64,000 bases of DNA. It comes from an uncultured Mollicutes bacterium. Its GTDB lineage: Bacteria > Bacillota_I > Bacilli_A > RFN20 > CAG-826. The translations under genes and the position numbers were made by a program. This document shows positions 1-64,000 of this stretch, in pieces (position 1 is the first letter of the stretch; every line of letters starts with the position of its first letter). Below the pieces are notes generated by a model, which was not told the DNA's origin, ran no database searches, and saw nothing but the letters and a program-made list of their open reading frames with translations. The stretch lies in contig UQFQ01000001.1 in NCBI GenBank assembly GCA_900540395.1, positions 21,809 to 85,808 on the forward strand, written 5' to 3'.

Positions 1-78
1 GTCTTAGCTGGTATTTACTTAGTAGTTACAATTATTCTTTATATTATTTATAGGGTGAATTTAGCGAGCATTGTTTAA
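1..78 (+). CDS. 3' end of an upstream CDS with hydrophobic C-terminus (partial, runs off window start)
   Basis: Frame 1 is open from base 1 (VLAGIYLVVTIILYIIYRVNLASIV) to TAA at 76-78. Too short to assign a family. Confidence 0.25.
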   Translation, partial: VLAGIYLVVTIILYIIYRVNLASIV

Positions 79-129
79 GTCATGACCTTAAATATCTATT
101 AATCTATATTAGTTTATTAATTTATAGGG

Positions 130-157
130 TTGACAAAAAATAATACTCATTTATTAT
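130..157 (+). promoter_or_regulatory. Candidate sigma-70-type promoter of opp operon 1
   Basis: TTGACA 130-135, 16-nt spacer, TATTAT 152-157, ~50 nt upstream of the AAAGGAG RBS and ATG 206. Confidence 0.4.
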
Positions 158-205
158 TCTAACGACTATGAACTTTTTAAAGTGATTTTGAAAGGAGTGT
201 AATTT

Positions 206-3200
206 ATGAGAAAAAGAAAGGCAATATATGCATTAAGTGCGCTTTTACTCTTAGGTGGAGTAAGTGTTGTTGGCTTAACAAGCTGTGGTCCAACTGAACC
301 AGATCCAGGTCCTAATCCTGGTCCTGTTGTAGATACAAAAATTGATGGTTTTACTCTTGAATTGTCCGGAAGTAGTGAAATCGTTATTGGTGAAACAGTA
401 AATGCTGTTGCAACATCAACTACAGCAGGCGTTGATGGTATTTTTACATATGACTTAACAAGCGGACAAGGCGTTGTGTCTGTCAATGATAATGGTACCG
501 TTACCGGTTTAACTGCTGGAGAGGCAACAATTACTGTTACATGTTTAAATTTAAAAGATACTGTTCCTTCATCTGAAGCAACAAAAACAGTCAGTGTTAC
601 AGTTACTGGCGAAGCTGAATCAACAAATGGTAATGCTTATAACTATGTTGCAAGTTCTTATGAAGAAAAACTTGATATTTTAGGTAAACTTGAAAAATAT
701 GCTGTTGATAACCATTTAACTGGTATTACTTTATTTGAAAATGGTGGCTATGTCATGTATAGCGATCGTATTGAACGTCCAACTAATGAATATATCACTG
801 GTTATGGTATGGGTATTCTTTCCGAAGGAAGAATTACTTCTGATATGGAAGCAGAAACTAATACTGCTTGGAAGAGATATTATCACTCTTATGGTGGCAC
901 AACAAATAAACAGAACTTTAACTATTTAGATGATACTGGTAGTGAATCTGCTGATTTATATGGTTATATTTCTTCTACTTACTATGGTCAAAAGTTGAAT
1001 TCTAATAATACAGGTTATGATTGGTACCCAGTTCTTGCTAAAGTTAACCCAGAAACCAATGATTTCATGCCTCAAGCGTTAAATGAAAACTCAGCAACTC
1101 ACCTTGCGACGCAATATAAAGTTTATGTTAAAACTGGTAAAGATGGCTTAGTTTACAATACTCTTTCTGAAAAAGGGGGTAGACAAGCTAATTTTGCCGG
1201 TAGAGAAGTTAAGCTTGAAGACTACGCAATTCCATTTATGCTTCTTTTAAATGGTAAAATCGGTCTTGCTAGAAATACTGACTACACATCTGATTCTAAT
1301 AACGCTACTTTAAAAGGTGCTAGAGCATTTTCTGATTTAACAAAGAGCGCAACTGATGGCGGTGATGTTGAACGTTACATGAAAACTTTCTACTCACTTG
1401 TTGGTCTCGAATTAAACGAAGAAGAAAGTTCAATTACATTTACATTCAATACTCCTGTTAATCAATTCACCGCAATGACTAACCTTTCTTCAACTCTTAA
1501 TTCGCCAATTCCTTTAGATTTTATTAAACAATTAGCTAGCGAATGTAAGGACACAAATAGTAATACAATGTATTCAACTGCCATGAAAGATGCTTATGGT
1601 ACAGTCAATACTCATGATCAAAATTACACTCCAGTTGATAACGTTTTATCTTTAGCTCCATATGTTCTTGAAGAAGTTAGTCCAACATATAACGTTTATA
1701 AAAGAAATCCTAAATGGGTTGAATTTAATACAAATTATGAACAATATGATGATACAGTAAGTTCAAGATATTCTATTGAAGGTATTAAGATTAACTACCT
1801 CCAAGGTGCAGCTAGTGATGTTAACTACGCATTTAATCAATTTATTAATGCTGGCACTTTAGATGCTGTTTCAATTCCTAAGGATTATATGACTCAATAT
1901 ATCAATGATCCTAGAACAACAATTACTGAAGGTGATTCAACCTTTAAACTTAATTTAAATACAGCTACACAAGCAGAGCGGGATGTACTTTTTGAAGAAA
2001 GTAAAGCCGAAAGCCCATATACTTGTAAACCATTAATGAGCAACGATAACTTTGTTAATGCATTAAGCTTTGCTATTGATAGAGAAACTTATGCAACAAC
2101 AAGAGGAAGTGTCCCATCACAAAGCTACTTTGCTCCTGGATACCTTTGGGAACCAGAAAAAGGTTTATCTTATGATGAAACAGCTCAACATAAAGCTGCA
2201 ATTGCTGAATATTCTCCAGAAACAAACGGCTATAACCTTGACCTTGCAGTTCAATTAATGGATACAGCAATTACTGAAGAAATTAATAAAGGTAATTATA
2301 ATGGTTATGGCGACAGTGAAACAATTGATATCTATTGGATGAATACAACAGATAATCAAGAATATGGAAATGAACTTGTTGGCTACTTTAATAATGCATT
2401 CCAAAGAACAACAGCTTATTCACGTGGATTTAGAATTAACTTTGTTAACCACAATGGTTCAACTAACTATCAAGATGTTTACGATAGAATGGGAAGAGGC
2501 CAATTTGATTTAGCTTTCGGTTCTGTTTCAGGTATGCAACTTGATCCACTCGGATTTATGGAAGTTTTAAAGAGTGATAATACATCAGGATTTACTCTTA
2601 ACTGGGGTCTTGATACTTCTGAGATTAATACAGCCACAGGTAATTACATTAACTATGATGGTAAGATTTGGAGCTTTGATGGTTTATGGACAGCTGCCAC
2701 AAAAGGTGCGTTAATCGATGATGCCGGAAAAGTCGAAAAAGACCCAATTTCATTAGGAAGACCATCAAATCAAGTTGGTGAAGTTAGTGTCGAAGGAGAA
2801 GATGGTGAATTCGATGCTTGGGATGTATATTTACAATTCACTCAAGAAGTTCAAGCAAGTGGTGTTTCATTTAAAGCTTTTGCAGATGCTTCAAGACAAG
2901 AAGATGAATATGCAACTGTTACAATTACATATACACCATCTGGATCAAGAACAAGTAGTACTGTTGTCTTAAATGCTAACTTAGGTCAATTATTTGAATA
3001 TGACACAACCGCTTTAACTGAGGATGGCACATTTAGAAGATCTACAGCTGGATTTAGCATCTTTGTTCCAAAAGTCTTGAATGAAAATTCAACATTTGGA
3101 CAAGTCGCTGACAATAGCGCTATTGATTTATCTTCCTGTTCAAGAGTTGCTGTTACAGTTTATGCAACTTACTACATGACAATTAATGATGTACCAGTTT

Positions 3201-3238
3201 CTACAACTTTAACAACTAGCGCGATTACCATTAAATAA
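206..3238 (+). CDS. oppA: Oversized lipoprotein, family-5 (OppA/DppA-type) peptide-binding protein with N-terminal Ig-like (Big_2-type) domain
   Basis: Signal peptide plus lipobox LTSCG. Big_2-like segment (GETVNAVATS...GLTAGEATITVTC). SBP_bac_5-like motifs WKRYYH, LNEEESSITFTF, YKRNPKW shared with the paralog at 11176. First gene of an A-B-C-D/F operon. 1010 aa versus ~540 typical. Confidence 0.8.
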   Translation: MRKRKAIYALSALLLLGGVSVVGLTSCGPTEPDPGPNPGPVVDTKIDGFTLELSGSSEIVIGETVNAVATSTTAGVDGIFTYDLTSGQGVVSVNDNGTVTGLTAGEATITVTCLNLKDTVPSSEATKTVSVTVTGEAESTNGNAYNYVASSYEEKLDILGKLEKYAVDNHLTGITLFENGGYVMYSDRIERPTNEYITGYGMGILSEGRITSDMEAETNTAWKRYYHSYGGTTNKQNFNYLDDTGSESADLYGYISSTYYGQKLNSNNTGYDWYPVLAKVNPETNDFMPQALNENSATHLATQYKVYVKTGKDGLVYNTLSEKGGRQANFAGREVKLEDYAIPFMLLLNGKIGLARNTDYTSDSNNATLKGARAFSDLTKSATDGGDVERYMKTFYSLVGLELNEEESSITFTFNTPVNQFTAMTNLSSTLNSPIPLDFIKQLASECKDTNSNTMYSTAMKDAYGTVNTHDQNYTPVDNVLSLAPYVLEEVSPTYNVYKRNPKWVEFNTNYEQYDDTVSSRYSIEGIKINYLQGAASDVNYAFNQFINAGTLDAVSIPKDYMTQYINDPRTTITEGDSTFKLNLNTATQAERDVLFEESKAESPYTCKPLMSNDNFVNALSFAIDRETYATTRGSVPSQSYFAPGYLWEPEKGLSYDETAQHKAAIAEYSPETNGYNLDLAVQLMDTAITEEINKGNYNGYGDSETIDIYWMNTTDNQEYGNELVGYFNNAFQRTTAYSRGFRINFVNHNGSTNYQDVYDRMGRGQFDLAFGSVSGMQLDPLGFMEVLKSDNTSGFTLNWGLDTSEINTATGNYINYDGKIWSFDGLWTAATKGALIDDAGKVEKDPISLGRPSNQVGEVSVEGEDGEFDAWDVYLQFTQEVQASGVSFKAFADASRQEDEYATVTITYTPSGSRTSSTVVLNANLGQLFEYDTTALTEDGTFRRSTAGFSIFVPKVLNENSTFGQVADNSAIDLSSCSRVAVTVYATYYMTINDVPVSTTLTTSAITIK

Positions 3239-3260
3239 TATAAACAAGAAAAATTCGAAT

Positions 3261-3296
3261 GAAATTGACGCTGAAAGGCGTCAATTTCTTTCTATT
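3261..3296 (+). terminator. Hairpin after oppA-1 (partial terminator/attenuator between binding-protein and permease genes)
   Basis: GAAATTGACGC/GCGTCAATTTC 11-bp stem with 6-nt loop, followed by TTTCTATTT. Confidence 0.6.
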
Positions 3297-3346
3297 TAAA
3301 AATTAATATTTTTGATAAAATATTAATTGTTTTAGAGGGATTAAAG

Positions 3347-4405
3347 ATGGGTAAATATGTAGTTAAAAGAATTGTGTTGGCTTTAATTACAGCTTTTATC
3401 ATTCTTAGCGTTACTTTTATGCTGATGAGACTCCTTCCTTTCCAACAGCCTGTTGGATTCCCAGTTGATATATGGCGTTATTACGAAGATCAAGTGGAAC
3501 AAGGATTTGTTGTCAGTTTTAATACGCAAGTAGAAGGGTATGGCAGTCTTTTATGGACAACAGAAGGCAAAGAATTAATTCAAGATGGTGGTTTACAATA
3601 TTATTACTATCAAAGACCTATTCTTGAACAATATGGAAACTGGATTTGGAATATTGTGACAGAATGGAACTGGGGTACCTCAACCTCCATTCAAGTTAAT
3701 GCAAGTGCAATTTCAATTATTGGTTCAAGACTTCCAGTTTCAATGGGAATTAATATTATTTCAGTTATAATAAGCGTTCCTCTTGGTATTGCTTTAGGTA
3801 TATGGGCCGCTTTAAAGAAAAATAAGCTTACAGATCATATCATTTCAACTCTTGTTATGATTTTCATTTCTGTTCCTAGCTTTATTATCATTTCCTTACT
3901 TATTAAATTTTTAGCTTATGATTTAAATCTTTTGCCATTCCAATGGCCGGACGCAACAAGTAGTGGTTCGGCAAAAGCTTTAGGTTATGTTATTCCTGTT
4001 TTAGCCTTATGCTTTGGCTCAATTTGTGGTTATTGTCGTTTTACTAGAGCTGAATTATGTGAAGTTATGAGTAGTGATTACCTTTTACTTGCACGTACTA
4101 AAGGCTTAACAAAGAGTCAATGTATTACTCGTCACGCTTTAAGAAATGCTATGGTTCCGATTGTTCCATCTATTCTTGCTGAATTTATTGGTATTCTTTC
4201 TGGTTCAATGATTTTAGAGAATTTATACAATATTCCTGGAATTGGTAATCTTTTTGTTAATTCTATTAATTCTCATGACTATAACGTTTTAATGGTTGAT
4301 ATGGCTATCTTCACACTTATTAGTTTACTTGCAAGTGTTTTCTTAGACATATCTTACGGATTTATTGATCCTCGTATCAGAATGGGAGCGAAGAACAATG
4401 GATAA
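3347..4405 (+). CDS. oppB: Oligopeptide ABC transporter permease OppB
   Basis: N-terminal YVVKRI, ARTKGL EAA-loop motif, C-terminal GFIDPRIRMG. 8-nt overlap (ATGGATAA) with the next gene. Confidence 0.9.
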   Translation: MGKYVVKRIVLALITAFIILSVTFMLMRLLPFQQPVGFPVDIWRYYEDQVEQGFVVSFNTQVEGYGSLLWTTEGKELIQDGGLQYYYYQRPILEQYGNWIWNIVTEWNWGTSTSIQVNASAISIIGSRLPVSMGINIISVIISVPLGIALGIWAALKKNKLTDHIISTLVMIFISVPSFIIISLLIKFLAYDLNLLPFQWPDATSSGSAKALGYVIPVLALCFGSICGYCRFTRAELCEVMSSDYLLLARTKGLTKSQCITRHALRNAMVPIVPSILAEFIGILSGSMILENLYNIPGIGNLFVNSINSHDYNVLMVDMAIFTLISLLASVFLDISYGFIDPRIRMGAKNNG

Positions 4406-6551
4406 TGAAGTTAAAGAGTTTGTATACACTGATAGTAGTGACGTAGAGCATAAAATTCATATAAGATCCAATTCTTTTGAATTCGCTCAAAAAGATAAAA
4501 GCATTCATGATACAAAATTTAAAACAAAACCAACAACCTTCTTAAAAGACGCTTTTAAGAGATTTTGTAAAAACAAATCATCTGTTGCTGGTGCAATTAT
4601 CTTAGGTATCTTACTTTTAGGAAGTATTATTATTCCTATTGCAGACACTTATGATATTGAAAATCAACATCCAAACGAAACATTCCTTGAGCCAAAATTA
4701 TTCCCAACTGGAACTGGTTTTTGGGATGGTACTAAAAGAATGACTGATGTACCAGTTGATCCTTCGACACTTCAAGCTGGTGATGATGGAAATACTTATG
4801 GTTATCCTTTCTCATCACAATATCCATCAAATAGTGTTTTAAATCTTTCTCCAGCCAGACAAGGTTATGTTAACACTGCAACAAGTTCAGCAAGCGGTGG
4901 TTTTATTAATTTAACCAATCTTAACGAACTCGTTACTGAAGAAGATAATGAAAGTGTTCTTAATAGTAAAACTATTTATTATCGTTCAAGCGATTTTACA
5001 ATTCAAAACTTCTCTGAAGCTTTACAATATCGCTTCGAAATTACTCTCCTAGATGAAGATGTTGAAAACTACCCAATTGGTGAATATGGTGTTTTCATCA
5101 CTTATGAAGCAATTGATTTAGAGAGTGGTGAAACTGCTGAATACGAACTTACATTAAAAGATTATGAAGATACACCTCAATATGTTGAAAATACTGAGAC
5201 TGATGTAGTTGGCAATGAAGTTCGTACAAATAAATTAGTTATTGCAAATTGCTTATCTGGAATTAATGACAATACAGCAATCGATTTAACTAAACTAATA
5301 ACAGCCAATATTGAAATTAGATTACGTCCAAATGTTAATAGCACAAGTTCTTTATTTATTAAGAGCATTCAACTTTTTGAAGGTGAACTTGCTGTTAATA
5401 ATGTTAGTTGGACTGATGCTAATGCTAATGCCTTAGTTTCAAGTAGTGCTGATAATTATTGGACTTCAAATGGTAGAATCAATTTCTATCATGGTATTAG
5501 CTGGGTTTGTGATTTTACTTTTGATACCTATGCAGTACCTTACGGAAATCGTAGTCAATCAATCGCTCAAGCTGATCTTGTTGAATATATCAATAATGGT
5601 TGGTTAAGCGCCGATTTACTTCCATATAATGAAGAGACAGGGACTTATAGCAACGCTATTTTAAGAAATTGGTATCAACTATCCTTAAGAAGTCCAAACG
5701 ACGCCTCAGAAATTCTTCAACCTGAATTTGAAAAATATTTCACTGATTTATCAGAAAATTATCTTCCAATTATCAGCATAACTAGTATTAGAAGTACAAC
5801 TTCAAGCGGAATTACTGTTTACACATTAAACTGTGTTGTTAGCGGTTATAAAGTTCTTGGTTATACATCTCAGCCAATTTTCCTTCTTGGAACTGATAAC
5901 TATGGTTATGACATGCTTAAACGTGTCTTTACCGGCTTATTAACTTCTCTTGGCTTAGGTATTCTTATTTTTGCCATTTGTTTCTCCTTTGGTTTAATTT
6001 ATGGTGCAATTTGTGGATATTTTGGCGGAAATATCGATATTGCCCTTCAAAGATTCTGTGATCTTTTAAGTGGTGTTCCATGGATTGTTATTATGACAAT
6101 CTGTATCTTAAATTTAGGTAGTAACTTTGGAACATTCATTCTTGCTATGTGTATGACAGGATGGATTGGCACTGCTAGTTTAACCAGAACTCAATTCTAT
6201 CGTTTTAGAGATAGAGAATATGCTCTTGCTAGTAGAACACTTGGTGCAAGTAACTTTAGATTAATCTTTAAACATATTTTACCTAATGCTATGGGTACAA
6301 TTATTACAAGTGCTGTTTTAATGATCCCAAGTGTTATCTTTACTGAAGCAACAATTTCTTATTTAGGTCTTGGTTTCCAAGATATGCAATCTTTGGGTGT
6401 TATTCTTTCTGATAACCAAACCTATCTTAATACGTACGCTTACTTAATCCTTTTCCCAAGTGTAATTATGGCTTTAATTATGATTAGCTTTAACTTATTT
6501 GGTAACGGTTTAAGAGATGCATTCAATCCATCGCTAAAGGGGAGTGATTAA
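4398..6551 (+). CDS. oppC: Oligopeptide ABC transporter permease OppC with ~400-aa extracytoplasmic insertion
   Basis: Start trimmed to ATG 4398, which overlaps the oppB stop. TM1 is followed by a long soluble region, then GTDNYGYDML (OppC N-terminal motif), a BPD-type membrane core, and C-terminal GNGLRDAFNP. Confidence 0.85.
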   Translation: MDNEVKEFVYTDSSDVEHKIHIRSNSFEFAQKDKSIHDTKFKTKPTTFLKDAFKRFCKNKSSVAGAIILGILLLGSIIIPIADTYDIENQHPNETFLEPKLFPTGTGFWDGTKRMTDVPVDPSTLQAGDDGNTYGYPFSSQYPSNSVLNLSPARQGYVNTATSSASGGFINLTNLNELVTEEDNESVLNSKTIYYRSSDFTIQNFSEALQYRFEITLLDEDVENYPIGEYGVFITYEAIDLESGETAEYELTLKDYEDTPQYVENTETDVVGNEVRTNKLVIANCLSGINDNTAIDLTKLITANIEIRLRPNVNSTSSLFIKSIQLFEGELAVNNVSWTDANANALVSSSADNYWTSNGRINFYHGISWVCDFTFDTYAVPYGNRSQSIAQADLVEYINNGWLSADLLPYNEETGTYSNAILRNWYQLSLRSPNDASEILQPEFEKYFTDLSENYLPIISITSIRSTTSSGITVYTLNCVVSGYKVLGYTSQPIFLLGTDNYGYDMLKRVFTGLLTSLGLGILIFAICFSFGLIYGAICGYFGGNIDIALQRFCDLLSGVPWIVIMTICILNLGSNFGTFILAMCMTGWIGTASLTRTQFYRFRDREYALASRTLGASNFRLIFKHILPNAMGTIITSAVLMIPSVIFTEATISYLGLGFQDMQSLGVILSDNQTYLNTYAYLILFPSVIMALIMISFNLFGNGLRDAFNPSLKGSD

Positions 6552-6553
6552 AA

Positions 6554-9500
6554 ATGGAACAAAATAAGTTAAATTCAGTAGACTATAAAAATACTCCTAA
6601 AGTTCTTGAAGTTAAAAACTTAAGAGTTAACTTCAAAAGCGATTCAGGGATGGTTTATGCAGTTAGAGGCGTTTCTTTTGACCTTTATAAAGGTGAAACA
6701 CTTTGTATTGTTGGTGAATCTGGTAGTGGTAAATCAGTTACATCAAAAACTATCATGGGAATTTTAGCTAACAATGCTGTTGTTGAAAGTGATCAAATTC
6801 TTTATGAAGGTGAAGATTTAATCCGTGTTAGTGAAGAAGAATTCCATCGTATTAGAGGACACAAAATTGGAATGATTTTCCAAGATCCTCTTTCTTCACT
6901 TAACCCTATTTGTAGAGTTGGCAAGCAAATTACTGAAGCAACTCTTATTAATAAAAATATTTTAAAAAGACATTATAACGAATTAATTTCTAAGGAACTT
7001 GTTAACTTAAGAAACTCAAAAGCTAACGCAGATTATGAAATTAATCGACTTGATAATGAACTTAATAAAATTAATGGTTATATCAAATTCCTTAATACAC
7101 CATTAAAAAATCAAGACGATGAAGAACAAATTAAAAAACATCAAGATACTATTGAAGAAATAGCTGAATTTTGTTCACTTTTTGTTCGTGATGACAAGAA
7201 ACTTCTTGAAGAAACAACTCATGAACTTGATGCTTTAAAAAATACCAGAGACTTTGATTCTCGTTATCTTGAAGAAGAAATCAATTCTAAAAAGATTGAA
7301 CTTATTAATGAAAAACTTGAACTTCTTAAAACTGATTCAACAAGTTATGAAGGAAAAGAAAATCTTGATAGTTTAACAATTAGAAAAGAATTTTTAGAAA
7401 AGTTAAAAGAATATACTTTAAAAGAATATAAAACACTTAAACCTTTATTAAAAACTGCTCTTACAAATAAGAAAAAAGATGCTAGTGTTTTAAATAAAGA
7501 ATATGCTTTAAAACTTAAAGCTGAACGTGACGAAAAACTTGCTAAGCTTGAAGAAGATTTGACGGTTGCTAAACAAGAATTTGATAATACTTTTGCTAAT
7601 GCTAGCGAAGAAGCTAAAAATAATCTTGCTTTAATGACTGCAAAAGAAGAAAAACCTAAAAAATCAATTCTTTCTTTCTTTAAAAAGCAAAAACAAGAAG
7701 AAATCAATATCTCTAAATTGGGTAAACAAGAAGAGAAAATCACTACAACTGGTGATGACGAACTTGATAAAGCTCACTTTAAAGTAAAAGATATTGAAGA
7801 TCAAATTAAAAAAGTTAAAGAAGATTATATTAACTCGACAAAAGTAACTAAAAAAGAAGCTAAGAAAATGGCTCTTGAGGTTATGAGAGAAGTTGGTATT
7901 CCTCTTCCAGAAAAACGTTTCAAACAATATCCATTTGAATTTTCTGGTGGTATGAGACAAAGAATTGTTATTGCAATTGCCTTAACTGCTAATCCAGATA
8001 TTTTAATTTGTGATGAACCAACAACCGCACTTGATGTTACAATTCAAGCTCAAATTCTTGAACTTATTAATACTTTAAAAAGAGAAAGAGGGCTTTCCTG
8101 TATCTTTATTACTCACGATTTAGGTGTTGTTGCTAATATGGCAGATAGAGTTGCTGTCATGTATGCTGGTAAAATCGTTGAATATGGAACTGCTTATGAG
8201 ATTTTCTATAATCCTAAACATCCATATACTTGGGCTTTACTTTCTTCAATTCCTGATATTGATTCTAAAGAAAAACTTGAAGCAATTCCTGGAACACCGC
8301 CAGATATGCGTTTCCCTCCAAAAGGCGATGCGTTTGCTTTAAGAAGTAAATATGCACTTGAAATTGATTTTAGACATGAGCCACCATTTTATAAGGTTAG
8401 TGATACACATTATGCTGCAACCTGGTTATTACATCCAGATGCACCTCAAGTCGAGATGCCTCGAATTGTTAAGACTCGTATTGCAAATTCAATTAAACAA
8501 TATGAAGAAAGTAAATCAGTTAATCAAGAACAATTAAAAGAAGTACCAAAAGAAAGCTTCGATCTTCTTAAAAGTGTTATGCAAGAAAATGAAGCTTCAA
8601 AGAGTGCTAGACAAGCCTTGCTTTCTTCAAATATTGAAGCTTATCGTATTGCTGAAGAGGGAAAGAGTGTTATTTCAAAAGAAGATCATTCTCTTGAACT
8701 TGATGAAGTAAATCCAACTAAGGATGAATTAAGTGGAATTGACGAAGAAAATAAAGAAGAAGCTATCAAAGATATTCGTAGTAAATGTAAATATAAAGAT
8801 GAATATGTTCAAAATAACATTATTTTAAGTGTCAACCATTTAAAACAATATTTCTTCTTTGGGAAAGGGCCTAATCGCTATAAGTTAAAAGCTGTTCATG
8901 ATGTTTCTTTCCAAATTAAGGAAGGAGAATGCTTTGGTATAGTTGGTGAATCAGGATGTGGTAAAACAACAACTGGTCGTTCAATTATTAGACTTTATCA
9001 TATTACTAGCGGCTCAATTTATTATAAAGGGGTCAGAATTGGTGCTGGTAGTAGATGGAATGTTAAAGAAATTAAATACACCAATTTAAGGTATAACGCT
9101 AAGGTTAAAGAACTTAAAGAATTACTTAAAGATGGTAAAATTAGCCAAGATGAATATAATTCCGAGTTTAATAAGGCTAAAGAATATCGTGATAATGTAG
9201 TTCGTGTTCAAAAAGAAAAGATCAAGCAAATCAAACATGATGATAAGCATGTGTCTAGAAAATTAATGAGCGAAATTCAAATGATTTTCCAAGATCCTAT
9301 TGATTCTCTTGATCCAAGAATGACAGTTGAAGATATCATTCAAGAAGGTTTAAGAATTCAAGGCTTTACAAATAAAGCTGAAAATCATGAAAAGGTCGTT
9401 AATGTTTTAGAAAAAGTTGGCTTGATTGCTGATTATTGTAACAGATACCCACATGAATTCTCTGGTGGTCAAAGACAAAGAATTGGTATTGCACGTGCCT

Positions 9501-10456
9501 TAATCATGAATCCAAAATTACTTATTTGTGATGAACCTATTTCAGCACTTGACGTTTCAATCCGTGCACAAATTATTAACTTACTTAACGAACTTAAAGA
9601 AGAAATGGGTTTAACAATTATGTTTATCGCTCATGACTTGTCAGTCGTTAAATATTTCTGTGATCGAATTGCTGTTATGTATTTTGGTGAAATTGTTGAA
9701 CTTGCAACAAGTGATGAACTCTTTAAACATCCATTGCATCCTTATACAAAATCACTTTTAAGTGCAATTCCTAAACCTAACCCATTAACTGAAAAAGAAA
9801 GAGTTAGAATTGTTTATAATCCACGTGAAGTTCACGATTACAGCGTTGATAAACCAAGTTTTATTGAAATTAGACCAGGTCACTTTGTACTTGCAAATAA
9901 ATCGGAAATTGAAAAATACAATAAAGAAATGGCTCAAATTGACGCTAAACTTGCTAAAGGCGAAGAAATTTCAACAAGCGACATCTTAAAAGAAGAAGAA
10001 AAAGTTGAAGAAATAGTCGCTGATGAAAAACTTTCTGAAAACAACGATCAAGTTTTAATGAATGAACCTCAAAAGGATGCTATTACTTCTAATGAAAGTG
10101 AAGAAGAAAGAGTAGAAACAATTGTTGAACCTGCTCAAAATGAAGTTGAAGAAGCAAAAACTGATGAAACTGAAACAGAAAAAAGCAGTGCAACAAATGA
10201 AGTAACGCAATCTGACAAAAAAGAACCTTCTGAAATTCTTTTAAAGCAAAGAAGAGGAGAAATCAAGAAGGTTTACCATGTTAAGAAAGTTGATGGAAAA
10301 TGGGAAATCATTCTTAAAGATGGTCTTAAAGTTATAAAAACCTTTGATACCAAAAAAGAGGCTGTTGAATATGCTAACAATCTAGCAAAATCTCAAGATG
10401 GAACAGTCTTAGTTCATGCTTCTAAAGGTAAAAATAAAGGAAAATTCATGAAATAA
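6554..10456 (+). CDS. oppDF: Fused OppD-OppF double ABC ATPase with coiled-coil-like insertions and a C-terminal DUF2188-like domain
   Basis: NBD1: GESGSGKS, FSGGMRQR, DEPTTALD, HPYTWALL. NBD2: GESGCGKTT, FSGGQRQR, DEPISALD, HPLHPYTKSLL. One uninterrupted 1300-codon frame; the paralogous genes at 17108 and 19119 are separate. Confidence 0.9.
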   Translation: MEQNKLNSVDYKNTPKVLEVKNLRVNFKSDSGMVYAVRGVSFDLYKGETLCIVGESGSGKSVTSKTIMGILANNAVVESDQILYEGEDLIRVSEEEFHRIRGHKIGMIFQDPLSSLNPICRVGKQITEATLINKNILKRHYNELISKELVNLRNSKANADYEINRLDNELNKINGYIKFLNTPLKNQDDEEQIKKHQDTIEEIAEFCSLFVRDDKKLLEETTHELDALKNTRDFDSRYLEEEINSKKIELINEKLELLKTDSTSYEGKENLDSLTIRKEFLEKLKEYTLKEYKTLKPLLKTALTNKKKDASVLNKEYALKLKAERDEKLAKLEEDLTVAKQEFDNTFANASEEAKNNLALMTAKEEKPKKSILSFFKKQKQEEINISKLGKQEEKITTTGDDELDKAHFKVKDIEDQIKKVKEDYINSTKVTKKEAKKMALEVMREVGIPLPEKRFKQYPFEFSGGMRQRIVIAIALTANPDILICDEPTTALDVTIQAQILELINTLKRERGLSCIFITHDLGVVANMADRVAVMYAGKIVEYGTAYEIFYNPKHPYTWALLSSIPDIDSKEKLEAIPGTPPDMRFPPKGDAFALRSKYALEIDFRHEPPFYKVSDTHYAATWLLHPDAPQVEMPRIVKTRIANSIKQYEESKSVNQEQLKEVPKESFDLLKSVMQENEASKSARQALLSSNIEAYRIAEEGKSVISKEDHSLELDEVNPTKDELSGIDEENKEEAIKDIRSKCKYKDEYVQNNIILSVNHLKQYFFFGKGPNRYKLKAVHDVSFQIKEGECFGIVGESGCGKTTTGRSIIRLYHITSGSIYYKGVRIGAGSRWNVKEIKYTNLRYNAKVKELKELLKDGKISQDEYNSEFNKAKEYRDNVVRVQKEKIKQIKHDDKHVSRKLMSEIQMIFQDPIDSLDPRMTVEDIIQEGLRIQGFTNKAENHEKVVNVLEKVGLIADYCNRYPHEFSGGQRQRIGIARALIMNPKLLICDEPISALDVSIRAQIINLLNELKEEMGLTIMFIAHDLSVVKYFCDRIAVMYFGEIVELATSDELFKHPLHPYTKSLLSAIPKPNPLTEKERVRIVYNPREVHDYSVDKPSFIEIRPGHFVLANKSEIEKYNKEMAQIDAKLAKGEEISTSDILKEEEKVEEIVADEKLSENNDQVLMNEPQKDAITSNESEEERVETIVEPAQNEVEEAKTDETETEKSSATNEVTQSDKKEPSEILLKQRRGEIKKVYHVKKVDGKWEIILKDGLKVIKTFDTKKEAVEYANNLAKSQDGTVLVHASKGKNKGKFMK

Positions 10457-10486
10457 AGTTTCATAAATATTAACTTTAAATTATTA

Positions 10487-10526
10487 AATGCCTAGTCTGC
10501 TTTGATGCGCTAGGCATTTTATTTTC
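10487..10526 (+). terminator. Rho-independent terminator of opp operon 1
   Basis: AAATGCCTAG...CTAGGCATTT stem followed by TATTTT. Confidence 0.75.
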
Positions 10527-10557
10527 AATAATTTTTGTAATTTTTAGCAAAAAAGAC

Positions 10558-10585
10558 TTGCGCAATTTTTTCTACTTGTGATAAT
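10558..10585 (+). promoter_or_regulatory. Candidate promoter with extended -10
   Basis: TTGCGC 10558-10563, 16-nt spacer, TGTGATAAT (extended -10) ending at 10585, 20 nt upstream of ATG 10606. Confidence 0.35.
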
Positions 10586-10605
10586 AAATCAAAGCGGTTA
10601 AAACA

Positions 10606-11034
10606 ATGCGGGAAAATTTTGTATTTTATTTAGAGAAACTTTTTAACAAATATTACAAGAAAATTGTATATTTTTTAGTCTTGGCTGTTTTATCGGTTGT
10701 ATTTTATATTATCCTTTATTTTTTTAGGGATGATTCTTATATTGGGCAAGTGGATAATTCTTTTATTGTTGCTTTCACTTATTTAGGGATAGGCTGCTTA
10801 TCAGCTGTAAATAACTTAGGTGTCTTCGACTTGATAGGTTATGGATTTAAAAACTCTTTCTCTTATATAGTGCATAACGAAAGAAAATATACGGATGCAT
10901 ACGAATATAAAACAATGCTTGCTTCAAAAAGAAAAGAAGAGCGTTTTAATCGGGCTCTTTATTCGATCATTTTCTTAATTTATATCATTGTGTTTATTTG
11001 CTTCTATGTGAACTTTAGAAGCGGAAATGCTTAA
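10606..11034 (+). CDS. Small multi-pass membrane protein (possibly DUF3899-like)
   Basis: 142 aa with 3-4 hydrophobic helices. The GVFDLIGYGFKNSFSY segment resembles the DUF3899 pattern as I recall it. Lies between the two opp operons. Confidence 0.45.
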   Translation: MRENFVFYLEKLFNKYYKKIVYFLVLAVLSVVFYIILYFFRDDSYIGQVDNSFIVAFTYLGIGCLSAVNNLGVFDLIGYGFKNSFSYIVHNERKYTDAYEYKTMLASKRKEERFNRALYSIIFLIYIIVFICFYVNFRSGNA

Positions 11035-11126
11035 TAATTGGGTATAATTAAAATCATTATATTAAGATAATATTAAGATAATTTTAACTTTTATTTTATA
11101 TTTAAAAGTCAAAAATATATACTATT

Positions 11127-11152
11127 GCATGCAATTCGTAACGAATGCATGC
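11127..11152 (+). promoter_or_regulatory. Imperfect palindrome/5'-leader hairpin upstream of oppA-2
   Basis: GCATGCAATTCG-TAA-CGAATGCATGC (one bulged A) lies between an AT-rich promoter region and the AAAGGAGG RBS. Confidence 0.35.
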
Positions 11153-11175
11153 TCATAATAAAAGGAGGAAAAAAT

Positions 11176-13809
11176 ATGCGTAAAAAATTTATGTTAAGTG
11201 TTAGTGCACTCGCTTTATTATCAATGGGCTTAACTGTTTTGGCTTCCTGTAGTGGTGAAAGCGGACAGATTGACGTTACAACTGGTGGTCTTTTAGCGCC
11301 ACATTTTGATTTATATGTCGATGCTCAAGCTGATGAAGGCGCTGAACTTGATAGAACTCGTCTTTCTTCAGGGGGCGAAGCTTTAGTTACAACTGGACAA
11401 AAGGATGTTACAGTTCACGCTTTTGAAGCTCCAGTAGGTTCAACAGTAACTTTTACAGTTACTAATAGCGATGGTAGTGAAGCAGAAGGATTTGCCATCG
11501 ATACTGATGGAAAAATGACAGTTCCACAAGTTAGTAAAAGAGAAGATTTCACTCTCACTGCAACTGCCACTAAAGACGATAAAGCTATTAAGAAATCTTT
11601 AGCTTTAACTGTTATTCCAGATTCTTTACTTGCTCAAGATGAAACTTTAGATTGGACTAGTAAATCAAATGATGAACTTGAAACTATTTCAGGTAAATTG
11701 GAAGAATACTTACTTGAACATGGTGGACTTGGAATGCCTACTTATAAAGGCAGTGGTTATAACAAGGTCTCCTCAAGATTAAGATCTGAACTTACCGAAG
11801 ATAAAAAGGTAACTAATGATGCTTATGTTACTGGTTTTGGACTTGGAACTTTTGAATACCTTTGGGTAGCAGAAGATTCACCAACCGAAACTAACTCAAG
11901 TTGGAAAAGATATTACCATACTGAAAATGGTTTACTATATGATAATGTTAATCCTTATTTAGCAACTGGTAACGTCACAACCGAATACTATCGTTACATC
12001 AATGCGCAATACTATGCACTTTTATTAAATGCTAAAAAGAGCACAGAATTTTTCCCTTCATTAGCTCGTGAATTACCACATCCAATCGATGCTGAAGGTA
12101 ACGAATTAGGTGTTCACGCTCCAGGTTCATTTAACAAATATAAAGTTTATTTAAATACCGATAAAGCAGGTACAGCTGTTACCTATAATTATAATGGTAA
12201 GGCTGGAACTGTCGCTTCTAAATATGGTGGCACAAAAGCTACTTTAAAAGATTATTTAACTCCATATTTATTAAGATTTACTCAATGGACTCAAGCTACA
12301 AACGTTTCTCAAATGATGGGGCAAGCTAACTCTATTAAGGGTCTTGGTGAATATTATGCAGCGACGGCTAAAAAACCTAGTGACGGAAAAATCGATGTTG
12401 ATCAATTTTTAAGCATGGTAGGTATCACCTTAAATGAAGAAGAAGGTTCAATTACTTTTGAATTTGAAGGTAGCTTTACAACTGACTTTGCAGCTTATTA
12501 TATTAGCAATGATGCACCAATCCCACTATCGATGATTGAAGAAATGGGCAAAGGCGATGTTGCTGAAGGTTTAAAGGTCTTTGGCTTTAGAAATACAGCA
12601 ACCAAAACTGAAGTTATTGATAACGTTCTTTCTACTGGGCCTTACATGTTAGAAGAATTTTCAACTGATAATAGAATTGTCTATAAGAAAAATCCAAATT
12701 GGCACGTTAAAAAGGATAGTGCTGGACGTGATGTTTATAAACTTGAAGGATATGTTGATACCTTTAATAGTGCTTTAAAAGATGACACTAGCGGTGAACT
12801 ATCTTATCAAGAATACCTTGCAGGCAACCAAGATACTTCTGGCGTTCCTTCCTCGGTTAGAGATGCTGAAAAGAATAAACCAGATACAATTTATATTGCA
12901 GATAGTGGTAGTTCTAACAATTTAGCTTTTAACACATTAAGTCAATTGGATTGGTTATATTTACACGATGAAAAAACTGGAGTCGGTAGTGCTTATAATG
13001 ATCCATCTCAATATAGTGGTCGATTTGCAAAAAACGAATATCCAAATAGAGAACCAATCATGTCTAATAGAAACTTCCAAAAAGGATTAGTTACTGGATT
13101 GAATAGACAAACTTGGATTGATTCAACTTTAGGAAGTGGAGCTCCTGCGACATCTTACTTCTCAACAGCACAAAAAATGTCTCCAGCTGCTAGTGAATCT
13201 TATAACGATACTGAAGCTCATAAAACGGCTGTAAAAAATGTATTTGGTACAGATGGAATTTCTCCAACATCCAATGCTGCTGGTATTAGATATATGAGAT
13301 CGGCTATTAAAGAAGAATTAGATGCTGGACATTACGTACTTGGCACAGCTGATAAACCAACCGAAATTACTCTCGATGCTGTTCATTATCACATTTCATG
13401 GACTGAAGCTTATCAGCCAATTTATACAGCTTTAGAACAAACATTTGCTCAGGCAGTAAAAAGTGTAGCTGAATGGAATGCAGGAGATAAACCATTAATT
13501 ACTTTAAAAATTAATGCCATTACTACTGAAGATGCTGATTCGATGTATATGCCATGGTGTAATGGAACATATGGTGATATCTCATGTGGACAAATCACTG
13601 GCGGAACTTATGACGTTTATGGATTGTTCTATTTGTTTGAAAGTAGAAACTATGCAGCAAATCTTAACCTTTGGCCTTCAGTTTTAACTGAAGTTCCAAG
13701 TGCTCGTATTGAAGTTGATGGAAAATATTATTCCTTCGATGCGGCAGCATTTGCTGGAATCACAACTGTTGAACTTGGAGGAAATGGAGAATACGCTAAT
13801 AGATATTAG
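11176..13809 (+). CDS. oppA: Lipoprotein, family-5 peptide-binding protein (paralog 2) with N-terminal Ig-like segment
   Basis: Start trimmed to ATG 11176 behind AAAGGAGG. Lipobox LASCSG. Motifs WKRYYH, LNEEEGSITFEF, YKKNPNW. First gene of the second A-B-C-D-F operon. Confidence 0.8.
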   Translation: MRKKFMLSVSALALLSMGLTVLASCSGESGQIDVTTGGLLAPHFDLYVDAQADEGAELDRTRLSSGGEALVTTGQKDVTVHAFEAPVGSTVTFTVTNSDGSEAEGFAIDTDGKMTVPQVSKREDFTLTATATKDDKAIKKSLALTVIPDSLLAQDETLDWTSKSNDELETISGKLEEYLLEHGGLGMPTYKGSGYNKVSSRLRSELTEDKKVTNDAYVTGFGLGTFEYLWVAEDSPTETNSSWKRYYHTENGLLYDNVNPYLATGNVTTEYYRYINAQYYALLLNAKKSTEFFPSLARELPHPIDAEGNELGVHAPGSFNKYKVYLNTDKAGTAVTYNYNGKAGTVASKYGGTKATLKDYLTPYLLRFTQWTQATNVSQMMGQANSIKGLGEYYAATAKKPSDGKIDVDQFLSMVGITLNEEEGSITFEFEGSFTTDFAAYYISNDAPIPLSMIEEMGKGDVAEGLKVFGFRNTATKTEVIDNVLSTGPYMLEEFSTDNRIVYKKNPNWHVKKDSAGRDVYKLEGYVDTFNSALKDDTSGELSYQEYLAGNQDTSGVPSSVRDAEKNKPDTIYIADSGSSNNLAFNTLSQLDWLYLHDEKTGVGSAYNDPSQYSGRFAKNEYPNREPIMSNRNFQKGLVTGLNRQTWIDSTLGSGAPATSYFSTAQKMSPAASESYNDTEAHKTAVKNVFGTDGISPTSNAAGIRYMRSAIKEELDAGHYVLGTADKPTEITLDAVHYHISWTEAYQPIYTALEQTFAQAVKSVAEWNAGDKPLITLKINAITTEDADSMYMPWCNGTYGDISCGQITGGTYDVYGLFYLFESRNYAANLNLWPSVLTEVPSARIEVDGKYYSFDAAAFAGITTVELGGNGEYANRY

Positions 13810-13859
13810 TGTTCATTTCTAAGAGTTTACTGACATAAGCGGTACATGGTAAAATAAAA

Positions 13860-13940
13860 CCGCAAAAGTAAGATATTTACTTCCATCTAAATGGGTGGAA
13901 GTAAGACAACAAGTCCCTTTTGCGGGACTTGTTGTCTTAC
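13860..13940 (+). promoter_or_regulatory. Intercistronic RNA element with mutually exclusive hairpins between oppA-2 and oppB-2
   Basis: Perfect 17-bp stem 13901-13917/13924-13940. A 9-bp hairpin 13877-13885/13896-13904 overlaps its 5' arm. A 9-bp long-range pairing CCGCAAAAG (13860-68)/CTTTTGCGG (13917-25) competes with the top of the 17-bp stem. No T-tract follows. Confidence 0.5.
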
Positions 13941-13966
13941 TACAAGAAGTTAAAAGAGAGGTCTTT

Positions 13967-15016
13967 ATGGTAAAATATGTTATTAAAAGACTTGTCTTGG
14001 TATTGTTTACAACTTTTATTATCTTAAGTTTAAGCTTTATCTTGTATAAGTCACTACCGATTGAATTGCCAATGGGAAAACCAGAACAGGTATCTCAATT
14101 TTTAAATGAGCAATATATTTTAGGATATGTAGTTCGTTTTACTGAGCCTACGGCTGGATACGGAGATCCTTTAGGAAGTGTAAATGGTTATCAAATTGCT
14201 GGAGCAGGTCCTTACTATATCTATTATGTAAGACCTATTTTTGAGCAATATTTTGTTTGGTTATCAAATATATTTACTCGTTTTGATTGGGGATCAAGCG
14301 CAACATTATATCCTAACCAAGATTGCATGATGATAATCATGGAAAAACTTCCTGTCACTATCCAATTAAATCTTATTGCAACTTTAATCTCAGTTCCAAT
14401 TGGAATATTAATAGGAATAGTGGCTGCTTTACATAAAGATAAACCATTAGATCATGCAATAAATATCATAATTATGGTGATAATTGCCATACCTTCATTT
14501 ATTACCATCCTTTATTTGATGCTTATTTTTGGTTATAACTTACAATGGTTACCTACTAGATGGCCTCAAGATGATGCTCCTCTTGCTGACAAGATTTTAG
14601 GTTACGTCATTCCTGAATTATCCTTATGTCTAGGCTCAATTGCTGGATTCGCCAGATTTGTCAGAGCTGAATTATGCGAAGTTATGAGCAGTGATTATCT
14701 TCTTCTTGCTAGAACTAAAGGTTTAACGAGAAGACAATCAATTATTCATCACGCATTACGTAATTCAATGGTTCCAGTTGTACCTATGATTATTGCTCAA
14801 TTTTTCTCAATTTTAGGTGGATCAATGATATTAGAGAACCTTTATAACATTAGAGGTATTGGTTCTTTATATATGTCAGCTTATGGAATGAAAGATTGGA
14901 ATTTATTAATGGCGGATACCGCTTTTTATACGATTATTGGGCTTGCAGCAAGTGTTCTTGTTGATTTAAGTTATGGATTTATTGATCCAAGAATTAGAAT
15001 GGGAGCGAAGAAGTAG
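13967..15016 (+). CDS. oppB: Oligopeptide ABC transporter permease OppB (paralog 2)
   Basis: Start trimmed to ATG 13967 (MVKYVIKRLV). ARTKGL motif, GFIDPRIRMG C-terminus. Long blocks identical to the gene at 3347. Confidence 0.9.
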   Translation: MVKYVIKRLVLVLFTTFIILSLSFILYKSLPIELPMGKPEQVSQFLNEQYILGYVVRFTEPTAGYGDPLGSVNGYQIAGAGPYYIYYVRPIFEQYFVWLSNIFTRFDWGSSATLYPNQDCMMIIMEKLPVTIQLNLIATLISVPIGILIGIVAALHKDKPLDHAINIIIMVIIAIPSFITILYLMLIFGYNLQWLPTRWPQDDAPLADKILGYVIPELSLCLGSIAGFARFVRAELCEVMSSDYLLLARTKGLTRRQSIIHHALRNSMVPVVPMIIAQFFSILGGSMILENLYNIRGIGSLYMSAYGMKDWNLLMADTAFYTIIGLAASVLVDLSYGFIDPRIRMGAKK

Positions 15017-15017
15017 T

Positions 15018-17105
15018 ATGGAAGAAAAGAAGTTTCAATACGTTGACTGCTATTCAAATTCTCACGAAATAACTTTAACTCCTGAAGATTTTGAATTAGT
15101 ACAAAAAGACAAAAAAATACATGATTTAAAATTTAAAAATAAGCCTACAACCTTCTTTAGAGATTCTTTAAAAAGATTCTTAAAAAATAAGTCGAGTGTG
15201 GCTGGTGGCGTGATTCTTTTTGCAATTGTTTTTCTTGCAATAATAGTGCCATTTTGCGGAGGAAATGTAGATTCTTTTAATATTAATTCTCAAAGCGCGG
15301 TTACTGGATATTTTGGTATTAAATCAAGAGCAGCAATTGCTCCTAAACTTTTCCCTGCTGGAACTGGTTTTTGGGATGGTACTCAAGAGAAAAAAGAAAT
15401 AGTTTTTAATCAGGATACAAATGAACCTGTTGGCTATCCTATAAGAAGCGTTAGTAAACTTGAAACTTGGGAAGTTGTTGATACGATTCCTGGTGAGTAT
15501 GGAAAGGGTGGCGAAGCAATTTTAACTTATACAAGCGCTTCAACTGGATCAAGTTATTATGACAATCCAGCTAATTATCATTCAACGAGCTATAATTGGG
15601 ATTTTAATTACGATTATACGATTGAATATGTTTTTTCAAACGAACTTCCAAGCAATTATTCGGTGGGTCAATACCGTATTTCGCTTGTTAATAACGAAAA
15701 TGGCGAATTAGTTTATTATCCTTTAACGGGCGATGAAAATTTAACTAGCGGAAAAACTGGTTACTTTCAAGAAGGTTTTGTTTCTAATTTTTCAAGTGGT
15801 GATGAAGCGATAAGCATCAATGTTAGCGAAAAAATGAAAACATATACTATTGATAAACTTGATGATGCCTATATCAATATTGATGTTTCTAGAAATGTTA
15901 ATGGCGAAATGAAAAATGCTATTGCTATAAAATCACTTAGTATTTCTTCAACGAGTGATCCAAATAAAGATGATTTAGCTAAACGAAGCATTAAAGATGG
16001 AAATTCGGTTTTAATTCAAACTGAAAATGTCGCTAATGAAAATAATACTGGTTCAGTTAAAAATGTAAGTTATTGGAGTGGTTCAAATACATCTACAGCA
16101 GGCAATAACATTAAATATGTTTATTGCAATTTCGTTTATGATCAATATGAAGATATATTTGGAGTTGCTAAATTAACAATTGATGATTACAAAATTTCTG
16201 AATGGGTGAAAAGTGGAATCATTTCTTTTGAAGTTGGCGGTCCAACAACCGATCAAGCCGAGCTTGCTTCAAGAATTAAAATATTAAAACCGGAAGAATG
16301 TCCAATTGTGAAGATTTATGAACAAATTGGAACTCCTGAATATGACCCAGTATTTGATGAATATTATAATTTCCAAATTGTAGCCGATTGTTCTCAATAT
16401 AAGATGCTTGGTTATGATTCAATGCCTTCATTTATATTTGGAACTGATAGAAAAGGTCGAGATTTCTGTAAAGTAATTTTCAATGCTTTAAGAACATCGT
16501 TACTTCTAGCAATATTTGTCAGTGCAATTAACATTATCTTTGGCTTAATTTGGGGTTCAATTTCTGGATATTATGGTGGCTGGACAGATATTGTAATGGA
16601 AAGATTTTGTGATATTTTAAGCGGAATTCCTTCAATCGCGATTATTACTCTTTGTATTCTTTACTTGAATAATGATGTGGTCGCCTTTTTACTTGCAATG
16701 TTCTTGACTGGCTGGATGGGTGTTTCAAGCCGAACTAGAACGCAATTTTATCGTTTTAAAGGCAGAGAGTATGTTTTAGCTTCTAGATCTTTAGGGGCAA
16801 GAGATTCTCGACTTGTCTTTAGACATATTTTGCCTAACTCATTAGGTACTATCATTACTTCATCAATTTTAATGATTCCTAGCGTCATATATAGTGAAGC
16901 AAGTATAGCTTACCTTAATTTAGGTCTTAGTTCAGAGATGATGTTTGGTGTTATTTTAAGTGAAAACAGAAGTGAGTTTAATTCTTACACAGTATATTTA
17001 CTTGTTATTCCTACCTTCATTATGCTCTTACTATTGATTGCGTTTAATTTGTTTGGAAATGGATTACGTGATGCATTTAATCCACAACTTAAAGGGAGCG
17101 AATAG
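15018..17105 (+). CDS. oppC: Oligopeptide ABC transporter permease OppC with large ectodomain (paralog 2)
   Basis: ATG 15018 lies 2 nt after the oppB-2 stop. KLFPAGTGFWDGT, GTDRKGRDF, membrane core, GNGLRDAFNP. Confidence 0.85.
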   Translation: MEEKKFQYVDCYSNSHEITLTPEDFELVQKDKKIHDLKFKNKPTTFFRDSLKRFLKNKSSVAGGVILFAIVFLAIIVPFCGGNVDSFNINSQSAVTGYFGIKSRAAIAPKLFPAGTGFWDGTQEKKEIVFNQDTNEPVGYPIRSVSKLETWEVVDTIPGEYGKGGEAILTYTSASTGSSYYDNPANYHSTSYNWDFNYDYTIEYVFSNELPSNYSVGQYRISLVNNENGELVYYPLTGDENLTSGKTGYFQEGFVSNFSSGDEAISINVSEKMKTYTIDKLDDAYINIDVSRNVNGEMKNAIAIKSLSISSTSDPNKDDLAKRSIKDGNSVLIQTENVANENNTGSVKNVSYWSGSNTSTAGNNIKYVYCNFVYDQYEDIFGVAKLTIDDYKISEWVKSGIISFEVGGPTTDQAELASRIKILKPEECPIVKIYEQIGTPEYDPVFDEYYNFQIVADCSQYKMLGYDSMPSFIFGTDRKGRDFCKVIFNALRTSLLLAIFVSAINIIFGLIWGSISGYYGGWTDIVMERFCDILSGIPSIAIITLCILYLNNDVVAFLLAMFLTGWMGVSSRTRTQFYRFKGREYVLASRSLGARDSRLVFRHILPNSLGTIITSSILMIPSVIYSEASIAYLNLGLSSEMMFGVILSENRSEFNSYTVYLLVIPTFIMLLLLIAFNLFGNGLRDAFNPQLKGSE

Positions 17106-17107
17106 AT

Positions 17108-19132
17108 ATGGAAAATAAAGAAGTAGTTTTATCTGTTAAAGATCTAGCCGTTTCCTTTAAAACGGATAGAGGTATAGTTCACGCTGTTAGAGGCGTATCT
17201 TTTGACCTTTATAAAGGCGAAACTTTATGTATTGTTGGTGAATCAGGTAGCGGAAAATCCGTTACTAATAAAGCAATCATGGGGATAAGTGCAGCAAATG
17301 CAATTATTGAAAATGGATCCATAATGTATAAAGGTGAAGATTTAATCAGAGTCTCTGAAGAAGAATTTCATCGAATTAGAGGTCATGAAATTGGAATGAT
17401 TTTCCAAGATCCTTTAAGTGCGCTTAATCCTGTTATGAGAATAGGTAAACAAATCACTGAAGCGATGTTAATTAATAAAAATATTTTAAAAAGATATTAT
17501 CAAAATTTAATTATCAAAGAATTAACCGCTTTAAGAAATGTTGAAGCTAATGCTAATTTTGAAATTAGCGAAGCTGAAAATGAAATTGCTCAAAATAATG
17601 AAACAATTAAAAAACTCGACGCAATCATTAAAAACCATAATTCTTTATCTTCAAAGAGTGAAAAGAATGAAAAGGATGTAAAAAAACTTGAAAATCTAAG
17701 CGAAGAATTTAATAAAGCTCAAGAAGATTTTACAAATTACATCAACATGGTAAATACTAGTTTAACTAGTAAAATTGAAAAGTGTAATGATGTTATAGCT
17801 TCTAGTGATAAAAAAGTTGCTGAAGCAACTACCAATCTTAAAAAAGAGATTAGATTAAATCGAAAGAAAAGATATGAAAAACTTCTTGAGTTTTATAAAA
17901 ATATTGAAGGGAAATATAGTGCTGATTTTTCAAAATATAAAGAAACCCTTCAAACAAGAAATTCAGATTTAAAAGTTTTAATTAAAATAACTAAAGCTAA
18001 TCTTAAATTTTCTTTGCCTGCTTTGAAAAAGGATTTTGCTTTAAGAAAGAAAGAAGCTAAAAAAGAAACTAAGCTCCATAAAGAGGAATTAGCTAACATT
18101 CATAAAGCTAATCTTTCTAAATTAAATGAAGATTTAGATAAAAAAACCCGCAAAATTGAGGAATTTATTGGAAATTTAAGTGAAGCTGACCGCGAAAATG
18201 TTTTTAGAGTTTTAAAAGAAAACGAAAAGAAAACAAAAATTAAGAAAAAATTAGAAGGCAAAAATAGAGATATTAATATTTCTAAACTTTCTAAAGATAA
18301 TAGTCTAGATTTAGAAAAAATTCCTTTTGATGAACTTGCTAAATTATATGAAGAAGTAGACAAGATTAAAAAAGATATTAGTCTTGAAAATGAGAATTAT
18401 ATCAAGCAAACCAAAATTACTAGAGCTGAAGCGAAAAAAGAAGCTTTAAAAGTAATGAAAGAAGTTGGCATACCTCTCCCTGAACGAAGATTTAGACAAT
18501 ATCCATTTGAGTTTTCAGGTGGTATGAGACAAAGAATTGTTATTGCAATCGCTTTAACTGCTAACCCAGATATATTGATTTGCGATGAACCTACAACAGC
18601 ACTTGATGTTACAATTCAAGCGCAAATTCTTGAACTTATTAACAAACTTAAAAAAGAGAGAAATCTATCTTGTATTTTTATTACGCACGACTTAGGTGTT
18701 GTCGCTAATATGGCAGATAGAGTTGCTGTTATGTATGCTGGTAAAATTGTCGAATACGGAACAGCTAGAGAAGTATTCTTCGATCCTAAACATCCTTATA
18801 CTTGGGCACTTTTATCATCTATTCCTGATGTAGATTCAAAAGAAAAACTAGAAGCAATTCCTGGAACACCTCCAGACATGCTTTTCCCACCAAAAGGTGA
18901 TGCTTTTGCTTTAAGAAGTAAGTATGCTATGGCAGTTGACTTCAAATATGAACCACCATTTTTTAAAGTGACTGACACACATTATGCTGCAACTTGGCTA
19001 CTTTATCCTGATGCGGCAAAAGTTGAAATGCCTCAAATCGTAAAAACAAGAATCGCTAATTCCTTAAAAGCGGAACGAGAAAGAATCGAAAAAGCTAAAT
19101 TAGAGGAGGTAAAAGAAGATGTTGTTCAATAA
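17108..19132 (+). CDS. oppD: Oligopeptide ABC transporter ATPase OppD with ~300-aa Lys/Glu-rich insertion
   Basis: GESGSGKS, Q-loop MIFQDP, FSGGMRQR, DEPTTALD, HPYTWALL. The charged insert lies between LINKNILKR and the signature motif. Confidence 0.9.
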   Translation: MENKEVVLSVKDLAVSFKTDRGIVHAVRGVSFDLYKGETLCIVGESGSGKSVTNKAIMGISAANAIIENGSIMYKGEDLIRVSEEEFHRIRGHEIGMIFQDPLSALNPVMRIGKQITEAMLINKNILKRYYQNLIIKELTALRNVEANANFEISEAENEIAQNNETIKKLDAIIKNHNSLSSKSEKNEKDVKKLENLSEEFNKAQEDFTNYINMVNTSLTSKIEKCNDVIASSDKKVAEATTNLKKEIRLNRKKRYEKLLEFYKNIEGKYSADFSKYKETLQTRNSDLKVLIKITKANLKFSLPALKKDFALRKKEAKKETKLHKEELANIHKANLSKLNEDLDKKTRKIEEFIGNLSEADRENVFRVLKENEKKTKIKKKLEGKNRDINISKLSKDNSLDLEKIPFDELAKLYEEVDKIKKDISLENENYIKQTKITRAEAKKEALKVMKEVGIPLPERRFRQYPFEFSGGMRQRIVIAIALTANPDILICDEPTTALDVTIQAQILELINKLKKERNLSCIFITHDLGVVANMADRVAVMYAGKIVEYGTAREVFFDPKHPYTWALLSSIPDVDSKEKLEAIPGTPPDMLFPPKGDAFALRSKYAMAVDFKYEPPFFKVTDTHYAATWLLYPDAAKVEMPQIVKTRIANSLKAERERIEKAKLEEVKEDVVQ

Positions 19133-21236
19133 AAAAACAAAAAAAGAAATTGACGAAGAAATTTTAGAATCTTCAAAAAAACAACTTATCAAAACCTCTT
19201 TAGAAGCTTATCAGGATTCTCAGGAAACAAATTTTAATATTGAACAAGGTGATGATGAAAAATCAGAGCATCCTGTTGCAGTTGATCTTTTAAAAGATAG
19301 TAAAAATGAAGAAGAAACGCTTTCTCGAATTCGTAATTCTTGTAAATTTAAGCAAGAGTATGTAGACAACAAAATTATTTTGTCTGTCAATCACTTAAAA
19401 CAATACTTCTTTTTTGGCAGTGGTCCTAATAGATACAAATTAAAAGCGGTTCACGATGTTTCATTTCAAATTAAGGAAGGCGAATGCTTTGGTATAGTTG
19501 GTGAATCTGGATGCGGTAAAACCACAACTGGACGTTCAATTATGCGTTTATATAATATCACTTCGGGCTCTATTTACTATAAAGGATACCGTATAGCTGC
19601 TGGTTCTAGATGGAACGAAAAAGAAATAAAATATACTAAGATTCGTTTGCACAATAAACTTTCAGAGCTAAAAAAAGCATTAAAAAGTGGCGAAATAACT
19701 TCTGAAGAATACAAGAAAGAAGTTGCTCAAGCTAAACAATATGCTTCTAATATTTGCAAAGTTCAAAGAGCAAAAATTAAACAAATTAAGCACGATGATA
19801 AGCATGCAGGTGAAACTGGCATCAATTTAAATGAGTCCTTGAAACCATATCGTGAAGCTTTAAGTAAAGAAAACGATGGTTTTAATAACTTTAAATTAGA
19901 TTTAGATAAAAAGCTTAGTGAACATCAAATTGATCAAAACGGGTATGATTCCTGCTTTAAAGAAGAAGAGAGCAAACATAAAACCAAAGTTTATGAAATC
20001 AATAAAAAGATAGAAGACGTCAAGAATCAAGCAAAGCACAATTTGATGAGAGAAATTCAAATGATTTTCCAAGATCCTATTGATTCGCTTGACCCAAGAA
20101 TGACTGTTGAATCAATTATTTCTGAAGGCTTACAAATCCAAGATTATCATAACAAAGCTGAAAACCATAAAAAAGTTGTTGCTGCTTTAGAAAGAGTTGG
20201 TCTTATTGAAGATTATGCTAGCCGTTATCCACATGAATTTTCAGGTGGTCAAAGACAAAGAATTGGTATCGCACGTGCTTTAGTAATGAATCCAAAATTA
20301 CTTATTTGTGATGAACCAATTTCTGCGCTTGATGTTTCAATTAGAGCACAAATTATTAATCTTTTAAATGATTTGAAGAACGAAATGAATCTTTCGATGC
20401 TTTTTATCGCTCATGATCTCTCGGTAGTTAAATATTTCTGCGATAGAATAGCTGTTATGTATTTTGGAGAAATAGTAGAGTTAGCAACAAGTGAAGAATT
20501 ATTCAAGCATCCTTTACATCCATATACAAAATCACTTTTAAGTGCTATTCCTAAACCTGATCCAGTAGCAGAAAAAAATCGTATAAGAATTATTTATAAT
20601 CCTAGCGAAGTTCACGATTATAGTGTCGATAAACCAAGCTTTGTTGAAATTAGACCAGGGCACTTTGTACTTGCAAATAAAGCGGAAATTGAAAAATACA
20701 ATGAAGAAATGGATCAAATTGACGCTAAACTTGCTAAGGGTGAAGAAGTTTCAACAAGCGATATTTTAAAAGAAGAAGAACAAGTTCAAGAAAAAATCGC
20801 CGATGAAAAACTTTCTGAAAATAACGACCAAGCTTTAATGAATGAACCTCAAAAGGATGCTACTCTTTCTAATGAAAGCGAAGAAGAAAGAGCAGAAGTT
20901 ACTCATGAGCCTGCTCAAAATGAAGTTGAAGAAGTAAAAACTGATGAAACTGAAACAGTAAAAAGCATCGCAACAAATGAAGTAACGCAATCTGACAAAA
21001 AAGAACCTTCTGAAATTCTTTTAAAGCAAAGAAGAGGAGAAATTAAGAAGGTTTACCATGTTAAGAAAGTTGATGGAAAATGGGAGATCATTCTTAAGGA
21101 TGGTCTTAAAGTAATTAAAACCTTTGATACCAAAAAAGAAGCTGTTGAATATGCTAACAATCTAGCAAAATCTCAAAATGGAACAGTCTTAGTTCATGCT
21201 TCGAAAGGCAAAAATAAAGGAAAGTTTATTAAATAA
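19119..21236 (+). CDS. oppF: Oligopeptide ABC transporter ATPase OppF with charged insertion and C-terminal DUF2188-like domain
   Basis: GAGGAGG RBS, ATG 19119 overlapping the oppD-2 end. GESGCGKTT, FSGGQRQR, DEPISALD, HPLHPYTKSLL. Tail VYHVKKVDGKWEIILKDGLKVIKTFDTKKEAVEYANNLAKSQNGTVLVH. Confidence 0.9.
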   Translation: MLFNKKTKKEIDEEILESSKKQLIKTSLEAYQDSQETNFNIEQGDDEKSEHPVAVDLLKDSKNEEETLSRIRNSCKFKQEYVDNKIILSVNHLKQYFFFGSGPNRYKLKAVHDVSFQIKEGECFGIVGESGCGKTTTGRSIMRLYNITSGSIYYKGYRIAAGSRWNEKEIKYTKIRLHNKLSELKKALKSGEITSEEYKKEVAQAKQYASNICKVQRAKIKQIKHDDKHAGETGINLNESLKPYREALSKENDGFNNFKLDLDKKLSEHQIDQNGYDSCFKEEESKHKTKVYEINKKIEDVKNQAKHNLMREIQMIFQDPIDSLDPRMTVESIISEGLQIQDYHNKAENHKKVVAALERVGLIEDYASRYPHEFSGGQRQRIGIARALVMNPKLLICDEPISALDVSIRAQIINLLNDLKNEMNLSMLFIAHDLSVVKYFCDRIAVMYFGEIVELATSEELFKHPLHPYTKSLLSAIPKPDPVAEKNRIRIIYNPSEVHDYSVDKPSFVEIRPGHFVLANKAEIEKYNEEMDQIDAKLAKGEEVSTSDILKEEEQVQEKIADEKLSENNDQALMNEPQKDATLSNESEEERAEVTHEPAQNEVEEVKTDETETVKSIATNEVTQSDKKEPSEILLKQRRGEIKKVYHVKKVDGKWEIILKDGLKVIKTFDTKKEAVEYANNLAKSQNGTVLVHASKGKNKGKFIK

Positions 21237-21286
21237 ATTCATTCAATTCATTAAATCAAAATATTAAACAAGGAATGCTTTTATTA

Positions 21287-21317
21287 AAATCCCTGCAAAA
21301 CACAGGGATTTTTTTAG
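21287..21317. terminator. Bidirectional terminator between convergent oppF-2 and the lipoprotein operon
   Basis: AAATCCCTG...CAGGGATTT stem with an A-run upstream and a T-run downstream. Confidence 0.7.
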
Positions 21318-21377
21318 AGGTTATATAACAACAAGTAGTAAAAATGAATTTAATTTGAAAATAGTGTAGTTAATTAT

Positions 21378-23132
21378 TTAATTAACACTAAGTGCACCAT
21401 CTGAACAAATGACTTCGCTATTTGTTAAAGTAGTGTCTTCATGCCAACTTCCTAATTCTCCATGAAGGTTTATTTTCTTAAATTCTTCCATTGTGCCAGC
21501 ATAATATAAAGTTAAAGAAGGCTTTTCATCCAATTCTGAATACATGACTCTGAATGCAGAGTTAATATCTGTAATTGAAGTTGGTAAGTAAATTTCTAAA
21601 ACATTATTTTGATAAGCAAAAGAATCTACGTCAATATATGTTGTACCATCAATTATGTGATATTCCGTGCTTATTTTACCAAATGGATAACAAAGCAATC
21701 TTTTTTCAGCACCTTTTGTATATAATACACCATCAATAACTTCAAAATTAGGATTATTAGAGTCAACTTTGAAGTTATCTCCATATCCTAGTCTTGTTAT
21801 ACCAGAAAAAGGATTATAACCAATTGTAGTTAAACTTGCTGGTAAAGAAATGGATGTAATGTTGTTAGCTCTAGAGAAAGCGAAATTGCCAATTGTTTCT
21901 AGACCTTCATTAAATTGAGCATTTACAAGATATGAACAAAGTTCAAAAGCGCCAGCATCTATAGTTTTTAAACTATTAGGAAAATCTAAACTTGTAACAG
22001 AAGTGGAAATAAAGGATTGCTCGCCAATAATTTCTAAGCCTTCACTAAAGTTCACAGTTTCTAAACTTCTACAAAAATAAAAGGAATATAAAGGGATTTC
22101 TTTTAAACTAGAAGGAAAAGTAATTGATTCAATTGAACTTTGATAAAATGCTCCAACGCCTAAATGAGTTAAAGATTCATCTAAAACTACATTTTTAATA
22201 GCATGAATATTTCTAAAAGCATAATCTCCAATTGATTCTAAAGTAGAAGGAAAATTGATTGTTGATAAGTTTGTTGCATCTGTAAATGCATAATCTCCAA
22301 TACTTTTTAATCCTTCAGGAAGAGTAACACTAGTTGTATTTAAACAATCGTTAAATGCATAATCAAGAATCTCTATAGTGCCTTCTTGAACACTAACAGC
22401 TCTATCTTTATAAGCGATAGGCATTTTAACTAAACTTGTTTCATCGTAAGTATATAAAATACCATCAAGGCTTTTAAAAGAAATATTTTCTTCATCAACA
22501 ATAAACTCTTGTAATGAACGCATTCCATTAAAAGCTTGTGAATCGATTGTTGAAACATTTTTACCTATTTTTAAGTCGGCAATGTCTTGATTAGAAAATA
22601 CTGAACTGTTTATAGTGGTTACTTTATAAGTCTTGCCATCGATAGTTGCTTCATCTGGAATAATAACTGGATTTGGCATAGTTGATAATGAATTTTCAAA
22701 ATCAGTAATTGCAACTTCACTATCATTTAAAATCTCATAAGAAAAATCGGTTTCATTAGTCGTTACTTCTGTAAAGTTAACGGTTAGAACATTTTCTCCT
22801 TCTTGAACAGTGAAAGTGTATGTTGTGCCGTTTCTTGCTAAGATAATATCGTTTAACAATACATTTGAAAGAATATAGCCGCTATTAGGCTGAATCACAA
22901 GCGTAATGACATCGCCCGTTTCAACATTTTCAGAAAAATTTTCAGGAGTAATTTCAACGCCATTAAGATAGGCTTTTACGCTACCTTCACCGACTATCTT
23001 TATTTGAAAAGATAGTTCGGTTTGGTTGCTGTTTGGATCATCAATTGGTGGATTTGGGTCAACTGGATTACTACAAGAAGAAAGAATGAATGTTGATGAA
23101 AGAAGGGCTATTAAAAGAAACCTTTTTTTCAT
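21378..23132 (-). CDS. Surface lipoprotein with one Ig-like B-repeat and BspA-type leucine-rich repeats
   Basis: Lipobox ILSSCSN. Repeated units of the type IGDYAF..ATNLSTINFPSTLESIGDYAFRN (LRR_5/BspA-like). Confidence 0.75.
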   Translation of the reverse strand: MKKRFLLIALLSSTFILSSCSNPVDPNPPIDDPNSNQTELSFQIKIVGEGSVKAYLNGVEITPENFSENVETGDVITLVIQPNSGYILSNVLLNDIILARNGTTYTFTVQEGENVLTVNFTEVTTNETDFSYEILNDSEVAITDFENSLSTMPNPVIIPDEATIDGKTYKVTTINSSVFSNQDIADLKIGKNVSTIDSQAFNGMRSLQEFIVDEENISFKSLDGILYTYDETSLVKMPIAYKDRAVSVQEGTIEILDYAFNDCLNTTSVTLPEGLKSIGDYAFTDATNLSTINFPSTLESIGDYAFRNIHAIKNVVLDESLTHLGVGAFYQSSIESITFPSSLKEIPLYSFYFCRSLETVNFSEGLEIIGEQSFISTSVTSLDFPNSLKTIDAGAFELCSYLVNAQFNEGLETIGNFAFSRANNITSISLPASLTTIGYNPFSGITRLGYGDNFKVDSNNPNFEVIDGVLYTKGAEKRLLCYPFGKISTEYHIIDGTTYIDVDSFAYQNNVLEIYLPTSITDINSAFRVMYSELDEKPSLTLYYAGTMEEFKKINLHGELGSWHEDTTLTNSEVICSDGALSVN

Positions 23133-23134
23133 AA

Positions 23135-24661
23135 TTAAGCAATAATTCCTTCAAGAGCGGTTGTACCAACATCACTATAAGTAAGTGTGTAGCTACCTGT
23201 ATACATAAGTCCATCTAATGAATCATTGAAATCGTAGTAAGCAGTAATGCTTTCTAAATTACCATCAGCATCAAGCTTGACTTGATATTCATAGATAGAA
23301 TCTTGTTTTGTATTAAAATATGGAGCATATCTTAAAAGGAAACAATCTGTTAATGAACTCACTTGATCTTCTTTTGAAATATAGACATCATCCTCACTAT
23401 TGTAATCAAAGAATGTTCCAGAAACTTCACTTAAAATTGGAAGATAGTCTTCATATAAATAGTCACCACAGAAACCAGAAGCATAAGCGATTGAACCATC
23501 ATCTAAGTAAAATCCACCTTTTCTCATGGTATAAGTTTGACTTTCTTCATCATAAGCATATGGATAAAGATGCATATCTCCAGTTGTTTCACTATCAGTA
23601 GCTGGAGCTAAATAGTAATCACGTTCTTTATTAATATCAGAGGTTTCACCTTCTTGAACTTCATGGTAATAAAGTTCATCTCCTGTGAAATAATAGTGAC
23701 TTTCACTTGAACCTCTACCTGTTGAACCATCAATTGAACTTAATGTGGTATAAGAATCACTAATTTTTAATGTGTAAGAAGTGTCTGCAAATTTATCAAA
23801 AGCTGTATCAATCTTTTTAGAATTTTCACTTTCTTCATAAGCGGTTAAATGCTCAATAGGTTTTGTACCTAAATTAGAGAATGTGAATGTAGCCGAATTC
23901 GTGATTAAAGAGTAATCAAGAGTGGTGTTATCAAGAGAGACAATAGGGCTTAATTTAAAATTAAACTGCGTAAAAACGCCATTATCTACACGAATATAAG
24001 CTTCAGTTGGTAAAGCTGTCGCTCCCGAATTCAAAGAATAAAGAAGGGTTGAAGCCATTAAGCCAGCTTTATCAATATTGAGGTTATATCTTGTAAAAGC
24101 GGTTGTTGATTCATCAAGAGTAGAATCATCTTCAATAAGTAAACCAAAGATGTTGTTAAAGCCATTATCTCCGAAAGTTAAACCACCTTTAGTAGAAGCC
24201 ATTGATGAATCATAGTCTCTTTCAACAACATTTCTATAATCAATTATTTCTTCATAAGCATAACCATCTTCATCTTCAAAGTAAGTATATGGGCCTTCAG
24301 CAGCAATTGTCATTCCGCTGATTTCTCTATAAGAATATTTATAGAAGGCTTTTTCGTCCCCTCCATTATAGGCAACATCAGTTTGATAAATGTTTGTATC
24401 AATTGGATCGCCTTCAATAACTAAATTGCCCTCGTTATCAACATTATATTCATAACGTTCTTGAGTGATATTACCGTGCATTGAAAAACCAGATAAAAGG
24501 TCTTCCATGTTTTCTTTTAAAACTTCATCTTCATAAGCTTCGACTTCGTTCTCAGTTGTAGTATCTCCATTTTGATTATCATCGTTAACATTAGGAGTAG
24601 AAGCACAACTTGCTAAACCGCTAAGAGCTAAAAGTGAAACTAATAATAAACTTTTTTTCAT
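23135..24661 (-). CDS. Lipoprotein of unknown function (paralog of the next gene)
   Basis: Lipobox GLASCAS. No family recognised. Shares N-terminal (MEDLLSGFSMHG) and C-terminal (TLTYSDVGTT) landmarks with the gene at 24676-26169. Confidence 0.6.
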   Translation of the reverse strand: MKKSLLLVSLLALSGLASCASTPNVNDDNQNGDTTTENEVEAYEDEVLKENMEDLLSGFSMHGNITQERYEYNVDNEGNLVIEGDPIDTNIYQTDVAYNGGDEKAFYKYSYREISGMTIAAEGPYTYFEDEDGYAYEEIIDYRNVVERDYDSSMASTKGGLTFGDNGFNNIFGLLIEDDSTLDESTTAFTRYNLNIDKAGLMASTLLYSLNSGATALPTEAYIRVDNGVFTQFNFKLSPIVSLDNTTLDYSLITNSATFTFSNLGTKPIEHLTAYEESENSKKIDTAFDKFADTSYTLKISDSYTTLSSIDGSTGRGSSESHYYFTGDELYYHEVQEGETSDINKERDYYLAPATDSETTGDMHLYPYAYDEESQTYTMRKGGFYLDDGSIAYASGFCGDYLYEDYLPILSEVSGTFFDYNSEDDVYISKEDQVSSLTDCFLLRYAPYFNTKQDSIYEYQVKLDADGNLESITAYYDFNDSLDGLMYTGSYTLTYSDVGTTALEGIIA

Positions 24662-24675
24662 AAATCGTTTTCTCC

Positions 24676-26169
24676 TTATTCAGCAATAACAATATCAAAT
24701 GGGGTCTTTGAACTACCTAAATCTGAGAAGGTAATTTCAAATAAACCAGAATAACCAACGTGGTCTTCATAATTTACTTCGATTCGGTCAATACAAGTTT
24801 CATCATCATTGACATAAATTTTTACACTTGTAACATAACCACTATCGATTGGAGTAAATGTATCGAAAGTAGACATGAAAATATCTCTAATGATATATGG
24901 TAAGTTATCATTAGTTGGAGAATATGAACCATCTTCATTCATATTGAAAATATTTGCATCAAGATAAGAGAAGTCGAAGCAACCTTCTTTATAGTAGAAC
25001 GTATTATCGAGGTGGGAGAATCCAAATCCACCTTGGGTGAATTCACCTGTTGTTCCATTAACAGTATAAATTCTCATTCTTTTATTGGTGTCTTCAATTC
25101 TTAAGAAGAAATCATCTGCAGTAGGTTGAGTTGGAGTTTCATAAGCTTGTTCTGGTGGCAAGGTATAGGATTGAGAATAAATACCGCCTCCTACTTGTCC
25201 TCCAAGTTGATAAATTGTTAAATATGTATCTTCACCAACATATTCTCCATCAATATAAGGAACGATACGATGGGTTATTGTGATTTTATCGCTGGCTTTC
25301 ATACTAGCAAGAGCGTTTTTAAGTGGTTCGTTTTCGGCTTTATCCTCTTTTTCTTTAATTAAATCAGAAGCGTTAGCTTTTCCAATTTCACTAAAGTCCA
25401 TATCAATCTTATAGTTATAACGAATGTATGTTTGATGAAATCGATCTTGTTCGGTTGCTACAGTAGAACTGAGTTTAGAATCCATATTATTTGAAACAAA
25501 ACTTGCACTATTTAATGTTGACTCAGTGAAATTGAATAAACGAGTAGAATAAGTAATATTATCTTGATAGCCTTCAAGAAGGGAGAACATTCCTTCAAAA
25601 ATGATGTTGGTCTTTTCATTTGTTAATTCAAAACCATCACTAGTTTGTGTTAAATCATTTCTTTGAATAAGTCTAAATGGATTGATTAAACTATTTGAAC
25701 CATAAGGAATTAATTCTTCATTCGTATCAACAGCTAAACCAGTAACAACAGTGTTATCATAATCAAGATATTTTAAAGCAGCATAGCCATTATAGTTAAA
25801 GGCGTTTTCGCCCATAATATAGCCATCATATTCTTGACCGTTTGTGTCGGTTAAAACTTCATAGTATCTTCTATCTAAACCTGTATAGTCATTATTGTCT
25901 TGGTAGGTTAAATCAAATTTATAAGTAGTGACTTTGGTTTGAAGATCTGTATCAGGAATTTGATAGTTTGAATCAACAAAATAACTTTCAGTGATTTTAA
26001 AAGTACCTGTTGTTTTAAATCCTTTTCTTAAATCTTCTAAAACACTATTTATAGAAATAGGTGTAATAGGAGTTTCTGGATTGTCTGGTGTATCAGGCGT
26101 TATGCCGCCACAACTTGTTGCTGTGGCGACTAAACTAAGTGCTAATAATGAAATATATTTTCTTTTCAT
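24676..26169 (-). CDS. Lipoprotein of unknown function (paralog of the previous gene)
   Basis: Lipobox ATSCGG. LEDLRKGFKTTG and EITFSDLGSS landmarks. Similar length (497 versus 508 aa). Confidence 0.6.
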   Translation of the reverse strand: MKRKYISLLALSLVATATSCGGITPDTPDNPETPITPISINSVLEDLRKGFKTTGTFKITESYFVDSNYQIPDTDLQTKVTTYKFDLTYQDNNDYTGLDRRYYEVLTDTNGQEYDGYIMGENAFNYNGYAALKYLDYDNTVVTGLAVDTNEELIPYGSNSLINPFRLIQRNDLTQTSDGFELTNEKTNIIFEGMFSLLEGYQDNITYSTRLFNFTESTLNSASFVSNNMDSKLSSTVATEQDRFHQTYIRYNYKIDMDFSEIGKANASDLIKEKEDKAENEPLKNALASMKASDKITITHRIVPYIDGEYVGEDTYLTIYQLGGQVGGGIYSQSYTLPPEQAYETPTQPTADDFFLRIEDTNKRMRIYTVNGTTGEFTQGGFGFSHLDNTFYYKEGCFDFSYLDANIFNMNEDGSYSPTNDNLPYIIRDIFMSTFDTFTPIDSGYVTSVKIYVNDDETCIDRIEVNYEDHVGYSGLFEITFSDLGSSKTPFDIVIAE

Positions 26170-26213
26170 AATACTTCCTTTCTATTTAAAAACATCGCAA
26201 ATCTCAATTATTT

Positions 26214-28199
26214 TTAAAACTCTAATGTAATTGTGACATCTTCATCTGGCATAACAAATTTGTATGCGTTGACTGTCATACCACCTCCAATGTCAATAGT
26301 TTGTCTTTCTGTAATTTCTGTTCCATTTGCTAAAACTTTAAAATTGTTAGCGCCTTGAATCCAAAAATCAAAGTAAACTATAGTTCCAGAAACTACATCG
26401 CGATAAAAAGCAGCTCCTACATATGTATATGTTGAATCATAAATAGCAATTTCGTAATTACCACTTGGGAAGGAAGATGTGTCAACTGTTATATCGTGTG
26501 TGCCAGTATCTTCAGAGAAAGTAAGTTCTAAGGTAGCAGCATTATTTGGCATAACAAATGTGTAATAATCTTTGCCACCAACCGTAACTTCTTCAAGTGT
26601 TTCTCCGTTTAAAGTTGCTTCATCAAAAACGTAACCTTCTACATCAGCAACTTCCATATAAATAGTATCTAATGGATGAGCTTGAGTAATTGGAGTTGTT
26701 GTATCTTCACTAGAGTAGAAGCTAACTTCAACACTATCTTGAAGTGCTACTGGATCAGTAGTGTAAGAAAGAGCAAAACTAGCAGTGGTATCTGCCCATT
26801 CAGCGGTTAAAGTTAAGTCAGAAGTATGGGTGAAAACAAAAGTATAAGTATTTCCTTCAATAGTTCCCTTACCATCTTTGCCATTTTCTTTAATATTATA
26901 TAAAGCTAAATTAGTATTTGGTTGAGTAAACTCAGCAGTAACAGTTTGGTTTCTAACTGCCTTTGTAATTGGATTACCTTCTTCATCATAGAAAAGACAA
27001 GTTTCATTACCACTTGCTGTGTAAGATAAGTTATATTCAACAGCTTTGGTTGTAACTACAATTTGAACTCCGCCATCTTCAACTGTAAATTGATATGCGC
27101 CATCTTCATCAAGAGTAACTGGAGTCCCATTAACAGTAACTTGATCAAGAGTATAAATATTTAACCAGTTATTCATAATGTAAGCTCTTAAATAAAGCTT
27201 TGTACCAGATTTAAAGACTGTTGAATTTGGATTGTATTCAGGAATGCTAACTAACGAACCATCAGCATTTTTAGCTGAGCCAATTTCAACTTTGGCACCT
27301 TCACCAGCTTCATAAGTGACTAAGCCACCATGAACTTCAACTTCGATTGTTTCTATTTTTAAAACCGAATCATGAGCAGCGGAAGTAAAATCAACTGAAG
27401 TGCCTCTAAAATCTAATGCTTCTCCATCAAGATAAATGTTAGAAATCTCATAGCCGAGATTTAAAATATATTCGACGTGAATTGAAGTTCCCTCTTCGAC
27501 AGCATTTAAATTAATGTCTTTATAGGTTTCACCATTCATTACATAGAGACCTTTAAAGGCGGCTTCATCATAATCTAAAGTCAAAGAATAGGCTTGAAGT
27601 TCAGTAATGGTTAAAACCGAATCCCTTGAAGGCATAGTAAACATGTAATAACCTTCTTGTGAAGAAACAACATTATCATTTAAACGAACTGAAACATAAG
27701 TAGATGCATTAAGTCTTAATAAATAAGATTCGGATGGAGCAAGATTATATACTCCGTTTTCATCTGGGAACATCTCATTTTGTTTAGAATTCATAAGTGT
27801 GACAATTTCAGCACCAACTTCATTAACTACTGTAAGTGTATATGTGTCTTGTGGAATATCAGTTAAAACAACTGTTAATTCAACATCAGCTTTTGGCATA
27901 ACGAAGTAATATTGTGTAGAGGATTTTGACATTACTGTGACCCCATCAATATTAGTTGTAATCTCTTTAATGGTTCTTCCATCAGGGACTGATTTAACTG
28001 TAATTTCAACACTTTCCCCGGATTTTGCAGAGTTTTTGTTTAAAACAAGCTCAACTCCATTATCTTCTGCAATAGTAATATCATGGGTTTCTTCTACAGG
28101 AGTAATAGGGTCATCATCATCAATTATTGGCGTTTCCCCACAGCCTACTAGTAATGAAACTGTAAGTAAGCTTGCTCCAATGAGCCATCTTTTTTTCAT
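26214..28199 (-). CDS. Lipoprotein built of ~7 tandem Ig-like (InlB B-repeat-type) domains
   Basis: Start trimmed to MKKRWLIGASLL (28199). Lipobox LVGCGE. About seven ~85-95-aa units, each ending in a Y.F.MP..DV.LT..F-type strand pattern. Confidence 0.7.
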   Translation of the reverse strand: MKKRWLIGASLLTVSLLVGCGETPIIDDDDPITPVEETHDITIAEDNGVELVLNKNSAKSGESVEITVKSVPDGRTIKEITTNIDGVTVMSKSSTQYYFVMPKADVELTVVLTDIPQDTYTLTVVNEVGAEIVTLMNSKQNEMFPDENGVYNLAPSESYLLRLNASTYVSVRLNDNVVSSQEGYYMFTMPSRDSVLTITELQAYSLTLDYDEAAFKGLYVMNGETYKDINLNAVEEGTSIHVEYILNLGYEISNIYLDGEALDFRGTSVDFTSAAHDSVLKIETIEVEVHGGLVTYEAGEGAKVEIGSAKNADGSLVSIPEYNPNSTVFKSGTKLYLRAYIMNNWLNIYTLDQVTVNGTPVTLDEDGAYQFTVEDGGVQIVVTTKAVEYNLSYTASGNETCLFYDEEGNPITKAVRNQTVTAEFTQPNTNLALYNIKENGKDGKGTIEGNTYTFVFTHTSDLTLTAEWADTTASFALSYTTDPVALQDSVEVSFYSSEDTTTPITQAHPLDTIYMEVADVEGYVFDEATLNGETLEEVTVGGKDYYTFVMPNNAATLELTFSEDTGTHDITVDTSSFPSGNYEIAIYDSTYTYVGAAFYRDVVSGTIVYFDFWIQGANNFKVLANGTEITERQTIDIGGGMTVNAYKFVMPDEDVTITLEF

Positions 28200-28444
28200 G
28201 GTTAAAATACCTCCTAAAATTATATTGTTTCTTCTTCGCGACGAATGAAAAAACAAATTTAAAACAATTTTATTGTAGGAGCAAATTAATTTTCGTCAAC
28301 AAAAAATGCCTTATTTTCGAAAATCTTAATATTATTTATAGGTTTTTGGCTACTAAAATATCAAAAAATGACGACTATTATGGCGAAAACACGTTTATTT
28401 TCAAAATATTTAAATATTTTACAATTTTGTTATGAAGTGGAGTA

Positions 28445-28834
28445 TTGATTACGAAAATTGGACATATAGGTATTTATGTTAACGAATTAGAAACAACAAA
28501 AGAATTTTTCGAAAAGTATTTTTTGGTAAAACCAGGTCCTAAGTATGACAATAAAAGAACTGGTTTCACAAGTTATTTTCTAAGTTTTGGTGATGGAGAA
28601 TCTAGAATTGAAATAATGAGCAGAAAAGAGGTTGACGTTAATAATTTACTTGAAGCACTTGGATATAATCATATTGCTATTAGTGTTAGAACAAAAGAAG
28701 CAGTTGATGAAATAACAAGGAAATTAAAAAAAGACGGCTATGCAATTTTAGAGTAACCTCGTACAACTGGTGATGGCTATTATGAAAGCTTATTTCTCAG
28801 CTTTGATAATTTATTAATCGAATTGACTATTTAA
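28445..28834 (+). pseudogene. VOC/glyoxalase-family gene interrupted by one in-frame TAA
   Basis: TTG start behind GAAGTGGAG. IGHIGIYVN...NHIAISV VOC motifs. TAA at 28754-28756, then the same frame continues PRTTGDGYYESLFLSFDNLLIELTI to TAA at 28832-28834. Confidence 0.7.
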
Positions 28835-28904
28835 AGTAATTAATTACATTAACTTAATTTTGTTATTTGAAAATAATTTTCAGAAATTTTTCGGAAATTT
28901 GCTA

Positions 28905-28932
28905 TTGACAGAAATCGATTATAGTATAGACT
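28905..28932 (+). promoter_or_regulatory. Candidate promoter of the riboswitch-controlled transporter operon
   Basis: TTGACA 28905-28910, 16-nt spacer, TAGACT 28927-28932, just upstream of the riboswitch P1. Confidence 0.45.
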
Positions 28933-28940
28933 AATTGCGA

Positions 28941-29108
28941 AGATTGATAGAGGCGCAGTTTAAAAGAGTAACTTGCGGAGAAGGCATTCTAAGAAACAAG
29001 TGAAAGGTATAACTGCCGAAACAACTTTCTAGGCATAGAAGTTGATTGGGCTATGGAAGAATATTCCTATAGACTCCTAGAAATTTTTCTAGAGGCGCTA
29101 TCGGTGTA
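28941..29108 (+). promoter_or_regulatory. Lysine riboswitch (L-box)
   Basis: GATAGAGGCGC...AAGAGTA...GGAGAAGG...GTGAAAGG...CTGCCGAA...TGGGCTATGGAAGAATATTCCTATAG...CTAGAAATTTTTCTAGAGGCGCTATC. The order and identity of these blocks match the conserved L-box core, and the GATAG/CTATC ends can close P1. Confidence 0.85.
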
Positions 29109-29119
29109 ACTTGTTTATT

Positions 29120-29155
29120 AAGATTGCATCGAGCGATGCAATCTTTTATTTTCAA
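29120..29155 (+). terminator. Riboswitch expression-platform terminator
   Basis: AAGATTGCATCG-AGC-GATGCAATCTT stem followed by TTATTTT, immediately before the AAGGAG RBS. Confidence 0.8.
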
Positions 29156-29168
29156 GGAGCACGCGTAT

Positions 29169-30848
29169 ATGAAAAGCAAATTTTTAGGTTTTTTCGCTTT
29201 AATTATTAGCTTGTTTAGTTTGTCTTTTTTATCAAGTTGCGGAGAAGCTACAGTTGACAATTCTCGATTAGTTATCGGAATGGAATGTGGTTATCAACCT
29301 TTCAACTGGACTATAAGTAGTGCAAGTGAATATACTTTACCAATTGATGGGACAAATGAATTTACTGATGGTTATGACATTCAAATTGCTAAATATTTAA
29401 GCGAAGATTTAGGCAAAGAAGTTGTTATTAAAAGAACAGTTTGGGACAGTTTGATCACTGATTTAAATGCCGGGAATATTAATATGGTCCTAGCAGGAAT
29501 GAGCTCAACAGCAGAAAGAAGAGAACAAATCGATTTCACTGACCCTTATTTAACTAGTGATTTAGCTTTCTTAATACAAAAAGAAAATATTCCAGAAGGA
29601 AATTCTGAAGAAAATCCATTATCTTATGACGATTTATTAGTTTTATTTTCTGGCGAAAGTTTAATTTGTCAAAGAGGTGTTGTTGGAGATGAATTAATTG
29701 AAACTTATTTTTCTTCTGTTGATGAAACGATACAACATAATGACCCAGCTAATACCTATCCTTTAGCTGCTATGGATGTTGATCAGGGAGTTTCTTTTGC
29801 TATGCCTGCAGAACTTCCTGTTTGCGAGGCTATGGTAAACATTTCTCCTGATAATTTGGGTATTTTATATGTTGATCAAAGTTTTATAAGTGATGTTGAT
29901 AAGGAAGGCTTATCTGTTTCAATTGGTATTAAAAAAGGAAATGATGAATTAAGAGAAGAAATTAATGCATCATTATCTAAATTGAGCGATGAAAAACGTG
30001 GACAAATGATGGGAGAAGCTGCTCAAAGAAGTGCAACAACTGATGATTCAGGTGAAACAACTACCTCATCACAAAATATCTGGACCCTTTTTACAGAGAA
30101 TTTTGCTTTAATTGGGGCAGGTATAGTAGATACTATAATTCTTGCTGTTTTTGGAACAGGAGTCGGATTAATTTTAGGTATCTTTATCGCTTATGGTAAA
30201 AATTGGAAAGCTAAAGAAAGCGATAAAAAATGGTTAAAGTGGATTAAAAGAGGCGTTGTTGGACTAGCTAATTTATATTCAACTATTTTAAGAGGAACAC
30301 CTATGATGGTCCAAGCTTTAATCTTTAAATATGGATGTCAAGCGATTGGCTTAAATTGGGGGAATATTTATTTCCAAGGTGAAATTGCTAATTACTTTAA
30401 TGGTTGGTTTATTGCTGGTTTAATCGTTATTACTTTAAATACTGCAGCTTACATGGGTGAAATTGTAAGAAGTGGTTTAAATGGAGTTGATATTGGACAA
30501 GTTGAAGGAGCAAGAAGCTTAGGTATGTCTTCAACTAGAACTTCCATCACAATTATTTTGCCTCAAGCATTAAAAAACGCTCTTCCTACAATTGGGAACG
30601 AACTTATTGTAAATATTAAAGATTCTTCAGTTTTAAATGTTATTGCAGTTACCGAACTTTATTATCGAATGATGAATATTGCAAGTACAACATTTGCTTT
30701 CTTAGAAGCTTATATTATTCTTGCTCTTGTTTATCTTGTTTTAACTTTAATTGCTAGTGCTATTTTAAAACTTATTGAAAAGAAATTAGACGGCGTAAAA
30801 TTTTCACTTAATCCATTTAGATGGGCTAGAAAAAAGGAGGTTTTCTAA
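29169..30848 (+). CDS. Fused lipoprotein amino-acid-binding domain (family 3) plus polar amino-acid ABC permease; predicted lysine uptake
   Basis: Start trimmed to ATG 29169. Lipobox LSSCGE. PBPb-like LVIGMECGYQPFNW...DFTDPY. C-terminal HisM/GlnP-type core (GARSLGMS...LPQALKNALP). Downstream of the L-box. Confidence 0.8.
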   Translation: MKSKFLGFFALIISLFSLSFLSSCGEATVDNSRLVIGMECGYQPFNWTISSASEYTLPIDGTNEFTDGYDIQIAKYLSEDLGKEVVIKRTVWDSLITDLNAGNINMVLAGMSSTAERREQIDFTDPYLTSDLAFLIQKENIPEGNSEENPLSYDDLLVLFSGESLICQRGVVGDELIETYFSSVDETIQHNDPANTYPLAAMDVDQGVSFAMPAELPVCEAMVNISPDNLGILYVDQSFISDVDKEGLSVSIGIKKGNDELREEINASLSKLSDEKRGQMMGEAAQRSATTDDSGETTTSSQNIWTLFTENFALIGAGIVDTIILAVFGTGVGLILGIFIAYGKNWKAKESDKKWLKWIKRGVVGLANLYSTILRGTPMMVQALIFKYGCQAIGLNWGNIYFQGEIANYFNGWFIAGLIVITLNTAAYMGEIVRSGLNGVDIGQVEGARSLGMSSTRTSITIILPQALKNALPTIGNELIVNIKDSSVLNVIAVTELYYRMMNIASTTFAFLEAYIILALVYLVLTLIASAILKLIEKKLDGVKFSLNPFRWARKKEVF

Positions 30849-30851
30849 ATT

Positions 30852-31853
30852 ATGGAAACTTTATTAAAAGTAGATAACTTAGCTAAATTTTTTGGAGCAA
30901 CCCAGGTTTTAAAAGATATTTCTTTAACTGTTAATAAGGGCGATGTTATTTCAATTATTGGTCCTAGTGGTAGTGGGAAATCAACCTTTTTAAGATGCTT
31001 GAATCTTCTTGAAGAACCAACAAGAGGAAAATTAACTTACCTAGATAAAGTTTATTTTAGTGTTAGTAAGTGCAAAGATGATTTTGTTGATTATGCTAAA
31101 TATCAAGAAGATTTAAAAAAATATGAAGATAGATTAGTTGAAACTGAAGACAACTATGCTATATATAAAAACAAGTTAATTGAAGATAAAACTAATAAAG
31201 AATATAAACTTAAAGCTAAAGAAGCAAAAAAGGAATTTAATGAAGTTAGAAAACATCCTATTTTAAAGAAAGATTATTTTAATAAAGAAGGCTATGAAGA
31301 AGCGATTAAAAATTCTCCTTCTTTTACAATTAATCAAAAAGAAATTAATGAGATTAGAACTCATGTAGGGATGGTCTTTCAATCATTTAATCTTTTTAAT
31401 AACTACAATGTTTTAGATAATTGCATTCTTGCACAGACAAAAGTATTAAAAAGAAAATATGATGAAGCAAAAGATATTGCTATTAAAAACTTAACTAGAG
31501 TTAATATGCAAGATCGTATGAACTATAAAATTTCAGAATTAAGTGGTGGGCAAAAACAAAGAGTAGCTATTGCAAGAACTTTGTCGATGAATCCTTCAAT
31601 TATTTTATTTGATGAACCAACGAGTGCTCTTGATCCTGAAATGGTTGATGAAGTTTTATCAGTTATGAAACGACTAGCTGAAAAAGGAATGACGATGATT
31701 GTGGTGACTCATGAAATGAACTTTGCTAAAAACGTTTCTAATAAAGTTGTCTTTATGGAAAATGGCTATGTTGTAGAAAGTGGTAATCCAAAAGATATTT
31801 TCGATAATCCAAAAACAGAAAGACTAAGAGAATTTCTTAAATTGGACAAATAA
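30852..31853 (+). CDS. Polar amino-acid ABC transporter ATPase (GlnQ/HisP-type) with ~90-aa charged insertion
   Basis: [47 protein letters not shown]. The extra K/E-rich segment lies between LEEPTRG and the Q-loop. Confidence 0.9.
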
Positions 31854-31874
31854 TTAAAATAAATTTTTTAAAAG

Positions 31875-31905
31875 AAGTGTTGGGAAAAATCCTAACACTT
31901 TTTTA
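31875..31905 (+). terminator. Rho-independent terminator
   Basis: AAGTGTTGGG...CCTAACACTT stem plus T-run. Confidence 0.7.
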
Positions 31906-32140
31906 AATAAGCCTGCAAAAACAACTTATTTTTACCTCTTTTAGTAAATTCATTTTTTTATTTCTACATAAAAAAATCAATCATTTTTGAACTTTTTTAA
32001 AAATTTTTCTTATAAACTCCATCTTATTAATGAAGGCACCTATTTTGTCTTTAAGGAGGTGATAGGAAATTATGAAAAGTAATTTAATTATTTAAAATTC
32101 TATTCTATGTTTATCCCTCTAAACATAGATATTACTAAAT

Positions 32141-32923
32141 TTATTTTAACTTTGAAAATACGCTACCAATACTATCGTTAATAATAAGTTTTACATTTCT
32201 ATTTACATGTAATTCACTTTTGTTAATGATGACGATATTATCACCAAAAAAATATCGTATTAAACCATTTGCTGGATAGACATTTAAAGAAGTGCCAGCA
32301 ATAATTAGTAGGTCAGCTTCTTGAAGAGCAATGATTGATTTTGTTAGGACCATTTCATTTAAAGGTTCTTCATAAAGGACAACATCAGGCTTAATAATCC
32401 CTCCACATTTAAGACAATGTTCTTCTGGAGCAAGCGCTAAAAAATCTTTAAGATCATAGAAACGACCACATTTTGTACAATAGTTTCTATGAATAGAGCC
32501 GTGGAGTTCAACGACATTTTTACTCCCAGCTTGTTGATGAAGAGCATCAATATTTTGAGTTACTATCGTGATATGTTTGCCATTCTTTTCTTTATCTGCT
32601 AAATATTTGTGAGTTATATTAGGTAAAGCATTTTGATTTATCATAAATTCACGATAGAACTCAAAAAACGTTTTGGTGTGATTTATAAAATAAGTGTGAG
32701 AAAGCATTTCTTCATATGGTTTATCATATTTGCTTTTCAGCTTATATAAACCATTTTCACTTCGAAAATCAGGAATGCCGCTTTCTGTTGAAACTCCGGC
32801 TCCGCCAAAGAAAACGATATTTTTAGCATTATCTATTAAGGCTTGTAACTCTTTAATTTTGTCTAAACTATTATCTTCCATAACAAAATTATAAATATTT
32901 TCAAAAGAAGTGAATAGTGGCAT
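32141..32923 (-). CDS. cobB: NAD-dependent protein deacylase, Sir2/CobB family
   Basis: GAGVSTESGIPDFRS, QNIDALH, zinc ribbon CTKCG...CLKCGG. The start may instead be the internal Met at 32881 (MEDNSLDKIKEL). Confidence 0.85.
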   Translation of the reverse strand: MPLFTSFENIYNFVMEDNSLDKIKELQALIDNAKNIVFFGGAGVSTESGIPDFRSENGLYKLKSKYDKPYEEMLSHTYFINHTKTFFEFYREFMINQNALPNITHKYLADKEKNGKHITIVTQNIDALHQQAGSKNVVELHGSIHRNYCTKCGRFYDLKDFLALAPEEHCLKCGGIIKPDVVLYEEPLNEMVLTKSIIALQEADLLIIAGTSLNVYPANGLIRYFFGDNIVIINKSELHVNRNVKLIINDSIGSVFSKLK

Positions 32924-32935
32924 AATTTTAGCAAT

Positions 32936-33024
32936 GGCGCAATGACGTAATTGGTAGCCGTATCGGTCTCAGAAGCCGATGAACCGAAAGGTTCGTGGAA
33001 GTTCAAATCTTCTTTGCGCCACCA
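32936..33024 (+). tRNA. tRNA-Leu, anticodon CAG
   Basis: Hand-folded cloverleaf: acceptor GGCGCAA/TTGCGCC, anticodon arm TCGGT-CTCAGAA-GCCGA, long variable arm GAACC-GAAA-GGTTC, T-loop TTCAAAT, encoded CCA. 89 nt. Confidence 0.85.
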
Positions 33025-33076
33025 TCTTATAACTAACATTTTGATACAATTAATGGTTTCAAAATTAATGATATTT

Positions 33077-33100
33077 GCTCGAGAAATCGGGCTTTTTTTT
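33077..33100 (+). terminator. Terminator downstream of tRNA-Leu(CAG)
   Basis: GCTCGA-GAAA-TCGGGC hairpin followed by T8. Confidence 0.55.
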
Positions 33101-33109
33101 CATTTCAAG

Positions 33110-33197
33110 CGTTTTGCTAGTAGATAAAAATTGATTTGAATCTACGGATTTTAGAATTTTGGTTCTGCTAGAAAAATGAAAGCCTACTAGCAAAACG
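33110..33197. repeat. 14-bp perfect inverted repeat separated by 60 nt
   Basis: CGTTTTGCTAGTAG (33110-33123) and CTACTAGCAAAACG (33184-33197), between the tRNA and the HTH gene. Confidence 0.8.
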
Positions 33198-33324
33198 TAT
33201 ATTTACTAGAAAAAGATATCCTTATGAATCCACAATTTTATTTTAATTAAGCGGCAACATAATGACTATGAATAAGTTAAATCTATTTGTTGTTTTTAGG
33301 TCGGTTTACCGATATAATATTGGT

Positions 33325-33714
33325 ATGACATTTTTAGATTTATTAGCTTTTAAAAAAACAACAGTTTATGCGTTATCCAATAAAAGTGGGATTCCGAAAA
33401 CCACTTTATTTGATATTGCGTCTAGTAAGACAGACATTTTAGAGTGTTCTGGTAAAACATTATTAGCAATATCAAAAAGTTTAAATATATCAATTGAAGA
33501 GTTACTTTCACTAGAAAAAGAAGAATCTAAAACTTTGTTGCCTTTATTTTTATATGATGCGATTTCAGAATATAGAAAATCTATACGTGAGAATAGCTCT
33601 TTATTAGATTGCTATAGCGACCAATTAAATAGTTCTATCAATGTTGCTGAAGTTGAACATCTCATTTCGAAAGAACAAGCTGATCGATTAAGAGCAAGAT
33701 ACTTTAGGAGATAA
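33325..33714 (+). CDS. XRE-family helix-turn-helix protein (HipB-like antitoxin/regulator candidate)
   Basis: HTH_3-like TVYALSNKSGIPKTTLFDIASSK...LLAISKSLNISIEELL. The ORF-track start 33262 is less likely because a TTGTTT-17-TATAAT promoter lies inside that extension. Confidence 0.7.
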   Translation: MTFLDLLAFKKTTVYALSNKSGIPKTTLFDIASSKTDILECSGKTLLAISKSLNISIEELLSLEKEESKTLLPLFLYDAISEYRKSIRENSSLLDCYSDQLNSSINVAEVEHLISKEQADRLRARYFRR

Positions 33715-33721
33715 ACACTAT

Positions 33722-34609
33722 ATGATTAATTTTACAAATTTTCCGATAAGAAAAAAGGCGTATGGGGGTGCGAATGGGAATAAACTATCGGTAGTTTATA
33801 ATGATGATCTTTATATGATCAAGCTCCCGATGCACGCCATTAAAAATCCTAATTTATCATACACGAATAGTTGTATTTCTGAATATTTAGGTTGCCGTAT
33901 TTTTAATATGTTAGGAGTAAAAGCACAAGAAACATTATTAGGAGTATATGAATTTCATGGAAAAGTTAGAAATGTTGTTGCGTGTAAAGATTTTACTTCT
34001 ATAAACACTATATTGATTGATTTTGCATCAGTAAAAAATCAAATTATCGATTCTGCTTCAAATGGATATGGAACTGAATTGACCGATATTCTTGATACTA
34101 TTGAGAAACAAAATGCCGTCGATCCTAAAGAATTAAAAGAACATTTTTGGGATATGTTTGTTATTGACGCGTTTATTGGTAACTGGGATAGACATAACGG
34201 TAATTGGGGTTTTTTATATAACCAAGAAAACGATGAAATGAAAATTGCTCCAATCTTTGATTGTGGTTCATCGTTGTTTCCTCAAATTGACGACGAATTA
34301 ATTAAAAAAGTTATGTCATCTAAGACAGAAATGGACGCTCGCGTTTTTGATATGCCAACTTCTGCAATACTAGTAAAAGGAAAAAGAGGCAATTATTTTA
34401 GAATGATAACATCCTTGGAATACAGTGACTGTAATGAAGCAATCAAAAGAATCGTTCCTAAAATCAATCTTAAACAAATTAATTCATTAATTGACGAAGT
34501 GGAGCAAGCAAGTGATTTACAAAAATTATTTCTTAAAAAAATACTAAAATTACGTAAAGAAAATATATTGGATTATGCACTTATGAAATTGACTCAAAAC
34601 ACCTTATAG
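33722..34609 (+). CDS. HipA-family Ser/Thr kinase, C-terminal domain only (short form, 295 aa)
   Basis: FIGNWDRHNGNWGF matches the HipA catalytic loop pattern (G.tD.H..N). IAPIFDCGSSL matches the Mg-binding D. AGGAG RBS. 7-nt gap after the HTH gene. Confidence 0.7.
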   Translation: MINFTNFPIRKKAYGGANGNKLSVVYNDDLYMIKLPMHAIKNPNLSYTNSCISEYLGCRIFNMLGVKAQETLLGVYEFHGKVRNVVACKDFTSINTILIDFASVKNQIIDSASNGYGTELTDILDTIEKQNAVDPKELKEHFWDMFVIDAFIGNWDRHNGNWGFLYNQENDEMKIAPIFDCGSSLFPQIDDELIKKVMSSKTEMDARVFDMPTSAILVKGKRGNYFRMITSLEYSDCNEAIKRIVPKINLKQINSLIDEVEQASDLQKLFLKKILKLRKENILDYALMKLTQNTL

Positions 34610-34619
34610 GAGTTTAGAA

Positions 34620-35150
34620 ATGTTTAATGTTAACGATGAAATATCAATCAGCGATATTAAATACACAATAGTAAAACTTTTAGGACATGGTAAAGGTGGA
34701 TATTCATATTTAGCAACAGCTGATAATAAAAAATATGTATTAAAACAAATCCATCACGAGCCTTGTTCTTATTACCAATTTGGTAACAAAATCGAAGCCG
34801 AATTACATGATTATGAGCGACTTCTTAAAACAGGAATTAGAATTCCTAAATTGATCGCGTTTGATAAAGATAAAGAAATAATCATTAAAGAATATATTGA
34901 AGGACCAGTCTTATCTGACCTAATTAAATCAAATAAAGATATAACAATTTATATTAAGCAAATGAAAGACATGCTTCCTAATATTTATAGTGCAGGTCTT
35001 AATATTGATTATTATCCAACAAATTTCATTATCAATAAGAATGATAATTTAATTTATTACATTGATTATGAATGCAATTTATACGATGCAAAATGGGATT
35101 TTGATAATTGGGGAATAAAGTATTGGAATGGCAGTGAAAAACTAATTTAA
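34620..35150 (+). CDS. Minimal protein-kinase-like protein (Bud32/RIO/COG2112-like, 176 aa)
   Basis: Gly-rich loop LGHGKGGYSYLA, beta3 Lys in YVLKQI, hinge IIKEYIEG, catalytic-loop-like NIDYYPTNFII, DFG-like YYIDYE. AGGAG RBS. 10-nt gap after the HipA-like gene. Confidence 0.55.
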   Translation: MFNVNDEISISDIKYTIVKLLGHGKGGYSYLATADNKKYVLKQIHHEPCSYYQFGNKIEAELHDYERLLKTGIRIPKLIAFDKDKEIIIKEYIEGPVLSDLIKSNKDITIYIKQMKDMLPNIYSAGLNIDYYPTNFIINKNDNLIYYIDYECNLYDAKWDFDNWGIKYWNGSEKLI

Positions 35151-35384
35151 GAATGAAAATGGTATCGTTTTCTAGTAAAGATATTATCTTGCTATATTTT
35201 GTATTAAAGCGATAGCACAAAGACAATCTCGAATATCAGCACTAAAGTGCTATTTTATTTGAGTAATAGTTAGATAAAACTAAAGAAGTTTTCTTCCGAT
35301 AAAACCACAAGCCTGTAAGAAGCATTTTAGGTGAGATGCATAATTGCTGTTTTACCTGATTTAAATTATAAAGAAGAATCATTG

Positions 35385-35815
35385 AAGGACAATGTCCCTC
35401 AAAATGTCCCTCAAAATGTCCCTCAAAATTGATTTAGCAAAAATTATTGATGCTATAAAAGAAAAACCAAGAATAACTAGATAAGAGTTAGTTTCTGTTA
35501 TTGGAAAAAGTGTTAAAACAGTAGCAAGAATTCTTTGGTGTATGAATAATGGTAACTATTCCTTTTGATAGAAAAGGTTTTAATGTGAACAATGACTTCA
35601 CAATAAACCTCACAATAAATTGTTTAACTGAATTAGAACGAGTTATATTAGAGGAAATTAGTAATAATTGTAAAGTTGTAAGAGATGGTTTGTAGTCTAA
35701 GATAGGTAGGTCTTCTGATCATACCCAACGAATTTTAGATACTTCGGAAAATAAAGGATATATCAGAAGAAAAAGTTAAGATAAATCAAGTATTGGAAGA
35801 TTTTAAAATAATGAC
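35385..35815 (+). pseudogene. Decayed 3' part of a repeat-plus-double-winged-helix regulator gene (AlbA_2/ATPase-HTH-type C-terminus)
   Basis: NVPQNVPQNVPQ repeat, then after a frameshift KIDLAKIIDAIKEKPRITR*ELVSVIGKSVKTVARIL. A second module reads LTELERVILEEISNNCKVVRDGL*SKIGRSSDHTQRILDTSENKGYIRRKS*. Multiple in-frame stops. Confidence 0.6.
35391..35428 (+). repeat. 3 x 12-bp perfect tandem repeat (AATGTCCCTCAA)
   Basis: Read directly. Encodes NVPQ x3 inside the pseudogene. Confidence 0.9.
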
Positions 35816-35966
35816 AAATAAAGTTATTTTCAAAAAAGATGAAGAATTTTAGCCAATAATTTTGTTTATAGAATTAGTAAAATTTAACTATTTAAATGAG
35901 CAGGTAAACCGTCATCTACGAAATCTTTTGTGCAAACTATTTATATTTTTATGGTATTATTTTTGC

Positions 35967-37241
35967 ATGCGGTACGACACACTTTATGAAGTTTTAACGA
36001 TTATTAATAATATTATACTTTGTCTTATAGGTATACCATTTTTTTTACAAGTGGTTTATATGATTTTGTTTTGGGTAAAAAAGAAAGTTTATCCAAAAAG
36101 TTCTATAAAGCATAAGGCTGCCATAATAATTGCAGCGCGTAATGAAGAAAGCGTAATTTACAGTACGGTTAGACACATTTATGAGGATCAAAATTATCCA
36201 AAAGATAAATTTGATGTTTATGTTGTAGCTCATAATTGCACTGATAAAACAGCTGAACTTGCGGAAAAAGCCGGCGCAAAGGTTTTTGTTTTGAACGACC
36301 CAGACAAAAAGCGTCATATTGTTTGCTATGCTTTAAAATATGGAATTAATGAGATTATCAAAACAGGTATAAATTATGATTTTTTTATTAGATTTGATGC
36401 TGATAATCATATTTGCCCTGATTTCATCTCTTTAATGAATGATTGCTATTCATCTGGAGTAGAACTAGCTTGCCCTTATGAATCAGCGTTAAACATTTCG
36501 CAAAACAATTTCACTCAAGCTTGTGGACTTTATTATATTTTTAATTCTAGATTTGGCGGTAGAGTTAGAGAAAGACTTGGATTAAGTGCACATTTAAATG
36601 GGCCAGGAATGATGTTTTCTAGCAATATAGCAAAAAAATATGGATATGACTGCGAAACAATTTGCGAAGACACTGAATTTTCTTTTAAAAGACTTTTGGA
36701 TGGCTATAAAGCACATTATGTTGAAGATGCAATTGTATATGAAGATTTGCCTTCTACAATGAGAGACACTTACGCAAGAAATATTAGATTAGGCTCAGGT
36801 AATATTATTTTATTAAAAAAATATTCTTTAAAATTACTAGCTAATTTATTTAGGTTTAGAAAAGGGAGTCTTTCTTCGCTAGAACAAATCTTAACTTTTT
36901 CTTTTATTCCTTTATGTCCAATTTTATGCATATATTTACCAGTATTTTACATTTATTCTGCTTTGCATTTAGGTTTGACTGGTCAGTATAATGCTTTAAT
37001 TAATATGCTGATTCTAATTGGTTCTATTCTATTATTTCTTTTTATTTTTATGGGCATTCTGCAAGGTTTTGTGTTAGTTTTGCTTGATTATAAAAAGATG
37101 GGAGTAAAGAAAAGACGTGAACTTACAAAAGGAATCTTGTTATTTCCTGCTTTTACAGTAGTATATTGCGTAACTATAACATTTGGTGTCTTTTCAAAAC
37201 CAAGGCGGATTCCTATTAAGCGAAATCCAAATGCAGCATAA
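35967..37241 (+). CDS. Membrane-embedded family-2 glycosyltransferase (processive synthase-like)
   Basis: Start trimmed to ATG 35967. N-terminal TM helix, AARNEE, FDADN (DxD), CEDTEFS, then 4-5 C-terminal TM helices. Confidence 0.75.
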   Translation: MRYDTLYEVLTIINNIILCLIGIPFFLQVVYMILFWVKKKVYPKSSIKHKAAIIIAARNEESVIYSTVRHIYEDQNYPKDKFDVYVVAHNCTDKTAELAEKAGAKVFVLNDPDKKRHIVCYALKYGINEIIKTGINYDFFIRFDADNHICPDFISLMNDCYSSGVELACPYESALNISQNNFTQACGLYYIFNSRFGGRVRERLGLSAHLNGPGMMFSSNIAKKYGYDCETICEDTEFSFKRLLDGYKAHYVEDAIVYEDLPSTMRDTYARNIRLGSGNIILLKKYSLKLLANLFRFRKGSLSSLEQILTFSFIPLCPILCIYLPVFYIYSALHLGLTGQYNALINMLILIGSILLFLFIFMGILQGFVLVLLDYKKMGVKKRRELTKGILLFPAFTVVYCVTITFGVFSKPRRIPIKRNPNAA

Positions 37242-37343
37242 TTTTTAAGTTTCCTCTTCTAATTATTTTAAAGTTTTCTATATAAACCATTTACTAAAGA
37301 TTTTTGTTTTTAAATTTTAATTAAGAATAAAGGCCCTTCCAAC

Positions 37344-38297
37344 ATGAGCAAAAATAATTATGCAGTTATAGTTGAGCATTTAGTCAAAACTTATAATAAA
37401 GGTGAAGTAAAAGCAGTTAATGACATTTCCTTTAAGGTAGAAAAAGGCAGTCTTTTTGCTTTTTTAGGAATTAATGGGGCTGGTAAATCAACAACAATTA
37501 ATATCATTTGCTCGATCTTATCTAAAGACCAAGGAAGAATTTTCATTGATGGCTTAGACATTGATAAAGATAGAGAGCAAATCAAAAAAGAAATTGGCAT
37601 TGTTTTTCAAAATAGTGTTTTAGATCAAGAATTAACTGTTAAAGAAAATCTTGAGATAAGGTCTTCTTTTTATGACTTAAATAAAAAACAAAGAGAAGAC
37701 AACCTTAAAAAGATAATTGATTTATTAGAACTTGAACCAATTTTAAAAAGGCCTATAAAAAAACTAAGTGGTGGACAAAAAAGAAGAGTTGATATTGCTC
37801 GAGCGATGATTCATTTACCAAAGCTCTTGATATTAGATGAACCTACAACTGGTCTTGATCCAAAAACAAGAAGAACTGTTTGGTCTTTAATAAATAATAT
37901 CAAGAATGAGACTGGGATGACTGTTTTTTTAACAACCCACTATTTAGAAGAAGCAGAACAAGCAAGTCATGTTGTTATCATGGACAAAGGTCATATTATT
38001 GCAGAAGGTACCCCGGTTGAATTAAAAAACAAATATAGTAACGATTATTTATACAATTATTCAAAGAAAAACCATGAATTAGAATGGATTTTACATGAGA
38101 ATGGTATAAAATTTAGCTTTGATGAAGAAAATGAAACTTATAAAATTGTCATCGAAAAAGGAGCATCAGCTACTGATTTTATAACAAAGTATGCTAAATA
38201 TTTAAATGATATCGAAGTCTTAAAAGGGAATATGGACGATGTATTTTTAAACGTAACCGGAAGAGACATTTTAATAGGAGACGATAGTAATGATTAA
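37344..38297 (+). CDS. ABC transporter ATPase (ABC-2/DrrA-type exporter)
   Basis: GINGAGKSTT, LSGGQKRRVDIARA, LDEPTTGLD. Stop overlaps the start of the permease gene. Confidence 0.9.
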   Translation: MSKNNYAVIVEHLVKTYNKGEVKAVNDISFKVEKGSLFAFLGINGAGKSTTINIICSILSKDQGRIFIDGLDIDKDREQIKKEIGIVFQNSVLDQELTVKENLEIRSSFYDLNKKQREDNLKKIIDLLELEPILKRPIKKLSGGQKRRVDIARAMIHLPKLLILDEPTTGLDPKTRRTVWSLINNIKNETGMTVFLTTHYLEEAEQASHVVIMDKGHIIAEGTPVELKNKYSNDYLYNYSKKNHELEWILHENGIKFSFDEENETYKIVIEKGASATDFITKYAKYLNDIEVLKGNMDDVFLNVTGRDILIGDDSND

Positions 38298-39252
38298 TAG
38301 TTTAATGAACATTCTTAACGTATTTTTAAATCTTACTAAAAGACATTTTTTAGTCTTCTTTAAAAATAAGATTAGAGTTTTATATACACTTTTAGTCCCT
38401 ATTATTATTTTACTTGTATACATTCTCTTTTTAAGAAACTTAGAACTATCAACAGTTCAAAATATTTTATATGAATTAGAGGTTGAAGCGACCCCTGAAT
38501 TAACAACTTATATTAGTACATTAGTTGATTCTTGGATGTTATCAGGAATTATCATTTTAAGTACAATAACGATCTCTATTCAAACTAATAATATAATCAT
38601 TAATGACAAAGAAAACGGAGTTAATCGCGATTTTGCCTCCTCACCAATTAAAAATTCTTATTTAATTGGTAGTTATTTTTTATTTAATTTTATAGTTACA
38701 ATGTTCCTTTGCTTGATTGTCATGGCAATTTGCTTTGTCTATCTTGCTATAATGGGTGAATTTTTCTTAACTTTTATTGATTTTTTAATTGCTTTTGGAG
38801 TTTTAACTTTATCTACAGCAACCTCAACACTTTTAACAATTTTTATTTGCTCATTCATTAAACATGAATCAACTTTAGCTAGTATTATTGCTGTTTTTTC
38901 AACGGTCGCTGGTTTTGTAATTGGAGCTTATATGCCTTTATCAATGTTCCCAGATTGGTTTAGAAATATTTGTGGTTTTGTTCCTGGAACATATTCTACC
39001 GATTTAATGCGTTTTGCATTTATGGCAACTCCTTTAGATGGTTTAAGTGGACTTGTTAGTAACTTAAATCTTGCTAACGGAGAAGAATTAATTAACAATT
39101 TATTCAATAGTTTTGGATATGAAATCAATCTTTTTGGAACAAATATTAACGTTGGTTACCAAGCTTTAATTAATGTTGGTTTTGTTGTTCTCTTTATGAT
39201 TTTAAATACTTTTTCGATAAAACATATAACTAAAGTAGTTGCTGATAATTAG
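38290..39252 (+). CDS. ABC-2 type transporter permease
   Basis: 320 aa with ~6 TM helices, translationally coupled (8-nt overlap) to the ATPase. Confidence 0.75.
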   Translation: MINSLMNILNVFLNLTKRHFLVFFKNKIRVLYTLLVPIIILLVYILFLRNLELSTVQNILYELEVEATPELTTYISTLVDSWMLSGIIILSTITISIQTNNIIINDKENGVNRDFASSPIKNSYLIGSYFLFNFIVTMFLCLIVMAICFVYLAIMGEFFLTFIDFLIAFGVLTLSTATSTLLTIFICSFIKHESTLASIIAVFSTVAGFVIGAYMPLSMFPDWFRNICGFVPGTYSTDLMRFAFMATPLDGLSGLVSNLNLANGEELINNLFNSFGYEINLFGTNINVGYQALINVGFVVLFMILNTFSIKHITKVVADN

Positions 39253-39361
39253 TAAAACAAATCTTAAAAACGGTTAATTACATTCAAAAACCTTGCAAAT
39301 CTAACTTAAATAATTAATATAACTAATGGTGTTAAATACATTTTTAAGGTAATAAGTTTAT

Positions 39362-39895
39362 ATGGCTCAACATGTTATTGTGAAAGAATATAATCCTCTT
39401 TATCCAAAACTTTATAATGAAGAGGAAAAGTTAATTAAAAAGATACTTGGCAAAAATCTTGTCCATATAGAACATATTGGTTCAACTTCGGTGCCAAATT
39501 TAAAATCAAAACCGATTATTGATATTTTAGTAAGCGTCAATTCACTTGAAGAAGCTGATTTAAAGCAAAAAGAATTTGAAGCAATAGGCTATGAATATAT
39601 GGGCGAATTTGGTATTAAAGGTCGTCGCTATTTAAGAAAAGGTGGAAACGAAAGAACACATCAAATTCATATTTTTCATAAATCTGATAAGAATAATCTT
39701 ATTCGCCATATTGCATTTAAAAACTATTTAATTAAACATCCTGATATAAGAGATGCTTATGGTGAGTTAAAGGAGAATCTAGCTAAAAAATTTCCTTATG
39801 ATATCGATTCATATTGTGATGGGAAGGATGCATTTATTAAAAAGTATGAAGAATTAGCCATAGAGGAATTTTCGATTAATCTTTGTAATTACTGA
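39362..39895 (+). CDS. GrpB-family protein
   Basis: HIGSTSVPNLKSKPIIDILV and HIFH motifs typical of GrpB (nucleotidyltransferase-like fold). Confidence 0.75.
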   Translation: MAQHVIVKEYNPLYPKLYNEEEKLIKKILGKNLVHIEHIGSTSVPNLKSKPIIDILVSVNSLEEADLKQKEFEAIGYEYMGEFGIKGRRYLRKGGNERTHQIHIFHKSDKNNLIRHIAFKNYLIKHPDIRDAYGELKENLAKKFPYDIDSYCDGKDAFIKKYEELAIEEFSINLCNY

Positions 39896-39983
39896 CAAAG
39901 TGTAATTTATCTTACTTTATAAGTAAGAAATAAATTGAATGAGAAATATTGCTAAATTATAATCTAGTTGCGGAGATGTTTTT

Positions 39984-40604
39984 ATGAAAGTTTTATTAAT
40001 CAACGGAAGTCCTAACCAAAAAGGATGCACAAATAGAGCACTAGAAGAAGTTAAAACAACGTTAAATAAAGAAGGAGTTGAGACAGAACTTGTTTGGATT
40101 GGCAATCAACCAATCGCTGGTTGTATTGCTTGTAGAACTTGCAAGAAAACCAATAGATGTGTTTTTAATAATGATTTAGTTAATAAATTAATAGAAAGAC
40201 TTGATGAATTTGATGGAATTATTGTTGGCTCTCCCGTTTATTATAGCGGCCCAAGTGGACAAATTTGTGCTTTTTTAGATCGTCTTTTCTTTGCTGGCGG
40301 CGATTTTTCTGGCAAAGTTGGAGCAGCCGTTGTTTCTTGCAGAAGAGGTGGAGCTACAGCATCGTTTGATCGTTTAAACAAATATTTTACAATTTCAAAT
40401 ATGGTTCAAGCCTCATCTCAATATCGGAACATGGTTCATGGAAATACCCCTGAAGAAGTCAAACAAGATTTAGAAGGCTTACAAACAATGCGTACGCTTG
40501 GTCAAAACGTTGCTTGGCTTTTAAAATGCATCGAAGCAGGAAAAGAAAAAGGCATTGAAAAGCCTAAGTATGAGGCTTTTACAAAAACAAATTTTATAAG
40601 GTAA
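39984..40604 (+). CDS. Flavodoxin-like FMN reductase/iron-sulfur flavoprotein family
   Basis: MKVLLINGSPNQKGCT N-terminus, Cys cluster CIACRTCKKTNRC, GSPVYYSGPSG. Confidence 0.75.
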   Translation: MKVLLINGSPNQKGCTNRALEEVKTTLNKEGVETELVWIGNQPIAGCIACRTCKKTNRCVFNNDLVNKLIERLDEFDGIIVGSPVYYSGPSGQICAFLDRLFFAGGDFSGKVGAAVVSCRRGGATASFDRLNKYFTISNMVQASSQYRNMVHGNTPEEVKQDLEGLQTMRTLGQNVAWLLKCIEAGKEKGIEKPKYEAFTKTNFIR

Positions 40605-40609
40605 CACAA

Positions 40610-41101
40610 ATGAAGAACACAGCTAAGATTTTTATTTATATAGGCGTTGCATTAAGAATTTTATTTTTTGCAATTATCGAATCATTTTTATTAATTGGTT
40701 TACTTAATGTCTCTTATTATAGCGAATATGTAATTTTTGAAATTACTGTTTTTGCTGTTATGATGCTACTTGCTTTAATAATTCCAATCGCTTCTTTATT
40801 AGTTGCTCATTTTACTTTAAAATCACTTAAAGTTGCTACTAAGAAGGACGATATTATTGGAATCAGTGTAGTTTGCTTAATCTTCTCTAGTATTATTGGT
40901 GGTATAGTTTTATTATCATCTGATGATAAGGATTTTGTAGCAAGTACTAATGCTAAGACAAGCAAGAGTCAAGAAGATAGTGAACTTACTCCATTAGAGA
41001 AAAATCTTAAAAGAATAAGAAATATGAAAGAAAGTGGAGCTATTAGCCAAGAAGAATACGATCAATTAAGAAAGAAAATATTAGAAAACGAATACAAGTA
41101 A
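40610..41101 (+). CDS. Membrane protein with C-terminal SHOCT domain
   Basis: Four hydrophobic helices, then KESGAISQEEYDQLRKKILE (SHOCT-like). Confidence 0.6.
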   Translation: MKNTAKIFIYIGVALRILFFAIIESFLLIGLLNVSYYSEYVIFEITVFAVMMLLALIIPIASLLVAHFTLKSLKVATKKDDIIGISVVCLIFSSIIGGIVLLSSDDKDFVASTNAKTSKSQEDSELTPLEKNLKRIRNMKESGAISQEEYDQLRKKILENEYK

Positions 41102-41415
41102 TGAAAAAGAAAAAACTAAGTTATAAATTTTATTATGTTTTAGGGATTATTCTTACCTTTATTTTTCTATTTCTTTTTGCTTTATTTGTTACTTTACCTT
41201 TAGCCATTAAAGATTTTCCAGAGTATTTAGGGCGGGTCGCAATTGTTATTTGTATGGTTTCTTTTGTCGGAATTATATTTGGAGTTTATCTTGTTAAAAA
41301 AGCTAATTTTATTAAAATTAATCAAAAGCAAAACAAAGAAGCCGAGGAAGTGAAAGAGAGAATTAAAGAAAGCTATATCAAACATCATCGATACGACGAA
41401 AACGATGATAATTAA
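41101..41415 (+). CDS. Small membrane protein
   Basis: 104 aa, two TM helices, charged tail. ATG overlaps the preceding stop (TAATG). Confidence 0.5.
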   Translation: MKKKKLSYKFYYVLGIILTFIFLFLFALFVTLPLAIKDFPEYLGRVAIVICMVSFVGIIFGVYLVKKANFIKINQKQNKEAEEVKERIKESYIKHHRYDENDDN

Positions 41416-41462
41416 GAAAAAACCTTGCAAATCTCACCTATTTTATTTGATAAAATATATTT

Positions 41463-41536
41463 AGGAGCTTAAGTTAATGGTAAACTGCCAATCTCCGAAG
41501 TTGGTTATAGCAGTTCGATTCTGCTAGCTCCTGCCA
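41463..41536 (+). tRNA. tRNA-Arg, anticodon CCG
   Basis: Hand-folded: acceptor AGGAGCT/AGCTCCT, D arm AGTT/AACT, anticodon arm CCAAT-CTCCGAA-GTTGG, T arm AGCAG-TTCGATT-CTGCT, encoded CCA. 74 nt. Confidence 0.8.
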
Positions 41537-41771
41537 AATTAATCTAGAATGTTTTACTTTTAAACATCAAATATATACAAACCTAAATTTCTGATTCATT
41601 TTTGAGTATTCTTTCTCAATAATTTTCGATTTTAAATAATAATTTCTTAACTTTAGGTAAAATAATGTACATTAATTTAACTTTGTAATATTGAAAGTTA
41701 AATTATTTCATTGTTTTTAACAATTCTTGATTTTATAATCTAATTACAGGTTATTATGAAAGGATTTTAAA

Positions 41772-42716
41772 ATGGAAATTAAAAATGTTGTTGTAATAGG
41801 CGGTGGTGTTTTGGGAAGTCAAATTGCTTTTCAAAGTGCTTATTGTGGTTACGATGTCACTATTTGGTTAAGAAGTGAAGGAAGTATCGGTAGATGCCAA
41901 CCAAAGCTCGATAATCTTAAAAAAGTTTATGAAGAAACAATTGAAAAAATGGATACACCAGAAGGAAAAACAAAAGGTGTTTGGGCCGTTGGAATTGCTG
42001 ATCTAGAAACATTTAACAAAAAGGAATGTTTAGAAAAAGTCGAAAAAGCTTATTCTAGCATTAAGTTAACAACTTCTTTAAAAGATGCGTTAAAAGATGC
42101 GGATTTAGTTATTGAATCAATGGCTGAAAACGTTGAAGAGAAAATTGAATTTTATAAAAAAGCCGCACCTTTAATGCCAGAAAAAACAATCTTGGTTACA
42201 AATTCTTCTAGTTTATTACCATCAAAATTTGCTAAATATACTGGAAGAAGCGATAAATATTTATCCTTACATTTTGCAAATTCTATTTGGTTACATAATG
42301 TTACTGAAGTTATGGTTCAAGCAAAAACCAATCCAAAATATTTTGATATAATTATGGACTTTGCTAAAAGTATCAGAATGTTACCTCTTCCAGTAAAGAA
42401 AGAGAAAGCAGGTTATTTACTTAATTCAATGCTTATCCCATTCTTATTTAGCGCATTAGATTTATATGTTAATGGTGTAAGTGATCCTGAAAGCATTGAT
42501 ATAGCTTGGACTCATGGAACTGGTGCTCCACTTGGACCTTTTAGAATCTTAGATAAGATTGGTTTAAAAACTGCATACAATATAGTCGAAATGTATTTAA
42601 AGATTCCTTCATTCCTTGCTCCATATAACTTTAAAGGAATGGCTAAACTTCTTAAAAAATATATCGATGAAGGAAAATTAGGTCTTTCTGCCGGTGAAGG
42701 ATTCTATAAATATTAA
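41772..42716 (+). CDS. 3-hydroxyacyl-CoA dehydrogenase family oxidoreductase
   Basis: Rossmann motif VVVIGGGVLGSQIA, HFANSIW (HFFNP-like), C-terminal 3HCDH-type helical domain, GxGFY ending. Confidence 0.8.
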   Translation: MEIKNVVVIGGGVLGSQIAFQSAYCGYDVTIWLRSEGSIGRCQPKLDNLKKVYEETIEKMDTPEGKTKGVWAVGIADLETFNKKECLEKVEKAYSSIKLTTSLKDALKDADLVIESMAENVEEKIEFYKKAAPLMPEKTILVTNSSSLLPSKFAKYTGRSDKYLSLHFANSIWLHNVTEVMVQAKTNPKYFDIIMDFAKSIRMLPLPVKKEKAGYLLNSMLIPFLFSALDLYVNGVSDPESIDIAWTHGTGAPLGPFRILDKIGLKTAYNIVEMYLKIPSFLAPYNFKGMAKLLKKYIDEGKLGLSAGEGFYKY

Positions 42717-42735
42717 TTAATTTATTGTATCTATT

Positions 42736-42767
42736 AAAAAAGGTAAGTCGAACGGCTTACCTTTTTA
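42736..42767. terminator. Bidirectional terminator between convergent genes
   Basis: AGGTAAGTC-GAAC-GGCTTACCT hairpin flanked by an A5 run and a T5 run. Confidence 0.7.
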
Positions 42768-43301
42768 TAACTCATAAAAAGAATTATCGTAAGTTACTGT
42801 ATCATTAAAAAGCTTATTGGAATTATTAAGGATTTTGACAATAAAATAATCATTTGGTACAGCAAAAAAATTTTTTATGCCAAGTGTAGCTGCGTTTTTA
42901 TAGCCAAAACGAGAATAGTATTTTGGATTACCTAAAACGATTGAATGAGTATAGCCATATTTTGCAGCAACTTCATGGCCATAGTTAACAAGAAAAGTAC
43001 CAATTTTTTGATTTTGATATTTAGGAGAAACAGGTAATGGAACTAAGGCTAAAACTTCATAATCTCCTATATGTACTTTAGTAAACATGATGAAACCAAC
43101 TAATTCGTCATTGATTTTTGCGGTAAGAGTTAATCTTGGTATATATGAGGAACTCTTTCTTAATTTTTGGACTAAAAGATGTTCATCATGATTACTTTGC
43201 TCTTCGTTTTTAAATGCCTCGATTAAAAGTTTGCTTATAGCTTCAAAGTCTTTTTCTTCTTCTGTGGCTATGTAAATTCTTTGCTTATTTTTTGCAAGCA
43301 T
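42765..43301 (-). CDS. GNAT-family N-acetyltransferase (YhbS/COG3153-like)
   Basis: LVGFIMFTKV...LVPLPVSPKYQNQKIGTFLV...VLGNPKYYSRFGY. Start set at the ATG (MLAKNKQRIY) rather than the TTG at 43337. Confidence 0.8.
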   Translation of the reverse strand: MLAKNKQRIYIATEEEKDFEAISKLLIEAFKNEEQSNHDEHLLVQKLRKSSSYIPRLTLTAKINDELVGFIMFTKVHIGDYEVLALVPLPVSPKYQNQKIGTFLVNYGHEVAAKYGYTHSIVLGNPKYYSRFGYKNAATLGIKNFFAVPNDYFIVKILNNSNKLFNDTVTYDNSFYEL

Positions 43302-43343
43302 AAAAAGAAATTTGCCTAAAATATTTAACTTTTGCAAGCTTTT

Positions 43344-43868
43344 TCAGTAAACAACATGGATTCTTGATATGATTTTTGCGATTTCTTCCGGTGATTCTTT
43401 AAAGTTATTTTTCATCCATTCTTTTATAACCGAGAAGAAACCATCAATGAAAAATCTAGCTGTATAATAAATCATTGTATAATCGTTATTATACTTATCT
43501 TTAGCTTTTGGTAGTAATTCTTGATTGAATAAAGTATTAAAATCTTCATCTGCTTTAAAAGCTGAAGAGTTTTTAAAGTAAGCTTTAAATAATGGAGCAT
43601 GGTTTTTTACAAAAAGAAGATAATTTAGAAAAATTTGATTTTTGAAATTATCTAAATGTAATGGTCCATTATTGTTTTCTTTTTTAAATTCTTCAATAGC
43701 TTGATTTTTAGCATCTTCTAATAATTCCAGTAAATTAGAATAATAAGCATAAAAAGTTGTACGATGAATTTTGGCAATCATACAAACTTCACTAACATTA
43801 ATCTCAATAAAATCTTTAATAGAAAGTAGCTCATAAAGAGCATTGATCATTTTTTCTTTAGCATTCAT
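43344..43868 (-). CDS. TetR-family transcriptional regulator
   Basis: N-terminal HTH INVSEVCMIAKIHRTTFYAYYSN. Start trimmed to MNAKEKMINALY. Confidence 0.8.
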   Translation of the reverse strand: MNAKEKMINALYELLSIKDFIEINVSEVCMIAKIHRTTFYAYYSNLLELLEDAKNQAIEEFKKENNNGPLHLDNFKNQIFLNYLLFVKNHAPLFKAYFKNSSAFKADEDFNTLFNQELLPKAKDKYNNDYTMIYYTARFFIDGFFSVIKEWMKNNFKESPEEIAKIISRIHVVY

Positions 43869-44017
43869 TTTAAAAATCCTACACATTAATAAATTGTTGT
43901 CGTTTTAAAAAGACAACTAATGGTTTTGAATATAGTCAGTAAATCAAAGCTAGCCAAATTATAACACGACACGTGTAGGATTTACAAAATTAGAAAAGAA
44001 GAAAAGAGGGTTTAAAA

Positions 44018-44365
44018 ATGAAAGAATTTGATGCAGAAAAATTAAAAGAAGAATACCAAGTTAAGTCTAAGAAAACTGGTCTAGAAGAAGCTAAGAAATT
44101 AGACCGTAAGTGTAAATTACCAGTTTATATTTTCACTTATACTTTTGGAATTATTGGTGCATTAATTTTAGGAATTGGAATGTGCCTTGCTATGAATGTG
44201 ATTGGTGGAGGAACAACTTTAATGATAACTTTAGGTATTATTATTGGCTTAATAGGTATTGTTATTGTCAGTGTAAATTATCCACTTTATAGTATCTTTT
44301 TAAGAAAGAGAAAAGAAAAATATTCAAGTGCTATTTTACTTGAATTAAATAAATCGGAAGAATAA
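44018..44365 (+). CDS. Small two-TM membrane protein
   Basis: 115 aa, charged N-terminus, two hydrophobic helices. Divergent from the TetR gene. Confidence 0.5.
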   Translation: MKEFDAEKLKEEYQVKSKKTGLEEAKKLDRKCKLPVYIFTYTFGIIGALILGIGMCLAMNVIGGGTTLMITLGIIIGLIGIVIVSVNYPLYSIFLRKRKEKYSSAILLELNKSEE

Positions 44366-44460
44366 TTGCTATCAATAAGATTAGTAAACACGCAAAAAAT
44401 GACTAGATACTATTTATAAATGTTGTGTTAATATAGGTGTATAAAAGGATGGCACAAACA

Positions 44461-45465
44461 ATGAAAAAAATATTATTTAGAAGTTTAGCTGCATGTTTGC
44501 TTCTTTTTGGCGTAGCTGCTTGTGCAGAACCTGATCCACTACCTGATCTAGATATTCCAGATAATCCAAGTGATCATCCAGGTGGTGGTGATTTAGATGA
44601 TAATGATGATAAAGATGATCTAGACGAAGCTGTAATTGATGAATTTGAAATCATTACTGAAGATAATGGCTTATCTTTAGAAAAAGACACATTTGAATTT
44701 ACAAATGCAAAAGAAGGAGACACCTATCTTTCTTATGAAATTACTGCCTACACCGATAATACATGGAGCCGGGTCACAGGATTAAGGGATGAAGAAACAA
44801 AAATAGTCAGTGAAAATCAAAGCGTGATTCCTGATTCAGCATTAAGTATTTCTATTGTAGACAATAGTGATTTAGTAGGTTCAAGCGGAAGTAATGAGAT
44901 TGAACAAATTAAAATCGAAATCGATAGGTCATTAATTAATCCAGGATCGACTAAAGTTAAATTAAACGTTCACCCATTAAATGGAAGTTCTTCAGTTGCA
45001 AAGTTAACAACACTTTGCTTTAACGCAGTTGTTCATGAATATGGAACAATAGCCATTGAAACTTATAACTTAGATTTTACTTTAGATTTAAGTGGACTTG
45101 ATGAAATTATAGCTGATGTCAATAACCCAGAAAGTGCAACTTTTACAATTTCTGATATGGATGGTGAAACATTTTATGGTTATAACTATGATTCACTTTA
45201 CCAAGTCGATATTCCTTTAGATAATATCCCGGAGGAAATATCATTTTCAGAATTTAAATTTGCTAAAGATCATAAATACAATGTACAAATTTTTATCGAA
45301 GCGGAAGATTATAAAGACCGTAATTGGATAAAAATAAAAGAGAAAAGATCAAGTAGCGACTATAAATTCGTAGATGAAGACTTAAACACTATTTTGACTT
45401 TATCAGATGATGCAATAATTGAAGCAGAATTAGGTGATGTAATTACTTATAACGATATTGTATAA
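44461..45465 (+). CDS. Acidic lipoprotein of unknown function
   Basis: Start trimmed to MKKILFRSLAAC. Lipobox VAACAE. Asp-rich linker (DDNDDKDDLDE). Confidence 0.6.
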   Translation: MKKILFRSLAACLLLFGVAACAEPDPLPDLDIPDNPSDHPGGGDLDDNDDKDDLDEAVIDEFEIITEDNGLSLEKDTFEFTNAKEGDTYLSYEITAYTDNTWSRVTGLRDEETKIVSENQSVIPDSALSISIVDNSDLVGSSGSNEIEQIKIEIDRSLINPGSTKVKLNVHPLNGSSSVAKLTTLCFNAVVHEYGTIAIETYNLDFTLDLSGLDEIIADVNNPESATFTISDMDGETFYGYNYDSLYQVDIPLDNIPEEISFSEFKFAKDHKYNVQIFIEAEDYKDRNWIKIKEKRSSSDYKFVDEDLNTILTLSDDAIIEAELGDVITYNDIV

Positions 45466-45536
45466 AAATAAAAAACATTAAATATTAAAGGTTAGATAAT
45501 TACGTCTAGCCTTTTTATAATTATTAAAGAAAATTT

Positions 45537-46175
45537 ATGAAAAGAGTCGAGGCAAGCAAAAAAGAGAAAATTATTGTTTTTGGAGGGTCGTTTAATCCTT
45601 TATCAAAAGCTCATGGTGATTTAATTCATCTTTTGATTAGTAACTATAAACCAGATCGCTTAATTGTATTGCCTTCCTCTGATGCATTTATTAAAGATAA
45701 AAAACATTTTAAAGCAGAAGATATAATTCCACTTAATAAAAGATTAAAAATATTAAAAGAATTTAATAAACGTAATCGAAAGATTGAAATAGAGTTAATT
45801 GAAATTAATAATCCAACTTTTAAAACTTATGATTCTTTAATGTTTCTTAAAAATAAATACAAAAATAGTGATATTTATTTTGCTTTAGGAAGTGAAAAAA
45901 TAACTAATCTTCATAACTGGTATAAAATCGACGAACTTTTAAAGAATTTTAAGTTCATAGTTTTATATAGAAGTGAAATAAAGGAAACAGAAATTAATTT
46001 AAATAAAGAGGAAATAGTAGTAAAGAATAAAAGTTCTTTTATTTTCTTTAATTTTAAAAAAGATCTTCACGATATTTCTTCGACTAAAATAAGGGAATTA
46101 ATTAAAAATAAAGACTATGAAACCTTAAATAGATTTACTTATAAATTTGTAATTAATGAATTATTAAAAGATTAA
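45537..46175 (+). CDS. nadD: Nicotinate(nicotinamide)-nucleotide adenylyltransferase-like
   Basis: FGGSFNPLSKAHGDL (GxFxPxHxxH) and ISSTKIRE motifs. Confidence 0.75.
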   Translation: MKRVEASKKEKIIVFGGSFNPLSKAHGDLIHLLISNYKPDRLIVLPSSDAFIKDKKHFKAEDIIPLNKRLKILKEFNKRNRKIEIELIEINNPTFKTYDSLMFLKNKYKNSDIYFALGSEKITNLHNWYKIDELLKNFKFIVLYRSEIKETEINLNKEEIVVKNKSSFIFFNFKKDLHDISSTKIRELIKNKDYETLNRFTYKFVINELLKD

Positions 46176-47071
46176 TTTTCTGGAAAATATTTTTTATAGA
46201 GATTATTGATATTATTAATTGCTTTAGGAAATAACTTAAAGAATTTTGTTTTATGTGAAGAAAGATAATCACCATTTAAAGATGAATCAATTTCTATTTT
46301 TGCTAAATCATATTTTCCATTAACTTTCCAGTTTTGAAGCATGCCAATATTGATGGCATCTTTTGGACAAAAGAAGGAGCAGCGCATACACATTAAGCAA
46401 TGGTTGTTAAATTTAATTTTATTTGTTTTAGGGTCGATAGTAATGTTATTGATAGGGCATTCTTTAATACATTTCTTGCACATAATGCATTTTGAATAAT
46501 CAACTTTATAAAAATACGAATTCAATGGTCCACCTAATCTTTGAATTTTAAAAACAAAAGAGTTGAATGCATAAAACAGATTATATTTAACTTTACGAAT
46601 GATGTTATTTTTAAATTCATAGATTAAAATATTTAAAAGTTTATTGTTATACTTAAACAACTCTTTAATGAAATTATCGTCATATCTGAAATGAATGTTA
46701 TAAGGCATTAAAAAGTGATACTCACCAAAAAGAATAGCTTTCTCGCGATTAATTTTTCTTATTAAAGAATAAGAAGAGGAGTTATTTAACTTTAATGGTT
46801 CGCCACTTTGTTTAGCGATAATTATTTTTTGATTTTTATGAAAGTGAAGTTTTTTAACAAATCGATCGAAAATAATTGGTGTATTAAAAGCATAAATTGG
46901 GTAAGAAAAAATTATTAAATCATAGGAAGTTAAAGAAATTTGATTAGAGGTACCATCAATTGCAAAAGTAGTGATTTCTCCTAGCTCTTCTTTTTGAAAT
47001 CTTTCTTTAATTTTCTCCACTAAATATTTAGTGTTATATGTGCCAGTAAAATAAATTACAATTGTTTTCAT
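46172..47071 (-). CDS. Flavodoxin-like domain fused to 2x[4Fe-4S] ferredoxin (EFR1-type)
   Basis: IVIYFTGTYNTKYL N-terminus. CIMCKKCIKECP and CLMCMRCSFFCP clusters. Confidence 0.7.
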   Translation of the reverse strand: MKTIVIYFTGTYNTKYLVEKIKERFQKEELGEITTFAIDGTSNQISLTSYDLIIFSYPIYAFNTPIIFDRFVKKLHFHKNQKIIIAKQSGEPLKLNNSSSYSLIRKINREKAILFGEYHFLMPYNIHFRYDDNFIKELFKYNNKLLNILIYEFKNNIIRKVKYNLFYAFNSFVFKIQRLGGPLNSYFYKVDYSKCIMCKKCIKECPINNITIDPKTNKIKFNNHCLMCMRCSFFCPKDAINIGMLQNWKVNGKYDLAKIEIDSSLNGDYLSSHKTKFFKLFPKAINNINNLYKKYFPEN

Positions 47072-47991
47072 TTGGAATTAATCTTGTTTGTTAAATTATA
47101 AATTTTTCTATTTTCATCCAGATTTAAAAGGTTTTTCTTTAAATTATAGATTTTTGGATAGCCCCAAGAATGGAATAAACCACGTGGTCCAATCCGACTT
47201 TTAAAAGGAGTATAATCACAATCTAAAGCCTTTAAGATTGATAAAGAAGCTTTAGCACTATCCATAAAAATAAGCTTCATTATAGAAGGAGCAAAGATAT
47301 AAAAGAGTTTATTGTAAGCTTTATTTTTCTTGTCAAAAAGTTTAGTTACAGCAATTCCTGGATGAGATAAAGTGATATTAGAATTGTTAGTTTCTTTTAA
47401 ATATAAAAGATAACTACTTAAAAGATGCTTTGAAACTGCATAACGCTTAGTTTTGTTTTTAATGTTATTTAATGTAGCAAGGTAGGAATTTTGATCTTGA
47501 AGAAGTGTCTTTTTCCTTTTAAGTTTTGTGGTTGAAGTTAAACTACTTACAACAATTATTTTGGTCTGAGGCTTAATTTTTAATATCTCGCTTATTAAGT
47601 AAGCTGGGCGAAAATAATTTACTAGATAAGTTTTTTCTATCTTATCTATAAGCTCATATTTTTGATGATAAATCCCGCTTACATTTACAAAATAATCGAG
47701 ATTTGCAAGGTTTTTTACAAAATCGATGGTATTTTGAATTGAATTTTCATCTAAATAATCGAAATAAATTATCATAATTTTATTATGAAATTTTCTTTCT
47801 AATTCTTCTTTTAATTTATTACCTTCATTAATATTTCTAACTAAAAGATATAAGTCATTCTTTAAATAAGATAGATAAGTTGCTAAAGAAGAACCAATTC
47901 CTCCGGTTGCTCCATTTAATAAAATGGTTTTATTTTTGATGTTAATAATGTTTTCATCAATCCACTTAAAATACTTTTCTTCTTTCCTCAT
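47068..47991 (-). CDS. Short-chain dehydrogenase/reductase (SDR) family
   Basis: LNGATGGIGSSLA (TGxxxGxG) and YAVSK (YxxxK). 4-nt overlap with the downstream gene. Confidence 0.75.
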   Translation of the reverse strand: MRKEEKYFKWIDENIINIKNKTILLNGATGGIGSSLATYLSYLKNDLYLLVRNINEGNKLKEELERKFHNKIMIIYFDYLDENSIQNTIDFVKNLANLDYFVNVSGIYHQKYELIDKIEKTYLVNYFRPAYLISEILKIKPQTKIIVVSSLTSTTKLKRKKTLLQDQNSYLATLNNIKNKTKRYAVSKHLLSSYLLYLKETNNSNITLSHPGIAVTKLFDKKNKAYNKLFYIFAPSIMKLIFMDSAKASLSILKALDCDYTPFKSRIGPRGLFHSWGYPKIYNLKKNLLNLDENRKIYNLTNKINSK

Positions 47992-48086
47992 ACTTATAAA
48001 ATTTTAAAGAATTTCTTTTAAAGAATAAACTTTTTATTTTGGTAAGAAGGCAAGGCATGTACAATGTTGTTATACGAGGAATAATT

Positions 48087-48692
48087 ATGGAATTTATAAA
48101 AATAAAAGTTACTTGGGAAGATTATCCTGAAAATTTATATCGAATAATATTGGTTGAGAAAAACATTACACTTGAAGAATTGGATACTGTTTTATGTCTT
48201 TTGCTTAAAACTAGATTTGAACATTTATCACTATTTAGAGCTGGAAAAACAACATATATAAATGAAGAGTATGTTGAACTTCCAAATCAGATTCCTTATG
48301 AAAACGTAAAACTAGTTGACGTTTTAGATAAAGAGAAACAAATTCTTTTTGATTATGATTTAGGCGCTGGCTATAGATTTATTGTTAAAAGATGTTCTAA
48401 GTATTTTTATGAGTATCCTTTTAAAACTAATGCTATATTAGTTGAAGCTAAAGGAGATGGAATATTTGAAGACAATATGTCAGATTTATATAGCATAATG
48501 GAAAATGAAGAGCTTGATGAATCAGAAGAAAGAACGGGATCTTTTGGCGAACCATTACCAAAAGATTATAATTTCTTTCAAGAATTTGATTACGATTACA
48601 TCAATAGTGTTTTAATAAAAGGAATTAACTATTTTATTTCTTGGCAAGATGATGGTCTTAATGATGATTTAATTGCTAAAGACGCTGATTAA
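48087..48692 (+). CDS. Possible pRiA4b ORF-3-like family protein
   Basis: IKIKVTWEDYPENLYRIILVEKNITLEELDTVLCLLLKTRFEHLSLF resembles the N-terminal pattern of that family as I recall it. Start trimmed to MEFIKIKV. Confidence 0.4.
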   Translation: MEFIKIKVTWEDYPENLYRIILVEKNITLEELDTVLCLLLKTRFEHLSLFRAGKTTYINEEYVELPNQIPYENVKLVDVLDKEKQILFDYDLGAGYRFIVKRCSKYFYEYPFKTNAILVEAKGDGIFEDNMSDLYSIMENEELDESEERTGSFGEPLPKDYNFFQEFDYDYINSVLIKGINYFISWQDDGLNDDLIAKDAD

Positions 48693-48708
48693 TATCATCT
48701 TTTCTTTA

Positions 48709-49587
48709 TTATTTCTTATAAGTTTTAATGATAAAATCAATTACTTTTTTAGTAGTTGATGTGATTGTTTTGTTCTTTTTATAAGCGATAACAATATCAA
48801 ATTTAATATTTTCTTCAAGCGGAATTCCAATAATATCTTCGCCTTCTTTAATAACTTGGTTAAACAAAAAGGCGCCAATGTCACTATGTAAAAGTAGTTC
48901 TTTGATAGTGGCAATTTGATCCGATAATAAGCGAATATTTGGTGTAATCTTATACCTTAAAAAATAATCATAAACAATTTTATATTGAAGGGAATCTTCT
49001 TTTAAAAGAATAAGAGGAATATTTGACAATTCTTTAATCGATATTGATTTTCGACTTGCTAAAGGATGAGATTTATTAACTGCGAAAATCAATGATGTTT
49101 CGTCAATTTTTTCATAATCTAGTTTTGGGTCAATAATTCCATTATTTATTACGGTTAAGGCAACGTCTATTTCATCATTTATGACCGCTTTTTGATTTGC
49201 GTGGCTTGCAAGTTCAGTCATTCTAAGAAAAACATTAGGATATTTTTGAGTAAAAGCTTGAAAGATAGGCGCAAAAATAAAACCACCTAACATTGGAGGT
49301 ATTCCAATTTTAATAGTCGAATTTGTCATAAGATAGTCTTCCATCTGACTATTAATATTTTTAAAAAGTGACACGATTGGACGCGCGATGCGATAAAGAT
49401 ACTTTCCTGCATCAGTTAATGTTAACTCATTATTGTTGCGTATAAAAAGCTCACAACCAAGCTCTTTTTCTAAGTTTTTAATTGCAGTGGAAATAGCTGG
49501 TTGGGAAACAAAATAAAGTTTACTTGTTCTAGTAAAAGAATTTGTTTCAGCACAAGCAATAAAGTAAATTAGTTGATCCATTGTCAT
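48709..49587 (-). CDS. LysR-family transcriptional regulator
   Basis: MTMDQLIYFIACAETNSFTRTSKLYFVSQPAISTAIKNLEKELG HTH plus a substrate-binding domain. Divergent from the lipoprotein cluster. Confidence 0.85.
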   Translation of the reverse strand: MTMDQLIYFIACAETNSFTRTSKLYFVSQPAISTAIKNLEKELGCELFIRNNNELTLTDAGKYLYRIARPIVSLFKNINSQMEDYLMTNSTIKIGIPPMLGGFIFAPIFQAFTQKYPNVFLRMTELASHANQKAVINDEIDVALTVINNGIIDPKLDYEKIDETSLIFAVNKSHPLASRKSISIKELSNIPLILLKEDSLQYKIVYDYFLRYKITPNIRLLSDQIATIKELLLHSDIGAFLFNQVIKEGEDIIGIPLEENIKFDIVIAYKKNKTITSTTKKVIDFIIKTYKK

Positions 49588-49724
49588 ATTAAGATAATAT
49601 ACCATAAATAAAATTTATGGAACTATAAGTTTTTAATTCGGTAAAAAATACTTTATTTAATTGAGTAAGCGCTTTCATGAGCCTAATATTTACATAGATA
49701 ATATAAATGGAGGCGATTTTAAAT

Positions 49725-50918
49725 ATGCTTTTTAGAAAATCTAAATTTTTACCATTAATAATTTTTATAGGCTTAAGCGGTATTTTAACTAGTTGTAATC
49801 AGGAAACGAATACCGGATTTGATGGTAAAAGTTACGATATTTCCAGTGGGCAAGATAATTCTTTGCTAGCTAAGTTAGATAAAGTAAGTGGTGGATACAA
49901 AATTACCTTATCTGGAACTGGAACAAGTGAAGATTTTTCAGAAGAAAACAAAGTACCATGGTATTCAATACTTCCAAAAATTAAAGAAGTTGAAATTAAA
50001 GATGGAGTAAGTGGACTTGGTGATAATATCTTTAGCAACATTGATTTAACTTACTATTATTTACCAGCTTCATTAACTACAATCAGCGAAACTTCTTTTA
50101 AAGAAGGAGAAACTTTATACTCATATGCAGATAATGTTTCAAATTCTGAAAATTTTGATATTTATTATTATTCAGAAACTATGCCTACTTCAAAGGATAA
50201 AAAGTATTGGCGTTTAGTTAATAACTCTCCAATTGCTTGGATTATTGAACATATGAATGCTCTTTTTGTTGGCAATAGCTTCACTTTTTATAACGATATG
50301 CCAAAAATTGCTGAGAGTATTGCAAAAGATTTAGGTTATGACTTAACTTGTGATTCAGTAACCGTTGGAAGTCATACTTTAGAACAATATGCAGATGTTA
50401 CAGATGAATATGGAAAGATTCTTGATGATAAATTAAAGAGCTCAACAGTTTATAACTTTGTTATATTGCAAGAACAATCAACCAGATCTTATACACATTT
50501 TGATAGTTTTGAAAAAGGTGTAAGCACCTTAGTTAATAAAATCCATTCAACACAAGAAAATGCTGAAATATCTTTATATGAAACTTGGGGGTTTGAAGAA
50601 GAAGCCAAGGCTAAACAATGGACCATTCCACAAATGGAAGATGAAATTTGTGCTAAATATGAAGAAGTAGGCAAAAAGTATAATTTACCAATTCATTATG
50701 TTGGTGAAGCTTTTAGTCAAGTTTATGAAAATCATAAAGAAATTAATTTATATGCAGATGATAATAAGCATCCTTCTTATGAAGGTAGCTATTTATCAGC
50801 TTTAGTTCACATTGGAACTATGTTTAACTGTGATGTAACAAGTACCGCATTCAATGGTGAATTAAGTGAAGAAACGGCAAATACATTAAAAGCAGTTGCT
50901 TCTAATGTTATTTTTTAG
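49725..50918 (+). CDS. Lipoprotein: N-terminal BspA-like repeat segment plus C-terminal SGNH/DUF4886-like hydrolase domain
   Basis: Start trimmed to MLFRKSKFLPL. Lipobox LTSCNQ. VPWYSILPKIKEVEIKDGVSGLGDNIF. ALFVGNSFTFYNDMP block typical of SGNH-like proteins. Confidence 0.6.
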   Translation: MLFRKSKFLPLIIFIGLSGILTSCNQETNTGFDGKSYDISSGQDNSLLAKLDKVSGGYKITLSGTGTSEDFSEENKVPWYSILPKIKEVEIKDGVSGLGDNIFSNIDLTYYYLPASLTTISETSFKEGETLYSYADNVSNSENFDIYYYSETMPTSKDKKYWRLVNNSPIAWIIEHMNALFVGNSFTFYNDMPKIAESIAKDLGYDLTCDSVTVGSHTLEQYADVTDEYGKILDDKLKSSTVYNFVILQEQSTRSYTHFDSFEKGVSTLVNKIHSTQENAEISLYETWGFEEEAKAKQWTIPQMEDEICAKYEEVGKKYNLPIHYVGEAFSQVYENHKEINLYADDNKHPSYEGSYLSALVHIGTMFNCDVTSTAFNGELSEETANTLKAVASNVIF

Positions 50919-50931
50919 GAGGAAGAATTAA

Positions 50932-52218
50932 ATGAAGAAAAGAAGATTGCCAATAATTGCTACTTCATTAATGTCTCTTCTCTTTTTAGGTAGTTGTGCG
51001 GAAACACTTCCACCTGAAAATGAGCAAAACTATGCTCATTATTATCTAGTTAGTTTCTATGTTGATAATGATTTATATAGGACAGCTAGAGTTAAAGAAG
51101 GCGAGACAATTGGAGAAATTATTGAAGCACCAACTAAAGACGATTATAACTTTGTTGGTTGGCAAACTAATGATGGAGTTGCCTTTGATTTAGCAACAAG
51201 TACTGTTAATTCGTCTTTAAGTCTTTATGCTAATTTTGAATTAATTAATAAGCCTTCGACCGGAGAAGATGAGTCAACTTTAAATGTCACTGACACTAAA
51301 GATCAAACAAAAGACTACTATTTAGTAATTGGGTGGTATGGTAAAACTGAAACTTCAGGTTTGGATGCAAGTTTAATGCAACATTTTTATGCTAATGCAC
51401 GTGTATTCATGAGAGCAAAAGGCGTTAGTGAAGAAGATCTTGAAAGAGTAAGCGTTAGACAATATGGTGGCGCTGATACTGGTGTTGCTGACATGGGCGC
51501 CTTTATTAATGCAGACGCTGATGTAGATTTAGTTGTTGGAATTGGAAATAATATTAATTCAACTGCTGGTGTAGACGTTATTGAAAAAGCTGGCGAAATT
51601 CCAATGGGTGGAAAATCAAGATTTATTGCTCGTTTGACTGAAAATGAAATGGCAAAGTCGCTTTACGATTTTATTGTTACCGACACAGGAAAACAAATGT
51701 TTGATGAATCGTTTGTTCTAAACGAGGCTGATATTCCAGAAAACCCTGCAGAATCCACATCAAATGTTGAAAATGTAAAGGATCCTACCAAAACCTATAG
51801 TTTAGTTGTTGGCTGGTATGGAAGAACATCAAAGTCTTATGTGACTGTAGAAATAATGGAACATTTTTACTCCAATTTAAAAATTTATCTAGAAACATCT
51901 GGAGTAAGTGATGATGATATTAATGCCGTTAGCATAAGAAGATACGGGGATGAATCAACACAAGTTGGACCAATGGCAGAACAAGTTAATGCTGATGGTG
52001 ATGTCGACGTTTTAGTAGGTGTTGGTGGTTCATATGGAGATTTAACTGCTCTTGAAACAATAGAAGACATTCCAATGGGTGGTAGTGAAAGAAATATTAT
52101 CAGATTATCTGAGGATGAAATTGGCAAAAATCTTTGTAGTTTCATAAGTACAACAGATGCTGGAAAGAAAATGTTTGATGAAACATTTACCTTAACTCCA
52201 GAAGATGTAACTAAATAG
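50932..52218 (+). CDS. Lipoprotein: Listeria-Bacteroides (Flg_new-type) repeat followed by two copies of an unassigned ~130-aa domain
   Basis: Lipobox LGSCAE. YLVSFYVDN...YNFVGWQT...LYANFE. Then two units starting Y.LV.GWYG(K/R)T and ending K.MFDE(S/T)F. Confidence 0.65.
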   Translation: MKKRRLPIIATSLMSLLFLGSCAETLPPENEQNYAHYYLVSFYVDNDLYRTARVKEGETIGEIIEAPTKDDYNFVGWQTNDGVAFDLATSTVNSSLSLYANFELINKPSTGEDESTLNVTDTKDQTKDYYLVIGWYGKTETSGLDASLMQHFYANARVFMRAKGVSEEDLERVSVRQYGGADTGVADMGAFINADADVDLVVGIGNNINSTAGVDVIEKAGEIPMGGKSRFIARLTENEMAKSLYDFIVTDTGKQMFDESFVLNEADIPENPAESTSNVENVKDPTKTYSLVVGWYGRTSKSYVTVEIMEHFYSNLKIYLETSGVSDDDINAVSIRRYGDESTQVGPMAEQVNADGDVDVLVGVGGSYGDLTALETIEDIPMGGSERNIIRLSEDEIGKNLCSFISTTDAGKKMFDETFTLTPEDVTK

Positions 52219-52233
52219 TGGAGGCGAATCTTG

Positions 52234-52998
52234 ATGAGATTTAAAAAGAAATTTTTGGTTTTACCAATTGCATTAATGACATTATCAAGTTGTGAAATGC
52301 TTCAAGGTTTAGAAGAAGAAATTAATGTAGTTTTCGAGTACAATAACCAAATTATTTATAGTGATTATACAACTCAATTCAGAAATGTATTGATGCCAAC
52401 TTTAAGCGAAGAACAAATACCAGTTGATCATGAATTTTATGGATGGACATGGTTAAATCCTGATTCAGTTTCAATAAAAGATGCTGATTTTGCAGAGAAA
52501 TACTTTGAAAAGGATGGTGTAATTCATTTAGCTGATGTTAAAGATTATGCTTTTAATAGTACAGTAACATTACATCCTGTCTTTGTTTTAGAAGATGATA
52601 TTCCTATTCCAAATTATTACATTGCTATTGGTTGGTATGGAAAAACTTCAACAAGTGGTCTTGACCAAGCACGAGTTGATGCTTGGACGGTAGATTTAAA
52701 AGCATTCTTAAAAGCCGAAGGGGCTACTGATGACGATTTGAACAACATTGTAATCAATAAATATGAAGGCGATGTTGCCACTGCTGGTAGCTTAATTAAC
52801 AAAGATCGTTATATTGATGTTCTTATTGGGTTTGGAAAGAACATTGGTAGTACTGGTGGAGTTGAATACATTAACAATATTGGTGGAATTATAATGGGTG
52901 GAAAAGAAAGATATATCACTCAACTTACTGAAAAAGAAACCGCTGTTAAAGTTTTCAACTGGTTACAAACACCAGAAGGGAATGCTTCATTAGCATAA
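52234..52998 (+). CDS. Lipoprotein: Flg_new-type repeat followed by one copy of the same unassigned domain
   Basis: ATG 52234. Lipobox LSSCEM. HEFYGWTW...LHPVF. Then YYIAIGWYGKTSTSGLD...IMGGKERYITQLTEKE. Confidence 0.65.
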   Translation: MRFKKKFLVLPIALMTLSSCEMLQGLEEEINVVFEYNNQIIYSDYTTQFRNVLMPTLSEEQIPVDHEFYGWTWLNPDSVSIKDADFAEKYFEKDGVIHLADVKDYAFNSTVTLHPVFVLEDDIPIPNYYIAIGWYGKTSTSGLDQARVDAWTVDLKAFLKAEGATDDDLNNIVINKYEGDVATAGSLINKDRYIDVLIGFGKNIGSTGGVEYINNIGGIIMGGKERYITQLTEKETAVKVFNWLQTPEGNASLA

Positions 52999-53011
52999 AA
53001 AGGAGTAAGAT

Positions 53012-55432
53012 ATGCAAACAAGAAAATCTTTAATCAAAGCTTCTACGGTTTGTGGATATGTTGTTGCTATCCTTTACTTAATATTAACTGCCTTTTTATT
53101 CTCAGTTAGTAATTTATGGTATTGGTGCACACTTATTTTAGGTGCTATCTCTTTATATAATTCCTTATATTCTTCAACAATAAGAGGAAAGTTAGATAGT
53201 GAACCTTTAGAAGGGAAGCTTAAACTTAAATTTTTAATAAATACAATTATTTCAGTCGTTTCTATTCCTTCTTTTGTCTTAAATTTAATCGCTTATTTTT
53301 GGAAAAAAGGAGACAAATATATTTCTGTTGTTAACGAGGAATATAAAGAGGAAATTAAAGAGAAAACCCCACAAAAGTGGTATAAAAAATCTAATTTTAT
53401 ATTAACTTGTGTTGGTCTTGTCTCAATTATATTAGGTTCATTTTTTGCTCAGATTGGTGAAACAAGCGGCTATTCTGTAGCAGTTAGAGACTTTACTTTA
53501 ACTAAAGCAATGACTGATGAGTTTAATACTGGCGAAGAAAATGCAATAAATGGCAAAAATTATACTATTGCTAATGATTGCTTAACTTATGCTGTTACTG
53601 AATATCGTCCAAAAACTGCAACTAGTGAAAATCCTCTTCCAGTTGTTATAGTCATGCCTGGCTTTACTAGAACTAAAGCCACTATGGCTCAATATGCAAT
53701 TGAGCTTTCTAAAAGAAATGCCATAGTTTATACAATCGATCCAGGTTCTCAAGGTGGAACAACTTATGCTGGATATGAAACTAATGAAGATGGTGAAGAA
53801 GAAATGATTAGCGCAACAGTTGATGCTAATGGTCTTAACTATCTTGTTCAATATTTATATAACAATACCGAAGAATATGATTATTTAGATCGTACAAGAT
53901 TTGGTGCAGTTGGTCATTCGGCAGGTGGCGGAAACGTTGCTCAACTTGCTCAAAATTTTGCTGGCGATACATATGAAGAAAGTGTTATCAAAGCTTTATA
54001 TATTTCTGGATATATCAAAGTTAGTGCTGCAAATAGATTTAAAGATTTAAGATGTAATGCAGCAATGTCTTATGCTTACTATGATGAAGGAAGTTATAGA
54101 TATCAAGGAAACACAAGCGCTTTTGAAGTTATTGCAAAAAGATTTGTTAACGAAGTTAATGGTCAAAATTTAAATCACGATAAAGCCATTATTGATTATG
54201 AATATGGTTCAATGGAAGATGGAACTTATCGTGTTGTCCATCAAGAAAAGATTAATCACTGTTTTGAAATGTATGATCCTGTATCCATTTCAAATACAAT
54301 TAATTTCTTTAGAAGAAGTTTAGATTTAGATACAAACCTTGCTGATAGCAGTCAAACATGGTTTGTTAAAGAAGGATTTAACGGTGTTGCTTTAATTGGT
54401 GCCTTTATCTTTATCTTCTCATTACTTGCTTTCTTAATTGACATTCTTCCATTTTTCAAAAGCTTTAGAGAAAATGCTAAAAAAGCGAAGAATTATGAAG
54501 ATTCAATTAAAGTTAAGTATGGTTATGCTTCTTCTATCATATTAGAAAATAGAGAAGACGCTGGTGCGATAAAAGTAGTCAAAAAATCCTATTTAGATAA
54601 AGTTACTTTCTGGTCAATCCTTGTTTTAACGGCTATTATTGCTTGTTTAGATTTTATTCCTTTAGCTAGACTTACTATGGATTGGTTCCCAGATGCTGCT
54701 AGTAATACTTATACATTCTATTTCCCAGCTAGAATGATGAATGCAGTTATGCTTTGGGCGGTATTTAATGGTTTAATTGGTTTGGTTTTAATCTTTGGAG
54801 TTAAGCTTTGTGAAAATCTTTACTTTAAAGTAACAAAGCAAGAAGAAAGAATGAATTGGTATCGTTTTAAAGCGATGAAAATAAACTGGAAAGATCTTTT
54901 AAAATCAATTGGTTTTGCTTTATTCTTATTCTTACTTTTCTACGCACTTGTTGAAGTGATGTATCAAATTTTCCATCAAGATTTCCACTTTATGCTAATT
55001 AGTGCTTCACCTCTTGAACCTCGTTTTATCGTCACATGGTTAATTTATCTTGTTCCATTCTTTGTATTTTATATTTCAAATTCTATTAGAGTTAATCTTT
55101 CAATGGCTAATGAAGGGTGGAGTGAATGGAAAGTCATGTTGCTTGGTGGAATTTCAAATAGTATTGGTCTTGTTGGCATTTTAGTTGTTAATTATGTTGT
55201 CTATTTCTTAACAGGCACTGTCTATTATGGCTATTATAGTCCAACAGATACTAGTGAAATGTGGTTATTTGTTAATATGGTATTTGGACTCATTCCAATG
55301 ATGTTTATTCTTCCAATATTAAATAGATTCTGCTTTAAAAAGACAGGAAATGTTTATTTTGGAGCAATACTTACTTGTATGATTTTCATTATGATGTCTT
55401 TATCAGCATCAGTATCATACATTCCAATGTAA
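53012..55432 (+). CDS. Polytopic membrane protein with an embedded alpha/beta-hydrolase domain
   Basis: ~4 N-terminal and ~8 C-terminal TM helices flank a soluble domain with VIVMPGFTRT and the nucleophile elbow GHSAGG. Confidence 0.65.
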   Translation: MQTRKSLIKASTVCGYVVAILYLILTAFLFSVSNLWYWCTLILGAISLYNSLYSSTIRGKLDSEPLEGKLKLKFLINTIISVVSIPSFVLNLIAYFWKKGDKYISVVNEEYKEEIKEKTPQKWYKKSNFILTCVGLVSIILGSFFAQIGETSGYSVAVRDFTLTKAMTDEFNTGEENAINGKNYTIANDCLTYAVTEYRPKTATSENPLPVVIVMPGFTRTKATMAQYAIELSKRNAIVYTIDPGSQGGTTYAGYETNEDGEEEMISATVDANGLNYLVQYLYNNTEEYDYLDRTRFGAVGHSAGGGNVAQLAQNFAGDTYEESVIKALYISGYIKVSAANRFKDLRCNAAMSYAYYDEGSYRYQGNTSAFEVIAKRFVNEVNGQNLNHDKAIIDYEYGSMEDGTYRVVHQEKINHCFEMYDPVSISNTINFFRRSLDLDTNLADSSQTWFVKEGFNGVALIGAFIFIFSLLAFLIDILPFFKSFRENAKKAKNYEDSIKVKYGYASSIILENREDAGAIKVVKKSYLDKVTFWSILVLTAIIACLDFIPLARLTMDWFPDAASNTYTFYFPARMMNAVMLWAVFNGLIGLVLIFGVKLCENLYFKVTKQEERMNWYRFKAMKINWKDLLKSIGFALFLFLLFYALVEVMYQIFHQDFHFMLISASPLEPRFIVTWLIYLVPFFVFYISNSIRVNLSMANEGWSEWKVMLLGGISNSIGLVGILVVNYVVYFLTGTVYYGYYSPTDTSEMWLFVNMVFGLIPMMFILPILNRFCFKKTGNVYFGAILTCMIFIMMSLSASVSYIPM

Positions 55433-55446
55433 AGAAAGGAAAAATT

Positions 55447-56625
55447 ATGATTGATAGTTTAAAAAAAGAAGCCTTAAAAAAACATTATGAATGGAAAGGC
55501 AAAATTGAAACAAAAGCAAGAGTTGATGTATTTTCTAAAGAAAATTTATCAATGGCATATACTCCAGGTGTTGCTGAAGCTTGCATGAAAATTCATGAAG
55601 ATGTTAATGAATCGTTTAACTTAACAAGAAGATGGAATATTGTTCCAGTAATTACTGATGGGACTGCTGTTTTAGGACTTGGTGATATTGGACCAGAAGC
55701 CGGTATGCCAGTTATGGAAGGAAAATGCGCTTTATTTAAAGCATATGGCGATGTTGATGCCATTCCTCTTTGTATAAAAAGTAAAGATAGTGAAGAAATT
55801 ATTAAAACAATTGAACTTCTAGCAGGTAGTTTTGGTGGAATCAACCTTGAAGATATTGCTGCTCCAAGATGCTTTGAAATTGAAAGACGTTTAAAAGAAG
55901 ATCTTGATATTCCAGTTTTCCATGACGATCAACACGGAACAGCAATTGTTACTTTAGCCGCTTTAATAAATGCTTTAAAACTTGCTAAAAAAGATATAAA
56001 AGATATTAGAATTGTTATAAATGGAGCGGGAGCAGCAGGTGTTGCTATTGCTAAACTTTTATTATCATATGGTGCTAAAAACATAATCTGTTGTGATTCA
56101 AAAGGTATTATCAAAAAAGGTGACCCACGCTTAAATTCTTCTAAAGCTGAACTTGCTGAAATTACTAATTTAGAAGGTATTGAAGGACATCTTGCTGATG
56201 CAATGAAAGGTAGTGATGTCTTTATTGGAGTTAGCGTTGCTCATTGTGTAAGTAAAGATATGGTTAAAAGCATGAATAAAGATCCAATTTTATTTACCTG
56301 CGCTAATCCAATTCCAGAAATTTTACCTGAAGAATCTTATGAAGCTGGTGCTTTTATTGTTGGTACTGGCTCTAGTGAATATCCTAATCAAATTAATAAT
56401 GTTTTAGTTTTCCCAGGGTTATTTAGAGGAGCAATAGATGCAAAAGCTAGCACTGTTAATTTAGAGATGATGAAAGCGGCGGCTTTAGGAATTGCAAGTT
56501 GCGTTAGTGATAATGAATTAAGTAAAAATTACATTCTCCCATATGCTTGGGATAAGAGTGTTCACTTAAAAGTAGCTGAAGAAGTCAAAAAAGCTGCAAT
56601 TAAAACAGGAGCAATTAGAAAATAA
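55447..56625 (+). CDS. NAD(P)-dependent malic enzyme (short form)
   Basis: Start trimmed to ATG 55447. [41 protein letters not shown]. Confidence 0.9.
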
Positions 56626-56632
56626 ATTTAAA

Positions 56633-56663
56633 AGATATGGTGCACAAAATGTGCACCATATCT
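56633..56663 (+). terminator. Perfect 13-bp hairpin after the malic enzyme gene (no T-tract; possible attenuator or processing site)
   Basis: AGATATGGTGCAC-AAAAT-GTGCACCATATCT. Lies inside the over-extended N-terminus of the ORF-track ppa call. Confidence 0.4.
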
Positions 56664-56678
56664 ATAATTGAATTAGAT

Positions 56679-57221
56679 ATGAAAGAAGGACTAAAAAGGT
56701 TATATAAAAATTTTAAAAGAGAAGATGTCACACCTTTTCTTTTTAAAGTTATTATTGAGATTCCAAAAGCTAGTAAGACAAAATATGAGATTGATAAAGA
56801 AACTGGTTTAATCAAATTAGACCGAATCTTATATACTTCAACTCATTATCCACATAATTATGGATTCATACCTTTAACTTATTGTGAAGATGGTGATCCA
56901 CTAGATGTTTTAGTCTTATGTAGTGAATCACTTTTACCAATGACATTAGTCAATTGCCGAGCTATTGGCGTTTTAGATATGTTGGATAATGGCAAAAAAG
57001 ATTCAAAAATTATTGCAGTTTGTGTCGATGATCCTTTTTATAAGGAATACAACGATATTAGTGAATTACCAAGTCATATTTTTGATGAAATACGTAATTT
57101 CTTTGATATTTATAAGAAGTTAGAAGGAATTAGCGTTGAAGAAAAAGAAGTTGAAGGCAGCGAAAAAGCAAAAGAAGTAATAGCTCATTGTATAGAACTT
57201 TATGAAAGTGGTTTAATTTGA
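56679..57221 (+). CDS. ppa: Inorganic pyrophosphatase, family I
   Basis: Start trimmed to [46 protein letters not shown]. Ends in TGA. Confidence 0.9.
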
Positions 57222-57270
57222 AAAAATTTCTTTCTTAGATAGACCACTTTTTTGATATAATAACTTTCGC

Positions 57271-57357
57271 GGCCCCTTGTTGAAATTGGTAGACAAGGTA
57301 GACTCAAAATCTACTGGTAGTGATACCGTGTCGGTTCGAGTCCGACAGGGGCCACCA
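57271..57357 (+). tRNA. tRNA-Leu, anticodon CAA
   Basis: Hand-folded: acceptor GGCCCCT/AGGGGCC, D arm TTG/CAA, anticodon arm GTAGA-CTCAAAA-TCTAC, long variable arm, T arm GTCGG-TTCGAGT-CCGAC, encoded CCA. 87 nt. Confidence 0.85.
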
Positions 57358-57359
57358 CG

Positions 57360-57496
57360 AAATCTTAAAAATGCACGATAATTATCGTGTTTTTTATTTA
57401 AAATAGAAAGTAAAATGTCACTCCAAATGTCAGTGCAAATTAAACGTCAATTTTTATAAATGGGCATAATTTAAGGCCCTCTTGTTTCTAGACAAA
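57360..57496 (+). repeat. Direct repeat copy 1 (includes the tRNA terminator hairpin CACGATAATTATCGTG+T6) plus 14-nt junction motif
   Basis: ~123 bp re-occurs at 59235-59355 with roughly 85-90% identity by eye. TGTTTCTAGACAAA at 57483-57496 re-occurs at 59223-59236. Confidence 0.8.
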
Positions 57497-57587
57497 TAGA
57501 ATGAATAGGCTTTATACGAATAAAGTGTTAAGCCTTTTATTTTATAGTGTTAATTCATATAAAAATTTATTTATAAATGTGTTTATT

Positions 57588-57665
57588 CTTGTGAAAAAAG
57601 TGCACTTATATGCTTGAAAAAAGTGCACTTATATAATTGAAAAAAGTGCATCATTATAGTAGAAT
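57588..57665 (+). promoter_or_regulatory. Three tandem 23-24-bp repeats carrying AAGTGCACTT palindromes, overlapping a promoter
   Basis: TTG(T)GAAAAAAGTGCACTTATAT x2 plus a degenerate third copy. Perfect 10-bp palindromes at 57598-57607 and 57621-57630. TTGAAA (57637-42), 17-nt spacer, TAGAAT (57660-65). ATG at 57687. Confidence 0.6.
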
Positions 57666-57686
57666 CACATTGAAAGGCGATTAACT

Positions 57687-58994
57687 ATGCCAATTAAACT
57701 TGAAAATTATAAAGAACGATTAATTGATAAAACTATTGAGTTATATTTAAAAACATTTAAAGCAATTCAAATTGTTGGTCCAAAATGGTGCGGCAAAACA
57801 TGGACTAGTATGCATCATGGCAATTCTATTGTTAGATTAACTGATATAGAGAAAAGAAAACTAGCTATACTTAATCCGAAGTTAATTTTAAATGAGAATA
57901 TTCCAGAGGTTATTGATGAATGGCAACTAGTGCCAGAATTGTGGGATGCTATTAGAAATGAATGTGATCTGAGGGTATCAAAAGGGAATTTTATTTTAAC
58001 AGGCTCAACCGCTTTACTAGATAAGGAAGAGAAATCTAAGATTAAGCATACTGGTACTGGTAGAATTATTAAAATAAATATGTTTCCTATGACAACATTA
58101 GAATTAGGTAAATCTCTTGATTATATTTCTTTAATGGATATGTATGAAGGAAAGGAAATTAATAAATTAGTTGATCCTTTTGATATTTATGAAATTACTA
58201 GACTTATTATAAATGGTGGATGGCCTGAAAATTTAGGTCTTTCGAATTTAGAAAGTGATGGTTTACTAGCACGTGAATATATAAAGTCAGTTGTAGAAAA
58301 TGACGTTAATGAAAATTACAATGATGATAAATTCTTGTTTGACTCACAAAAAATGATGATGATTCTTAAGTCATTAGCAAGAAATGAGTCCAGTTATGCA
58401 GCAGAAGCAACTATTTTGAGAGATTGCTTTAATTTTAGAAATGGCGAAGAACAAACATTAAATAAAAGAACATTATCTAGATATTTAGACATTCTAGAAA
58501 AGTTATACATTATAAATAATCAAGAAGCTTATTCAACTAATTATAGATCTAGTTCAAGGGTTGGCAAAAAGGCAAAGAGAAGATTTGCTGATCCGTCACT
58601 TGCGGCTGCTCTTTTAGGCTTAACATCTGAAAAACTAATTAATGATCTAAATACATTTGGATTATTGTTTGAGTCTTTAGTGGTTAGAGATTTAAATGTG
58701 TATATGGAATATTATAGAGGGCACGTTTATGCTTTTAGAGATAATCTAAGTAATGATGAGGTTGATGCTATAGTTGAATTTAGTGATGGTGAATATGGTG
58801 CAATTGAAATTAAATTAGGAAATAATCAAATAGATGAAGCAATAAAATCATTAACCAAATTTAATGATAATGTCGCTAAAAAGCCTAAATTTCTATGTGT
58901 GATTGTAGGTATAGGATTTGGACTTACAAGAGATCCTAAATCTGGTGTATATGTTGTTCCATATAATACATTAGGAATGCATTTTAATGTCTAA
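57687..58994 (+). CDS. AAA-family ATPase with DUF4143-type C-terminal region
   Basis: Walker A GPKWCGKT and an AAA_14-like N-terminal half. The overall 435-aa architecture is typical of ATP-binding proteins of the AAA_14/DUF4143 type. Confidence 0.65.
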   Translation: MPIKLENYKERLIDKTIELYLKTFKAIQIVGPKWCGKTWTSMHHGNSIVRLTDIEKRKLAILNPKLILNENIPEVIDEWQLVPELWDAIRNECDLRVSKGNFILTGSTALLDKEEKSKIKHTGTGRIIKINMFPMTTLELGKSLDYISLMDMYEGKEINKLVDPFDIYEITRLIINGGWPENLGLSNLESDGLLAREYIKSVVENDVNENYNDDKFLFDSQKMMMILKSLARNESSYAAEATILRDCFNFRNGEEQTLNKRTLSRYLDILEKLYIINNQEAYSTNYRSSSRVGKKAKRRFADPSLAAALLGLTSEKLINDLNTFGLLFESLVVRDLNVYMEYYRGHVYAFRDNLSNDEVDAIVEFSDGEYGAIEIKLGNNQIDEAIKSLTKFNDNVAKKPKFLCVIVGIGFGLTRDPKSGVYVVPYNTLGMHFNV

Positions 58995-59222
58995 ACTAAT
59001 TAATTTTAAATGTGACAAATACGTTGAAGTTGAAGGAGATAAGATTTCTTTAACTAAAACAACTTCACCAGAAGCACCATCAAGAAAATAACTTGAAGAT
59101 AAAATAAAAGACTTATTCAAAGGATAATATTAATAAGCATAGTGTAAAGGATTGAAATGACAATCTAGTACCACAAAATGGTACGAAACTAGTTCAAGTG
59201 TACGAAATTGTATCAAATGTTA

Positions 59223-59355
59223 TGTTTCTAGACAAAATCTTAAAAATGTACGATAAATACCGTGTTTTTATTTGGGGTAGAAAGCAAAATGTCACTCCAA
59301 ATGTCACTGCAAATTAAACGTTAATTTTGATAAATGGGCATAATTTAAGGCTCTC
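59223..59355 (+). repeat. Direct repeat copy 2 (degenerate), preceded by the 14-nt junction motif
   Basis: See copy 1. The hairpin is degraded here (TACGATAAATACCGTG). Confidence 0.8.
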
Positions 59356-59469
59356 TACATAAAGATTAATTATCAAAGTCCGTAAAAGTTCGTAATTTTG
59401 CTAACTTCAACCCTCACATGGTTTTTATTTTTGTTACTTTACCTTACGATTTGGAAGTGAAATCTACGT

Positions 59470-59612
59470 TGGATGGTGATGAGCACCTAAGTGAGCACCT
59501 AAATGATCACCTAAAGCCAACGAAAATGATAGAGAGAAAGTTCTAATTCAATTGATAAAGGCAAATTCATATATCACTTATGATGAAGTGTCATCAAAAT
59601 AAAAAGAAGATA
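59470..59612 (+). pseudogene. Fragment of a repeat-plus-winged-helix regulator gene (same type as 35385-35815)
   Basis: 12-bp coding repeat GAGCACCTAAGT/GAGCACCTAAAT/GATCACCTAAAG (EHLSEHLNDHLK, 59481-59516), then ENDREKVLIQLIKANSYITYDEVSSK* in a shifted frame. No start or N-terminal domain. Confidence 0.5.
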
Positions 59613-59654
59613 TGGCTAATGAATTTCAATCTTCTTTTTAAAATGAATACTTAG

Positions 59655-59918
59655 ACTCAACAAGATAAGTCGATTTGGCAAAAAAAGTATGCAGAACTTA
59701 AGGGAAAATATTAAAACAAGGAATCTGATTATAAGAAACTAGCCACTGAAAAAGAAGAAAAAAACTAAAAAGAAAGCAACTTTAAAACCTTTATAGAAAC
59801 GCTTAAAAAAGGCGAAGCTTAATTTGAATGCGATAAGATGGTGTTTAACTTCACATTAGAAAAAGTAGTAGTTCATAAAGATAAATCAATAACATTTAAG
59901 CTCTATTCTGGTTATTAA
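59655..59918 (+). pseudogene. Decayed C-terminus of a large serine recombinase-like gene
   Basis: One frame reads ...KKYAELKGKY*NKESDYKKLATEKEEKN*KESNFKTFIETLKKGEA*FECDKMVFNFTLEKVVVHKDKSITFKLYSGY*. This is a coiled-coil plus terminal beta-hairpin pattern like serine-integrase C-termini. Three in-frame TAA; no catalytic domain is present. Confidence 0.45.
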
Positions 59919-60042
59919 CAACCATGTAGGTTAAGAGCAAAATCTCATGTTTTTTAAAAAACGTTTTCATTATAAAGATAATTAAAAATCGACATTTTCA
60001 TGTTAAAATTATATGACTTTTGAAATTTTTTGTGAGGTGTAC

Positions 60043-61113
60043 ATGAGAAAAATCTTTTCGTATATATTATGCTTAATATCTGTCACTACTTTGGTTTCTT
60101 GCAATTCTAATAATCGCGATAATGAAGTTTTAGTTACTGATATGAGTGGAGCCGAAGTTTGGGTTCCTAAAAATCCTAAAAAAGTAGCAGCTGTTTCCCC
60201 ATCTACTGGTGATTTAATGATAGCGTTTGGCTTGGGCAATATTTTAGATGGCACTTATTATAGCGTTATGGATAATCCATGGACTAAAGTTATTTATCCA
60301 GAATCAAATGATTTGTTTGGCTATGACTACGATAATAGTGTCGAAACCTTCATTGAAAGAGGTGTTGATTTAATATTTATTCCTGAGCCAGCTACAGCTA
60401 AAAATCTTAGAGACCATGGTCTTAATGCACTTTGTGTTCGTCAATTTGCTGAAGATGGATATGGTGACTATGTTTTTGCTTTCTCTGAAATTGTAAGAAC
60501 AATATGGGGTGATAAGGTCAAAGACAAAGTCAATATGTGGCAAGCGGATTTTAATAAAGCAATAGAGGATGTCACGACTGTACTTGAAGAAAATGGAGTA
60601 TATGAACAAAACAAAAGGACTTTGTATTATATATGTGGAGATAAAGATAGAGGCTTAGGCTATACTGATTTAGGAAAGTCGCTTTTAGAGTATGTATATG
60701 ATGTATTAAATATTGATTTTATTTGTAATCGTTTTGAAACAAATAGGCCATCAGCAGAAGCAGTGCTTGAAATTAATCCTGACATTGTCGCTATTGGTGG
60801 CATTTATCAACAATATTTATTGCAACAAATAAAAATTGTAGAACCTCGGAATAGAATTAAGGGAGTCGTTGACGGACAACTTTATAATATACCTGTTGGC
60901 TTTGTGAGTTTTGAGCAAACCTCGGCAGAAAGTTCCTTATTTATTTATGATATGGCCAACAAACTTTATCCAGATTTGTTTGATTATGATATGGTGTCTT
61001 TAACAAAAGAGTGTTTATCTAAGTATTTTTCATATGAATTAAGCGATAATGACGTAAATAATATATTAAAAGGACTTGATGTAAATGGCGAACCACTTAT
61101 CTGGAAAGAATAA
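60043..61113 (+). CDS. Lipoprotein, iron-siderophore/cobalamin-type (cluster A) ABC substrate-binding protein
   Basis: Start trimmed to MRKIFSYILC. Lipobox LVSCNS. PKKVAAVSPSTGDLMIAFGL and PDIVAIGG blocks typical of Peripla_BP_2. Confidence 0.75.
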   Translation: MRKIFSYILCLISVTTLVSCNSNNRDNEVLVTDMSGAEVWVPKNPKKVAAVSPSTGDLMIAFGLGNILDGTYYSVMDNPWTKVIYPESNDLFGYDYDNSVETFIERGVDLIFIPEPATAKNLRDHGLNALCVRQFAEDGYGDYVFAFSEIVRTIWGDKVKDKVNMWQADFNKAIEDVTTVLEENGVYEQNKRTLYYICGDKDRGLGYTDLGKSLLEYVYDVLNIDFICNRFETNRPSAEAVLEINPDIVAIGGIYQQYLLQQIKIVEPRNRIKGVVDGQLYNIPVGFVSFEQTSAESSLFIYDMANKLYPDLFDYDMVSLTKECLSKYFSYELSDNDVNNILKGLDVNGEPLIWKE

Positions 61114-62119
61114 GAAAAAAGTTGGCTTAATATTTATAGGTTTTATCTTTGCGTTAATACTTCTATTTTTTCTTGCATTAATTGTTGGAAAATACTCCAT
61201 TAGCATTGAAAATTTTTTTAAAGCACTATTTACTACTGATGAAGAGTTTTCGACAGATAGAAGTGTTATTGTAAATTTAAGATTGCCTAGATCTTTAATG
61301 GCTGTATTGGTAGGAGCAGGGTTATCAGTTTCAGGTCTTGTTTATCAAGATCTATTTCAAAATAAATTAGTTTCTCCTGATTTTTTAGGAGTTTCAAGCG
61401 GCGCAAGCGTTGGTGCAGCTTTTTCAATTTTGATGGGGATGTCTGGTCTGGTTATTTGTCTCTTTTCTTTTACCTTTGGAATTTTAACAATGATTTGCAC
61501 ATTATTTATTGCTAGAGCTTTTAAAAATAAATCCCCGATAATACTTTTACTATCTGGCATTATTATGGGCGGATTTTTAGAGGCTTGCTTAAGCTTTATT
61601 AAATTTATGGCTGATACAGATAGTCAACTAGGCGAGATAACTTTTTGGCTTTTAGGTTCATTCCAAAATGTCACAATAAATGACGTTTATATAATTTTGC
61701 CTATTTTTATTATTTGCATAACTGTATTATTAGCTATTAGATGGAGAATTAATATTGTTGCTTTAGGGCAAGAGCAAGCCGAAACTAAAGGTTTAAACTA
61801 TAAGTTCTATAAGGCACTTTTAATAGTTATTGTTACCATTCTTACATCTGCTTCAGTAGCTTTTGCAGGAGTAATAGGATGGGTTGCCTTGGTTGTTCCT
61901 CATATAGCAAGATTGCTTGTAGGAAGGAATGTTTCAATTAGTCTGCCACTGACCATATTCATAGGCGCTGTCTTTATGCTTTTATGTGATATTATTTCAA
62001 GAAGTTTTACATTTTCTGAGATTCCATTATCAGCTGTTTCTGGTTTTATTGGTACACCTATATTCATTGGAATTCTTATTTTCAAGAAAGGGGATAAAAA
62101 TGACATTACTAGAAATTGA
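61085..62119 (+). CDS. FecCD-family ABC permease
   Basis: RLPRSLMAVLVGAGLSVSGLVYQ, ~9 TM helices, GVIGWVALVVPHIARLLVG. Confidence 0.9.
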   Translation: MANHLSGKNKKKVGLIFIGFIFALILLFFLALIVGKYSISIENFFKALFTTDEEFSTDRSVIVNLRLPRSLMAVLVGAGLSVSGLVYQDLFQNKLVSPDFLGVSSGASVGAAFSILMGMSGLVICLFSFTFGILTMICTLFIARAFKNKSPIILLLSGIIMGGFLEACLSFIKFMADTDSQLGEITFWLLGSFQNVTINDVYIILPIFIICITVLLAIRWRINIVALGQEQAETKGLNYKFYKALLIVIVTILTSASVAFAGVIGWVALVVPHIARLLVGRNVSISLPLTIFIGAVFMLLCDIISRSFTFSEIPLSAVSGFIGTPIFIGILIFKKGDKNDITRN

Positions 62120-62870
62120 AAACCTTTCTTATGTTTATAAGAATAATCAAGAAGGTTTAGACAATGTAAATTTAAAAATAGATAAGGGAACTATTAATGT
62201 TTTGCTTGGATTAAATGGATGCGGAAAAACTACTCTGCTTAAATTAATAACTGGCCTCTTAAAAGTCAAAAAATCAAAAATATTAATTGATGGGGAAAAT
62301 ATTAATGATTTAAGCAGTAAACAGAAAGCGAAATTTATAAGCTTTGTACCTCAATTATCTAGTAGTGAAGAAGATTTTTTAGTAGAAGATTTTTTGCTAT
62401 TTGGATTTGTGAGTGACTTAAAGTTTTATCAAGAGCCAAAAGAAGAACAAGTAAATAAAATGAAAGAGGCGGTTAAAAAATTTGAAATTGAACCGCTTCT
62501 TACTAAAAAGCTTGACGAATTATCTGGCGGTGAAAGACAAAAAGTTTACATCTGTTCCGCTTATCTGCAAAATGCCAAACTTATTGTTTTGGACGAGCCG
62601 CTGAGTGCTTTAGATCTTAAAAATCAAAGCTTGATTATTTCGATTTTAAAAGAGCTAAAAGAAGAAGGCAAAACAATTATTTTGTCCACACATAATCCAA
62701 ATATAGCGTTGGTATTAGATAGCTATGTTGTTCTTATGAATAATGGAAAAATTCATAAAACTGGATATTGTACCGATATGATTAAGGTTGAAGTTTTAAA
62801 AGATATCTATGGCGAAAAATTGATATCATCAAAAGATACTGATTATGAAGAAGTTACAATTTCTAGATAA
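62100..62870 (+). CDS. ABC transporter ATPase (FepC/BtuD-type)
   Basis: Start trimmed to ATG 62100 (MTLLEIENLSY), overlapping the permease end. GLNGCGKTTLLK, LSGGERQKV, LDEPLSALD. Confidence 0.9.
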   Translation: MTLLEIENLSYVYKNNQEGLDNVNLKIDKGTINVLLGLNGCGKTTLLKLITGLLKVKKSKILIDGENINDLSSKQKAKFISFVPQLSSSEEDFLVEDFLLFGFVSDLKFYQEPKEEQVNKMKEAVKKFEIEPLLTKKLDELSGGERQKVYICSAYLQNAKLIVLDEPLSALDLKNQSLIISILKELKEEGKTIILSTHNPNIALVLDSYVVLMNNGKIHKTGYCTDMIKVEVLKDIYGEKLISSKDTDYEEVTISR

Positions 62871-63594
62871 TGTTAAAGTTTTCATTTTTGATGTTGGGAA
62901 AACTCTTTTTGATAAAGATTGCCAAACTAAATGTTCAGAGAAAACGATAGAAGCACTTAATTTATTAAAGAGAAAAGGGTACGAAGTAGGTGTATGTACT
63001 ATGCGTACAATTAGCCACATTAAAGATATAATTGATTTCGACTTTGATTTTTTTGTTTTAAATAATGGCTCATATCTGGTGTACAAGAACAAAGTATTAA
63101 TTGACGAGCCGCTAGATATAAAGATTTCAAATAAAGACTTTTTAACATACACACCGTTTGAGACATTTTATTCAACTAACGAAGCCAAAGATAAAGCTAA
63201 TCAAAATGGTTTTATTGCTGATAAAAAAGGCAAGGCTAGTAAATTTTATAATTTGATTTTGTTTGATGCTAATGAAAATGAAATAAGTAAATTTAAACAT
63301 CATTATTCCTGCTATATTCGGTGGAAGACTAAAACAATCAGCATACAAAAAGCTGGATGTTCTCGAATCAATGCAATTAATGAATTGACTAAAGCATTAA
63401 GTGTGTCTACAGAGCAATTAATATATTTTGGTGATGGACCAAACGATTTAGAGGTCTTTAGATATTTACAAAATTCAATTGCAATGGGGAATTGTTATCC
63501 TGAATTATTAAAATATGCACGTTATCAAATAGATACATGTAAAAATGATGGGGTAGCAAAGTTTATTTTTAGCAATTGCTTATTAAAGCAATAA
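62845..63594 (+). CDS. HAD-superfamily (Cof-type) hydrolase with atypical motif I
   Basis: VFIFDVGKTLFD (motif I reads D-V-G, not DxD), GDGPNDLEVF (motif IV). Overlaps the ATPase gene end. Confidence 0.7.
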   Translation: MKKLQFLDNVKVFIFDVGKTLFDKDCQTKCSEKTIEALNLLKRKGYEVGVCTMRTISHIKDIIDFDFDFFVLNNGSYLVYKNKVLIDEPLDIKISNKDFLTYTPFETFYSTNEAKDKANQNGFIADKKGKASKFYNLILFDANENEISKFKHHYSCYIRWKTKTISIQKAGCSRINAINELTKALSVSTEQLIYFGDGPNDLEVFRYLQNSIAMGNCYPELLKYARYQIDTCKNDGVAKFIFSNCLLKQ

Positions 63595-63627
63595 AGTTAA
63601 ATAGTATATGGCATTTACGATGGTAAG

Positions 63628-64000
63628 ATGGGGAAACAATTATTAACAAATACTTTAGAAAAGATTTTTAAATCATGTACTGAAGAAAATCTGATAGTGA
63701 TTAAAAGTGCATTATTATCTTTATGTGCTGACATTGAAAGATATTTTAAAAGTTATTTTAATATTAGCTTGAATAAAAAGGTCTCGAATTCTGATTTAGA
63801 AAATATTTTTGAAATTTTTCCTAAGTTTTCACAACTATCGGATGAGCAATTCAATCGCTTTATTTTAGTTTTTATTAATATTAGAAATATGTGTGCTCAT
63901 CTTTATATAGCGAAACCAATATTTTTAGATGCAGATTTAAAAAAATTTATACTGAATTATGGAAATAATTTATATCCTTTAGAAATGAATGGCAGAATAA
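63628..64000 (+). CDS. HEPN-motif protein, Abi_2 (AbiD/AbiF)-like; partial, runs off window end
   Basis: ATG 63628; the frame is open to base 64000 so it is absent from the ORF track. MGKQLLTNTLEKIF...FINIRNMCAHLYIAKP contains an R-x4-H (RN...H) HEPN-type motif. Confidence 0.5.
   Translation, partial: MGKQLLTNTLEKIFKSCTEENLIVIKSALLSLCADIERYFKSYFNISLNKKVSNSDLENIFEIFPKFSQLSDEQFNRFILVFINIRNMCAHLYIAKPIFLDADLKKFILNYGNNLYPLEMNGRI

Follow-up and report, generated by a model that had tools for sequence, protein, structure and literature searches.

A CtkA-type kinase gene and its small upstream partner probably form a self-contained module beside an unrelated minimal-kinase gene

Organization of the locus

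In the window, that is, the whole 64,000-nucleotide stretch of DNA from an uncultured Mollicutes bacterium that was analysed, three closely spaced genes follow a tRNA gene on the same strand. The main features are as follows:

32936-33024, + strand: tRNA-Leu(CAG) found by ARAGORN (Rfam tRNA, 51 bits), directly 5′ of the three-gene block
33077-33100, + strand: terminator-like hairpin with a T-run, which ends the tRNA transcript and is kept in the loci L001, L017, L018 and L019
33325-33714, + strand: gene 1, 129 aa (a longer 150-aa ORF begins at 33262), with a Cro/cI-type HTH (residues ~1-65) and a conserved helical partner domain of ~55 aa (residues ~73-127)
33722-34609, + strand: gene 2, 295 aa
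34620-35150, + strand: gene 3, 176 aa
35238-35258, + strand: terminator-like site 3′ of gene 3; the shared block stops at ~35225

Re-reading of the sequence bore out the layout given in the first-pass annotation. All three genes lie on the + strand, with gaps of 7 nt between genes 1 and 2 and of 10 nt between genes 2 and 3, and the AGGAG ribosome-binding sites of genes 2 and 3 are located at 33706-33710 (11 nt 5′ of the ATG) and 34608-34612 (7 nt 5′ of the ATG), respectively. The motifs quoted there could also all be found, namely FIGNWDRHNGNWGF and IAPIFDCGS in gene 2 and GHGKGGYSY, VLKQ, EYIEG, DYYPTNF and IDYE in gene 3. Each of the three is a real gene with numerous conserved homologues. 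No terminator was found between genes 2 and 3, and an Rfam search of 32800-35900 gave no match besides the tRNA. The neighbours of the block in the window are transport and metabolic genes.

Gene 2 encodes a CtkA-type kinase

The gene 2 product matches HipA_C (PF07804) with 42.3 bits (cutoff 30.5, E = 8.8e-11), confirming its assignment to the HipA_C kinase superfamily. It aligns over its full length with CtkA of Helicobacter pylori (JHP0940; PDB 3AKJ, 3AKK and 3AKL), residues 2-289 matching residues 4-289 of 3AKJ with E = 5.7e-94. The motifs YGGANGNK, GNWDRHNGNWGF (D156, N161) and IFDCGS (D180) are invariant in a 12-sequence alignment and align with CtkA, so that the two proteins have the same Gly-rich loop, DRHNGNWGF loop (the catalytic loop of gene 2 includes DRHNGN) and IFDCGS Mg-binding motif. 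Both are of the same size class and consist of a core kinase without the HipA N-subdomain. Gene 2 had been called N-terminally short, and the N-terminal subdomain of HipA is indeed absent: the Gly-rich loop already begins at residue 14, and neither Couple_hipA nor HipA_N gave a match at E <= 1 in gene 1, 2 or 3 (Pfam). However, gene 2 is a full-length CtkA-type protein and not a truncated HipA, since the short form is the normal architecture of CtkA (3AKJ) and of the short Hip kinases (PMC8262856). A strong match was also obtained to the HipA-like kinase PDC-M03A of the PADLOC candidate system PDC-M03 (E = 7e-30); unlike in that system, the HIRAN-domain second component (PMC13245101) is absent here, and genes 1 and 3 have no PDC-M03B/HIRAN match.

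In the literature CtkA is seen as a host-directed effector, reported to act on host cells via Tfs3, a type IV secretion system (T4SS) (PMC5536186), and the full-length homology raises the possibility that gene 2 is likewise a secreted, host-directed protein with the small partner as its chaperone. We consider this highly improbable. Gene 2 (295 aa, compared with 325 aa for CtkA) lacks the positively charged C-terminal KRRR tail that CtkA needs for T4SS-dependent activity, there is no tfs3 ICE/T4SS context and secretion genes were not found nearby, and the family is widespread in metagenome-assembled genomes of commensal Bacilli and Clostridia.

Gene 1 carries a conserved partner domain and its own promoter

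The description of gene 1 as an XRE-type HTH protein was borne out by a match to HTH_26 with a score above the Pfam gathering score (E = 1.8e-5). In Foldseek comparisons, its HTH (residues ~1-65) superimposes on the HTH domains of P22 c2 and SinR with an RMSD of 1.2-1.5 Å. The C-terminal half is poorly modelled (pLDDT 37-60), and neither Pfam nor the PDB gave a match to its ~55-aa domain. Comparison of the gene 1 model, which is of low confidence, with Stl N-terminal fragments gave E ~0.09 at an rmsd of ~12 Å (Foldseek), and that of the partner domain with VbhA gave an hhalign probability of 23%. Proteins of 60-100 aa encoded upstream of gene 2 homologues carry the same domain on its own; nothing else is present in the short partners of 63-89 aa, and the 50 representative clusters of the domain are mostly 60-100 aa. 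On a C. fetus plasmid, a 68-aa ORF upstream of the kinase fits the partner-domain profile with a probability of 98.8%.

Gene neighbourhoods were surveyed for the best 80 loci per family, for gene 2 on metagenome contigs and for gene 3 in species-representative genomes. A gene 1 homologue is present on 61 of the best 80 contigs anchored on gene 2, and the loci whose kinases are 84% and 80% identical to gene 2 hold an HTH_26 + HipA_C pair and nothing more. The distance between the end of the upstream ORF and the start of the kinase is -7 to +13 nt in nearly all loci, and the downstream neighbours differ. At the level of gene order, these surveys show the ~55-aa domain to be a constant, tightly coupled upstream neighbour of CtkA-type kinases across phyla. 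The published CtkA work that we found describes no cognate partner of this kinase; the situation differs here and in Campylobacter, with a conserved partner ORF directly upstream of the kinase.

The region upstream of gene 1 contains two further elements:

33290-33318, + strand: promoter, with -35 box TTGTTT (33290-33295), -10 box TATAAT (33313-33318) and a 17-nt spacer
33301-33312, + strand: candidate palindromic operator TCGGTTTACCGA, within the spacer between the -35 and -10 boxes

At ~30 distinct loci the layout TTGAAA-N17(TCGG-N4-CCGA)-TATAAT precedes a homologue of gene 1, including homologues as little as 33% identical to it; within the window the promoter-operator layout occurs just once, the number of chance matches expected being 0. 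This recurrence shows, as far as comparison of sequences can, that the gene 1 + gene 2 pair brings a conserved promoter of its own, which carries a palindrome in the spacer from the -35 to the -10 box. Since the conserved promoter falls within the longer ORF and the homologues are 127-130 aa long, the start of gene 1 at 33325 is supported. Its ATG lies 6 nt after the -10 box, which implies a leaderless mRNA, and the start of the pair in this family is apparently leaderless. Within the pair, gene 1 can be regarded as a putative autorepressor and kinase-neutralising partner, and gene 2 as a putative effector or toxin.

Gene 3 belongs to a large family of minimal kinase-like proteins

The AlphaFold model of gene 3 (pLDDT 91.9) has a protein-kinase-like fold, and Foldseek assigned it a probability of 1.0 to PknB, YabT, RIO2 and PRPK, with query-normalised TM-scores of 0.56-0.69 to RIO2 and 0.58-0.61 to Bud32/PRPK. 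Profile scores are all below cutoff (Pkinase 22.5 bits, cutoff 31.7; RIO1 16.2, cutoff 22; Bud32 32.8, cutoff 199). Residues G22/G24/G26, K42, E59/E61, D130, N135 and D149 are invariant in an alignment with 15 homologues. The fold and the conserved ATP-binding and catalytic residues agree with the earlier view of gene 3 as a stripped-down protein-kinase-like protein, and the fold (AlphaFold, Foldseek), together with the lack of a Couple_hipA/HipA_N match, also upholds the statement that it is not HipS-like. Like Bud32/PRPK and RIO, gene 3 has a truncated kinase-like fold, which stops a short way past the DFG-equivalent motif; unlike them, its family has invariant motifs of its own, HHEPC and YECN, and no Kae1/KEOPS context. 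The 174-aa 'putative Ser/Thr kinase' of 8YV4/8YV5 was considered as a relative of gene 3 and rejected, the match being weak and no describing paper having been found. Gene 3 stands for a minimal-kinase family of gut anaerobes that is uncharacterised, strongly conserved and very large: it has at least 8000 homologues of ~177 aa, and species-representative genomes hold at least 569 of its loci.

Association of gene 3 with the pair

The first-pass annotation had proposed a three-component HipA-type system, in which gene 3 would be a decoy or antitoxin of gene 2, a co-toxin alongside it or a kinase that activates it; a second kinase acting as third partner in a HipA system would have meant a novel toxin-antitoxin architecture. 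The 10-nt gap, the separate AGGAG of gene 3 and the lack of a terminator between genes 2 and 3 speak for such a system, as does the finding that the trio forms a single 2.15-kb block, which follows a different tRNA in each of three species representatives (it is kept in at least three, in three different upstream contexts). The surveys speak against it. Gene 2 adjoins gene 3 in 3 of the best 80 gene 3-anchored genomes (L016, L017 and L019, 98-99% identical to the window), the association being confined to loci of 97% identity or more, and is missing from the other 77, while none of the best 80 gene 2-anchored metagenome contigs carries gene 3. The two genes do not occur together at any of nine viral loci (six for gene 2 and three for gene 3, among 2.9 million viral contigs), gene 3 is found at neither of two plasmid gene 2 loci, and no gene 2-gene 3 fusion is present among the homologues listed. 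Nor was a recurrent neighbour of gene 3 found among its best 80 genomes; solitary homologues that are 84%, 65% and 57% identical to it lie in housekeeping contexts. In comparison with 15 homologues, most of them solitary, gene 3 of the window keeps all 60 invariant positions, which points to an unchanged function.

Comparison with related loci locates the pair relative to gene 3 as follows:

33100-33224, + strand: conserved leader with CTAG boxes, 82% identical (blastn) over L018 4543-4745
33225-34597, + strand: inferred inserted segment, comprising promoter/operator, gene 1 and gene 2; homology to L018 and L001 breaks off there

Both L018 and L001, loci of close relatives in which the site is empty, carry gene 3 in the absence of genes 1 and 2, a further point against a three-component system. 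In L018 the leader (window 33023-33224) is followed by gene 3, and in L001 the tRNA trailer alone is shared (window ~33000-33100, to the terminator) and is then followed by gene 3. Homology to these loci stops at ~33224 and restarts at 34598, 22 nt before the ATG of gene 3. A second copy of the leader is present in L015 (7356-7495). Because the leader precedes gene 3 in relatives without genes 1 and 2, it is, judged by these alignments, part of the pre-existing locus and not of the inserted module. Within the leader, a perfect inverted repeat of 14 bp (33110-33123 / 33184-33197; folding z = -2.6) was considered as a conserved RNA and rejected, the stem being broken without compensation in L017 and L018. 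The block had also been placed in a tRNA-linked island. A tRNA does adjoin it, yet no integrase, phage gene, tRNA-fragment direct repeat or shift in GC content or composition is seen, and a classical genomic island was rejected; what is found is just an insert of ~1.4 kb in a variable slot.

Gene 3 is probably co-transcribed here with the upstream pair by read-through, and it shares the transcript solely because the pair has been inserted between gene 3 and its former upstream region. With that region replaced, gene 3 now needs read-through or an internal promoter, which counts in favour of a functional connection. Nevertheless, gene 3 belongs to a huge stand-alone family that does not co-occur with HipA-like genes elsewhere in the loci surveyed, and a three-component system is very unlikely. 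On the genomic evidence, gene 3 is a widespread, stand-alone resident mini-kinase and not a component of the module, and its adjacency is accidental, the pair having come to lie beside it in a single lineage of gut bacteria. There is also a slim chance that gene 3 was captured by the inserted operon in one RF39-type Bacilli lineage and acquired cross-talk. Once captured, gene 3 might use the partner or the CtkA-type kinase as a phosphorylation substrate, or the autorepressed promoter might now determine its dosage; if true, the capture would represent a young, lineage-specific three-component kinase system.

Proposed role of the pair and relation to known systems

We favour, with a probability of roughly 0.7, the reading that the locus comprises a self-contained gene 1 + gene 2 module beside an unrelated resident gene 3. 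By architecture, genes 1 and 2 are an ordinary short HipA-homologue two-gene module similar to hipRG, and short Hip kinases of this sort, preceded by the gene of an HTH partner, have already been classed as putative toxin-antitoxin modules (PMC8262856). As in hipRG, the kinase is a short core enzyme without N-subdomain-1 (279-321 aa class; 295 aa here), an HTH-containing putative antitoxin lies upstream (gene 1, with its HTH_26 domain, ends 7 nt before gene 2), and no Ser/Thr is seen by eye right before the Gly-rich loop of gene 2 (KKAYGGANGNK). In contrast to hipRG, what is conserved in the partner here is a non-HTH domain of ~55 aa, and a Stl-like fold is unsupported beyond the HTH. With HipBA and HipBST the locus shares a HipA_C kinase, an upstream HTH gene, a tight operon and likely autoregulation through a palindromic operator. 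It differs from HipBA in that gene 2 lacks the HipA N-subdomain-1, and from HipBST in that there is no HipS-like protein, the Hanks/RIO/Bud32-like fold of gene 3 being unrelated.

Genes 1 and 2 are probably a toxin-antitoxin-like pair; of the toxin-antitoxin or defence role first suggested for all three genes, the part concerning genes 1 and 2 is plausible, but gene 3 is not included in it. In the proposed mechanism, a gene 1 dimer would bind TCGGTTTACCGA and repress the apparently leaderless gene 1-gene 2 transcript, while the C-terminal helical domain of gene 1 would bind and silence the kinase. Were the partner to be lost or titrated, through stress, phage attack or loss of the element, phosphorylation of an essential target by the kinase would bring growth to a halt; the analogy with HipA and HipT suggests that this target may be a translation factor, for instance an aminoacyl-tRNA synthetase. 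Gene 3 would keep its own conserved role, separate from the pair.

An HTH partner with a conserved operator, and chromosomal copies situated among ordinary genes, would also suit a regulatory kinase/transcription-factor pair, in which the kinase phosphorylates the HTH partner or another regulator with no growth arrest. This appears unlikely. Most partners are proteins of 60-100 aa without a DNA-binding domain, which means that the partner's conserved role is not control of transcription, and the characterised HipA_C-superfamily kinases are growth-arresting toxins (PMC8262856). The distribution of the pair is also patchy and independent of context: its plasmid copies adjoin Fic and VbhA, and ctkA is carried as ICE cargo, in a place that AbiE and Fic modules can take instead (PMC12443045, PMC5536186). 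Occurrence on plasmids, at ICE cargo sites and beside Fic, VbhA or AbiE is typical of addiction and defence modules.

CtkA, studied as an H. pylori virulence effector only, is a member of a large family whose kinases nearly always have a small, tightly coupled partner upstream. This suggests that the CtkA family is basically an intracellular module of the toxin-antitoxin or defence type. The partner domain is a concrete candidate antitoxin for CtkA-type kinases, and is here fused to an HTH in a putatively autoregulatory protein. As the module is rare on viral contigs, a phage origin was rejected; the closer homologues of gene 2, at four of the six viral loci and on the C. fetus plasmid, have the partner upstream of them.

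Gene 2 encodes a CtkA-type kinase

The three same-strand ORFs of the first-pass annotation, with gaps of 7 and 10 nt, are present, as are all the motifs quoted from them and the AGGAG sites 11 nt 5' of the gene 2 ATG and 7 nt 5' of the gene 3 ATG. The three-gene finding as originally proposed is not supported; the locus holds a short HipA-homologue module of an already-known kind (hipRG type, CtkA family).

Features of the locus in window coordinates
32936-33024, tRNA-Leu(CAG)
33077-33100, terminator-like site, left flank
33290-33295, -35 box
33301-33312, palindrome TCGGTTTACCGA
33313-33318, -10 box
33325, gene 1 ATG, 6 nt after the -10 box
33325-33714, + strand, gene 1, HTH protein, 129 aa (150 aa from an alternative upstream ATG at 33262)
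33722-34609, + strand, gene 2, CtkA/HipA-type kinase, 295 aa
34620-35150, + strand, gene 3, mini-kinase, 176 aa
35238-35258, terminator-like site, right flank

The HipA_C profile matched gene 2 with 42.3 bits (gathering score 30.5), which upholds its assignment to the HipA_C superfamily, and the same search returned no match to the HipA N-terminal domain. A profile built from gene 2 and 11 homologues matched a single structure set, that of Helicobacter pylori CtkA (3AKJ, 3AKK, 3AKL), end to end (E = 5.7e-94). Gene 2 thus belongs to the short core-kinase branch as an ordinary member, and is not the N-terminally shortened HipA that had been suggested; its family proved very large in the homologue search. 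Hip kinases of 279-321 aa without N-subdomain-1 (HipG, HipM, HipI and HipJ) have been described, and the gene for HTH-containing HipR precedes that for HipG (Gerdes et al. 2021, PMC8262856). In PADLOC, gene 2 matched the candidate family PDC-M03A (E = 7e-30), PDC-M03 being a short Hip-type kinase with a HIRAN protein (PMC13245101).

CtkA is viewed in the literature as a host effector delivered by a T4SS (PMC5536186), and a secreted effector with its chaperone is accordingly one reading of the pair, in our view a very improbable one: unlike H. pylori CtkA, gene 2 lacks the KRRR tail. The CtkA literature also records ~50%-identical homologues without this C-terminal tail in other gut bacteria. 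Within ICEs, the ctkA gene itself sits in a cargo slot where AbiE-type or Fic modules can stand instead (PMC12443045, PMC5536186). Fic-family genes and VbhA-type antitoxins also recur beside CtkA-type modules in our comparison loci (Campylobacter fetus plasmid pCfviMP1, L176 2784-4771; a Megamonas plasmid, L177 1478-3933; L008 3001-4888). At 320 aa, the C. fetus kinase has the C-terminus ...NKKLRR, which resembles the KRRR tail of CtkA, and its small upstream partner is still there.

Gene 1 carries a conserved partner domain and a conserved promoter

At nearly all loci, an ORF upstream of the kinase ends between -7 and +13 nt from the kinase start. The HTH nature of gene 1 was confirmed (HTH_26, E = 1.8e-5), and AlphaFold models this domain with confidence (pLDDT 81-93); it superposes on the P22 c2 and SinR domains at 1.2-1.5 Å. 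The C-terminal helices were modelled with low confidence. The conserved part of gene 1, however, is not the HTH domain but the C-terminal ~55 residues, with the consensus LPxFL...DCYxxQLxSSINxAEVExxISxEQAxxLRxxY. Searching 1.84 billion representative proteins with gene 1 residues 71-129 retrieved 50 clusters, most of 60-100 aa. The HTH domain would also suit a non-toxic regulatory kinase paired with a transcription factor, which we consider unlikely; about eight of these clusters are HTH-fused, and partners of 63-89 aa consist of the partner domain alone. The 68-aa ORF upstream of the CtkA homologue on the C. fetus plasmid matches the partner-domain profile with 98.8% probability. Against Pfam and PDB the domain gave no match, and it resembles VbhA only marginally. 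The domain and its link to CtkA are a modest new lead.

One promoter layout recurs 5' of gene 1 homologues at ~30 distinct loci, even where identity falls to 33%: TTGAAA/TTGACG, a 17-nt spacer holding TCGG-N4-CCGA, and then TATAAT. This conserved promoter fixes the gene 1 start, its -10 box so close to the ATG implies a leaderless transcript, and it makes genes 1 and 2 a self-contained transcription unit. The layout also argues for autoregulation of the pair.

Overall, we favour an autoregulated two-gene module, with a probability of about 0.7: the C-terminal domain of gene 1 would silence the kinase of CtkA type, and the HTH domain of gene 1 would repress the operon. By analogy with HipA and HipT, we infer that the freed kinase would be toxic, phosphorylating an essential target and arresting growth.

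Gene 3 is independent of the pair

Among the contexts viewed individually, the trio recurred in L015 alone, a contig syntenic with the window and matching it at 98% identity. Gene 3 served as anchor in species-representative genomes, where it has at least 569 loci; in the best 80 of these, tblastn found gene 2 three times (L016, L017 and L019), adjoining gene 3 and each 98-99% identical to the window. HipA-like neighbours of gene 3 were restricted to these three near-identical loci. Conversely, gene 3 was found on 0 of 80 gene 2-anchored metagenome contigs (gene 2 at 47-81% identity), 61 of which carry a recognizable gene 1 homologue. A true three-component system, as first proposed, is thus highly improbable. 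Solitary gene 3 homologues of 84%, 65% and 57% identity adjoin ProRS and tRNA-Ser, an ABC-2 exporter and Ham1, and an alpha-amylase; gene 2 homologues (84% and 80%) lie in an HTH_26-HipA_C pair followed by a 600-700-bp gap, and viral contigs and plasmids likewise keep genes 2 and 3 separate. Neighbour clustering in the 80 genomes anchored on gene 3 revealed no dominant partner; the commonest specific neighbours were GNAT acetyltransferases, a weak association seen at 10 of 80 loci and in one fusion protein (P0088). A terminator scan of the block found none between genes 2 and 3, so that in the window gene 3 is probably transcribed by read-through.

The kinase-like character of gene 3 was borne out by its AlphaFold model (pLDDT 91.9), a minimal protein-kinase-like fold ending shortly after the DFG-equivalent IDYE motif and closest to PknB, YabT, RIO2 and Bud32/PRPK. 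In profile searches, its matches to Pkinase, RIO1 and Bud32 all stayed below threshold, and the PADLOC PD-T4-6 kinase domains matched weakly. The Gly-rich loop, K42, E59/E61, D130, N135 and D149 are invariant, among 60 such positions that include the family-specific HHEPC (45-49) and YECN (150-153), together a possible Cys/His metal site; gene 3 most probably encodes an ATP-dependent enzyme that is active. This uncharacterized, conserved mini-kinase family (~177 aa) is very large: it has at least 8000 database matches, and species-representative genomes hold at least 569 loci. Bacilli and Lachnospiraceae members share ~57% identity, and the family also extends to Treponema and Succinivibrio-type genomes.

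The module occupies a recombination slot

In L018, a locus with gene 3 at 86% identity, blastn places the ~200-bp leader (window 33023-33224) ahead of gene 3, with genes 1 and 2 missing. L001 (gene 3 84% identical) also lacks both and shares upstream only the tRNA trailer (~33000-33100). In both, homology resumes just 22 nt 5' of the gene 3 ATG, with its GGAG site kept. The segment 33225-34597 is therefore taken as an insertion into an existing leader-gene 3 unit, insertion being likelier than deletion because gene 3 is solitary across classes. The 2.15-kb block (33073-35225) is present in three species representatives (96-98% identity), behind a different tRNA gene in each, and short dispersed repeats lie in the flanks. 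We read the slot as a hot spot of recombination and not as an island bearing an integrase; a tRNA-linked island, as envisaged earlier, is not supported. The neighbours are transport and metabolic genes of an ordinary kind, and GC content is flat.

The tRNA-trailer element of ~200 bp (window 33025-33224, L015 7356-7495, L018 4543-4745, L001 3337-3413) comprises a terminator hairpin and then CTAG boxes such as TACTAGAAAAA. Related genomes keep it behind various tRNA genes, and L015 has a second copy that lacks a tRNA; the element may be a dispersed repeat mediating rearrangements, and its 14-bp inverted repeat showed no covariation support. At the right end of the block (~35165-35230), a ~60-bp sequence present three times in L016 (1124-1183, 2695-2759, 4327-4386) suggests another dispersed repeat at this boundary. 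A perfect tandem repeat of 12-nt period (AATGTCCCTCAA) occupies intergenic positions 35391-35429, downstream of gene 3, and overlaps a minus-strand terminator-like hairpin (35402-35382).

Gene 3 and the GT2 glycosyltransferase are separated by a strain-variable slot (35226-35603); in the otherwise syntenic L015 (6505-8243), it is replaced by ~1.7 kb holding 180-aa and 92-aa ORFs, both without a Pfam match, and the second leader copy. In L018 (~4860-4990), a 41-aa ORF (MNFGKESEILEFKES...) between leader and gene 3, which resembles the N-terminus of AlbA_2/Schlafen-type proteins, may be what is left of another cargo gene in that slot. Further upstream in the window, the ABC domain of the ABC-transporter ATPase (30852-31853) is interrupted after its Walker A region by ~100 residues rich in Lys and Glu, where local GC dips to 0.24; in the L015 orthologue, Pfam splits the ABC_tran match.
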